Shown here: positions 1 through 64,000 of the stretch, piece by piece
Layout of the letters: every line of letters starts with the position of its first letter
Position numbering within the stretch: the first letter of the stretch is position 1
Assembly: GCA_021613535.1 (NCBI GenBank)
Contig: CP075492.1
Coordinates: 12,028,001-12,092,000 of the forward strand
Direction of reading: 5' to 3'
DNA length: 64,000 nucleotides
From: Adineta vaga
Taxonomy: Eukaryota; Animalia; Rotifera
The notes under the pieces: model-generated
What the model saw: the letters and a program-made list of their open reading frames with translations, nothing else
Told to the model about the DNA's origin: nothing
Database searches by the model: none
Position numbers and translations under genes: made by a program

Positions 1-1836
1 ACAATTACATAACAAACAATACAGTAATCAATCGACTAGCCAACCATTTATTGTCTATCATGGACAAGGTTTATCCAAAGTGACTTTTGAACAGATGTCA
101 AAATCTATAAGTACTGTCATGTCATTTAATAGTTTTCTAATCACCAATACGAATATCGAAAAGTCTCGTACATTCGCTGAAAATGCTGTGAATGCTTCCG
201 ATTTAATAGGAATTATTTTCATTATACACATTGATTCAACTCAATCAACAACATCATTTGTTTCGATTCGTGACGTCAGTTATTCTCAGGAAGAAAATGA
301 GATTCTCTTTTCTTTACATACAATCTTTCATATAGATAGTATTAAATCAGTCGATGATAATAATCGCCTCTATGAAGTGAATTTAACACTTGTCAATGAT
401 AAGAATAAAGAATTATATGATTTTACCGATAAAATCAGACAGGAAACGTTTTCGAACAATGAAGGCTGGCATCGGTTAAGTTTAGTTTTAATCAAAATGA
501 ATCGATTAGAACAAGCCGAAGAAATTTATAATAATCGACTCAACCAAATAGCAAATCAAAATGAAGAAGCATATATTTATATACAATTAGGTTGGATTAA
601 AGAAAAACAAGAGAAATATTTGGAAGCAATTCAATGGTATAACAAATCAGTTATGATTTATCGAAAAATTCTACCATTTCATCATCTTACTTTAATTAAT
701 TTATACAAATGGATTGCCAGTATATATTATAACATAAGTGAGTATTCGAAAGCACTTCAATTGTATGAAGAAACTCTTCAAATTCAACAAATAACATTAC
801 CATCGAATCATATTGATTTGGCTGATATTTACAATCACATCGGTAATATACATTACAATATGAAGAACTATTCGAAAGCACTTTTATCTCATGAAAAAGC
901 TCGTACAATTCGAAAACAATCACTATTTGCTACTCATTCAGATTTAATCTTGTCTTATAATAATATTGGTATTGTGTATTTCAGTATGGGTAATTATTCT
1001 CAAGCACTTGTATATCATCACAAAAGTCTTGTAATTCAACAACAAAAGTTTCCTCTTGATCAATTCAGTCTCAGTAAATCATACGATACTATTGGAAATA
1101 TACATTATACGATGAATGATTATAAACAAGCACTTGAATTTTATGAGAAAGCTCTCGAAATTCGTGAACAATCACTTTCTTCGACTCATCTCGATCTAGC
1201 AAAGTCATATAACAATATTGGTGATGCATACGAGAGTATGAATCATTATTCGGAAGCACTTCTATCATATGAAAAAGCTCTGACAATTCAACGCCAATCA
1301 CTTTCTTCCAGCCATGAAGATCTGTCGAAATCCTACTATGATATTGGTCATGTGCTACATAAAATGGGTGATTATTTACAAGCACTTTCATCTTATAGCA
1401 AAGCGCTTAAAATTCAACAACAACTACTTCCTTTTAATCATCCTGATTTAATTACAACTTACGAGAACATTAGCATGTGTACTATAGTTTAAAAGATTAT
1501 CCAAAAGCACTTTCGTTATATGAAAAAGTTCTGAAAATTCAACAACAAATATCATCTTGTAATCAAGTTGATTTAAGCCATTCTTACGTAAATATTGGTA
1601 ATACACAAGTCAAAATGGCTGATCATTCGAAAGCACTTTCATCATACAGAAAAGCTTTTCAAATTCGAAAACAATCACCTTATACAAATCGTTCTCATTC
1701 TATTGTCATCTGTAATAACGTGGAGCATATGGAAGGCAGTACAAATGATCATTAAGAAAAATGTTCGTTCTATGAACGTGCTCTATCGACTCGACGACGT
1801 CAACTACAATTAGATTTATCCAATCCATGCAAATAG
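1..1836 (+). pseudogene. ADP-ribosyltransferase-like domain + TPR-repeat protein, 5'-truncated by the window edge, disrupted near its C-terminus
   Basis: The frame is open from base 2 (…FIVYHGQGL…MSFNSFLITN…EENEILFS, ART-like), followed by ~42-aa TPR repeats (SYNNIG..Y..M..YS.AL..YEKAL.I). There is a frameshift at ~1476 (ENISM/ -> YYSLKDYPKAL). An in-frame TAA at 1753-1755 is followed by more TPR-like sequence (EKCSFYERALS…) to TAG 1836. Confidence 0.75.
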
Positions 1837-2321
1837 AGAATTAACATAGAGGGCATTAATCTTGTGGTTTTTACATATTAAAAAGTAAAAATTTCGAACT
1901 CAACATTTTAATATAGAACACAGAAGATATGATTAGTGTGTATTGTAGACGAAGAGTTGGTAATATCATGAAGATATAGTTCCTAAGATAAGAATAAGAA
2001 GAATTTTTATTATTGATACGACTGAAACATATTATATTTGTTCATTCCATAAAAACAAAACGATTAACATATGTATATATATATATATAGACACAAGGCA
2101 AGTGTAAAAAGGCACTTCATTTAGCAATAAAAACTTAAAGTTAATGTAAGAAAAAAAATGCTTATACAAAATTGACGGAAGACAAAAGAGTAATGCATCT
2201 GACAAACAAATATCTACGTAATTCGTTGCAAGAATGATTAAATATGGAAGACAAAAAACATCATATGAGATAACATTCTACCCAAATATAATTATATACA
2301 GAAAAAAACAAAACGGTTTGA

Positions 2322-3576
2322 TTATTGATTCAATTTGGACACTTCAATTTCTTCACGAATAGCTTCTTCATAGTCACGCAACTTTCGTCCATCTTTAATA
2401 TGAGCATAATTAGCCACAAGACAACAAAGGAAATGAATCTGAAAATCAGAAACTATTAATCAATCATTTCACTAATCAAAACTTTCTTACCAAACCCATC
2501 ACAACAAAAATTGAACCTCCTAAACCAGCCCAAAATCGCGGTGCATGTTCCGTCTAGAGTAAAACAAACAACAGATAAATAGAAACTATCGATTTATATT
2601 CTTGTTTCTTACTAGTGTACATAATTCATTAAATTTTTGTTGGCAAACTTTCAGATCAGGTTTTTCCCTTGGTACAGGAATTCCATAAGTTCCAGGTGTT
2701 AAACAAGCAATTGGTGAAGCTGAATTTGGTTGACCAGACGCTGTCGGCATTGCCCAAGTTTCGACACAACGAGCTTTCAAAATATATAAACCAATACATG
2801 GTACCACCATAGTAATCATTACAATTAACCATATAAGTAATATCATATAGACAATAAATGTAAACTAGAAAGAAATGAGTATGATGCTTTCGAAATTTTT
2901 ATAATTTGATCAACTCTCTGCTTAAAAAATCTCAAATTTTTCCAATGAACTACTCGATATTCCGTATTCTCATAGATGAATACATTTTACTTACAAATCC
3001 TGTTATAATTCGACCACCAAGTCGAGAACGAAAACCAGTATACACTTGATGGCGAGTAGCACCTGTCGCTAATGAACCAACAATAAGTAATATAAGTGCA
3101 AAAGTACCCATAATTGCCATAATAAAAATGACACTTAAACGTAATATACGAATCCTATACAAAGATAAACTATCATTTCAAAATTTTCAAATAAATCTAT
3201 ATTCATACCATTCAAAATCAATATATTCAAATTGAAAAACGTTATTAATTTGTTCAATTGAGACTCGTATTGGATAATAAAGACAACCACAAAATATTCC
3301 TGTACCTGTTAACGTTAAAACAAATGCCAATAATGATGCAAACGGACAACTTCCACAACAACGAAGAAAACCTATGTAAACAAAGTTCGAATGACAACGA
3401 AAACAAATTACACAATCAACAAACTATTTTCTTCATATCTCATATCCGACATTGTCCGATCAGACCAAAGTTCTCGACTTCGATCAGCAAATCGACTGAT
3501 ATCACCTGTAGAAAGCAAAAAAAAATGTTCAATTTGTTTAGTAACTTTTCAACAACATACGATCATGAACAACCAT
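2322..3576 (-). CDS. M6: Myelin proteolipid/neuronal membrane glycoprotein M6 family protein (multi-exon)
   Basis: Spliced exons read MVVHDRDISRF…GFLRCCGSCPFASLLAFVLTLTGTGIFCG…LATGATRHQVYTGFRSRLGGR…HFLCCLVANYAHIKDG…SKLNQ*. The ATGATR…GGR and C..ANYAH motifs are typical of invertebrate M6. Start exon inferred from intron phase. Confidence 0.85.
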
Positions 3577-3794
3577 ATCGACAAGGTGCAAATGTTTACG
3601 ATAGACGTAACACGAACCGTACGGCCGAAATGTTGACAGACAGACCAGCTCAGAGCAGACTGAATAAATAAGCAAACAAAGAATTTCATTGCTGTATGAG
3701 CCGAACCAATGAAATTTTTTCTTCGTCATAAAACAACGACGACTCCTTTCGAAGTAAAAGAAGAAAAAAAACAGATTAGAAACTTTTCTAAACA
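3577..3794. promoter_or_regulatory. Probable bidirectional promoter (M6 / SPIN90-like)
   Basis: Head-to-head start codons ~218 nt apart with a locally CG-richer patch. Inferred from geometry only. Confidence 0.45.
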
Positions 3795-5427
3795 ATGAAT
3801 AATGATGAAATTGTTTCGGATATTATTTCATTAATTCATTCTAATACACAATCAAATTATGTGATTTGTTCAAAAGTTTCATCAAAAATCTTTACCTATT
3901 TATCACAATTACAATTTCATGAGAACCAATGGAATGAATTGATTACAGCAGTTGAAGTAATAAAAATTCAATTCAATCTCCTATGTTTATTTTCTTTGTC
4001 TAGCATTTCGATGAAAATATTGATCATCCGGATCTACAAGAATTTCAACAATTAATTTCGACAATTAGTAACTGTTCAAATGATTGTGAAGAACGAAATT
4101 ATACTTTGGGACGAGATAGAAATACACTTATTGATTCAATTTATCATTTACGAGATTTATTAGTAAGAGAAAAATATTTTCTATCTTTTCGAATTACTCA
4201 TTTTGATTATTGTAGAAATCACATGTTGATCTTCATTGTTTCTTACTAGCAAAATTAATCAAACAACAAGATATACGATTACATTTAATTGATCTTATGA
4301 ATTTAACTGGAATGGTAAGTATGAGTCATAGGAAACTATAGGAAAACAAAATGTTTACTTTATTTAGAATGTTGGCAATGATATTCATGGTATTCTTTGT
4401 GATATCGTTTATCTTCTATGTCAAATCGATCCAACATTTACTACGACAAATGTAATTGATCACCCGATTGTGTTGAATTCTATACGAATTATTCAAACAA
4501 ATATAAATCAGATTTGTTCAAAAGGTGGTTAGAGATATGCTTTGCGTATGTAGCTGCTCTATTATAATGAGAGAAAAAAGCGGAGATCTTCTCGAGATTG
4601 AAAAAAAAGGAAAAAAAGACACTGACTTTTATGAAATTTGTGTTTTTTGTTATTTAGATAACAATACGAAATCAACGGTATTATCTGCTTTAAATCTTTT
4701 ATCAAAACTTCTTTCCACGAATGAACATTTTCCAGTACATACAAATAGTAATTAAGATAATTTTCTTTTGAAATTAATAGGATCTCTTTAAAAATTCTAG
4801 GTGAACTGGTGGATCATGAGTTTTTGAAATCAATATTTGAATTAATTGAAAATAATCATGATGATGAAGAATTAATTTCTGCATCGATGAAATTTTTATT
4901 ATCATTTAATTTACGTTTTGATTATCCACATGAAAATCCCATTGTACAAACATTATTAAGTATAAATGACGAAATATCTTCGAGAGAATTAATCGAACGA
5001 TTAATTTTATTATTCAATCGAAGTAGTAAGTAGATGTTCTCAAGATGAATATATTTTCATTCATTTTCATTCTTCAGTTGATCCAACTGAACATAAAACA
5101 ATCAATTCTATAATTAAATTCTTCGCCGATTTACTCGATGATCAAAGTCGTACAAATGATATCGTCCTATCCGATGCCAATCGACGTTTAATTATTGAAA
5201 TCATTAGTAGAGAATTATCTAATCGTTCATGTACTGATGAGAGTACAACAGGATATCTTTCACTTTTAGAATTATTACTTCGAGGTCAAACGATCACATC
5301 GGATACGTGTACACGTATTGATGAACTTCAAACAACTTTTCGATTGTATTTGTCTTGTGAAACTTGTTTGAATGAAAATCGTTTTATTATCGATGAAATC
5401 ATTCGACAACATCAATACTTATCATAG
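3795..5427 (+). CDS. SPIN90/NCKIPSD (WISH/DIP/Ldb17) leucine-rich-domain protein, no visible SH3 (multi-exon)
   Basis: C-terminal exons: KFLLSFNLRF…NPIVQTL…ELIERLILLFNRS.VDP…SIIKFFADL…LIIEIISRELSN…YLSLLELLLR, resembling the DUF2013/SPIN90 leucine-rich domain. Stop TAG at 5425-5427. Confidence 0.7.
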
Positions 5428-5489
5428 AATGAATTATTTTCTTAAATTTCAGATTAAATTTTCTTTTCTCATTATCATCATCATCATCA

Positions 5490-7295
5490 ATGCCGGAATT
5501 AACAACAGATGAAAAACCGAAATCTTCGGAACAAATCGATTTAGATGAAGCTGAAAATGCTTTAACTGGAAAAGATTATAAAACAGCAAGAGAATTGTTA
5601 GAAAAATTGGGTAATAACATAAGGACTTGAATGTATTCATTTTATTTTCTATATTTGTTCTATAGTTAAATTAGAAGCAAAACCTGACGATGAAGAATCC
5701 ACACGTATTAAAGAAACGGCCATACTTACACTCGGAAAAGTTTTCAAGGAAACAAAAGATGCGAAATGTATAAAACAAAATGTTTGTTTTCTGAATTCTA
5801 TAATCATTTTTCTTTCGTAGCTTTAGCAACATTGATCAAAACAACTCGTCCATTTCTTGGTCTTGTTAGTAAAGCTAAAGCAGCAAAACTTGTTCGAACT
5901 TTAGTTGATCTTTTTCTTGATATGGAAGCTGGTACTGGTGAAGAAGTACATTCATACATCTTACGTATTTTTGTTTTACGATTTGATTATTTTAGGTTAC
6001 ATTATGTCAAGAAAATATCGAATGGGCTAAAAATGAAAATCGAACATTTCTTCGACAAGATCTTGAAGTATACTAATTTGTTTTTTTCAAAACAAAATCT
6101 TTTATTCTTTGTTTTCTTTCGTTTGTTTAGGCACGTTTAGTTGCTTTATATTATGATACAAAAAGGTATACTGAAGCATTAACACTTGGTTCTCAATTAT
6201 TGAAAGAATTGAAAAAACTTGATGATAAACAACTACTTGTTGAAGTTCAATTACTGGAAAGTAAAACTTATTTTGCTTTAAGTAATACTCAAAAAGCAAG
6301 GTAAGATATTGTCTTGACGAAAAATAATGAATACTTGAAACTCTTGTTTTGAATAGAGCTGCTTTAACATCGGCAAGAACAACAGCAAATGGTATTTATA
6401 CACCACCAAAACTTCAAGCTAGTCTTGATTTACAATCAGGTAAATTTCATTTATCTTTTCTAGAGAAAATTATCAATGGATTTTTTGAATTTTAAAGGCA
6501 TTCTTCATGCAGCTGAAGATAAAGATTTTAAAACGGCATTTTCATATTTTTATGAAGCATTCGAAGGTTATGATCAAATCAATAATAATAAAGGTGTTAT
6601 TGCTTTGAAATATATGTTATTATCAAAAGTAATGATGAATTTGTAAGTATTTATTCGTTTAAGTTTAATTCTTCTTAAATATGTTTGTGTGTTGTAAATA
6701 TTAGACCTGATGATGTCAATGCGTTAATGTCGGTAAAATTAGCATTGAAATATAGTGGTCGAGATGTTGAAGCAATGAAAGCAGTTGCACAAGCAAGTAA
6801 AAAACGATCATTAGCTGATTTTCAACAGGTGAGAAATTGAAAATTTTGAGTTTTGTAAATAAAATTTCCTTTATTCGTAGGCATTGGAAGATTATCGAAG
6901 TGAATTATCGGAAGATCCAGTTATTCATTCGCATTTGGGTACATTGTATGACAATTTACTTGAACAAAATCTTAGTCGTCTTCTCGAACCATTTTCGAAT
7001 GTTCAAATTGATCATATTGCACGTTTGATTAATTTACCTCAAGTAAATCTTAGTTTTGTCTCTTTTTTCTTTCAAAATGAATACAAATATATACGTTTAG
7101 GATGTTGTGGAAAAGAAACTTTCACAAATGATTTTAGACAAAAAATTGAGTGGTATTCTTGATCAAGGTTCATCAAATATCGTTATTTTCGATGAACCAC
7201 CAACGGATACTCAATATCAAGATGCTTTGGTTATTATTCAAAATATGTCCAAAGTAGTTGATACACTTTTTAGTAAAACCAAGAAACTTTCTTAG
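5490..7295 (+). CDS. PSMD11: 26S proteasome lid subunit Rpn6 (multi-exon)
   Basis: [89 protein letters not shown]…GILDQG (PCI domain). Confidence 0.97.
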
Positions 7296-7882
7296 ACGTT
7301 TTTTTCTTCTTCATTCTTTTCAATGTTTATTTTCTTTCTTCTGTTAAATTCTTGTTCACATTCAAACATGAACTAAAAACAAACTAATTCTTTCTTTTTG
7401 CTCTTGTTAACTTCAAAGAAAAACAAGAAAATAAACATGATAACCTTTTAAATGTCATATCTTCTTACAAGTTATTTTTATATGATCCATCTGAATACTG
7501 ACGAAAAGGATGTTCATGATCGAACGTACTCTTTGATTATATTAACAGTTCTCGTTCTTAGTAAATTTATGTTAGTCAGTAGAATATTCTTTTCTATTCT
7601 ATATTCCAAATATTAATTGTCATACTCTTTCACGTCTGCATTACAGGTTGTATCAAATCATAGAATTAGAAAAGTACAGTAACGTCGAAATTTATCGTTC
7701 GGAAAGAATTGATTGGATAACTGCTCACATTTATATGGGTAATCGGCACCTGATTATATTCTCATATGAATCTAAATATCAACATGACAATACAAAATCA
7801 GATAGTATTGTGTCATACCTACAGTTAAAATTTTTATGAATATTCGATAGACACGAAAAAAAAAGCTGTCGACATAGAAAAT

Positions 7883-8534
7883 ATGTTGATAATCATCAGT
7901 CTTTTCATTCTCACAGCATCAATTGCCTGTGAACGTGCAACGCCTCCTCCTTACCCAATATGGCCAACTGGTTTCAAGTAAAATTCTTCGTACTGAAAGT
8001 GAAATATATTCGTTCATTCTTTTTTTTCGTAGAACGGAAGCTACAATCGTTGCTTTTGATGAAGATAATCAACCACATTCACATCGTAGCGTGTTTTATT
8101 ATTCATATACTAATCAAACAAGTAGCGGACGTTTACATGGACAAGAACGACATGATCATTTTGGTTATTGCTATGGTTGGGCTTTGAATCAACCAAGTTG
8201 CACAATCTTAATTACTGATAATGTTTATGTTGTTGCTCGTAATCTTTGTTGTTTGGCTATGCCAGGAAATTTTGGTGTGCCTATTAATTGGCTTAAAGGT
8301 GCCACATGGCTCGGAATTGAACAGATCCATGGTCGAACAGTTGATCATTGGTATTCATATGAACATGAATATTGGAGTGAAGTAGATGAACGAAATGATG
8401 GCGTACGATATTCGGGACCAAATTTTAAAACACCACGACAATTTACTGATTATGACGTTTGGCAACTTGGTCCACAAGATCCACGTCTTTTTGATTTACC
8501 AAAAAATGTTGATTGTAGTCAACCTTGCCCATAA
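7883..8534 (+). CDS. Secreted ependymin-related / At4g14100-like protein (2 exons)
   Basis: Exon 1 gives signal peptide MLIIISLFILTASIA then CERATPPPYPIWPTGFK. After an intron (~7978-8032) the ORF has YYSY, CC, PINWLKGATWLG…VDHW and a terminal DPRLFDLPKNVDC, a pattern typical of ependymin/LolA-fold proteins. Confidence 0.6.
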
Positions 8535-9127
8535 ATAAAGAATATCTCAAATAAAAAGAAGGATCCACATTCATAAAAAAATAGTTTCCAATATTTCTTT
8601 TCTTCGTTCGACTATGATAAATTCGAGTTGATATTTATATCTTGTTTATTTTATCAGATTAAAAGCGCTCAGTAATGTATTCGTCTATCCATAAATAATA
8701 GGGTAATATAAATGACCTGTTAACGATTTATATGAAGAAAGCAGGTACTCTTTAATTCATAAGATATTTATAGATTTGACATAGTATACGTCTTAGATCA
8801 ATCGAATTCAATAATAAATTAAAAAAATACTACAGATATTTATTTATCATTCTTACTACTACGAAGTTTTAGTCATTGTATTCATTTGTATATTGGACAT
8901 AGGACATAATATTTTCAAATGGTATTGCTTAAGTACATCAGGGAGAGCTGTTTCCAGGTCAAGGAAATTGAGACAAATAATTTGTTGAATGTTTATAAAA
9001 AAACGAAACTTGTTTCATCTTGTGACATTTTCTATTCATCTGTCTAAAATGATGATTTTCCTTTCTACTAATCATTTCAGGTATATAAGAAGTCGCACCG
9101 ATCATTTCTAATTAGATTCTTTATAAT

Positions 9128-10192
9128 ATGGATTCCGTATTCGATAACAGTAGTACAATAATTCCACCGACCATTTTCGATATTTCATTGAGTCGAAAGA
9201 TTACATTCAGTTTTCTTGTCACTCTAATCATTCCATCGATTGTTTGTTCAGTGTTTATTATCTATCATGTTATTCGAAAGAAAGAAATACGATATCGTTT
9301 GTATAATCATACGATTCTTTGTATTTTTTTTCTTAATCTATTTCAAGTAAGAGAATTTTTATCGAAAAAGATTTCTTTTAATATGGAATGTTCTTTAAGG
9401 CAATTTTGGATTTACCTATGACGATTGCATTTCTTTATCAAGGTCAAGTAGCTATTCCTACCGATCCATTTTGTAAATATTGGTTCATTGCTTTATTTGT
9501 TCACTTCAATTAAATGCATTTCTTTCCATTGAACTTTATCTACTCATTTTTCATGATCGAATTTTAAAAAAGTAAATCAAATTGAAATTTTTAATTTAAC
9601 TAATTGATATTATTTAGATATCAAATCATCTTACATTATATTCCAATGATTATCTTAGTTATTTATCCAATTCCATATTCATTCTCATTTCTCATGTTTT
9701 ATCCATGTGAAAATCAATTTAATTATTATGCTGTTGTATGTGGAGCAGCATGTTATACTTAACAACCAATTCTTGGCATTGCCAATTGGATTTTTAGTAT
9801 CATGCACCATTAATTATTATTGTTCTTCTAAATCTTTTTCTTATTCTTCGTGTTATACAACAGAAAAATATTTGGAAAAAAATAGTCGAATGCTCATGCA
9901 ACTTTTATCCATAACTGGTGTTCAATGCATTGGATGGTTACCTTTAAGTATTATATCAGTTATTGATGTTATTCAACCAATTCTACTTCTAATGGAACTA
10001 CATTAGAATTGGCTACTAATTGGTTGTATCTATTTACCTGTTCTATGTTCACCAATAACAACGATTATTGCTGTACCGGAATTAAGAGATGAAATTTGTA
10101 CATGGTTTCAACGACAAGATACACGAACTCATCCACTAATGACAGTACCAAATATGTTCGAAACTAAACAACAAACATCAATGATGAATTGA
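9128..10192 (+). pseudogene. Class A GPCR pseudogene
   Basis: Three exons with 7TM-like segments. Lesions: frameshift after CKYWFIALF (~9500), ERY->ELY, nonsense TAA in ACYT*QPILG (~9760), and further frameshifts at ~9800 and ~9870. Confidence 0.8.
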
Positions 10193-10370
10193 CAAATATT
10201 TAATCTGAATATTGTTTTGTTAATGTAAACATTATATCATTGAATTATTGAATAAAAAGAAGTGTTTGCTAATAACATGAATATAGATCATTATTCGTCT
10301 ATATCATAACAACGTAAAGACCTGATTATAATTGATGATACATATTTATTTGAACTGATATGAAAATCTT

Positions 10371-11435
10371 TTACAAAATGTGTGATGGTTTATATTTTTC
10401 TTCAACAATACTTGCATTTACTGTTAAATGTCTTAATTCTGATCGGCGATATTGTTGTTGTCGTCGTCGTCGATCATTATAGAAACAACTTATTGATCTT
10501 TTGAGTGCTTTAATACATTGATATCGGAATATATCTGATGAATAAATATAGACGAGAAAACTTGTATAATTACTCCAGAAAAGTAAATAGAAAATCTGAT
10601 TGGCAAGATTTTCTTTTGCTTGAAATAAGATTGATTTATTCATATCTACAGTAATTAGTAAATAACAATTGAAGATGGCAAATGGAAGTGAAGCAAAACT
10701 TGATTTGATAGTTTGAAGAATAAGCATTAATGTTAACTGATGATTTATTTGTCGAATACGAGTTGAATGTGTTGATGTTCGTTTGCGAAGACTACGAGCA
10801 TTTACACATGTCAAAATTCCAAAATAGATCATTATCAATGGAGGAAGAAATCCATTAAAAATACATGTATAAATGATTTGAATTAAAAGACAGGAGATTT
10901 GTTGCGATGAACTTGAACAAATCAATTGTTCATTATGTGAGAAATGATTCATACGAGTGGAACAAAAAAGAACAGGAACAGCGAAACTAAACCAAAAGAT
11001 AATTGTAAAGAAAATACATCGTAATGCAATTGATCGTGTACTAAGTTTCCATCGTGTTGTTTTCCTTGAACTAAGAACATATCGATCGATACCAGCTATT
11101 GTCGTTAATGTTGCTGATAGAACAGTAAAGACAAAGACGATATAACTTTTTAATTTACAAAAAAGATTGGAATTTATCGTCCAATCATAATGAAAACCAT
11201 ATTGAAGAATATTTGATAAAGGTCCAAAATTTAAATGAATGAAATCGCAAATCGAAGCAACAAGAAGATAAAGTGAACAAGAACGACAATTATATGTACG
11301 TTGCATAAATGTTAAAACATTCAATATTGTACCACTCAGACAAAGAATATATAGAATAACACCGAAATATTTGGTAAATTGTTGAGAAAGATGATTATAT
11401 TTGAGTGATATGAGATAGTCGGTTTCATTGAGCAT
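10371..11435 (-). CDS. Intronless rhodopsin-like (class A) GPCR
   Basis: 354 aa, seven hydrophobic segments, SLYLLVASICD, FCKLKSY, IDRY, ECL2 Cys, F.VYIYSS..FR. Confidence 0.9.
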   Translation of the reverse strand: MLNETDYLISLKYNHLSQQFTKYFGVILYILCLSGTILNVLTFMQRTYNCRSCSLYLLVASICDFIHLNFGPLSNILQYGFHYDWTINSNLFCKLKSYIVFVFTVLSATLTTIAGIDRYVLSSRKTTRWKLSTRSIALRCIFFTIIFWFSFAVPVLFCSTRMNHFSHNEQLICSSSSQQISCLLIQIIYTCIFNGFLPPLIMIYFGILTCVNARSLRKRTSTHSTRIRQINHQLTLMLILQTIKSSFASLPFAIFNCYLLITVDMNKSILFQAKENLANQIFYLLFWSNYTSFLVYIYSSDIFRYQCIKALKRSISCFYNDRRRRQQQYRRSELRHLTVNASIVEEKYKPSHIL

Positions 11436-12258
11436 GTTGAAAATGAATAATATGTCTATATGTTTGTAGAATGTATGGAAGCATTTAAATAGAAAGAAGA
11501 GAAATATGAGAATGATGTAGAATTTTCTTTTCTTAATTGTTCATGGATTAGAATGAAATAACAACTGAATGAAAGACGATAAGGACTTGAGGACAGAACT
11601 AAAACGTGAGATATTAACAGTGCAAAAGTTCTTTATAATCAGTGAATGACGTTCATAAAGTTACACTTTAAAAAAATCAGGATTATGGAACATGAAATGT
11701 AGGAGGCTTTTGTTTTTCATCGGGAATATTTTCATTTTGAATCTGAATAAAAATGGTATCACATTATGAATGGTCTATTTTTTAAAGTTTTTCGTTGTTG
11801 TATATCAGTCATTTTTAGATTCATGATAATGTGAGAGACTTGTTCTTTAAGAATCCTTCTTAATCACAAGTTGTGTTAGAGTATTACGTGCAGATTTTAG
11901 TCAAAGAATAGAAGATAATACCCTGAAGATGATGTGAGTAGGTTTAATGTTTTTTTCACTCTAAACACTTGCACACGCAAATAAATGCAACGAATTAGCA
12001 GTTTGAAGAACAATTCCTCATAAAAATCAGTCAAAGTCAAAATTACAATACTAGTCTATTATTACCTAGAAATTTTACACTTCAGCTGACTTAAATTAAT
12101 GTCGTATATCAAATCTATCGTGACATCATCGGAAATTACTGATGACATATACTCTCACTATCGATCTTCTCATTTACGTGAAGGTCTATATTAAATATGA
12201 GAAAGTAATAGGTTAGCGTGACAAAAGATAAATGTCCAAGAGCAAAACTTAAAAAATT

Positions 12259-13146
12259 TTATTTATATTTCATTGCTTCGATAATAAATAAAATTGATGC
12301 GGCATATATTTGATTTGTATTGCATGCTTCCATATATCGTTTTTGGAAATCTTGACTTTCTTCGTCAGTTAAAACACCTTTAGACACTAACATTTCTCCC
12401 ATACCTTTCAATTTAATCCAATCTTTATCTTGACTTGCTAGAAATTGACCTGTCTGTAGAAAAGCTGTTGGATTGGAACCTTTTATTTCGAAACCCATGT
12501 TTGGTAAAAGAAATTGTAGACGAATACCAGTTCCACCATCTCTTCGATTCGGTAAAACAGTATCATATGTTTTAATCAAAGTTTCATCCGAACTATAAAG
12601 ATTTCCACCACCACCTTCCAATGTAATTAATCGACCATTTACTTTCAATACTCGATGTATTTCTACTAAAGCTTTCGAAAGATCAACATGTTGAAGTGTA
12701 ATATCGGATCGAACGATATCGAATGTATTATCATTAAATTCCATTTGAAGAATATCACCACGTACAATCTGAATAGTTACTTTCGATGATAGATGATCTT
12801 TTTCTTTATTATATAATGTTTTTGCTTCTTCAATTAATGTCGAATTTTGATCAAGACCTGTAATAGATACAGTTTTACCTAGTCGAGTAGCTTCTTTGCC
12901 TACGAACATTAAATCAATTCCTAAACCACAGCCAATATCAAGAATTTTGATTTCGTCCGTATTTTCAAATTGATCCAGTTTCATTATTTGTATAACACGT
13001 TGTTTAGCTTCAACCCATTCAGGTGATAAACGTTGTCGAGATAAATGTTCGACAAGATCTAATTTTAATCCAGATGGTAAAAGATTTTTATCATCTTTCC
13101 AAACATTACTAAAATCTTCAGTAGAGAGTTTTTTATTTTCTGTCAT
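12259..13146 (-). CDS. Class I SAM-dependent methyltransferase (UbiE/Methyltransf_11-like), intronless, bacterial-type
   Basis: ILDIGCGLG (motif I), ITGLD, VRGDILQMEFNDNTFDIV, LQHV…EIHRVLKVNGRL. Confidence 0.9.
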   Translation of the reverse strand: MTENKKLSTEDFSNVWKDDKNLLPSGLKLDLVEHLSRQRLSPEWVEAKQRVIQIMKLDQFENTDEIKILDIGCGLGIDLMFVGKEATRLGKTVSITGLDQNSTLIEEAKTLYNKEKDHLSSKVTIQIVRGDILQMEFNDNTFDIVRSDITLQHVDLSKALVEIHRVLKVNGRLITLEGGGGNLYSSDETLIKTYDTVLPNRRDGGTGIRLQFLLPNMGFEIKGSNPTAFLQTGQFLASQDKDWIKLKGMGEMLVSKGVLTDEESQDFQKRYMEACNTNQIYAASILFIIEAMKYK

Positions 13147-13691
13147 TATATTTTACATAAAAACAATGACAATGTCATTGGTTTAAATCCTATTATAAGC
13201 AGACAAATATTTGCTTATTGATATAGCAGGATGAATAACAACATTTACGTCAAAAGATGAGCATTATGATCACATCAAGAAAACAATATTAGGTCAAATT
13301 TTTTTTGCCCATAACCTTTGTTTTATGATAAAGGCCAACAAGTAGAGATTAAGTTCGAAATTCTAGACAGTAATTATCTAATTGAAAGGTATATTTAGAA
13401 ACCAAAAATAAAGTTATTAGATGTAGAAAGAAAATTAATAATGAGAGATTCGATTATATCATCTCATTTACTCATCTCTAGAGATTGTTATTTGCAGTGC
13501 TAGGATTGGATGAGATGAGACTAACTAATAATAGTAAATGTTATTTATTATACTATTGATTTACCGACTCTTTAATAGCAGACTTTGCATGTCTTCGAAT
13601 AAATTCGCATGTCATTTAATAGATGCTTGAGTTTGAGCGCTAAACAATATTGAGATTTGATAAATTCTTTGATGGATGAATTAATGAATGA

Positions 13692-14105
13692 ATGAATGAT
13701 AATTCAGTCAAACCGATTTCAATTACAGATGACTGGTTCATTACACAATCATTCATTTTTCCTGAATATTTTTCTTCTTCAGTTAACCTTTCTGAAGAAT
13801 TGATTCATTGTGTACAGTTTGAACAAGAAGAATATGATAGGTTAGTACAGAAATATCAACAAACGATTGAATTGTTAAATCAACGTGAACAAGAAATGTC
13901 GGAAAGACTAATTATTTTAAGAGAATTCTATGAAAAATTAATGAAAATTAATCAAACCAATTCCATGAAAGATCTTTTGAATAGTTCAATGTGGAATCAT
14001 CTCCATAAAATGACCGATGATTTAGAAACTTTATGTTCGAAAATGATTCATACAAATAATCAAGAGAATTTATTCATATTTACTAACAATATCTTAAATA
14101 AATGA
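13692..14105 (+). CDS. Small hypothetical coiled-coil protein
   Basis: 137-aa ORF with an E/Q/K/L heptad-like central region. No recognisable family. Confidence 0.4.
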   Translation: MNDNSVKPISITDDWFITQSFIFPEYFSSSVNLSEELIHCVQFEQEEYDRLVQKYQQTIELLNQREQEMSERLIILREFYEKLMKINQTNSMKDLLNSSMWNHLHKMTDDLETLCSKMIHTNNQENLFIFTNNILNK

Positions 14106-15106
14106 TTCGCTTTCTGTTCTATTCTCAAATGTACCGAACAAACTTTACTTTTTGTTCATTCCTCGAAAAAGCTCCCTTGTTTAAATCTTTCATGTTAGGA
14201 AAAAACATTTCCGATATTTTCTCAAAATCTATTTAAAATCTTATCCAAAGACATTATATATATATATTTAATCGATCTAACGGTCTTTTCTTTAATCCAC
14301 ATGAATGCATACTGTTGTTCGGTTAGAAAGCATCTTATAATATAAGAGACTTTAGTCTCATCGAAAGACATGCACTCAAATCGCTCTCTATGAAAAGAAC
14401 TGCTCTTAAATATCGAGTCACGAGAGATAATAGACTGACATAGGTTGAAAGGTATGCCGCGAAGAAGACAATTCATCAGTTTTGATATATATTTAACTCT
14501 CCGATATTATTTAGAAAAAACAATACTACAGAGAAATTAATCTATACGGTGAATGTGATATTCATTTGTCTCATAGGAAGTAAAACAAAAGTTAAACAAA
14601 ACTAATCTATTATTCTTTCATTTATTTATTTCTGTATATATTCGATGTTAAATAAGAAGATTAGAATAAATATGATTATTCATTTTGACTTCTCTTTTTT
14701 AGTCAAAAACAGGTTGATTTGAATATGATTAAATATCTATATCTCATATTAATTTCTTTGTTTGTTTGCTTTCTTTTGAAAACAAATGGATATAATAGTG
14801 AAAAGAGTTATTGATGTTTCAGCAGAAAATAATCTCTCTATATTCTTTTTTTTTCCATATCAATGAGAATCAAGCAAAAAGATATTTCATAGTTTCCTCC
14901 TCCGTCTTTTTCTATCTTTCTCTCTCTCTCTCTTATATCTTCTAAACATGGAACATCTTCTCATTTATCTATTTTTCATCTGATTAGTCAAATTAATTCC
15001 TGTTCATATTTTTGTTTTCTATTGCAACTTTTACTTTTGATCAATATTTAGATAAATCATTTCTCATTTCTCATTTTTATCCCCAAAGAGAAAACCAATA
15101 CAAGCA

Positions 15107-15646
15107 ATGTTCAAACAATTGATATTATTTCTCTCATTGATTCATTTAATGCAATGCCTTTCTACACGAAGTAACAGTAAGTCGAACATATGTCACCTAT
15201 ACACTCGGGCATTCTTCTAATCGAAAGTTGTAACATGCAATCTTTGACTTTTTCTAATGTTCTGATTTAGTTTGGTGGAGTCGACGTAATGATGAAATAC
15301 CGAAAGATTGTGACATTGAATTTACAAATGAAAATCCATCATTAGAAGCGAAAATTTGTGGTAAAAAATATGCTTTGCAAAACGTTCTCGTCGAATTATT
15401 TCTTTAGGTTATTGTTTTGCTAAATGTCAACAAAGCTTTGCTGCTTGTCTCTTGGCTCAAATGAATAACGTTGTCGATGGTTCAATAGATTTTTGCCAAG
15501 AAAAATCTTCTCAATGTGAAAAACGATGTTTTCATGACAAACGAACAAGTCGAATAGCTGAAGCAAATTGGGCAAAAGTTGTTCAAATCTTACAACAATT
15601 TCATAGTTATACACCATCCCAAGATGGTGCGAAAAAAGATCAATAG
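15107..15646 (+). CDS. Secreted 8-cysteine peptide precursor (3 exons)
   Basis: Exons 15107-15176, 15271-15360 and 15408-15646 splice in frame (GT-AG): MFKQLILFLSLIHLMQCLSTRSNIWWSRR-NDEIPKDC…KICGYCFAKCQQSFAAC…DFCQEKSSQCEKRCFHD-KR…KDQ*. Confidence 0.75.
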
Positions 15647-15825
15647 AAAACTAATATGATACAGTAAACTTTATTTTGTTCGTCTGTAAAATTTTCCTCA
15701 CTCCCTGATTAAAATAAAATAAAAAACAACAAAGCTAACATGCAAAATTCATTTTAATTGAATAACTCGATAACATATGTCGTTATAAGAAGATAAATAT
15801 AGCAGATAACATTAAAAAAAATCTT

Positions 15826-17614
15826 TCAACTGATATTCGGTTGAACTAAAACACGACTATAAACTTTTTCAATGGCTAATTTCATTGCCGATGATAGATC
15901 GGATAGATCATAAGTTGGACCCATAACTTCATCATATGGATATTTATTGATTGTTTTCTCAAGAAAATCAACTGCTTGATCCAAATGTCGAGGAGCATAA
16001 TTATGAATACCTGTGAGTGCGTATTTTTTCAAAAGAAAAGAAGCTTAGACTTTCTTTTATACTCATATTTTCTTTTACCTTTGATTGTAAGACATTTTCG
16101 TATAATCTGTTCACCAGTTATATTTAGATCAGAATGAGGATGAACCATTCCAAGAAAAAGATATAATCCGCCTGGTTTTAATAATCGAATGCCGTCATTA
16201 ACAACACTCGATACTCCACATACCTAAGATAATGTTTTATGAAGTAAATGATAACGACAAAGAAAATGAAATTTACTTCAACAACAACATCAATTTTATT
16301 TGTTTCTTCGACAAGAATTTCATCTAAACAAAAATAGAAGAAAAAGTGTACGTTGTCATATTCAATGTCTCGTAACTCATTCCATTGATAATGTAAGAAA
16401 TAGTGCATATGACTAGGACATGCTTATTTCTTCGAGCAAGAAGTTTTTGGAAGAATGAAATGTGCAAGAAGAAGAAGAACAAAACACAAAAACACCGAGC
16501 AAAACAACATGATAGCAATCGAATAAAAATTAAGATTGAATAGTACTTCGCCTGTCTGAACGAGGAGAAAAGCAAAAGAAATCATATTAATTTTATTTTG
16601 ATTAGCATCGATTATTATCACACTCAAATTTACCATTATAAAGTGGTATACCACCAAAACGATCAATGAATTCAGAACGACGAATACGTGTCCCTGAACA
16701 ATACACGATATCATATCCGAGTTCGCGAAGTGCTGCGGATGTATATAGACCTAATATCCCATCACCCTATGTAATCACACGGATAAAAACGAAATTATTA
16801 GACAATAAGAAAATCATTCCCTTTCGACTAGTCACAAAATTTTCAAGGTTTCTTCATTGTATTCTACTTAATTCAACATACTTGAACAAAAGCTCGTCCA
16901 TTTTTAACTTTTGGTACATATTCCATTGCACACATTGTTGTAGCTAGTGAACAATTGATTGGTGCTGCACATCGATCGGATATAATATCCGGTATTTTCA
17001 CCACATGTGTACCACGTCGAAGAATAATATATGATGCATAACAACCATTAAAACCTGATCCATCACTTAATTTTGCATGTCCATACTAAATAATTTGCAA
17101 AAGAAAATTAAATCACAAGAAATATTTAAAAATTCACCTTACTTTAAATAATTTAGTACATTTTTGATTCAATCCTTTTAAACAAAATTCACATTTATTA
17201 CAACAATCTGCAACTGAAAATGTTAAACGATCGCCTTCAGACAAATCACTTTCAGGTCGCCGATGATTTACAACTTCAACAACAGCTTCATGGCCCAAGA
17301 CGCTTCAATTAAAATACATTAAAACAATAATGTATTCAACCTGAAAAACAAATAATTACCTTGGTGTTGGTTCAATTCGTTGACCTGTAATTGTATGGAC
17401 ATCACTCATACATATTGAGGCAAGCCGAACCTATATATTTTCTTTTATCAGATAAGACAAATTACTCGAGATATAGATTTACTTTCACAAGTATTTCTCC
17501 AGGGGCCAATTCTGGTAATGGTACTATTTCAGCTGTAAATATTTCTGAAGAATTGGTACCATTAAAAATCGTACGTGCACCTAAGATAGGAATTGTATCT
17601 TGATCGCGTATCAT
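15826..17614 (-). CDS. Zinc-dependent medium-chain alcohol dehydrogenase, HpnZ-like (phosphonate-catabolism-associated type), 8 exons
   Basis: VRLASICMSDVHT, LGHE, CCNKCEFC…QKC (structural Zn), LFKYGH, APINCSLAT, QGDGILG, IKGIHNYAPRHLDQAVDFL. Confidence 0.85.
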
Positions 17615-17809
17615 TATTTCTGCATTAAGTAAGTATTACTTACAGTTACCGATCGTATAATTAATCCATGAACGTATAAAATTGACTAACGATAGAGGTC
17701 ATTATTCGAATTTATTTACGTATCAATGGTGTAGATATGAACGAATAGAAATACCAGCTTAAATATTTGATTGATTGATTGATTGATCGTTCATTTAGGC
17801 GTTGATAAT
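17615..17809. promoter_or_regulatory. Probable bidirectional promoter (zinc ADH / FAK)
   Basis: Head-to-head ATGs 195 nt apart. Contains a short (TTGA)n run. Confidence 0.5.
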
Positions 17810-21380
<3,571 letters not shown>

Positions 21381-21679
21381 TCTTTACATTCCTTCATGTA
21401 TATTATATTTCGAGAAACGAAAACAAAAAAAACATAATGTCTTTCAATGGAAATTCATCGAAGAACAGTGATCATCGAATAAAATCAAGAAAAGCTTGTT
21501 GTACATTTTTGCTAATATTTCTTTTATCTAGAATTTCTTACATTGTTATTTTCATGATATGTAGAATAAAATAAAATCGAATTCAATGAAAGTTGTTTTG
21601 CGCTCCATCAATTTCCATTAACTTTTTGGATAACATATCCTTAGCAACGAAGCAATAAAGTAATCAAACATTTTGAAGG

Positions 21680-22706
21680 ATGAATGTACATTCATTATGT
21701 AATGATATTGAACAATTTCTTCAACAAACGGATCAAAATTCGAAAAATCAATTTCTAAATTGGTTAAAATCTCGTTTTCATGTATCAACTGATCGAAAAA
21801 ATGAATGTTTACCTTTGGAAAAGATCGAAAAATCTGTAATTAATACATCACAATTATTTGTATGTCAATGTGGTCATCGTTATTCACTTCGTCTTGCTAT
21901 GACAGATGATTGTCATGAACAACCGACACATTCGACGCGATTTTATCTTTGTACGAAATGTCAAATTCATTTACATACGCGTGAAATCTTTCTTAAACAT
22001 TATTCAATGCATCAACGTGGATATTTGTTTTGTAAAAGTTGTTCACAATTTTATAATAATGAACAAATGAAATTTCATGATTGTCAGCAACAAAAAATTG
22101 ATGAATTACAAAGTCTCGAACAATTAATTCCGCCAGATACGAATGAACAAGAACACGATTCAAATCCGATAGGTTTGATCGAATTAAAATTCTCCTATCA
22201 GAATCTATTTTAGAAATTGTTTGCAGATTTGATGAATAATCAGGATACATCCAATTCAACACGTATAGCTCATCTTGGTTTACCGAAATTAACTGATTCT
22301 ATAACTGAAATACGACAACCCGATGGTAAACGACAATTTCGTTGTCCAATTTGTTCAAATTCTTATGTAAATCGATCAGGTCTCAATCGACATTATATTA
22401 CACATAGTTCGCAAGATTTATGGAAAGTTGGTTCGTAGAAAAACTATCATTTTATATCTCAAATTTCAATTTCTTTTAGAATGTCAATATTGCGGTAAAC
22501 GTTATTCACGAAAAGATTCTTTGAAACATCATATAAAAACTCAACATGCACATATGATTTTGTCTGATAAAACGTTCTATCAACATTCGAATGAGAAATT
22601 ATTTCAATCTTATCTTAAATTATCGTCGAATTCATTTGATATTGATTCAAAATTATCAAATGAGAAAGATCAAATAGAGCATGATGATGTTGTTTTAATC
22701 AATTGA
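21680..22706 (+). CDS. C2H2 zinc-finger protein (3 exons)
   Basis: CTKC…HYSMH, CPICSNSYVNRSGLNRHYITH, CQYCGKRYSRKDSLKHHIKTQH. Introns at ~22173-22226 and ~22431-22479. Confidence 0.85.
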
Positions 22707-23367
22707 AATACAAACTTTTTTTTTCCGTCTGAAAGAAAACAAACATAACTATCTAAATAGTAATTACCTTGATAGTTCTTTATCTACAGAACTGTTAATT
22801 TGAGTGAAACTTTTATCGAGAAAATCTTTTTTCAATTCTATAAAATATGTCAAAGACCAATCGATTACACTTGAAGTGTCATCATTCGCAAGTAGTTTAT
22901 TAAGTGTTCTAACATCTAGACATAACAGTACGATGATTGTAATCTTTCCTGTAATTTCTATTTGTGTTTCAGAGACATGGATAAGTCATCTTTCTTTACT
23001 CAAGACTTCAATTTTTTTTCTTCAAATGAAAAATCTAATTGATTACCATAGTTTATATTATTAAAACAAGACATGTCTTTGTCGTTGTTATATTATAAAG
23101 TTTGTATGTTTGATTGGTAGCTACCGTGGAAACGAAACAGAATAAGAAAAATAAATATAATAAACTGTAGAAAAAAGGCACCATTCGTGACTGTAGAGGA
23201 AAGAAGAAGAAGAAGAAGGGAAAAAAATCAAATCAAAAGTAACAATAACAACACTTCATCAGATTTAAATTTTTCAATGTCAATGCTTATTTTTTTTCTT
23301 CAGGCAATCACTGAATAGTTTGTAAAAAAAAGAAAAGAAACGCCCGAGAGAAAGTTAATTAAGGACA

Positions 23368-25134
23368 ATGAGTACAGCAACTATCTTATCTATTGGTCAT
23401 CATTTAACAACAACAATGTGTTCTCAATGTAGTTCTATGGCACATTTTCAATGTATAGATCATTGTAAAGAAGTTTTCTGTGGAAAATGTAGTGTTAAAC
23501 ATCGTCTTGCCGTTACGAAACAGATGGATGATTTAACTGAAAAATTAAAACGTTGTAAAATCGATCCAATTACAACTCATGATGAAATTGATGCGAATTT
23601 TTTACGTTCATCACAACAAACAATCAAACGAACACGTGACACAGTTAATAATTTAATTGCTGAACTTCAACAACGTGAAGAAACAATAATAAAACAAATC
23701 GAATATGGTTTAGAACTTCGACGAAAAGAACGAGAAAAACGTACTGAGTAAGGCAGAACTTTGTTCAAAAAAGTAAACATAGATTTCTAATCAATTATTA
23801 ATGATTTAGTTCAGCATTATTAACAAGCGAAGAAGCTATTGATTACACTCAATTACTTAAAGAATGTCTTAAACAAGATCAATTACTTCATGATGAAACT
23901 ATGATTAATATTCAACATCGTTTAGATGCTCGAAATGCACTTGGACAATCAGCATCAGAAGCTAAAAATCCATTGGTAGAAACGGGAAAATTTGAACCAG
24001 AAAAACTACTTCATCTTCGTTATGCACCTCGAGCTGAATCTTCGCAAGGAAAAGTTCAGACAATGAATAGTACAAAAGTAACTGTTCGTTTGGGTAAATA
24101 TAAACAATTTCAGAGTCCATTACAAGGTACTTTCTCTGTTGGTAAACATCCAACAGCTGTATCATTAAATGATCGTTATGTTGAAACGTTCTTTTGTCGT
24201 CGAACACCAGGCAATAGTTTAATTTTACTTAGTACAACAGCAATTGATCTTGTTAATCGTGGTTCAGGTGTTGAATTAAGTGTTCGTCTATCAAAGATAT
24301 TAGGTACAACAAAAGATAAATTATTAGCTGGAACTTGGTGTGAATATTCTCAACGATTAATACTTGTTGGTAATCATCGAATGTATTTTTATGATTTTCA
24401 AGGACAAGAACATGCACGAAAATTTCGTTGTCAACCATCACATGGAGATCCAGGAAATACACCAAGATTTATTGATTGTGCACATAATGGTACAATATTT
24501 TATGGTAAAAAAAATTGTTCATGTTTCACATCAATGGATCTTTTTCCTTTTTCTTTAAGCTTATAAATCTGGTATGGATTCATATACAATCGAAAAACAT
24601 GTGAGTCCATTGCCATTATTAAAAGAACCTGTCGATTCTATGGATGAAAATACGCGCTATTTTTTTCAAACAAAACAAACTGCAACTATCAATGGTCGTA
24701 TGGCAGCTATGTGTGTTACACATAATCGTATTGCTATTATTTATCGTCGATTTCTTTCAGAAAAATACGTTGAACATTATCTTTGCTTTTTCGATCATAA
24801 TTTTCATCGTTTAAATGGTGAAAATGATATTCTATTACCATCTGATATTAAATGGGTTACCGCAATAACATCGTATGGAAATGATGGACAATATCTTCTT
24901 TGTGATCCTCGTGGTCAACAATTATTATTCTATCGAATAACTGAAGGCTTTCTTACACGTCGATTTCGTACCGGTGCGATTAATGCATGTTGTTTGACAG
25001 ATGGGAAACTTGTTTTATGGTTACAGAAACAATATGCAAGTTCACCAACAGGAAAACTTCATTTTATTACGGCACCACATTTAGATGAACCAGCACATGT
25101 TCCGAAATCTTTTCCATTATTGAAACAGAAATGA
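23368..25134 (+). CDS. B-box/coiled-coil protein with a probable C-terminal beta-propeller (TRIM-NHL-like), 3 exons
   Basis: CSQCSSMAHFQCIDHCKEVFCGKCSVKH B-box, coiled coil, then beta-rich repeats (YLLCDP, LLFY, NACC). Three ORF fragments join across GT-AG introns. Confidence 0.7.
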
Positions 25135-26612
25135 GTTTATACATGTATTTTTTGTATTGAAGGAAGAATGTTTCTGAATGAGAGAATGTAAAAGAACTAA
25201 AATAACCAGCAATTGTGTGTATTTTCATTGATTAAATATAATTTTCGATTTGTTTTTTAAAAAAAAAAGAAAGAAAAGATAAATGCATACTAATGAAGTT
25301 TCTTCAAACAATAATTTTCATCCCTCGATTTTGATTTGAATTAATGTGCTAAAACAGAATGAGAACTTTTGACATCCATCGAAAATAAATCTTCGAACTC
25401 ATCGTATTTTTCATTATTTATTCTTTCTAATAAAACCTTTTTCTTTTATATTCATATTGTTATTCTTATGCTTTCTCAGTACTTCACCTTTTTAGTCAGT
25501 CAAGTGTTTACTTGATTTTTAAACTAAAAAGACTGACTACATTCATACTATCTGCAAGTATGTTTCTTTAGCCTATTTTTTTCCGTAGGAAATGATTTGT
25601 ATAAAAACCGTCCTTCCTGTCCTTCCTATATGATCAATACTTTCTTTTTTCCTCTCGCCCTTCGTCGAAAAATAAAGTCTTCATACGCCTAGTAATCGAA
25701 GGCTGAATAAGATCGTCACTATCGGTTTTCGGCAGGTAGTAAACATATAGACACGGTGACGTTAACACACCTTCTTCAACACTTTCTGCATCACTGCACA
25801 TGCATTAATTTTCGACAAGCATCAATCTATTTCAATCATATCTTTATGAGAAAAAAACAATGTTTTTTTTTAAATTTTATTTCATCGATTGCATTAGAAA
25901 TCAACGAATAGTTCTCTCATTTTTCTTTCGTAAAGCATCGAAAAAGAATTATTCGGATTCTATTAAATGTACTTTTCTTCGGTACTTTATTTTTTCTCGT
26001 ACAAAAACAAGAGCAAAAAAGAAAACAAAGAGTAGAAGAACTTTTTTATATCACTATGTAAGTAGCGTACATTCATTTCTTTATTTACTAGGTAAAATTA
26101 ACATATTTCTATCTGTATAATCCTTTCGTCAGATATATATTTACGTCTTTTTATTGAGAAAATCTTTTAGGATTGGTATTCGACTTTTTGTTACTAAGAA
26201 AAGAAAAAAACCTTCATAGCAAATGTTTTTTTGTACAGAAACGAATCTGCCGGGCTATTAGTAATGCGATGATCGATTTTTTTTTCAAAAATCTAAGGTA
26301 ATGGCAAGAGGAGAAGAGAAAAAGAAAAATATATGTGTGATTGTTTGTATTATCATGATAAATCTAAAGAAGCGATTACAAAAAGGAACAAGAGATAACT
26401 ATTACGCTTGACTAGTAATTATTATTTTGTCGTTCTTAATATGATGCTTTTTTTCTGCACGAGAGGTACATATATACCTGTTCCTTTACTTCTTCTACAC
26501 TTCAGTATATATATATATATATATGTATATGTACTTGTAGAACACATTTTATTTTGTATTTACTTATACATCGTCAACGATATATACATATATATTTGGC
26601 TATTGAATCGCG

Positions 26613-27866
<1,254 letters not shown>

Positions 27867-28936
27867 ACAAATTAGAATAGCATGAACTAGTATTCTTGTT
27901 CTGTTTGTTTTTGTATAATATGTAAAGCACAACAACAATGACAAGTTTTTTTTCTATTTCTAAAATATTTTGTTGCCTGTGATATAAATTTCTATTTAAA
28001 TATCAGATTCATCTTTATGTTTGGAAGTTGTTATTATTATAATTAAAGGAAAACCTCGGGCAATTTTATTCATCTAATAGCATTGTGAGGGTATCCATCA
28101 AAAGACCTATAAACGCACGTATTCATTCGTTATTTTCACAGATGATAAATATGATCTTATCGTCTAGAATAAATTAGACTTTTGTACCTACATCGCAGTC
28201 TGAAATATGACTACTAATAATCCAAAGTTTCTTTCGTTGATTGTCATTACAGATACATAAGTAATAATATCACGGTGAGATTGTTCTATATATATATATA
28301 TATACTAATTATGAAGATGACTTAGAAATCTCATGTGACTAGATCGAATGAGAGGTAATATTTATGTAGTTGGAAAACCTACCATAAAAATTCATGTTAT
28401 ATATGAAAACTAGTACTGTGAAAGAAATGTTGTATTTGTCTAATGAATGTTTATCATTCACAATTTCTATTCGACTAATATAGAAAAATATTGACCTTTT
28501 TTCCAACAATGTCTGTCATAGTTCGTGGTAAAGCATTACTAAATTGTTGGTAATGATATATCGAGTCGATTTGTTACGGTCTGTATGGAAAGGAAGAAGG
28601 GCGGAAGGCAAGGTTTCAATTTGTCCCACCTACCTATACCTCGACACTCCTTGGAAATCGCGGTCTAAGACAAAGATAACGATCATGAACGATTCAATGA
28701 TAATTCATGGACAATTTTCCAAAATAAAATATAATACGTTGATTGAAATTGAACAGAACATAAGTATTTTAAACTTTATTCCATCGATTGTCGCTACTCT
28801 ACACAGATAGAATAAATAACAGATTTTGTATTTTTATTTCTTCTAATCATATAATAGTAAACTTTATTCTTTCGTTCTTCTACATTTTTATTTATCTTAT
28901 CTTTTATTATTTCAACAAATGTTTTAACAAACAAAA

Positions 28937-31040
28937 ATGCAAACGATTAGACAGTCATTACAATTTCGATCATTATATTATCATCAAGTTCGTTATTATA
29001 CTTCACATCTATTCGATATTCATCCTGAAGTCAAATCTGCTTTAAGCGAACATCGTCCAGTTGTTGCTTGTGAAACAGCAATTCTTACTCATGGTTTACC
29101 TCGTCCAATAAATATTGAAACATGTTTACATATCGAACAAATTATTCGTGATCATGGTTCAATTCCGGCAACGATTGGTATTATAAATGGTCGAATTAAA
29201 GTTGGTCTTACAAAAACTGAACTTGAACAACTTGGTTCATTGAAAACAGTTGAAAAAGCATCTCGTCGAGATTTACCATATCTTATATCGCATCATTCAT
29301 CAGCTGGTACAACTGTTGCTGCTACAATGTTGATTGCGCATCGTTGTGGTATTCCAATATTTGCTACTGGTGGTGTTGGCGGTGTTCATCGAGATTCTTC
29401 AACCACAGGTGATATATCATCAGATTTAGATGAATTAGGACGTACACCAGTATGTGTGATTTCGAGTGGTATTAAATCAATTCTTGATATTCCCAAAACA
29501 CTTGAATATTTAGAAACAAAAGGTGTTGGAGGTATGATTATGCTGAAATAGTTTATTTGTATTGAATATAATTGTAATTCATTTTAGTTTATACATTTGG
29601 TAAAACGAATGATTTTCCGAATTTTTTTACTCGAACCAATGAATTTGGATCACGTTCATGTGCAGCTATTGAAAGTATCGATGAAGCTGCTCGACTTGTT
29701 CGAAGTATGATTGATTTAAAACTTGATTCTGGTCTATTAGTAGCTGTTCCAATTGATAAAGAAGATGAGATCGTTACAGATAGTGGAAAATCAATCGAAT
29801 CAATTATTCAAGAATCTCTTCAACAAGCAACAAAAGAAGGAATTACTGGTAATAAAGTGACACCATTTGTTCTCGGTGAAATTCGTCGACAAACAGGTAA
29901 TAAGTCAATTCCAACGAATCAAAAACTTATCTATAAAAATGTTCGTATTGCATCACAAATTGCTGCAAATTTATCATCTGTTCAATCCACTTCATCGTCA
30001 TTAAGTAAGTGATGATCTTTGTAAACACACGAAGAACAAAAGACATGATTTTTCATCGTTTTTCTTTTACTTATTTAATAAATAAAGTCCTCATTGGAGC
30101 ACGAAATCTTGATTTACATATTCAACTTCATGCTGATTTTCTTCCGAACAAAGGTTCAACTATACCTTGTCGTTTACGACAAAATCTCGGTGGAGTTGCC
30201 TATAATGTTACACATGCTCTTCATCTATTAAAAGCTCGTTCAATTCGTCTTCTAACGGTTTCAGGTGCTTTAACATCATTTATAAAAACTGATTCAATTC
30301 CAACGATTATCCATGATATTCCCAATGAATCGACTGCGAGTTATATTTCTCTACTTGATTCAAAAACAAGTGAACTTATTTGTGGTTTTGGTGATATGGA
30401 AATCTATGAAAGACAAATTACACCAGATTTTCTTGATAAAAATCTTTCAATATTAATGCAAAATCAATGGATTATGTTTGATGCAAATTTAAGTTCATTA
30501 GCTATAAAACATCTTACTGATATCGGAAGCAAATATAATAAATATCTTGTTTTTATATCTGCGGGTGGACCTAATAAAGCTCGACGAATTACTGATCATC
30601 TCTCAAATCTACATGTATTATTTTGTAATCGTCTTGAATTCGAAGCAATTACAAATTCATCGTCAATTGACTTAAATTTAAAAATTCTTTTGAGAAAAAA
30701 TCCGAATTTAAAATTAATCTGTATTACCATGGGTGCTGAGGGTGTTACCATTGGTATCAATGGACAAATAAGAAAATATCGAGCATTAAATCTCGATAAA
30801 GATCAACATGAGATTCGAAATGTTACAGGTGCTGGTGATAGTTTTGCTGCTGGTGTCATGAGTCAATTATTAAAATTCAATTTTGAAAATATCAATCGAG
30901 CGATAGCTTGTGGTTTATTAGCTGCAAAATTTACATTAACATCGGCGAATACGATTAGTGAACGATTGAATACAATTGATAGTAGAATGATTGATGAGAT
31001 TTGTTCGAAAGAACTTCAATATGAAAATGTTAATCTGTAA
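28937..31040 (+). CDS. Bifunctional pseudouridine-5'-phosphate glycosidase / pseudouridine kinase (PsuG-PfkB fusion), 3 exons, probable mitochondrial presequence
   Basis: PVVACETAILTHGLP, KASRRD, GTTVAAT, FATGGVGGVHR, DISSDLDEL, GIKSILD, GNKVTPFVL (PsuG); GGVAYN, FCNRLE, NVTGAGDSFAAG (PfkB kinase). Introns ~29523-29587 and ~30005-30087. Arg-rich, acid-free N-terminus. Confidence 0.93.
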
Positions 31041-31131
31041 ACATTGTGTATGTAATTTTAAAGAAAAAAAAAATCAATGATTATTTTCGTTTTTTTATTG
31101 CTTATCTTGTTTTATATTCAATGATTTATAG

Positions 31132-31755
31132 ATGAAGAACAAATTTTTTCTTAATTATACTTTGTTTTGGTCATTTTGGGCACATCTTCTTTTTATTTTC
31201 GGTATGATTGGTTATCTCTTTATGGATATACTTGATTATATGCATTCGAATCTTTTCAATTCATTTCTTACAAATCTCATCTATATTCTTCTCGCATGTT
31301 TATTCGTTATTAATGCTACTCTACAATTTTTTGTTATTTATTATATGAATAAAAATGTACAACGATATTATACCATGATTTTATCTTGTCTATTTGATAA
31401 AATTGCTAGTCATGCTTATCTTATTGGTGCAATATTGACAACAATAACTTCAACGAAAGTTACGACAATTTGGACATTGAATACGATTGGTGTATGTGGA
31501 TTTGTTATCGGTGCAACAATAAATACGATGATATCAGCAGCTAATGCAATGTCTATATGGGCAGATTATTTTAATTTATTAGGCTCATTGTTTTATCTTC
31601 TAGCAACGATTATAACTCGAATACCATTAACACAATTGATTGGAATTCTTGGTGATGTTATTTATTTGATCGATTCAATTTTATATATGATATGTTGGTT
31701 TCAAGATCGTCAAATGATTCACGATCAATTTGGACAATATGTTTCATTGAAATGA
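31132..31755 (+). CDS. Intronless multi-pass (~6 TM) membrane protein of unknown function
   Basis: 207 aa, almost entirely hydrophobic helices with a repeated pattern (WAHLLFIFGMIGYL / WADYFNLLGSLFYL / LGDVIYLIDSILYM). Confidence 0.75.
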   Translation: MKNKFFLNYTLFWSFWAHLLFIFGMIGYLFMDILDYMHSNLFNSFLTNLIYILLACLFVINATLQFFVIYYMNKNVQRYYTMILSCLFDKIASHAYLIGAILTTITSTKVTTIWTLNTIGVCGFVIGATINTMISAANAMSIWADYFNLLGSLFYLLATIITRIPLTQLIGILGDVIYLIDSILYMICWFQDRQMIHDQFGQYVSLK

Positions 31756-31890
31756 AAATTTCAATTGTCTTCATTTTGTCAGATATATAGAAAATCATTT
31801 CATTATATATTTATTGTCAGATAAAAAATATGAGGTTATATAGAATTGATAAAAACATTTCATATAAAAATTATACGTAAAGAAAATAAT

Positions 31891-34163
31891 CTAAGAGAGA
31901 ATAAGACGATTATTGATTTGAGAAGAAGGATTGGAATTATCTTTATTTCCTTGAGAAATTACTGACGAATAATTGATCAAATGATGAATTGAATTAGGTA
32001 CATGAATAAGACAAGCACCAATACGTTTTGTTTTCAATGGTGAACACTAGAAAAGAATTAATTCGTTATAGTTTCCCTTTCTTTTTTTATTATTAAATAT
32101 TCTTTACCTTTCTCCATTTATCAGTCTCTGTATCATATATTTCCATTTCATTCACAACTTTGCCATCAAAACCACCAATAATATAAATTTTACTATGAAC
32201 TACAGCAATACCTAATGCTTCTTTTGGTCGACTAAATGAAGTAATCAATGTCCATTGATTTGATTTCGGATCATAACGTTCACCATCATCATATCGAAGA
32301 ACATTTTTATTAATAGTAGATATTTCATGACCACCCATAGCGTATAGATATCCATTACAAGATGCAACAGCCACACTACTACGACGTTTTTGCATCGATG
32401 CACTTTGTTCCAACGATTTGTATGTGGATCGAAAAATTCTGTTTCACGCATACTACCAGAACTATCTTCACCTCCAACTGCATAGATTCTAAAAAGAGAA
32501 ATCTGAACAAAGATAAAGGTAAGAAACAAAGCTTTACCGATTTTCAAGTATGGCAACACCAAATATACATCGTATATTGATCATTGATGTTACAAAACTC
32601 CATTCCGATGTTTCCGGATTGAAACGTTCAACAGTATCGAGAATCGTTCGTCCATCATGACCACCAATTGCATACAAAGGGCCACCAATACATTCTAAAG
32701 CTAAATCATATCGACTAGTAAGCATTGGAGGACCTATTGTCCAAGTTTTTGTTTGTAGATTATAGATTTCAGTACTATTCAATCTATAAAAGGAACATAA
32801 AAATGAAGTCAAACAGTAAATCTATCGACTTACACTTTAAGAGTATCTCGACCTCCGCATACGTAGAACTTTTTGTCTAATCGAATACAAGCAAATTGAC
32901 TACGTCGACTATTCCATTGATTATCAATTTGCCAACAATGTGTTCGAAAATCATATCTTTCTATTGGTTGAGAACCTACTATCGAAAACTCACACATATA
33001 TCTTATCGTTTCAATATACATACTCTTACCTTTTATTCCATCGATACCACCTAAACAATACAAAGTACCAAGTGTTGATCGTCTTGGTTTTGTTCTATTC
33101 GATTTCATTGATGTTCGTTTTTCTGGTGCTAAATGATAGCGCATTGCTTCAATAATTAACATTTGACATGAACTATCATTTTCAAATCTTTCATTCCCAT
33201 CAATATGATTTGTTAAATACTAATTTAATCAATAACATACATGTATACACAATCATTCTCGTTCATATATGTATATTCTTACTTTTCTTTGGATTAAAGG
33301 TAATCGAATTAAACTGAATAAATCAGCAAGAGCATGTTTATATCGATTCGAATCATGATCAAGCCATAGAAGTAATGCTTCGTAAACAATTTCTTCTGAT
33401 TGAACATTGATATCATCTAAAGATTCGTTCTATTAGAAACGAAAAAGAAGTCATTCGTAAAAGAATCAACATACCAGACGCTAAAAGTAGTTTGAGTTCA
33501 TCAGAAGATAATTTCAAAAATTCTTGATTATGATGAATAATATCTGAGAAACATTCCTAAATAATTTCGAAAGAAATGAAGAAACTGAAGTCATACTATC
33601 TATTTACCAGAATATAATTCCAAATATTGTTCATTAAATCCTGTAAATTATGTTCGCGTGCAAATCGATAGAGACTAAGACAATTGGATGGTTGAAGTTG
33701 TTTTTTAAGAAATTGACAACATGAATCGACTATTTCCGTTATATGAAATAGATGTGCAGCATCGAGAATTTTCGTCACATTATTCGAATGAATTTCCAGA
33801 TGACCTTCAAAAAAACAAAAAAGAAGATTTCGTCTTTTGAAATACGAATCGTGTCCGAACATTACCTTGATATGCATAGAAAATAAATTTCTCGAATATA
33901 TCTGGATCGATATCATTGAGAATGATTTCTGTGTGTTTATTATTTTCAAATAAATGACGAAAATAATCGGATAAAGTAGAAATAATAAGTCGATGTGCAA
34001 CTATTCTTCGTTTGATTTGTCCATCATCACAGATAAAAACAATATCACAAAGAAAACCTTGTCGAACATACGTCGCAAATTTGGAAAGTGTTCGAGAGGC
34101 ATAATCAGATTTGGTAAAAACATAGTGTAGATTATTATTCGAATCAATGGAAGATGTTGCCAT
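31891..34163 (-). CDS. Kelch-like protein (BTB-BACK-Kelch), KLHL1/4/5 type, with one apparent frameshift
   Basis: LCDIVF…AHRLIIST.SDYF (BTB), QLQPSNCL, RTKPRRSTLGTLYCLGG, kelch repeats (CGGRD.LK, GPLYAIGGHDG, YAMGG, IIGGFDG). One nucleotide is missing at ~32402. Confidence 0.88.
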
Positions 34164-34423
34164 ATGAAAATCTTAGAATTTCCTTACTATTCTAATATTC
34201 ATTCTTAGTTTTTTTTTCACTTTTATACAAATCTATAAAAGAAATCAATTACAAAATATCTTTTTGTTTTTTTTTGTTAACCATTTTTTTCTATCAAAAC
34301 TATATAAAAATGAATAAAGAAAAAAAAACATTTTATTTTTTTTATTATCAATATACACATATAAAAAAATTTGAACTAGTATATTTTGTTAGGAAATTCA
34401 TGAATACCATTACGAAATATCTG

Positions 34424-36250
34424 CTATTCTCCTAAGAAAAACGCTAAAACATGTTGCCAACTTTGTTCACGTGATTGACATAATAAAATCTTTTCTTTCT
34501 TGGCGATGTCTTCAAGATATTTTCTTGATCGCATGATATCTTGTCGTTCAGTTTTCGTTAGGATTTTTTCGGAATTATCATCGATCATAGGTTGTAAACA
34601 GACAATAATATGGTGTTGACGTTCACCGATTAAAAAGGCAAGTTCTGTTGCAAGATGTGAAAGACGTTCCTGATCATTTATAATATAATACAACAAACGT
34701 GAGCGTTTGCGAATATAAATATCATACAGAATATCGAGTTCATCGTTTTCATTCAAACTTTGGCGTAGTGTAGAGTTTAGATTCAATTCATCAAGAAGTG
34801 GTAATGCAAGTGTTTTTAACCAACATTGATCATGATCACCTGCTGCTATATACAAATCGAAGAGAGGTGTCTCTTCATTCAGTGATGCTGATGAAAGTGT
34901 ATGAGGAGGAGAAGCTGCAGAAGGAATGAATTTATATTTTATACATTTGTAAAAGATAGAAATCGATTGAGATAAAGATGAATGCAATGTTAGCGAAGGT
35001 GTTGGTAATGAAGTGTGTAGGAAAAGAAATAAGAATATATTATTCAAAATAGAGATAGGATAGTAAAATCTATAAACAAAATAGTTGATAATTAGTAGAA
35101 CGAGTTTATTTTTATTACCTTGAAGAAATGTTTTCGTCTGTTGAATTAGCATAAATATCGGTATATATTGATGATGATGAAGATTGTGATAAAGTACGAT
35201 GACTTGATTCTAATGATTCATAACCATCATCATCACTTTCATTTGCCGAAAGGGACAATTGTGTTTTTGTTGTAATGGATAGTCGACGAAAATGCACACC
35301 GGTTGTGAAATGATTTGACTGTAGATATGGACTTAAAATTGGCGAAGAATGACCGTTACTTGCACTATTACGTCGACAGGGAATGATTGGTGACGATAAT
35401 TTCACTTCCGATTCACCCATTAGTTGATGAAAATTTCCAGGTAATTCATGACTCTACAAATGTCTACAATGAATACAATGCGTTTTTCATAAAAGTTCAA
35501 GATTGTGTTCTTAGTATTCAATAGTTTACCTTTTTCATCTGGATTTTGGTTTTTCTCTTCAGCTATCACAGTTTGTTTTGTATTCTCCAAAATAAACGTT
35601 GCATATTCTAATGCTACTGTAAGATTATTAAATATAGGCACATTTATATTTTGTAATAATCTTCTTAAAGTTCGTCTTGCTTCATAAGCATTTTCATAAT
35701 CATTTTCATCGTCAACTTCATTCGAATCCTTTTTTTCTTGAATAAACTTCACTTGATTTCGATCTTCTGCCATAATATTCATCACAACGATGATATTTCT
35801 ACGGCGTGCTGCTAAATAACATACTTCCTCAATAGCTGCCAACGATCTTGTACTATGATCAATAACAAAAAACAGAATTGGAGCTCGTTCTTTAGCTCGA
35901 TATTCGATTTCAATTAAATCTGGTGTCCAATTTGCAACTTGAGGATTATAATATGAAATCGAACGTGATTGAAAATAAGGAATAGCTTGTTCATATCTCC
36001 ATGTTGTTGGATTACATGATCCGCCAAGAAAAATGTCGAATTCCCATTTTTGTTGTTGTTTCGTTATTTTTCGTTGTGATGATGATGGTGAACATGTTAT
36101 AACATCAATGCCATAAACACGTTTGAGAAGAAGAATTTGAAGAAATTGAAAAGCACGTTTAAATTTGATCGTTTTACACGACGATTTTTTGGTTAGATCA
36201 TCGAAAGTAAATGTACGATGAAAACAACTACATTCACTCAAACTATTCAT
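34424..36250 (-). CDS. raw: Raw/OLRN-1-like protein with nucleoside 2-deoxyribosyltransferase-like domains (3 exons)
   Basis: IFLGGSCNPTTWR…AIP…YYNPQV.NW.P.LI..E..AKE.A.ILFFVID..TRS. A second degenerate repeat (WLKTLALPLL…LLYYII…ELAFLIG…DIMRSRKYL) lies in the last exon. Confidence 0.8.
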
Positions 36251-37348
36251 TGCTAACGTATCCGAAGATTTTTATTTGACTACATGATTGCAATGAATCT
36301 TAAATAATCTAAAGAAGAAATATATATATGACGTCATAAAATATGAGCTTTTTAACGTGTGTATGACGATATAATACAGGCACGAAATGAAGAAGGAAGA
36401 ATGATCGACGTAGAACGAAATACGTTCGAGAACGTGCGTCACTGTAAAAGCATAGCAAAACTGATGGAAAAAAATGATATGAAATTTTCATCGATATTAT
36501 TCATGAGTATTATTTTTCTGAATAGACAAGTCTTCAGTACTCGAACTCGAGTGATTTTTGTCTCGTTCTATGCAATATTCGATTGGGAGATATAAAGAAC
36601 AAATACGTTTGGATGAAAATGACGTCTTGTTTTGAAAGGTACTCTTTAGATGGCGCTTTTCGCTTATTTTTTACTCATAAATGATTTACCATCGTTTCAA
36701 ATGTCACTTGCAGAAAGTCAATTGAAGACGCAATAAATATTTTCTTGATTAGAGTAACATGTGATATGATGTTGTTATATATCCTTGTAAAATAGGTTGG
36801 AAGTCTTGAATATACGAAGATCATCAATATTGAAATAGAATCTCCAAAGTCGATATAATTACAGTTTATTACAATAACAGATTTATTTACAATGATGATA
36901 TTTATATTGTAATTTGAATCAATGAAGATTTAGATTGTGTGATATGAAATGAAATGAAAGAAATCAAACGATGAAACAATATTTCATATGTAAATGGCGA
37001 AAAGAAGAAAGAATGTATTTATTCAATGTGTATAAGATATCATTTTTATGATAGTTATTTAATGATCGATAAAAACATTGGAGAAAGATATTTCTAAGTA
37101 ATGAATAAAAGTCGACATTTTCAGAATGGAATTCTTATTCATATTCAATAATTATTAAGAAATTTATCGAAATAAAGCAAATAGATACTACCATACAATG
37201 AAAACAGTAAAGAAATGATGAATAAGTAACATAATAGACTAGTAGGAAAATAGAATGATACAAGATCAGAGAGATTATAGTGATGAACAAATCGAATAGA
37301 GTAAATGAAATATTTGCAAGTAATTGATCATTTGATAAGCATTTTACT

Positions 37349-40258
37349 TCACCGGTCAAATTCAGGATCATTGACCACTTCAATTCGACAACTACTTCTC
37401 GCTTCTCCAAAACGATTTTTCACAAGACAATCAACAATACCACCATCAATTCTCATACACTAAATCAATAATACATTTATTTTTTCAATTCCTTCGATTT
37501 ACTTCTTAGGACTTACACAACAAAGACTGAATACAGCTTCTTCATTATGATAATTATCTTTTGATTGTGATGCTGTTGTAATTAACTAAAATAGATTTTG
37601 AAAGAATTCAAGAGATAGATACAAATAACTAAATCAATACTTTTCCATTATGAAACCAATTTACTGACACTTGCAAACCTTTTACAATACATGATAGTTT
37701 TACTGGTTGTCCTTCGCTAATACTAACATCAATTAATGGTCGTGTGATCGAAGGTGTTGCATCTGCTGGTGATGCTTAGAATAAAAAGGAAAAACACACA
37801 TATACATGAAATATTCGATAATCAATCGAATTTTCTTACCAACAACGAATAATTGTACGATGACTTCTTCTCGTCCAAGTCGATTCATAATTGTACATTT
37901 GATTTGTCCATTATCTGGAATTGTCAGTGATTCAATATCCAGATAATGAATATCATGTAATTTATGTATTCGATATCTTGATGATTTGACGCCACGAGCC
38001 GCAACAGTTTCTCCTATACGTGAATCATTATGTGACCAAATTATTGTCGGATATGGATCACCACCAAAACAACATTTAAATTTCGCTAAATCATCATTTA
38101 TTCGATCGATTTGAGTTTTTTGTTTTTTTTAAACAGAAAATTACCTGTTTCATTTGGTAGCATAAGTACTGTTTGTGGTTTAATTAAGAAATATGGTGGA
38201 ACATATTTACTTTCTTCAGTATTTACCAATGAAGAAGAAGTCAAATCTGCTTTTCGTTGAACAACTTCACTGGATGATTGATAATTTGTCGTTATAATTG
38301 AACCATTATTTAATGTATTACGTTTTCGTACATGAACTAGAATAAGAAAGAATTGTAGAACTTGATTACAATGAAAAGATATCTATTCGTTAGAATCATT
38401 CAGGAGAAACATGCACATGCGTTTAAATAGAGAGAAAATCTACAAAGATGGATGACTATAGGCGTACTTAATCCATGATCAAGTGAACGTTTAAAATGTT
38501 GTAATCGTTTGATAATTCGATCGATAAATGTTTTTAAAACTGCGAAATAAGAAATTAAAAGTATATATCGATATTCATCTCATTTGTTCACTGTTCATCA
38601 TCTTTTCTTTTGTATGTGTTTATATTACCTTTTCCTCCATTCGTTGTGAGTTTTGTATGATTTAATGTATCTTCATCAATAAATAATGTTGTATGTAAAT
38701 CATTGACACATAGAGAAATATGATTGGCACCTTGTAATGATGATAACGATGGATTATTCGTCTGAGAATCAATAACATTATCAAATGAAGGTGACGCTGT
38801 AGGAAGATTATTTGAATTTGTCATTGAAGAATTTATTGGAAAAAATTCATCAGTTTGACGAGTCAAACGTTTCCAAAGTGTTCGTGAAGCATCGGATGAA
38901 TTTATACACTAGAAATAAACGTATTTATTTTGTCTGATCTAAGAAGATGCTTACAGATGATGTTTGTTGATTTTGTGAAGAATTCATTGTCAATGTTTGT
39001 CCATCGGTAAAATCTGTATCACTTGATGTATCTTGACTACTTATTGTTGAACTACAGAATCGATTTTTCGAACGTTTACATCCCGATGTAACCGGTAGAG
39101 TACCATTGATTGGTACTCGACCATGAGATGTTTCCTTAACATGTCGTTTTTGATGAATTGATGTCATTGATTCCGAATCAGTTATTGGATCGAGAGTTGT
39201 TCGATATGAAAGAATAAAACTAGGATTTTTATCATTAGAATGTGTTTGTTGTTCGTCTGAATCTAGCATTGTTTTTAACATTGAATGATATACATTATCC
39301 ATAGTATGACGTTTTCGGCGATCACGAAGTTTTTCTCGAAATGCTGCTGATCGAGTAGCGACTTTTGTAGTTGATGTGTCTTTGGATGCTGCTGCTGCTG
39401 CTGGTGGCGGCGGTGGTGGTGGTTGTGCTGGTCCTGGTTGACGATCATCAATAATAGATGAATACCGACGACGAAGTTGTCGATTATATTGATGATTTCG
39501 TTCACGATAAAGTAAATCAAGATTGTCAAGTTCAGCAGCAGATAAACGTTCAATAATAATTAAATCAGGTGGATGACCTTTCTGCCGATTTAAAACAGGT
39601 AAATTAAAATTTTCAATTCGTTCATAGGTTGATTGATCTTCGAGAGGAGGAGGTGGTGGAGGAGAAAAACGTATATGAATTGTATCAGGATAGATGAAAT
39701 CAGATATTCGATTGAAACTTTTTGAAACTGGTCGAGACATACGTGTTGGTGGATGATAAGACGAGCGGCCTCGTCTTTCTGATGTAAACCATGCAGTTGG
39801 TATATTTTCATAAGTATTCATATTATTTCCTTCTTCTTCTCTTATATCTAAAAACAAAAAGAAAAGGAAAGGAAAATTTCTATCATACAGTCAGACAACT
39901 TTTAACCAAACTATTAAGTATTCAACGCATGTATGTAATTTACTCATAGGATGTGAACAGGTCATCATCGAATGAACTATAGTTAAATAGCATTAAGAGA
40001 ATGAGTGAATTGAAGTGAGGAACAGACTATTGAAAAAAAGAAACTAAACTAAACTAAACTAAACAGTACATATATATTCATACATTATGTCTGAATGAAC
40101 TGCTTGTATGTATAATGCGATCGATGAGATTAGATCAAATTTCATTTCGATCATTACTCTATCAGCAATAGTATTTCTAAATACTTACGCAAGAAATTAA
40201 CAAACGAACAATATAAGATATATATTACTGAAAACCAGTAATTCATATTTTGTCGCAT
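37349..40258 (-). CDS. Pro/Ser-rich protein with two C-terminal I-set Ig domains (palladin/titin-like); 5' exon tentative
   Basis: Large low-complexity exon 38925-39848 (poly-P). Then PPYFLIKPQ…KFKCCFGGDPYPTIIWSHN…LDIES…DNGQIKCTIMNRLGREE and a second Ig (…QGQPVK…WFHNGK…DGGIVDCLVKNRFGEARSSC). Candidate first exon 40258-40189 matches intron phase. Confidence 0.65.
40041..40063. repeat. (AAACT)n microsatellite
   Basis: aaactaaactaaactaaactaaac. Confidence 0.8.
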
Positions 40259-41837
40259 GCATTCTTATGTATAAACATCTAGCAATGAAGGATAGAAAAT
40301 GTGACACTCATGTATATGTATATCTAACAAAAAAAGATCAGACGTACATACTCGTACTATAATTGATATGCCTATATGATAATCACAGAAATCCCTGCGA
40401 GGCAAACGTGAATAAATGAGAAGTATCTCACGGTATGTTTCTTTCTTACTGTATAAAAACATCGTCGTTGCTTGCAATGTAATCGAGAGAAGAAAAATAA
40501 CACTGTTGTAAATCAAGGTTAAACGTTATTTAGATATTCGTGAATAAATGTTGCATCAAATGATACAATGTCATCATTTACAGTTGCACTATTACTTTCT
40601 CCATTCTGTTTTTGACACCAATTAATAACTTTTACCTTTGCAAATGCGAATCTATTTACTTAATTGTTTTTCCTATGCAGATGAAAGATTAGATATTTGT
40701 TTTTCACATTAGTCTTCTTGTCAAAATGGCACGAGCACTACTCAAATTGTAATATCAAAAAGAAAAACATCGAGATTATTCTCTCTCTCTTCTACAATGA
40801 CTAACGGATGAAAGAATCGAGATGTTTTTTTTTCTACGAAGAATATCTTGAGGAAGAGTCAAACGGCCTTCACATACAATAAATTTTGTTCTGCTCTAAT
40901 ACTATACAAGCATGTTTAGTACCATACATCAAAAACAGACAAAACTAAAAAAAGAAGAAGGAGAAGAGCGTTGTTTTTTTGTAAATACCTTTGAGTGTTT
41001 TAGTTCTGTTGTTGAAATACAAACGACTAAGAGATAGTTACATGTGAATATTAAACTGACTCGACCTAGTATCTATCTATATGTGTGTCAATTTCATCAA
41101 CATATTGTCAATGTCAATTGGATGAAATTTTACTATATAGATTGAAACAAGGTCGATCAAAGAAGAGAAAAAGATACAATTAAATTTGTCGACTATGTTT
41201 CACTTCGTAACACATACAAGATCAAACAATATTCAATTGACAAGTGTTTATGGTACATTAAGCGATGTTATGTTTCATGGCAGTTAAGATAACGAAACGT
41301 GTTACAATGAATGTTTTTCTTTTTTCATTCGAAATTAAGTTTGAAATCGAAGAGAACGAAAAAAGAAGAAAAATGATTATCATACCTACTTGTGATTAAT
41401 AAGCGAACTTTACATTGATATGGTTTCAAAAGATATTCTATCGTATCAATTAATTTATAAGTTTTCATGTTAATTGTCAATTGTATATATATATATAAAT
41501 GGCTTAGAACATTTTTCAAATGTCAACAAAGATTTTCGTGTATTACAAAAGGAATGATTCATAAGTTGATGAAAAGTAAATTCAACATATAATTATCGAT
41601 TTTATTCTATAGAAATCATTTCTATTGACATACTTAGAAGTATTTAGAAAGTTTCGTGTTTGAGGATATCATTTTTCAAAAAAATAGTCAGATCAATTAG
41701 TCATAATCACTAATCTCGTCGTATTGTTCTTATATAATAAATAGAAGCAAACCAAAATACAAAAACTACGATAAAATATGTATGTTCTTTTTTTCTGTCT
41801 TTTGGAAGTAAGAAAAAATTCATTTGTAGAAATGATT

Positions 41838-43235
41838 TCATTGAATATATGATGGAGATAAGTCAGTTTGATAGTAAACCCAAGGATAATCATTAGATGA
41901 TCTTCCTTGATTCGTTAGATTTCTTCGCATACCAATTGCTTCCATACATGTTCTTCGTTGATCAATAATTCCATCGTTGTGATGACTTTTTTCGAATTGA
42001 ATGGATAAACCTTTTGATGAACCATCTTCTTCACGTTTTAACTGAACATGTTGAACACTATGATATGTTTCATCAGTTGATTTTGGAGAGGAATCTTCAT
42101 CTTGATTATAATATGCACTATCGTTTGATGATGAAGTACTATCTCGACGATCCATCTGAGTTTCAGTTAAAGAAGTAGACGAAGATGAAGCCGTAGATGA
42201 AATATCAAGATGTGATGAATTGATCATCTAAGAATTTACAATAAGAAAAAAAGAATGTTCTGATATTTTATTGATTGTTCTGTACCTGTTTAGATGTTTC
42301 GTGAATGAAATCATCATTTAGCCATGTTGCATTTGTACTGCGAGTCGTATCACCAAAACGTGATTCCACTCGAAGTGTTTCATCAATGATAAATGTTGGT
42401 AATTTAACTTGAAAAGAAAATTTTCTTGCATCATCAATGTAGTTTGCCAATGTTTCGATACGTTTTTTAATTCTATCAATTGATTTTGTCGGATCTGTTG
42501 AATTTGTTATTGATGAGGATGATGGAGACGAAAGTAATGATCCAAGATTTCCTTTTTTCATTCGTATCAATTCATTTTTATCCATATTAATATGTAACAT
42601 TTCTTTTTCAACAAATGAATCATATTCTTTCCCTAAAATTTCATATTCATCATGAATTGTTTGAATAATGGATGTATGAGCTTTATTAATCGTATTTATC
42701 GTATCAATACGCCATTGTTGACATTGTTCAATAGCTTCATCTTTATGTCGTTCAAGATCTGTTTTTGTATGAAGAATTTTTGTTAAAAGACAATCACTTA
42801 ATTCATGTAAATATTCTAATTCTGCCGTAACTTTTTTATAATGTTTATTACAGCATCGTATACAAAGACGTTGACTACAATGACAACATTGAAATAATCC
42901 ATCGTGTTTTTGACAATCATCACATTTTAATGGTACTGCCATTAAATCAAGAGATGATTGATGATGAATAGAATTGATTTTCGTTAATGGCTGTGGTGAA
43001 GAAGAATTCATCTTTCCTGGAATTATTTTCGCATTAGGAAGATATTGCTGACGCTAGAGAAAAATCAATCTCTTATTATGTTTCAATTAATTAGACTCGT
43101 TCAATTACATACCAATCTTCGTATTGATGGTGAATATTTACCTCCATCATTGGTTAGAAATGTTGTATCAAATTTTGTTAAACCACGTTTAGACATGATT
43201 CGATCGAGAAATTTGCCTTTTTCAGACATTGACAT
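41838..43235 (-). CDS. B-box + coiled-coil protein (3 exons)
   Basis: Exon 1 MSMSEKGKFLDRIMSK…RRL. Exon 2 has CDDCQKHDGLFQCCHCSQRLCIRCCNKH plus a coiled coil. Ser-rich exon 3 ends at TGA 41838. Confidence 0.7.
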
Positions 43236-43671
43236 GCGCACACGTCTGATCTTAACCGAACTAGTGTTGCAAGTCGAAAGACATCAACTAATCAAAAAGA
43301 GCGAAGACGAACGAGAGATATGTCAGGAGGATGTGTTAATACGAGAAAACAATCAGCATAAGAGCACGTATAAATATGCGGGTGGCGTAAAAACAACAAC
43401 ATATATATATATATACAATCAGCGATGATATCAATCAGTATTTATATACATTAAACATAACGAAAGGTTGAATTGTCTATCGAATCCATTTTTATAGATG
43501 TAATTATCTTCGAAGAATGGAAATATTCTTCGATAATATCTTGTCAAGGATATCAATGAAAGGTTTCTCTTTGTCATTCGAAGTTAGATAAAGTATTTGT
43601 TTACGTGTATAAATGCCATTCTTACATGAGAACTATGCATCTTCGTTTTCTTTCTTTCTCAATTGACTAGC

Positions 43672-43692
43672 AGAAGAAGAAGAAGAAGAAGA
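43672..43692. repeat. (GAA)n microsatellite; another near 45630
   Basis: agaagaagaagaagaagaaga. Confidence 0.8.
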
Positions 43693-44637
43693 CTATTTTG
43701 AGTAACTCGAACAAATCAGAAAGATAACAAAAATATTTATCTAATGTGCCTCAATTACAGCTGACTTAGTAAAGAATAGAGAATATTTAATAATAGAATG
43801 TCTCGATAATTATTTATATATGATGACATACTTTCTAGTATGTATTGTGTTGACAACTATTGCTGCTTTATTCTTCTGATGAATATTATTTTCGTTGATT
43901 TATTTTCCTGCTTTTGTTAGAATCTTATTAAATATATAATCGACACACTTTGCCATATGTTATAGATTATTGATTAATTTACATACGACAGAGAAAATCG
44001 ATGCATATTCCTCGCGATTATTCTGATATGAAAGTCTGATTGTTATATGTGAAAGAAGATTGTCTTGATTTTACTAATTATCAAGTCATTTACAAACGTC
44101 TTTTCAACGAGATAAGATATGAGAAAAGATCATTTTGAGATTCTATTTCGACGAAAGAAATATTCGAGAACATGTACGTAATAAGAAATGTCACAACGAC
44201 AAATGATCAAACTAAAATTCTTTACATGATGAAAACGAACGAAAAGTATATTGTCGTTATTTATGAGTTGTTTGTAACATGATATATTTTCAAAAGTACT
44301 TGAAATTGGGAGATGACTGACGTGGTGAGATTTGGTTTGTTGATGAAAATCTCTAATTTCGAAAATATAGTTAATAATTATCATGAACAGAAAATTGATG
44401 GTCATATTATAATTTGAATCTTTTATTTATTTTCTGCAACGACTATGTATAGATGTCGTCACTTTTTTCTCCAGTCTATCTCTCTCTCTTCATCTGTGTG
44501 CTGTGATTTATATTAGTCAAACCTTTACTGTTCTCGTTCTTTTTTCATTCCGTTTTCTGTTGATATTTATTTTATATAGGGTAGTTTAAGGGCGTGTAGA
44601 GTTGAAACAAATCATATCTTAAATAAAAACAAAAACG

Positions 44638-45363
44638 ATGTCGAAAAAAGGATTAGTAGTGATTACTGGTGCAAGTTCTGGTATTGGCGAAGCAACAGCT
44701 CGATCATTTTCTCAAGCTGGCCATCCATTATTATTACTTGCTCGACGCCTTGATCGTTTAGAAGCATTAAAACTACCGAATACTCTCTGTGAAAAAGTTG
44801 ATGTTACTGATCGTGATCAAATCAAATCAGCAGTTGAAAAAGCTGAAAAACAATACGGTCCAGTTGATTGTCTTGTAAACAATGCCGGTGTTATGTTATT
44901 AGGTTTAGCTGATACACAAGATCCAAAAGAATGGGAACAAATGGTGCAAGTCAATATAATGGGTGTTCTCAATGGTATACATGTTGTACTTGCCGGAATG
45001 AAAGAACGTCGTCAAGGAACAGTCATTAATATAAGTTCAGTTGCAGGACGTAAAACATTTCCTAATCATGCTGTTTATTGTGGTACTAAATTTTGTGTTC
45101 ATGCATATACTGAACAAATTCGTGAAGAAGCTGCATCCTATGATGTTCGTTTCATAACCATTGCACCAGGAGTAGTCGAAACTGAACTTTTATCACATAC
45201 AACAGCGGAAAAGATTGTTAAAGATTATAATCAATGGAAAAAAGAAATGGGTCAACCATTAGAAAGTGAAGATGTTGCAAATTCAATTCTATTTGCATAT
45301 CAACAACCACAACGTGTTTGCATTCGAGAAATTGTCCTCTGTCCAACAAGACAAGACAAATAG
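44638..45363 (+). CDS. Classical NADP(H)-dependent short-chain dehydrogenase/reductase, intronless, bacterial-type
   Basis: TGASSGIG, LARR (NADP preference), NNAG, ISSVAG, YCGTK catalytic motif, IAPGVVETEL. Confidence 0.95.
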   Translation: MSKKGLVVITGASSGIGEATARSFSQAGHPLLLLARRLDRLEALKLPNTLCEKVDVTDRDQIKSAVEKAEKQYGPVDCLVNNAGVMLLGLADTQDPKEWEQMVQVNIMGVLNGIHVVLAGMKERRQGTVINISSVAGRKTFPNHAVYCGTKFCVHAYTEQIREEAASYDVRFITIAPGVVETELLSHTTAEKIVKDYNQWKKEMGQPLESEDVANSILFAYQQPQRVCIREIVLCPTRQDK

Positions 45364-45787
45364 ACAGTGATAGAACCTACAAACGAAATTAGTTTTTTTT
45401 ATACAAATGAAATTTTATCATCCTCTTTCATTTATTTTATATTTGAAATAAAAATGACTTAACTTCATCAGAATTATATTCTAAGGATTAACGTTCATTT
45501 ACACATTCAAATATTTCGATTTGAATCACATTTGGTGTACTACAAGTACAACCAAAATACTTTATTAATCTGTTCCTTTATGAAAAAATAGACTACAAAC
45601 ATACATTCTCATAAATGAATACAAGAGATGAAGAAGAAGAAGAAGAAAAGAAAAACAAGGCATCAAGCTAGAAATACAATGCTGTTATAATACTATTTAT
45701 ACAAAAACAAATAGATAGAAAATGTTTGTTGGAACTGTTCCCATTGAGCAAACAAAAATGATATATGACTGAAAGACGAAATAGATT

Positions 45788-48700
45788 TCAAAATAATGGT
45801 CTTCGAGTATCTTGTTCATCAACATCAAGTAAAAGAGTTGTACAAGTAGTTGTATGTTGTCGTATAATAACATTGGAATCGAGTTTTTCATGACTTTTTC
45901 GTGAAATTGTATGATTGAGAAAACTTTCGACTGTTGATAATTGCAAAGGCATAAGATAATGCTTTCGTAATTGTATTAATTGCATATTTCGACTTAATGT
46001 GATTGCTAACCACCAACGAAAATGAATTCTTTGATGATTTGTATACAGATAAGTATCTCGTTTTGATGTACGTAAATACTGACAACGTTGTTGAATTTGT
46101 TCATTAACAATTGAACAAAAACAAACGAGAACTGGATGTGTATGAAGACATTCCATATGTATAAATGAAACGTAAGAGAGAAAACCAATATCCATTTTTT
46201 CTAATGATCGTCCAAGTATACAATAATCCAAACGTGGAAGAAATAGAAAAGTTGCTAACCAACTTTTCATTAAACGAAATGTACATGAAATCATTCCAAG
46301 AAAACAATCGAAAAAGAAGTTAAAATACGTAAATATGAAGAATATTCGCAGATTTTTTAATACCATTCCTTTTCCATGTCTAAAAAAACAAATATTCAAT
46401 TTATTCATTCGTTCTTTCTTTCTTTCTAATCATACACTTACTTTTGTAAAAAAAATGTCTTTGATAAAAACCATTGAACAATAAATACCATTAAATAAAT
46501 AACTAACAAGGGTATTAATACTTTTGCAATTTCTTCAACAAGAAATAAGTGTTTACATAAAACGCGTAGAATAACAAACATAAAAAATAATAAATTTCCA
46601 ATGATAAGATATCCAAATGTTAAATAAGCAATACAATAACCAGGATAATGAATATTTTTCGACATTAATCTCGCATTTTTAAATGTCGATCGTGAAGGTA
46701 TATCAATAAATATTCCTCTATATGCATCAAGCATATGTCTTTGATAATGTTTCATACCGATGAATAATTGACCGAAATAAATCATGGATGTCAAACAACA
46801 AGCGAAGATCATTTCATATTTAAGATTCGATAATTTCGGTTCAGGTAAATCAAGTTCATCATAGAGTATTAATAATGGCATAAGAGTAAAACTATAGATT
46901 TTCTCGATAAGATTAAAACCATTTTCGAGAATATTGAAAGTTAAATAATAGATTAACATGAATGCAATTATGTAAAGATTTAAAATTTGTTTCGAATATT
47001 GAAAATATTTCTCGGGTCGATAGAATTGATAGAGAAAAGATTTGATGAATGAAAGTTGTTGTTGATATTGATATGATTTTTGAAAGAGATTTTGAACATA
47101 ACGATATTCGATGGGTTGAATTTGTCTGGAAGAAAACGTTGGCTCATGATAAATATGTTTCATTGATCTTTTCTGAGAATTTCGTTCGTTGTTACAACAA
47201 AAGAATGTTTGATAGAGATTTAGAATTAACAAATAGGTTAATCGACAACAAATATATGTTAAACATAGATAATATGGAGCATATTTAAGTACACTAATTG
47301 TTGAAGAATCAAAACCGAATTGTTCGAATGTCGAAAGAGAATCATTCGTATGAATAGATGTTGAAAGATTTAAATTAATCGATGACCAATTTAATGAATG
47401 TGGAGATAACTGAGGAGAGGCAAATGTCTAAAACGAAAAAAAATAGAAGATTGATACATGTATTTAGTTATCTATTACTTGTATTGTTGAAGCAATCGTT
47501 GTTGTTGTTGTTGTTGTGGTTGTTGCTGTTAGTTTTGTTCCTCGAAATGAGAAACGTTCTCGAAACCTATGCAATCGATTTCGAAATTCTCCTCCTGATC
47601 GTGCATCTTCATATTCCGGTAGAAAAATCGGTGTAACCGTACTAGTCATCAATAGATTCCGTTCATATTTTGCTGTCAACTCTGTTTTCAATTGTTCAAA
47701 TTTTTGCCATGTTCGAATGAATGGATTCATATTAATACAAAACACCTGTTCGAACACTCTTAAGCATAAATCTAACCACATATATAAAGAACATAGAGCA
47801 TAATAAAGTATATTTGCATTCGCCATTTCAATAACTGCAAAGACAGGATAATATCGTAAACCAATAATAATTATTAAACCAAATTGTCGAATTAAATCAA
47901 GCAACGGACCATTTATTGTTAATAATTTCATTTGTGCTGTTTTTAAAAACATTTCTTCAATAATTTCAAGTATTTCATGACTAATAATACCACATAAAAT
48001 CATTGTATCGAAACGATTTTGTTTCGAAAATGGATTAAATGGTAAGGGAATATAGATGGAAAATTTCTCTTTCGTATATTCTTTTCGTGTTTGATTGAAT
48101 ACAATAAATAGAATAATAACTAAAGCCAATGGTAATGTTAATAGATTATGATAATAATTATTTTCATATAAAATACAAAATTGAAATAATTCTGTTGAAT
48201 GAATTAATGTTTCTTTGACGTAATCTTTTGCATTGATAATAATTACACAAATGATAATTGTTAATGTAATTGGTAAAAGAATGAGAAGTAATTTTTTTGG
48301 TTTAATAAATAGTTTACGAAAGTTTGAACATCGAGATGAATGATATGTGTAATCATGAGAGTTTGTAGTATGAAGATGATCAATAGATTTCAATGGTCTT
48401 TTCATCGAATTTTGAGCACTATTTGAAACACTAAAATGAGAAGATGATTTTATGAAAGATTTTATTTGAATAAACCTACGGTGGATATTGTCCATGAAGA
48501 ATTTTTCGAAATGACCAAGAATCATCGGATCGATCAATATTGATAATGTACGACATGATGCAAGCAATTAAAATTATCGCAATACCAATGATGATTTGTA
48601 TACCTTGACTACTCCCTGAAATAAAATAATTGAACTCAACATGTTTCTCAAGATGATCGTATTTGATAGAATTCTTTGATTCTTAACTCTCTTCAAGTGT

Positions 48701-49693
48701 CAACAAAAGGTAAAATTATGTAACATTGACTAGTTCTATACTGATAGTCTTTTAAAATATTATATAAACATACATTTTTCACATTGATCTCCCGTATAAA
48801 GAAATCGACATTGACATTTATAGGATTTTGTCCATGGTAAATTAATACATTTACCATATTTACCACAATTACTCGTATTATTATAACATCGATCAATTGC
48901 TAGAATAAATGAAATAAAAATGAAGATATTCTTTTTGTTCCTTTTCTATCGAACTTACTTTGTTTACAAACATATGGACGTAAAGCTTGTTCAACACATG
49001 GTGCTGGTGTAAGAACACTTGTATTTCTTGCTAACCAAAGAATTCCACAATCATAGGCAAGAATATCTCGATTATTATCTACCCAAAATCGATAAACCGG
49101 TGTTTCTTTTAATGGCATATCATTGGACCAAAACCAAGTATCTAAATTGTAATAACAAATTTCATTTCAAATCAACTTTGAAAAACAAAATCCTACTATT
49201 CATTTTGCGTAAGCCAATATAAACCGATACACTATCAGATCCTGATTTCAATCCAATAAGTTCACGTTCAATAAATTCATATTCATCTATAGATTCAATA
49301 GCTAATAAACGAGCATCGTTCATTGTTGGTAATGTTAAACAATTATTATAAGCTCGTTCCCATGAAGATGCTGGTTCTGTTTTCATATAAGTATAACATG
49401 AACCAGCATAATATTTTGATGGTGAAATACATTCTAAATAAGAAAAGAAAAGAAAACCAACAAATTCTATTCAGTATTTCGTTCTTGTTCGTATATGTAA
49501 CATACGTATTCCGTGTTTCACTTTGTCTTTTGTTTCTTTGATTAGTTGAAATGCTTCCTGACCACGATTTGTAACTAGAAAGAAAAGATCGATGTATACT
49601 GAAACAAAACATTGAATATTTACTTGATGTGGTTTGAACATCGTTTACAAGAAGAAAACAAATAAAGATCGAAAGAATTATTTGTCGAATCAT
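45788..49693 (-). CDS. STRA6-like (RBP receptor family) polytopic membrane protein with N-terminal signal peptide, C-type lectin domain and EGF domain
   Basis: STRA6 hallmarks: PLPFNPF…RF, GLRYYP, HYPGY.IAYL..GY, FFFDCFLG…RL, PRLD..ILGR..E..D.GF.SY…E..HTHP, RWWLAITL.RN.QL..LRK. Upstream exons give SCY…SWERAYNNC…LLAIES..E.EFI…YIGL…W.W…DC…PC…YVC (CTLD) and C…CGKYGKCINL…YKCQCRFLYTGDQCE (EGF), joined by phase-compatible GT-AG introns. Confidence 0.85.
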
Positions 49694-50916
49694 TGAAATC
49701 GAATCATATTTCTATTGAACATCTACAAAATGAACGAAAAGAAAATTAAACAAGGACATTTAAACTGATACAGATGTCGAGACAATGAAAGAGAACAAAA
49801 ACAATAATTTCATCGACGAAATTTGATCATCTTTTCTTTTAACGATGATGTTTTCATTAACAAAATTTCTTTTAAAGAAAGTCACGTTTTGAATCATATC
49901 TTTTATTGTGTCTATTCTCAACCGATTGTACTCTTCAAAAAAACAACAACAGCACACACACACACACAACCGTAAATGAAATCTCACACCTACTTGTAAA
50001 TATGAAAAAAAAATCAAATAGATTTGTGTCAGACGCCTATTTAGATATTCCTTATTGAACGTGAATGCATACAAATTGTCGATACCACTTCATCGAATAT
50101 TCATCGACGATAAATGTCTATGTCTACACTTACATCTATTAGAAACAATCATCAGTCTTATCAACGTGACTTTTCAACTACAACTATCCGCCTACTGCTG
50201 TTTGTCTTGTAGAATTTAAAGTAAAAAAAAAGATTATAATGGTTGAATGAACGATCGAAACTTATGCAACTGATTCTTTTGAATTCGAACGTTCAATCTC
50301 CTTCTTTTTTTGTTGATAATGTTTGTTCAAAGAAGGACATATTCGTATTCAATGAAGTCAAGAAAAAGAATGAAGAAGAAATGAACAAAGTAAACGATTA
50401 CATCAAGCGGAAGCAAAGCGATTTGAAGAATAACAGAAAAAAAGGGTCAATAAAGATTTCATATTGAAAGAAGGAGAAAGAAGGAAGGTATACGATTATC
50501 GTATCTTACACATTCATTGATTTTGAACAATGTGCATGAATAAACATACGTATAAGACCTACGTAATAATCATTGTAACGGACATATTCAATCAGCCATT
50601 TACCTATATGATTTGAATGACAGTTGGAACTACTACAACGAGCATTTGTTATTATTGATTGATATCTTCAACTTACCACTGACCGACAATAATACATAGG
50701 AGGCGATATTGTATAACCGGAACGAAATTGATCGAGAGTATTTTTCTTTCCTTTCTCTCTCTCTCTCCCCTCCCTCTTACTTTTTCACTATGACAATAGT
50801 GTCATGTGTGAGTACGCAAATACACGATGGAATAATACAATAGATGATGGTGGGTCTCATTAAACAAGCAATTCTTTCTATGTATACGCATGAAATATTG
50901 CCTGGAAGGAATATGT

Positions 50917-50936
50917 ATATATATATATATATATAT
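50917..50936. repeat. (AT)n microsatellite; similar tracts near 2075, 26506, 28287, 51460
   Basis: Directly visible dinucleotide runs. Confidence 0.8.
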
Positions 50937-53216
50937 CTTTCTTTTTTTTCTCATTCTTACATAAGCAAAAATAAAATAATGAATTTAAACAATCTATCAA
51001 AGTATACCGAAAATAATGATTGAATAGGTTGAGTACATAGGGAAAAGAATAGGTCAGCAGAGTCGAAAAGGCTTCTTGTAATTCGTTATACTAGACAATC
51101 AAACTAGTCGTCTTCGTCTTATTATTGCTTAAGAAAAGGAAAAAAAATATAAATAGAAACTTTCGAAAAGAAAACGATTGAATTACATCCATATCTTCAC
51201 TATTTCCTTCAAATTTCTTGATAACACTTATCAGAACGCCTGACTATTCTTCTTGCACATGCTTCTTTGTCTCATACTTACACTTAAGTCAAAAAGAAGG
51301 AGTGTTCTGCACGATAATAATAATCAATATTGAACAAAAACACGTACTGATAAGACGCCCAGATATATGTCATCAAATCAAGGGAAGAAAAAAGATCTCA
51401 TTATTCATCATATCACCTGTTCTATTCCTGCAACTGCTACTTTGATTACACAAGTATGTATATATATATATATATGTACACTCTCTCTCTTTCTCTTTTG
51501 ATCGAAGATACCGCTTGATGAAATACAAAGAAAAATCAATTAACTTACTAAAGCTGCTCATCAGGACATCTCACATCAAGATATTATATGTTTGTCTTAT
51601 GCATATCATTCAACAACATAGTGTGATAGAAGAAGAAAAGAAATCTATTCATGATGATTGGTCAATGTCAATTAAAAATCTAAATATAACTAACTAAACT
51701 TTACATATGAAAAAAAAACGAAAAGAATTGCTCTTCTCATTTACAGATCGTAGCAGACTTCATTATACACATAAACTTTCAAGATCAAGGATCGAAAAAA
51801 AAAATCTATAATCGACTAATCCTTTCTTTATCATCATTAAAACGCGTTGGAAACTTTTCCTTGATCTACATTACTTTTTTTTACTCTATTTGATTGTCTC
51901 GACAGACAAAAAGTGTGTCGTCGTCGTCATCATCGTCATTCTTCGTCTATTTTAATCAAATTAGATCGATTGATGCAATCTATTTATCAATAGACATCTA
52001 CTACAGTCAAGTGTATTTTTTGTGGGTTGAAGGTATGGTTCATCATATACGAACAAATAAAAAAAGCCGAAGAGACAATTGATCATTTCAAAATGATATG
52101 AACGTCTAGTAAGAAAGTAAATATAATTAAACAGAAAAGAAATTTTTTCTTACTCTACTTTATTGATGGCAAGATGATGATATTCTTCTTTCGTGTCGAC
52201 TAGTTCATTTGGCCTGTATACATATGTAAAGCTTAGACTGAACTCAACCTTGAAAAACGAATGTCAATTTCATGTTAAATCACTCATTCTCCTTTCTCTT
52301 CATTGAAGTGTGAGACTGTTCGTTTTTCTTCTTCTTCTTCTGACCAAACCAAGGGCTCATCTTCACTCACGTATAGGACAGGCGCATATGTACATCTCTA
52401 CATGTTATATGAATTGAACTTGAAGGTTAAAGAAAATCTCTCGTATGTTAATGTAAAGTCTCAAGAAAAAAAAAACTTCGAACGAACATTATTATACAAT
52501 ATCAAGAGATGGATATATCTGCACCTCAAGAATAACCTTCAAACAGCTCGAGTTGCACATCAGTGAAATGATGGGACAAGAAGTGTTGTGAAACGAAGAT
52601 AATGAGATATGAACGAATCCGACACATCAAGGTGAAAGAGAATCTTATCAGATTATCTTTTATTGTTTTTTTTTCATCGGCACAAAAAACGGTTAATGAT
52701 AATAATGAAGTCTTTCTTTCCTTTTTCTCTTCATATGTATAGAAACAAAAAAGAACAGATCAAACTTGACACTATTGAGATATCAGAGGAATGTATGAAT
52801 ACATATGCAAACAAGAAGATATGTGTATTTCATCTTTTGTTATTCTTTTATATGATGAATCAAAAGTCATAGTAAGTGTGATTAAACACTTTATTTCTCA
52901 TGGTTATAAACTACAAAAGAATTCATCAATGAAAATAATAGATTGTCCAATATATGTAAAAGTCAATTTTGATTCATTCAATGAAAATTTTTCATTTTCG
53001 TACAACATACTTAACCGGATGATTATTTTTGATAAGAAATCTTTATATTCAAGGACCTATATCCTATCATTTCTACTTGAAAAGAGAGAGAGAGCGAGCG
53101 AGAGAGGAAAAATACATTAGTCGCAAATAAAATTATCGATAACAATAGAATTGTTTCATATATGTATATATTCAATGACAAATTATATTTGACAGTCAAA
53201 AATGATGTGATACTAG

Positions 53217-54191
53217 TTATATACGCCATTGTAAAGTATTGGCTTCATACATTGATGATCGAATACTATCAAGTTTTGCTAATTCATTCGATCGACGATA
53301 ATATTCTTCGGGATTTAATCGCATCACAGGTAAACGAATGAATTCAACTTCAACAGCTGTATGCGTATTTTGATGTTCAATATAACGATTTACTGACTCC
53401 TTTCGACAGCGCTGATTTCTTTGCGAATCGTTCCCCAAAGCACATTCGTCATTTTCACCAGATTCTATCAAAGATAGAAACTGTGTGAAGAAAATCAGAA
53501 TAATTAGAACTTACGCGACGTTATTGGAACATCCGAATGATAATGAGTGATACGCTAATATTAAAAGAGAGAAAAAATAATAATGCCGGACGTATATATT
53601 CTTTATATACCTGATGTGATGGTTGTGGTCTATAGGTCACGGGAATGTATTTATTGTAAAATATTGATTGATTAGTATATGGTGATGATCGAGATATAGA
53701 AGAATGTTCAGGTGGTGTAGGCGACAGTACGGTGAAGATTTTGATCATCTTCTGTTGTACTGAGCACATGTATTGATAAATCTTGCATTTTTGGTTGTGG
53801 AGACATATCGCGTACTTGAATATCGACAGTATCAGATATTGGAAGATGTAGAAAAACTTCTTGTTTATTAGTACCCACAGTATCTTGTGGTGGATCGATC
53901 TTTACATTAGAAACTGAATCAAGTTGATCAATTCGATTATTCTAAATTTAAAAAAATACAACGATTGAAACGATCTTTGAAAATATTTACGCTTACTAAA
54001 TGTACAAGTTGGTGATTTTTATCATCGGTTTCAATGACGATTGAATTTTTATCGAAACGAGCTAATGGTGGTGATATAATACCTTTTTCTTCCAATTTTT
54101 TCAAATGCTTATCTCGTTTATCAATAAATTTTTCAACATAATTCAGTAATGAAAGATGTTTCTTCAGTTTTATGCCTTGATTATTTGACAT
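53217..54191 (-). CDS. Hypothetical protein (multi-exon), frame discontinuity at ~53725
   Basis: MSNNQGIKLKKHLSLLNYVEKF… exon, then NNRIDQLD…, SPTPPEHSS…, RITHYH…, ESGENDEC…QWRI*, with GT-AG boundaries. No family recognised. Confidence 0.5.
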
Positions 54192-54393
54192 CGTCTGGTA
54201 GCTTGTACACGTTGTAATTAATATAATTTTAATATGTAGAAATAAATACGCAATAATAACCTCATCATATGTGCACTGAAGCATAAAGCTATTAGTAACG
54301 ATTTGTCAGATGGTTAATAGAAGAGAAAATATATTATTCATAACTTCATAGGTTAGTTTTATTTAAAACAAAACAACAAACGAAAAGCAAATA

Positions 54394-56118
54394 CTACTTA
54401 TTAAACATTCGATAATATAATTTTTGTTCATTTTTCTTTTGTTGATCAATAGCACGATCAAGTCGTTGAGCTTCATCAATTATTTCTGCATTGTATGGTT
54501 CAATTTGAATTGCCATATTAAGATGCGAACGTGCTTGATCAAATTGTTGTAATGTACGATAAGCAATACTAATACGAAATAAAGCTTTGATATTTTTCGG
54601 ATCTAATTGTAATGCTTCATTACAATTTTTAATTGTACGTTCACAATTTCGTAATTTTAAATAACATTGAGCTATTAGAATAAAAATCAAATCTTATTCC
54701 AAAGTTTGCAATGAATTTTACCTGAATTCAAATAAAGTTTAAGAAGTAATTCTTTACGTTGAATCGTTTGATGTTCATTAGTTGGAGTCGTTTTCAATAA
54801 AAATTGTTTTCCTTTTGCATAATATCGAACCGATCGTTCAAGATTATGTTTTGCATATTCATCCTAAATGATATCAGAAGAAAATATATTTAATTTACTT
54901 CGCGATCTTTTTTTTTTCATATTAAAAAAAGAAATTAAATACAATTTATCAATTCTAATTATCTTTTTCTTACATTTCCCATATCACGTAGTGTTTGTGC
55001 AATGCGCATTCGTTCATCGAAATCTTCCGTGATCTCATCATCGTTGGTTTTTAATTGATTAAGTTTTTCTACTAACGTATAATCAATCCATGAAATTAAT
55101 TCGATTACAAATAATGACCATGCTTTTGAAGGAATACGCGGTGGACAACCTAAGATATTTATAAAACATCAATAGAAATTCTAGCAAAATCAATCCTACA
55201 GACCATGTTCACCATAAAGTAAATCACTACTTATAATAAATTTTGCTCGTTCACGTCGTTGCATTGTTCGAACAGCTAAATCTAAACCAGGTAGAACATT
55301 AAATTTTCCCAATTGAAATTCACATGGTCGACGACGAATATACTAAAACTCAATTCATTCGTATTTCATCATAAAACAAAACTAACTTACAGTACTATCA
55401 TACGGTTCATCATTTAATTCAAAATATGCATTATAATGAACGCGTACAGTTGAACCGAGTGATGGTGTTTCACCTACACCTTCATAAATAACTTTTTTCC
55501 AAATTCCACCAGCTGCTTCACTACTTGGTATACCATCTAATGGTACACCATCATGACCATTTGTTTTAATTAAATGTTTCATACCACCGAGCTAGAAAAA
55601 CAAATCAAATTTAAAGAAAAAAAAAGAACACAATAAAAGTTGAAATCAAACTTGATCATCAAAATCTTGTGTATTATCGATTAATCTATGATTGAATAGA
55701 TCTCTTGGTGGTATTGTTGATTTCAATTCATCGTTAATGTAACGATCTGTATTCACGTGTTGATTTTCTTTGATATCATCCATTGCCATTTGAGTAGCAG
55801 CTCGAGCTAATTCAGCTGGATCAAGTTCAGTTTGATCTAATTCTAAGATTTGACCTTTACTTGAACATAATGTTTGCATATCAATGGGTTGACGAAGTTT
55901 TACATGACCATATTCTTCTTCACCATTTATTTCTTGTTTAGCTTTTGCACGAGCTGCTGCTTCTTCAGTCCATTCACCATATTCATCAAGATCCGCATCC
56001 TATAATTGATAATATATATATACAAATCCAATGATTTCTTTTACTTATAAAATTTATTATTTACATCATTGAGAAGTTCATGTAACGTTTGTTCACTTGT
56101 TTGATTTAATTTCGTCAT
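54394..56118 (-). CDS. FKBP6: FKBP6/Shutdown-like FKBP-PPIase + TPR co-chaperone (multi-exon)
   Basis: VKLRQPIDM, GIWKKVIYEGVG…VRVHYNAYFE..DEPYDST..RRRP, GLDLAV.TM…ERAKF…YG..GCPPRIP, LYLNSAQCYLK…KALFR (TPR), LYYRMF end. Confidence 0.85.
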
Positions 56119-57110
56119 GAGTGAAATCGAACTAAAAGAAATAGATATCGATCGATCTTTTTTCCATTTGAATAAATTCGTTAAATTCTGATATCAACGC
56201 TACTTTCAATGTGTAAATTAATACGAATGATGTCGCTAGTGTCTTTGAACAAAACTTTAGTAAAATTTATTTCTTGAGATTGAACTTCGTTATGTACTGT
56301 TTGAATTTCAAAGTGAACAATTCATTCAAAGCTAGATTCCGAACATTTATCGATTATTTTGTTGCTATGGAAAAGATGTAAAAGATTGGATATGGTGACA
56401 CATTGTGAGAAACAGAACTGCGTGTTAATCTTAATGGATTTACGATTTCTGAAATTAATTGATCCCTCTTTTATACTTATACGAAGCGATATCTAAGTGT
56501 GGCATTATATATTTTCTATTGCTTCTGAAATAGTTGCAGTGAAATTAATATCACAGTTATGTATTGAGCTTCCGCTACATCTGTACACAACATAGAAACC
56601 TTTTTTTGTTCTTTACATAGAATATTTTCTGCGTATATAAGTATTGTTTTAATGGGTGGAAGACACATGAAAAAGAAGCAATATAAACATGCATTAAACA
56701 AATCGATAAAGAACGAAATAATTTTAGCTAATATCGAGTAAAGAAAATTATTACTTGTACATTATTTCTTAGCATGTGATTTTGAATACAAAGCTAGTAG
56801 TTTATCCAATTGAAAGGTACTGTTTAGTAAGACGAAATGTATTACTTATTCTATCTGTTATTCTAAGTTAACAAATGATTACGTTTTTTTTGGTTATTAA
56901 AATTTTGTATTTTTATTCAAAAGTGACTACTTTCAAATCACTGTCCTTGATGTTTCATTTTGTTGTATGGCGTATGAAATTTTTTGATCCAAAAACAAAC
57001 AATTTATTGCTAAAGCTTCTCGTACTTCAATTTCTTTCTCTTACATTTTCCATTTACTGTTAGATTAATAATCATCTGATAGACATTTTGATCATTATTC
57101 ATTTAGAATC

Positions 57111-60100
57111 ATGGAAGTGGGTGAATCGAGCTATGCTCTTCTTACAGTAAGATATTCTATTAATTTAACTTCTTTTGTTTGACATGATATTCAATGATAG
57201 AGTCCATATGATAGTTTTATGCAAAAACATCTTCAACACTATGGTTATTTTACCGGTAAGTTTTGCTTGTAGTTTCAGAAACCAGATGGATAAGTTTGTG
57301 TTTATTAAGGTCGACAAGAAGTTGTAAAAAAGTATGGTTTTGTTCCATCAAAACCTCAATTAATATCATCATCAAGTGATGCAGACTCGAGTTCAGATGA
57401 TGAGGATCATGGTAATTATCTTTTGATTGTTCATTACATTTAAAATACGTATTTCCTATCAGCTCACGGTGGACGTCGTTCACCTCCAGAACATGTCGGT
57501 AGGTTTTCAATTAGTTTGCACGTATGGTTTACATTTTTGTTCGCATCATATACATAATATGTACTAATGAAGGGGTTTCACTGAAAAGATTTGAACAATC
57601 ACGATTGAGATACTATTCCTAAGTGAAATGATCGTCTTTCATTTATTTAGAATATAAAGGTAGACCAGTTATTGTGGATCCAAGAGCAGTAAGAGTTTGA
57701 AGTATATTTTGTATTCTGATTCTCAATGTATCCATTTAGTCTCTTCGACAAAATCGACTTAAATGTGGGTTATATTTACGTAGTCAAAATGATGAAAGTT
57801 CATTTGATCCACGATGGCCGATTGAAATTGAAGTATTACCGGAATCACGTGTTAGACATATTAATGTTGTACCAAAACAACACGAACCTTTCTATAAATC
57901 AAGTTTGTCATTCATTATTCATTTTCACTGATGGATTTTGATAAATTTAGCTGGTCATAATCATATGCCATTTGTTCGTAGTGTTAATGAAGATATTGGT
58001 CGTATAGTATTCAATTACAATCCAGAAACATGTGGTTATGTAAGTTATACATATGATCATATATTCAAGAAGTTTATTCTAATGAATAGTATGCACGATC
58101 TCGAATTGGTGGAAATCGAGATGGTTGTAGACCAGCTGCTATAAAAATTCGTGATTCCGAAGATACAACTGTTCTTTTTGAATCTCGTTTTGAAAGTGGA
58201 AATTTAATGAAAGCTGTTCAAATGTAAGAAATTAGATTCTACGTTCATTGTGATCATTTATTGATGTTTTAGTGGTGAATTTGAATATGAACTCTATCTT
58301 CGATATGATCTTTATACGAGACGTAATACACAATGGTACTATTTTCGTTTACAAAATATTCGATCAAATCAACGATATCGTTTTACAATTGTCAATTTTT
58401 TAAAAGTTATTATCGAACATTGTTTTTCAATTGAATCTTATTGAAACACATTTTAGACATCGAGTCTCTATAGTTATGGAATGCAACCATTAATGTACAG
58501 TATGCTTGATGCTGAACATAAAAATATTGGTTGGAGACGATGGGGTGAAGAGATTGTTTATTATAGAAATAATTTAACGTAAGAAAACACGAGTATTTGT
58601 TTATCTAAGAAAAAATCATTTGATGATCTTGTTTTAAGTGCACCTGATAAACCATCAGCTAATATGTATTCACTCACATGGACATGTAAATTCCCTAATG
58701 ATAATGATACATATTATTTTGCACATTGTTATCCATATACATATTCTGATTTACAAGTAATCATTCGTTTAAATTTCAGTTTCATTCTTTAGAAGAATCT
58801 AGTAATCTTTTAGGATTATTTAAATAGTATTCAAAGTGATAAAATCAAAGCTCAATATTGTAAACAGAAAGTTCTTTGTCGATCTTTAGCCGGTAATTTT
58901 GTTTATATGTTAACCGTAACAAGTCCAGTGACATCATCGACATTACCTGAACAACAAATTAAGAAAGGAGTTGTTGTTACTGCACGTGTTCATCCCGGTG
59001 AAACAAATGCTTCATGGATGATGAAAGGTTTATTAGATTTTTTACTAAGTAATTCAGCGGATGCAAAAGTATGAGAGAGAAATATTGAATTTCGAAAATA
59101 CATTGAAAAAGATTCTTTTGTAGCTTCTTCGAGATAATTTTGTTTTTAAAATTGTTCCAATGTTAAATCCCGATGGTGTTATTGTTGGTAATTATCGTTG
59201 TTCATTATCAGGACGAGATTTAAATCGAAATTATAAAACAATTTTAAAAGATGCTTATCCATCAATATGGCATACGAGAGAAATGATTAAAAGGTTGAAC
59301 TGTTATACTATTCTTGTAAAATAATCTTTAATGTGCACTTCTTCTTCTTCTAATAGATTTATGACGGAAATAGAAGTTGTGCTCTATTGTGATTTTCATG
59401 GTCATTCACGACGAAATAATGTTTTCATGTATGGATGTGAAAATAAACGCATACCAAAAGAACGATTCAAAGAGAGAATTTTTCCAGCAATATTTTCAAG
59501 AAATGATCCATCAAAAGTTTGTTTTTTAATTCTGAAAAATCTATCTATTTGGTATGTTGTAGTTTTCTTATTCATCATGCAGATTTAAAGTACAAAAACA
59601 AAAAGAAGGAACAGGAAGAGTATTGATGTGGTCCATGGGCATTAAAAATAGTTATACATTAGAGGTACAGATGTTCTTGGTATTTTGCAAAGCTGAATTC
59701 AACACTAACTGAATATGTTTATTTTAGTCAACATTTTGTGGATCGACACAAAATGAACAAGCTGGCCATCAATTTAATACAACAGATCTTGAATCGATTG
59801 GTTATCATTTTCTTGATTCTTTACTTGATTATGGAGATCCTGATCCAACTAAAGTAAGTTATTTTTATTACTTTATCTACATACATACATTACATTCCCA
59901 TTATCAATTGTAGCTTAGTCGATTATTAACAGCAGTAAAAGATGAATTACGAGAGACAATTCGAATGAAACTTATTTCACGTGGTATCAATCCTTCAACA
60001 ATATCAGATATTGATCTGGATCAATACTCATCGGACGATGATTCAAGGTATGAGAAAAAAAATACCCGATTTTGTTTTGTCTTCCGAAGAAATATATCAT

Positions 60101-62037
60101 GTTTGACTTCAGTGATGATGCCGGATCGGATTCTTCAGCCGATGATGGTTTACCCAAACATTTAGAAGTTATTGCTGCTGCCGCTGCTGCTGCTAAAGTA
60201 AATTGAACGATGAATTATTTCAAATGAATAACTTTTGTTTATAGGTTCGAGTAAAAAAAACGCGCAAGAAAAAAGAAATTGCAAAACCATCTAAAGAACC
60301 TAAGATAAAAGAAGAACTAGACAAAGAAAATATCGATAAAGTACAACTAATCAAACATCATCATTAAATATCTGATACCAAATTTCTCTTTAGAATAAAC
60401 CTGTTGGTTTAATCATGACTACATCTCGTAAATTCACTTTACCAAATATTGTAAGTTCTTAATGATTTTTTTTATCAAGAAGAATCTTTTGAATATTTGA
60501 ATTTAACTAGACTAGTGAATCAACTAAACAAATACAAACGCCAGCGACAACACGTCGAGGATTTGAAGATGATATAAATAATCGAGGAAGTCGATGGCCA
60601 GCGATTACAAGAATCAATAATAAACCATATCAAACAACACGAGTTGATGATAAAGCGCAACGAACACGAGTAATTAAAGTATGAAAGAAGTTTATTCTAT
60701 CTATCCTTTTATTTTGATTTGTAGAATATCTTCAATACGATTTATGGAAGAGGTAGATTATCTTATACTCCTATTCTTCTCTTATGTGTGTATGTTCTTC
60801 TGTAACAACTAAAATCAATGAGTTAATTCATATACTTCTCTAACTTCTACACTAATCCTAATTTAACGTCTTTTCTAGTGTATTTACTACATTTTTCTGT
60901 TATATTGTTATAAAAATATCAATATAATCAACAAGCCATGGCTATATTAACATATTTCGGGATGTTTTAACTACTACTATTTATCTAATTCAACAAAATA
61001 ACCGTAAGTCAACGACTAAAATCATATAATTTTGTTTTTCTGTCGCATTTTTTACTATCGATAATTTCATCACTGATATTTTCAGTTGTGATGCCAATAC
61101 GATATCTCTCAAGTGTGTACTCTGACAATGTCATCTAAAACTAACTATACTTATTAGTTTTCTACATTTCTCGATTGAACAAAAATGTATTCTATCGTTC
61201 TATACTAAAGGTACTGACAACGATACGGTTGCAAATTTAACAAACCTGACTACTGCGAGTTATCCTCTGCTAGCAGGACAGTCTCGATCGGATGACGTAT
61301 GCTTATAGATATTTTATATTTGTTTCCTATGGATAAGTTTTATATTTCTACAGGATTCTAGTATGAGAGTGATGACTGATAATCAAGGTGGATTCATTAT
61401 CAGTCGAATGCCAGCAGGTAATCAGAGTGATGATGGACGACCACAAGTTAATAACTATGTTTCGAATCGTGTCTCTGTACATTGTAAGTTTTACTTTTGA
61501 AGTAGAATTTGATTGAAAATAAAATCTGATTGTTTAGTAAATGAACGTTTAATTGGTCCATCTCGACCAACAAAGAAAATGAGATCACCGACTATAAATA
61601 TTATTCAATCTCAAACTGTACTCGATATACAAGCAATTCAACCTCCGATTCAAACAGGAGTAATTGATTATCTTCAGTTGATTGACACATCTATTTTTTT
61701 GACTTAATAGAATCCTAAACGTATTGCCGAACAGCAGGAACATCAACGGCAACGTATACTGACGGTGTTTGGTAAACAGGGATCAGCTGATTCTGTTGAT
61801 AGAATGAACAATTTACCAAAAAATTCTATACAATTACCAGCTTATGATAAAAACGTAGAAGATACACTATCCAATCAAGACGAATCATCGGCTACATTAT
61901 CTAAACCTGCTCCAAAACAACCGGATACTGAACCTATCAAAATAGTTTTTCGTTACGATCCATCACCATTAAATCAAGGATCGTCGCAAAACAAAGTTCA
62001 AGGAACTGGAAAAGTTTCGAAGAAAACAAAAGCATAG
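57111..62037 (+). CDS. AGBL2: Cytosolic carboxypeptidase 2/3 (tubulin deglutamylase, M14D), many exons
   Basis: [90 protein letters not shown], then a low-complexity tail. AGBL2 versus AGBL3 is not resolvable by eye. Confidence 0.92.
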
Positions 62038-63182
62038 TACCCATTCTCCATTCTTTAATCAACAACATCGAATGTGAAATAATACTACTTCGACAATCAA
62101 CATACTTTTATATTTTCATCATACTTCATATTTTTGATAGTCATTTTAACCTGTTATAAGATGTTCTTAAATCTGAATGAAATCTATATATTTTATTCAT
62201 GTTAATTGTCGAAATAAAAATCATAACCGGTTCATTAGAGCAATGCGTGTATGAAAAAGTTCTCAATCGTGATTTTCTTTCAAAGGTAAATGTGCTTGAG
62301 TGACATCTATATTGTATCATAGTACCTTTTGAGTAATGCTAATGTTGATGGCTGATGAAAAGAAAAAGATTAAAAAAATGAGAGAATAGTTTTCATAAGA
62401 GAAAAAAAAACATAATTAATTTCAAAATCTAAATCTATATAGATTGCTTATATTCGGAAAAAAAGAAGTACCTATAGCAATATTGAAATCGTATTCTAAC
62501 AAGTGTGAATACACTTTTTCATTATTTGATTGTACGAAGATATATATATATGCATGGAAATACATTGGAATGAACATTGTATTACTTCTGTACACTTATG
62601 ATCTGCTAATATTACTTTCACATTTTCTTACTATTAAACTTTATCAACAACATCACCATGAGTTTGCGTCATGGTAACCATCAGTGTTAGTCATAAACTA
62701 CTTTGAATTGAATTAATTGTTTCCACAAGTTATTCCATTCTTATCATCTTTCAAATCCATTGAAATTATACCAAGCGAATATTCTGCAGTAGAATCATGG
62801 TAAATATTCGTTGCTTTCTTTTTACATTATTCCTATTTAATAATGTTCATAGAACAGAACAATAGGTGTCGACAATAGTAGAAATGAATTATATAGTCAT
62901 AAGAAAAACTGCAGATTGGTAAATTAGATACAGTCACGTTCTTTAATTACATCCTCAAGGTGGTTTTTTTTCCTCTTGATATACGTCAATTAAGATCATA
63001 AAAGAAATGAATCATAGTTGATAATAATATATATACTTTGTGATATATCTTTGGATTTTTCAGTAACTCGATTACATGGACATACTTACGATTTTGAATC
63101 ATACCGAACGACTTATGACACTGAGTAAAAACAATTTCTAATCCATTGTTCTTCTATTTTTTTTCAGGTGGTATACATCTAA

Positions 63183-64000
63183 ATGGCTGATGTAAATGAA
63201 ATTGGATTTGAACTTAGTGCAGATGGTGATCAATCCTTGGATATTACCGAGAGTTGTCCATCACCTCCACCTCCATTTCATCGAAAAGTACCCGAACCCA
63301 ACATTATTGTTGAACCTCCAACAACATTTATCGATCAAGAACAAAACATTCCCATCAAAGTTATTGTTCCATTTGATAATATCTTTTTTCATGACGCCAA
63401 AACCTATCTATTCGACACAACATCCAATAATGATACGAAACGAAATGTATCAACGAAAACATCTCATCCAAGTTTTTTCCAACGTTTTCTAAACTTGTTT
63501 AATTTTTCAATACTTTCTCAAGATGATCTCGAATTCAATAGACAATGTGAACAATTATTACAATTAACAAAACATCCATGTAATATGACGGATCGTATTC
63601 ATATACGAATTTTATTTACAATTTATCGTCGTTTAACGCATTCAAAAGAAATTTTCTATAATACTTTGGGTTCACATTGGGAAGACATTGGTTTTCAATC
63701 AACAAATCCTGAAACAGATTTTCGTTCGACCGGTCTTTTTTCCATATTTTTTCTTCTCTATTTTGTTGATTCAATGTATTTACCATTAGCAAAACAAATC
63801 TATGTATTTTCCCATGATCAAATTCAAGAATTTCCCTTCTGTTGCGTGGGAATTAATTTAGCAAATATGTTAATAAAATATCTTCGACAACCGAATACAT
63901 CTCGAACGAATTTACGTAAATTATCGAATGAAAATACCGCAATTGATTTAGTAGGAAAATTATTCATTGCACTTTATTTAAATTTCTATTTGAAATGGCG
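63183..64000 (+). CDS. ELMOD3: ELMO-domain protein, ELMOD3-like (runs off the window end; absent from the ORF track)
   Basis: Open frame from ATG 63183: …HIRILFTIYRRLT…GSHWEDIGFQSTNPETDFRSTG…LAKQIY…QEFPFCCVGINL. Confidence 0.85.
   Translation, partial: MADVNEIGFELSADGDQSLDITESCPSPPPPFHRKVPEPNIIVEPPTTFIDQEQNIPIKVIVPFDNIFFHDAKTYLFDTTSNNDTKRNVSTKTSHPSFFQRFLNLFNFSILSQDDLEFNRQCEQLLQLTKHPCNMTDRIHIRILFTIYRRLTHSKEIFYNTLGSHWEDIGFQSTNPETDFRSTGLFSIFFLLYFVDSMYLPLAKQIYVFSHDQIQEFPFCCVGINLANMLIKYLRQPNTSRTNLRKLSNENTAIDLVGKLFIALYLNFYLKW

Follow-up and report, generated by a model that had tools for sequence, protein, structure and literature searches.

A single gene of the bdelloid rotifer Adineta vaga, I4U23_014640, probably encodes a membrane receptor of 1116 amino acids in which a C-type lectin-like domain (CTLD), an EGF-like module and a STRA6-type body are joined in one chain, and in which a ligand captured outside the cell would be handed over to that body. 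Almost all that is known about STRA6 concerns its role in vertebrates, where it is the receptor for retinol-binding protein, through which retinol is taken up, and the vertebrate members have a short, domain-free extracellular N-terminus, unlike the rotifer protein. The family is old and expanded in rotifers and thorny-headed worms, and the CTLD-EGF-STRA6 chain is the shape that its members there usually have.

The public A. vaga protein for this gene (P0148) is 100% the same as our nine-exon model, in which all nine exons are open and all introns are canonical (Table 1). An earlier note, made from the DNA letters, had already joined the parts in one frame through canonical introns, and all of its coordinates hold, including those of the EGF exon (48899-48774), the TM exon (48615-48480) and the introns 48616-48773 (GTATGT..TTTCAG) and 48431-48479; it missed the 69-nt exon at 49574-49506, which was found by an RNA joint, is conserved in orthologues and is required for a product of 1116 residues identical to P0148. 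RNA contigs from two studies (X5 and X6) show that the gene is expressed and that five introns are spliced, with direct evidence in spliced contigs for introns 48616-48773, 48900-48958, 49142-49196 and 47428-47478, the last of which follows exon 7 (X5 record 12). Coverage in the genomic DNA run X3 is continuous and of even depth from one end of the stretch to the other. In comparison with the ohnolog, dN/dS lies between 0.18 and 0.42 in every exon, and both halves of the protein are under purifying selection.

Table 1. Features of I4U23_014640 in the analysed window (64,000 nucleotides; contig CP075492.1, 12,028,001 to 12,092,000); positions are those of the window.
Feature	Position	Strand	Details and support
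Whole coding span	49693-45788	minus	ATG at 49693; TGA stop at 45790-45788; nine exons
Exon 1: signal peptide (residues 1-23) with the start codon	49624-49693	minus	Hydrophobic N-terminus; joint 49624/49574 in X5 RNA contigs
Exon 2, 69 nt: short conserved helix ahead of the CTLD	49506-49574	minus	RNA joint 49574/49624, 69-letter side
Two CTLD exons, 49433-49197 and 49141-48959 (residues ~47-186)	48959-49433	minus	Lectin_C; intron 49142-49196 seen in RNA
EGF-like exon, six cysteines	48774-48899	minus	Flanking introns 48900-48958 and 48616-48773 seen as RNA joints
Exon with extra helix TMa (48601-48545, residues 234-252) and juxtamembrane DRSxDxWSF	48480-48615	minus	Hydropathy 2.67
Junction intron, ectodomain/TMa part to STRA6 part	48431-48479	minus	49 nt, GTAGGT..TTTTAG, phase 2, in frame
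Exon 7: basic linker, TMb (48291-48235, residues 321-339), first STRA6 helices (TM1 on), poly-Thr tract	47479-48430	minus	Match to the N-terminal regions of RBP_receptor proteins
Exon 8: central portion of the STRA6 body	46442-47427	minus	RBP_receptor match over P0148 residues 636-1060; sequence aligned with 5SY1 from residue 700 on
Exon 9: final STRA6 helices, cytoplasmic helix aligned with CaMBP2 (46018-45962), tail, TGA	45788-46379	minus	RBP_receptor E 5e-27 with the exon alone

The identity of the C-terminal body is given by the Pfam profile RBP_receptor (PF14752), which matches P0148 with 133.5 bits (E 1.3e-38, cut-off 25) and aligns residues 636-1060 with profile positions 159-605. When Pfam was searched exon by exon, exons 7 and 8 and each CTLD exon alone gave nothing, and the domains became visible only with whole P0148 or its cut-outs. 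The lack of a match for exons 7 and 8 alone marks the N-terminal half of the body as very divergent; exon 7 is connected with the profile's N-terminal portion via acanthocephalan members of the family. Zebrafish STRA6 (5SY1) is matched by sequence (E 2.7e-16) and by Foldseek (E 3.1e-10, TM 0.58 by target), and a VIA alignment lays model residues 360-1062 over residues 31-630 of the 5SY1 chain (Z 20.7, rmsd 7.8, 497 aligned residues). A nine-helix body with the 5SY1 fold was thus found, in a full-length AlphaFold model of low confidence (mean pLDDT 53.5, pTM 0.46), so that the fold match is to be read from this model together with the sequence. A feature search of the ESM Atlas gave no usable match. 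Like 5SY1, the rotifer protein has a complete body, which extends from shortly ahead of TM1 through the cytoplasmic helices and includes a helix aligned with CaMBP2; unlike it, the protein carries a long disordered poly-Thr loop, and identity over the structural alignment is about 16%. The suggestion that a C-terminal segment corresponds to the calmodulin-binding region of vertebrate STRA6 is strengthened by the alignment of residues 1036-1060 (the RWWLAITL segment, conserved across the family) with the zebrafish CaMBP2 peptide, which makes it a putative calmodulin-binding helix. Within the family, conservation is strongest in the membrane helices of the C-terminal half.

In the ectodomain, Lectin_C (PF00059) matches P0148:40-190 over profile positions 3-107 of 107 (39.3 bits, E 1.2e-9, cut-off 22.6). 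The CTLD is of the long form, with a YIGL motif and six cysteines (four of the core and two of the long form), and the EGF module brings the ectodomain to 12 cysteines with its own six-cysteine pattern. This module stays slightly under the Pfam cut-offs (EGF 20.4 bits vs 21.5; EGF_3 21.3 vs 28.5), with profile E-values for its exon of 3e-4 to 6e-4, and orthologues bear the automatic UniProt name 'EGF-like domain-containing protein'. Of the domains that had been expected in one chain, Lectin_C and RBP_receptor were thus recovered by Pfam and EGF fell just short. The arrangement of a CTLD, an EGF module directly after it and then a membrane anchor resembles that of the selectins (E-/L-selectin), and E-selectin aligns over both domains (E 1.7e-4, residues 85-228 to 22-155). 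The likeness is confined to the CTLD-EGF tandem, since the rotifer protein has neither the EPN/WND calcium-sugar site nor sushi repeats (Pfam found no sushi domain in P0148), and its membrane anchor leads on into a polytopic transporter-like body. In the alignment with E-selectin, the rotifer CTLD reads VDN where EPN would be and LTP where WND would be, and the orthologues agree in lacking these motifs, which bears out the earlier description of the CTLD as non-canonical (no EPN/QPD). The structural neighbours of model residues 47-188 in the VIA alignment are CTLD structures, the best being snake-venom snaclecs, LOX-1, NK-receptor CTLDs and CLEC9A (Z 9.0-9.8), which likewise have no canonical calcium-sugar motifs; sugar-binding CTLDs such as DC-SIGN and langerin tie with the non-sugar-binding ones, so that Z does not separate these subclasses.

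Between the EGF module and the STRA6 body lie, in this order, the helix TMa, a basic linker of 68 amino acids and the helix TMb, and the TMa exon with its DRSxDxWSF motif is conserved among orthologues. As the STRA6 fold starts at model residue 360, the hydrophobic helices 234-252 and 321-339 are both extra, and in comparison with vertebrate STRA6 the protein gains about 337 N-terminal residues (signal peptide, CTLD, EGF, TMa, linker and TMb). The linker has 12 K+R vs 5 D+E, and the loop after TMb has no K or R, which is a positive-inside pattern. The linker is predicted to be cytoplasmic, TMb to lead back outside and TM1 of the STRA6 body to begin extracellularly, in agreement with the earlier view that two extra helices would keep the STRA6 N-terminus outside, a view that the fold start at residue 360 supports. 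The two added helices would then serve as an adaptor that places a type-I ectodomain ahead of the STRA6 body with the body not inverted. The placement of TMa and TMb derives from the weak AlphaFold model and the sequence, and the model was not used for their packing or for a dimer.

On the basis of this architecture, we infer that a recognition module is coupled to lipid uptake or signalling. The CTLD-EGF module would bind a protein, lipoprotein or lipid ligand, not a sugar via calcium, and the bound ligand would be held over the STRA6-type lipophilic cleft; small hydrophobic cargo would then be passed into or out of the membrane, possibly under the control of calmodulin. In this handover, the module would act in cis as the docking of soluble RBP4 does for vertebrate STRA6. 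To our knowledge, RBP4 is not known in rotifers. An alternative that accepts the fusion as real, which we regard as unlikely while giving it some weight, is that the STRA6-like body moves no lipid and that the protein is an adhesion or signalling receptor, whose body anchors it, provides for dimerisation or acts as a scaffold for calmodulin or kinases. In its favor, signalling is, according to a review, also a role of vertebrate STRA6, a CTLD-EGF tandem is a typical feature of adhesion receptors, the selectins among them, and the body's N-terminal half has diverged too far for exon-wise detection by Pfam. Against this stand the retention of the whole nine-helix body with its cytoplasmic helices, the purifying selection in all exons and the peak of conservation in the membrane helices of the C-terminal half.

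A very improbable reading divides the locus into two adjacent genes, the first encoding a CTLD-EGF type-I membrane protein that stops at the TAG 48478-48476, and the second a STRA6-like protein starting from the ATG at 48404, the pair perhaps being an operon whose transcript is split by trans-splicing of a spliced leader to the 48430 acceptor. In its favor, an ATG lies in frame 26 nt past the acceptor, the models of two relatives (P0090 and P0097) begin at TMb without an ectodomain, and none of the listed RNA contigs of X5 and X6 joins 48480 to 48430 across the junction intron 48431-48479, so that of the two junctions at which RNA support had been sought, 48616-48773 is bridged by spliced contigs and 48431-48479 by none of those listed. 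However, the X6 RNA contig of record 19 stops precisely at 48480, the donor edge, with no run-on into a 3' UTR, and a further X6 contig (48284-48430, its edges inferred indirectly from bin depths) ends at 48430; the intron between them has a depth of zero in the RNA runs X5 and X6 and full depth in the DNA run X3. The TAG just after GQYPP was rejected as a termination signal, since it follows from the sequence and phase of the donor: any phase-2 GTAGGT/GTAAGT donor automatically makes an in-frame stop there. The ohnolog L011 on contig 6 keeps the order of the parts and has an in-frame 73-nt intron at the junction position, retaining donor, acceptor and frame although its intron differs in length and its linker is far longer. 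In the related contigs L012 (P0004) and L013, TMa, linker, TMb and body are read in one uninterrupted intronless ORF, with no stop from TMa to the body, and both the public annotation of this gene and independent annotations of orthologues from at least seven species give one fused chain. An isoform with the STRA6 part alone, made by trans-splicing, may exist alongside the fused chain. That the fusion is a mis-assembly, a pseudogene or an artefact of gene prediction is effectively refuted already: apart from the fact that gene models in general may be wrongly merged, and from the clearly merged or truncated models of some relatives (P0049 with 2335 aa, P0153 and P0166), nothing speaks for it, and it is contradicted by the unbroken DNA coverage in X3, the nine open exons with their canonical introns, the expression of the gene, the conservation with dN/dS below 0.45 and the identical order of parts at many loci in many species.

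The single, fused gene is one of many. Proteins of the same architecture occur in Didymodactylos, Adineta, Rotaria, Brachionus and Pomphorhynchus, that is, in Bdelloidea, in Monogononta (one monogonont) and in Acanthocephala (one acanthocephalan), and at least 11 loci in the A. vaga genome encode it, so that the singular chimera proposed earlier is not a one-off. A genome search with the first CTLD exon returned the ohnolog only, and the other paralogs were found via the N-termini of divergent relatives; word-based protein searches gave matches in rotifers only, a result that has no bearing on other phyla. In a tree of the C-terminal body (unrooted, with long branches), each major clade contains lectin-bearing members; P0120, P0127, P0152, P0153, P0059 and rows with fewer than 150 profile positions were omitted from it, and many of its rows with 'no ectodomain' are truncated models. 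Given the missing root, the long branches and the truncated models, no claim is made here for one origin or for losses. Public databases already contain this very protein and many of its orthologues, unnamed or under automatic names, and our literature search found no paper describing the CTLD-EGF-STRA6 architecture. The earlier remark that no description was known therefore agrees with the papers searched; as to whether the architecture might prove common and annotated already, it occurs in rotifers and thorny-headed worms under unnamed or automatic database entries, and the papers searched do not describe it. STRA6-like/RBPR2 and the invertebrate Stra6l of amphioxus and Nematostella are further family members, the non-vertebrate ones having unknown ligands, and the family is therefore older than the RBP4 system (PMC3184775). 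That paper describes no ectodomain fusion of the kind seen in the rotifer protein.

We tentatively propose, as a possibility short of an even chance, that the STRA6 family of Syndermata is a self-contained, ligand-capturing lipid gate, in which a CTLD-EGF arm, tethered by the two-helix adaptor, takes over the docking role that soluble carriers such as RBP4 have elsewhere. If this is true, the expansion to at least a dozen paralogs, whose ectodomains diverge, would have produced a set of receptors, each for other carriers or lipids, and the ancestral role of the family would be a general carrier-coupled lipid transfer, of which the vertebrate retinol system is one specialisation. The soluble ectodomain, used as bait, offers a handle for finding the ligand, and the fusion is a natural setting in which to test how binding outside the cell is coupled to the lipophilic cleft. 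The protein is also a clean example of a type-I receptor fused to a polytopic protein that is left uninverted, by means of two adaptor helices, and it flags a large unnamed gene family in the annotations of rotifers and acanthocephalans.

The lectin-EGF-STRA6 gene lies on the minus strand of the window, in a genome of 100.8 Mb (six contigs, G+C about 30%). Its exons were modelled by sequence reading and scripted splice-phase tests, which gave eight exons joining in frame through canonical GT..AG introns of 49-190 nt. Public sequencing runs were aligned over 45700-49800; X3 is DNA, with even depth throughout, and the splicing in X5 and X6, which come from two other studies, identifies them as RNA. 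The RNA added a ninth exon, overlooked in the earlier note; the exons named there do join in frame. Introns 48900-48958, 49142-49196 and, as had been predicted, 48616-48773 are skipped in RNA contigs, and X5 record 12 joins 47479 to 47427, its 59 unplaced letters being the masked poly-Thr stretch 47479-47537. An ACA/ACN repeat (47489-47537, minus strand) encodes a threonine run in a long STRA6-body loop (residues about 525-622), predicted to be disordered; its masking in the read alignment hides adjacent joints. In the last exon, a 25-letter loose end of two X6 RNA contigs at 46134, close to X5 substitutions at 46112 and 46133, may represent strain variation or an alternative end.

Exons of the lectin-EGF-STRA6 gene (window positions) and genomic RBP_receptor loci (contig:position) where no upstream CTLD/EGF exons were detected
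Feature	Position	Strand	Evidence
Exon 1	49693-49624	-	
Exon 2	49574-49506	-	RNA joint 49624/49574, 69-letter side
Exon 3	49433-49197	-	
Exon 4	49141-48959	-	
Exon 5 (EGF)	48899-48774	-	
Exon 6	48615-48480	-	
Exon 7	48430-47479	-	
Exon 8	47427-46442	-	
Exon 9	46379-45788	-	
Locus	C1:14052417		
Locus	C4:13246526		
Locus	C4:13263219		
Locus	C4:289432		
Locus	C1:4207861		
Locus	C1:13515737		
Locus	C6:11094144		

The nine joined exons encode 1116 aa, identical residue for residue in a scripted comparison to the public protein P0148, 'hypothetical protein I4U23_014640 [Adineta vaga]'. The exons were joined in local scripts only; databases were searched with individual exons and, for the whole chain, with P0148. 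The proposed single chain of C-type lectin-like domain (CTLD), EGF and STRA6 body is confirmed. Lectin_C matches P0148:40-190 over its entire profile (39.3 bits, E 1.2e-9), model residues 47-188 give Z 9.0-9.8 against CTLD structures, and the EGF exon, which has six cysteines, scores slightly under the Pfam cut-offs. An E-selectin alignment spans both lectin and EGF domains (E 1.7e-4), but the rotifer protein carries VDN at the EPN position and LTP at WND, so it lacks the canonical calcium-sugar site, as the earlier note's reading of a CTLD lacking EPN had implied; orthologues lack it too.

The whole chain matches RBP_receptor at 133.5 bits, and the closest solved relative is zebrafish STRA6 (5SY1), both by sequence (E 2.7e-16, residues 700-1086 to 239-650) and by fold (Foldseek E 3e-10). 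VIA gave Z 20.7 over 497 residues (model 360-1062 to chain 31-630), the structure model being poor (mean pLDDT 53.5) and used for the extent of the fold match only. Since the STRA6 fold begins at residue 360, the helices at 234-252 (TMa) and 321-339 (TMb) precede it as extra elements. Their 68-residue linker is basic (K+R 12, D+E 5), the loop following TMb lacks both K and R, and that following STRA6 TM1 is again basic. This charge pattern fits an ectodomain outside, a linker inside and a STRA6 N-terminus kept outside, as had been anticipated from two extra helices. The C-terminal helix 1036-1060, conserved throughout the family, aligns with the zebrafish peptide used as CaMBP2 in PMC7154012, where contacts with calmodulin are the most extensive, in agreement with the suggested sequence match to the vertebrate calmodulin-binding region. 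A purely adhesion or signalling role for this protein is less likely, if still a serious candidate.

At the intron between ectodomain and STRA6 part (48431-48479), X6 record 19 stops exactly at 48480, plus one letter not matching the intron, and wholly explains bin 48440-48576; the intron, covered by the DNA run, is therefore without RNA cover. A depth-3.5 contig, which we infer to span 48284-48430, would account for the X6 bin depths (3.27, 0.49) and for the position of a variant lying 34 letters from a contig end. The contig end and the uncovered intron support the splice foreseen here, but no bridging contig is listed among the X5/X6 contigs aligned over 45700-49800. The in-frame TAG past the donor does not count as evidence of a stop, since every phase-2 donor of the form GTAGGT or GTAAGT brings one with it. 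The unlisted bridge would suit two genes or an operon in place of one fused gene, a reading made highly improbable by comparative support for the join, which is stronger than the RNA data: the ohnolog L011 on contig 6 (55-73% identical, parts in the same order, linker about 85 residues longer) retains a 73-nt phase-2 in-frame junction intron (GTAAGT..TTTTAG); the related contigs L013 (P0037) and L012 (P0004) run through TMa, linker, TMb and STRA6 body in one open frame, intron absent; and the same single chain is independently annotated in Didymodactylos carnosus, Adineta ricciae, A. steineri and Rotaria sordida, socialis, magnacalcarata and sp., aligning straight across the junction. Against the ohnolog, dN/dS is 0.18-0.42 in every exon of both ectodomain and body. 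Beside the fused chain, an extra trans-spliced isoform may bear the STRA6 part alone. Exons 1 and 2 are fused in L013 (5079-8605), and L012 retains the intron between EGF and TM exons; intron content thus differs between relatives, introns having appeared or disappeared during the family's evolution.

With exon 7 as query, an exhaustive search that used no profile brought up 79 relatives. Those that are named come from bdelloids, the monogonont Brachionus calyciflorus and the acanthocephalans Pomphorhynchus laevis and Neoechinorhynchus agilis. P0093 (B. calyciflorus, 1171 aa) and P0050 (P. laevis) each carry a CTLD, an EGF module, both extra helices (TMa and TMb) and the STRA6 body. Exon 9 has 19 matches in the A. 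vaga genome, and at least 11 of these have CTLD/EGF exons in the same orientation, 2-4.5 kb upstream; the design, which the earlier note had proposed to trace across rotifers, hence recurs. Searches of this genome did not find such exons upstream of seven RBP_receptor loci (table), which may be ectodomain-less STRA6-like genes or have N-termini too divergent for detection; C4:13246526 and C4:13263219 are only 17 kb apart. In a quick, unrooted body tree, where several 'ectodomain-less' rows are truncated models, lectin-bearing members occur in every major clade, and A. steineri P0150 is the nearest orthologue. Two Logan/JGI proteins near P0093 in this tree (P0090, P0097) have models that begin at TMb; signal peptide, CTLD, EGF and TMa are missing. 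Should these models be complete, they would suggest a ten-helix STRA6 form that preceded the ectodomain or lost it, and a TMb inherited from an older ten-helix form that gained a type-I CTLD-EGF receptor. Several public models of family members appear merged with neighbouring genes: P0049 (Pomphorhynchus, 2335 aa), P0153 (Rotaria, 1392 aa, RCC1-type domains) and P0162 (Rotaria, 1692 aa, 'dynamin-type'). Because of such merged models, database-derived architecture counts require locus-by-locus checking.

None of the papers searched on STRA6 with rotifers, invertebrates, C-type lectin or the Pfam names describes such an architecture, which agrees with the earlier note; what Albalat et al. (PMC3184775) report is limited to STRA6-like sequences from amphioxus and Nematostella. 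The proteins themselves already stand in public databases, either unnamed or automatically named, e.g. 'EGF-like domain-containing protein'. Convergent with the gene, 425 bp from its stop, is an intronless short-chain dehydrogenase (44638-45363, plus strand, 241 aa; adh_short, E 4e-52), apparently bacterial in style, which could have been acquired horizontally; that it adjoins a gene of the STRA6 family may be due to chance.

The data above show the architecture, its expression, the topology signals and selection; the mechanism that follows is proposed. TMa and TMb would form a two-helix adaptor, placing a type-I ectodomain in front of the STRA6 body without inverting the latter's orientation. 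The calcium-independent CTLD and EGF would bind a ligand, whether protein, lipoprotein or lipid, and present it to the STRA6-type cleft, where hydrophobic cargo would be transferred, possibly under the control of calmodulin.
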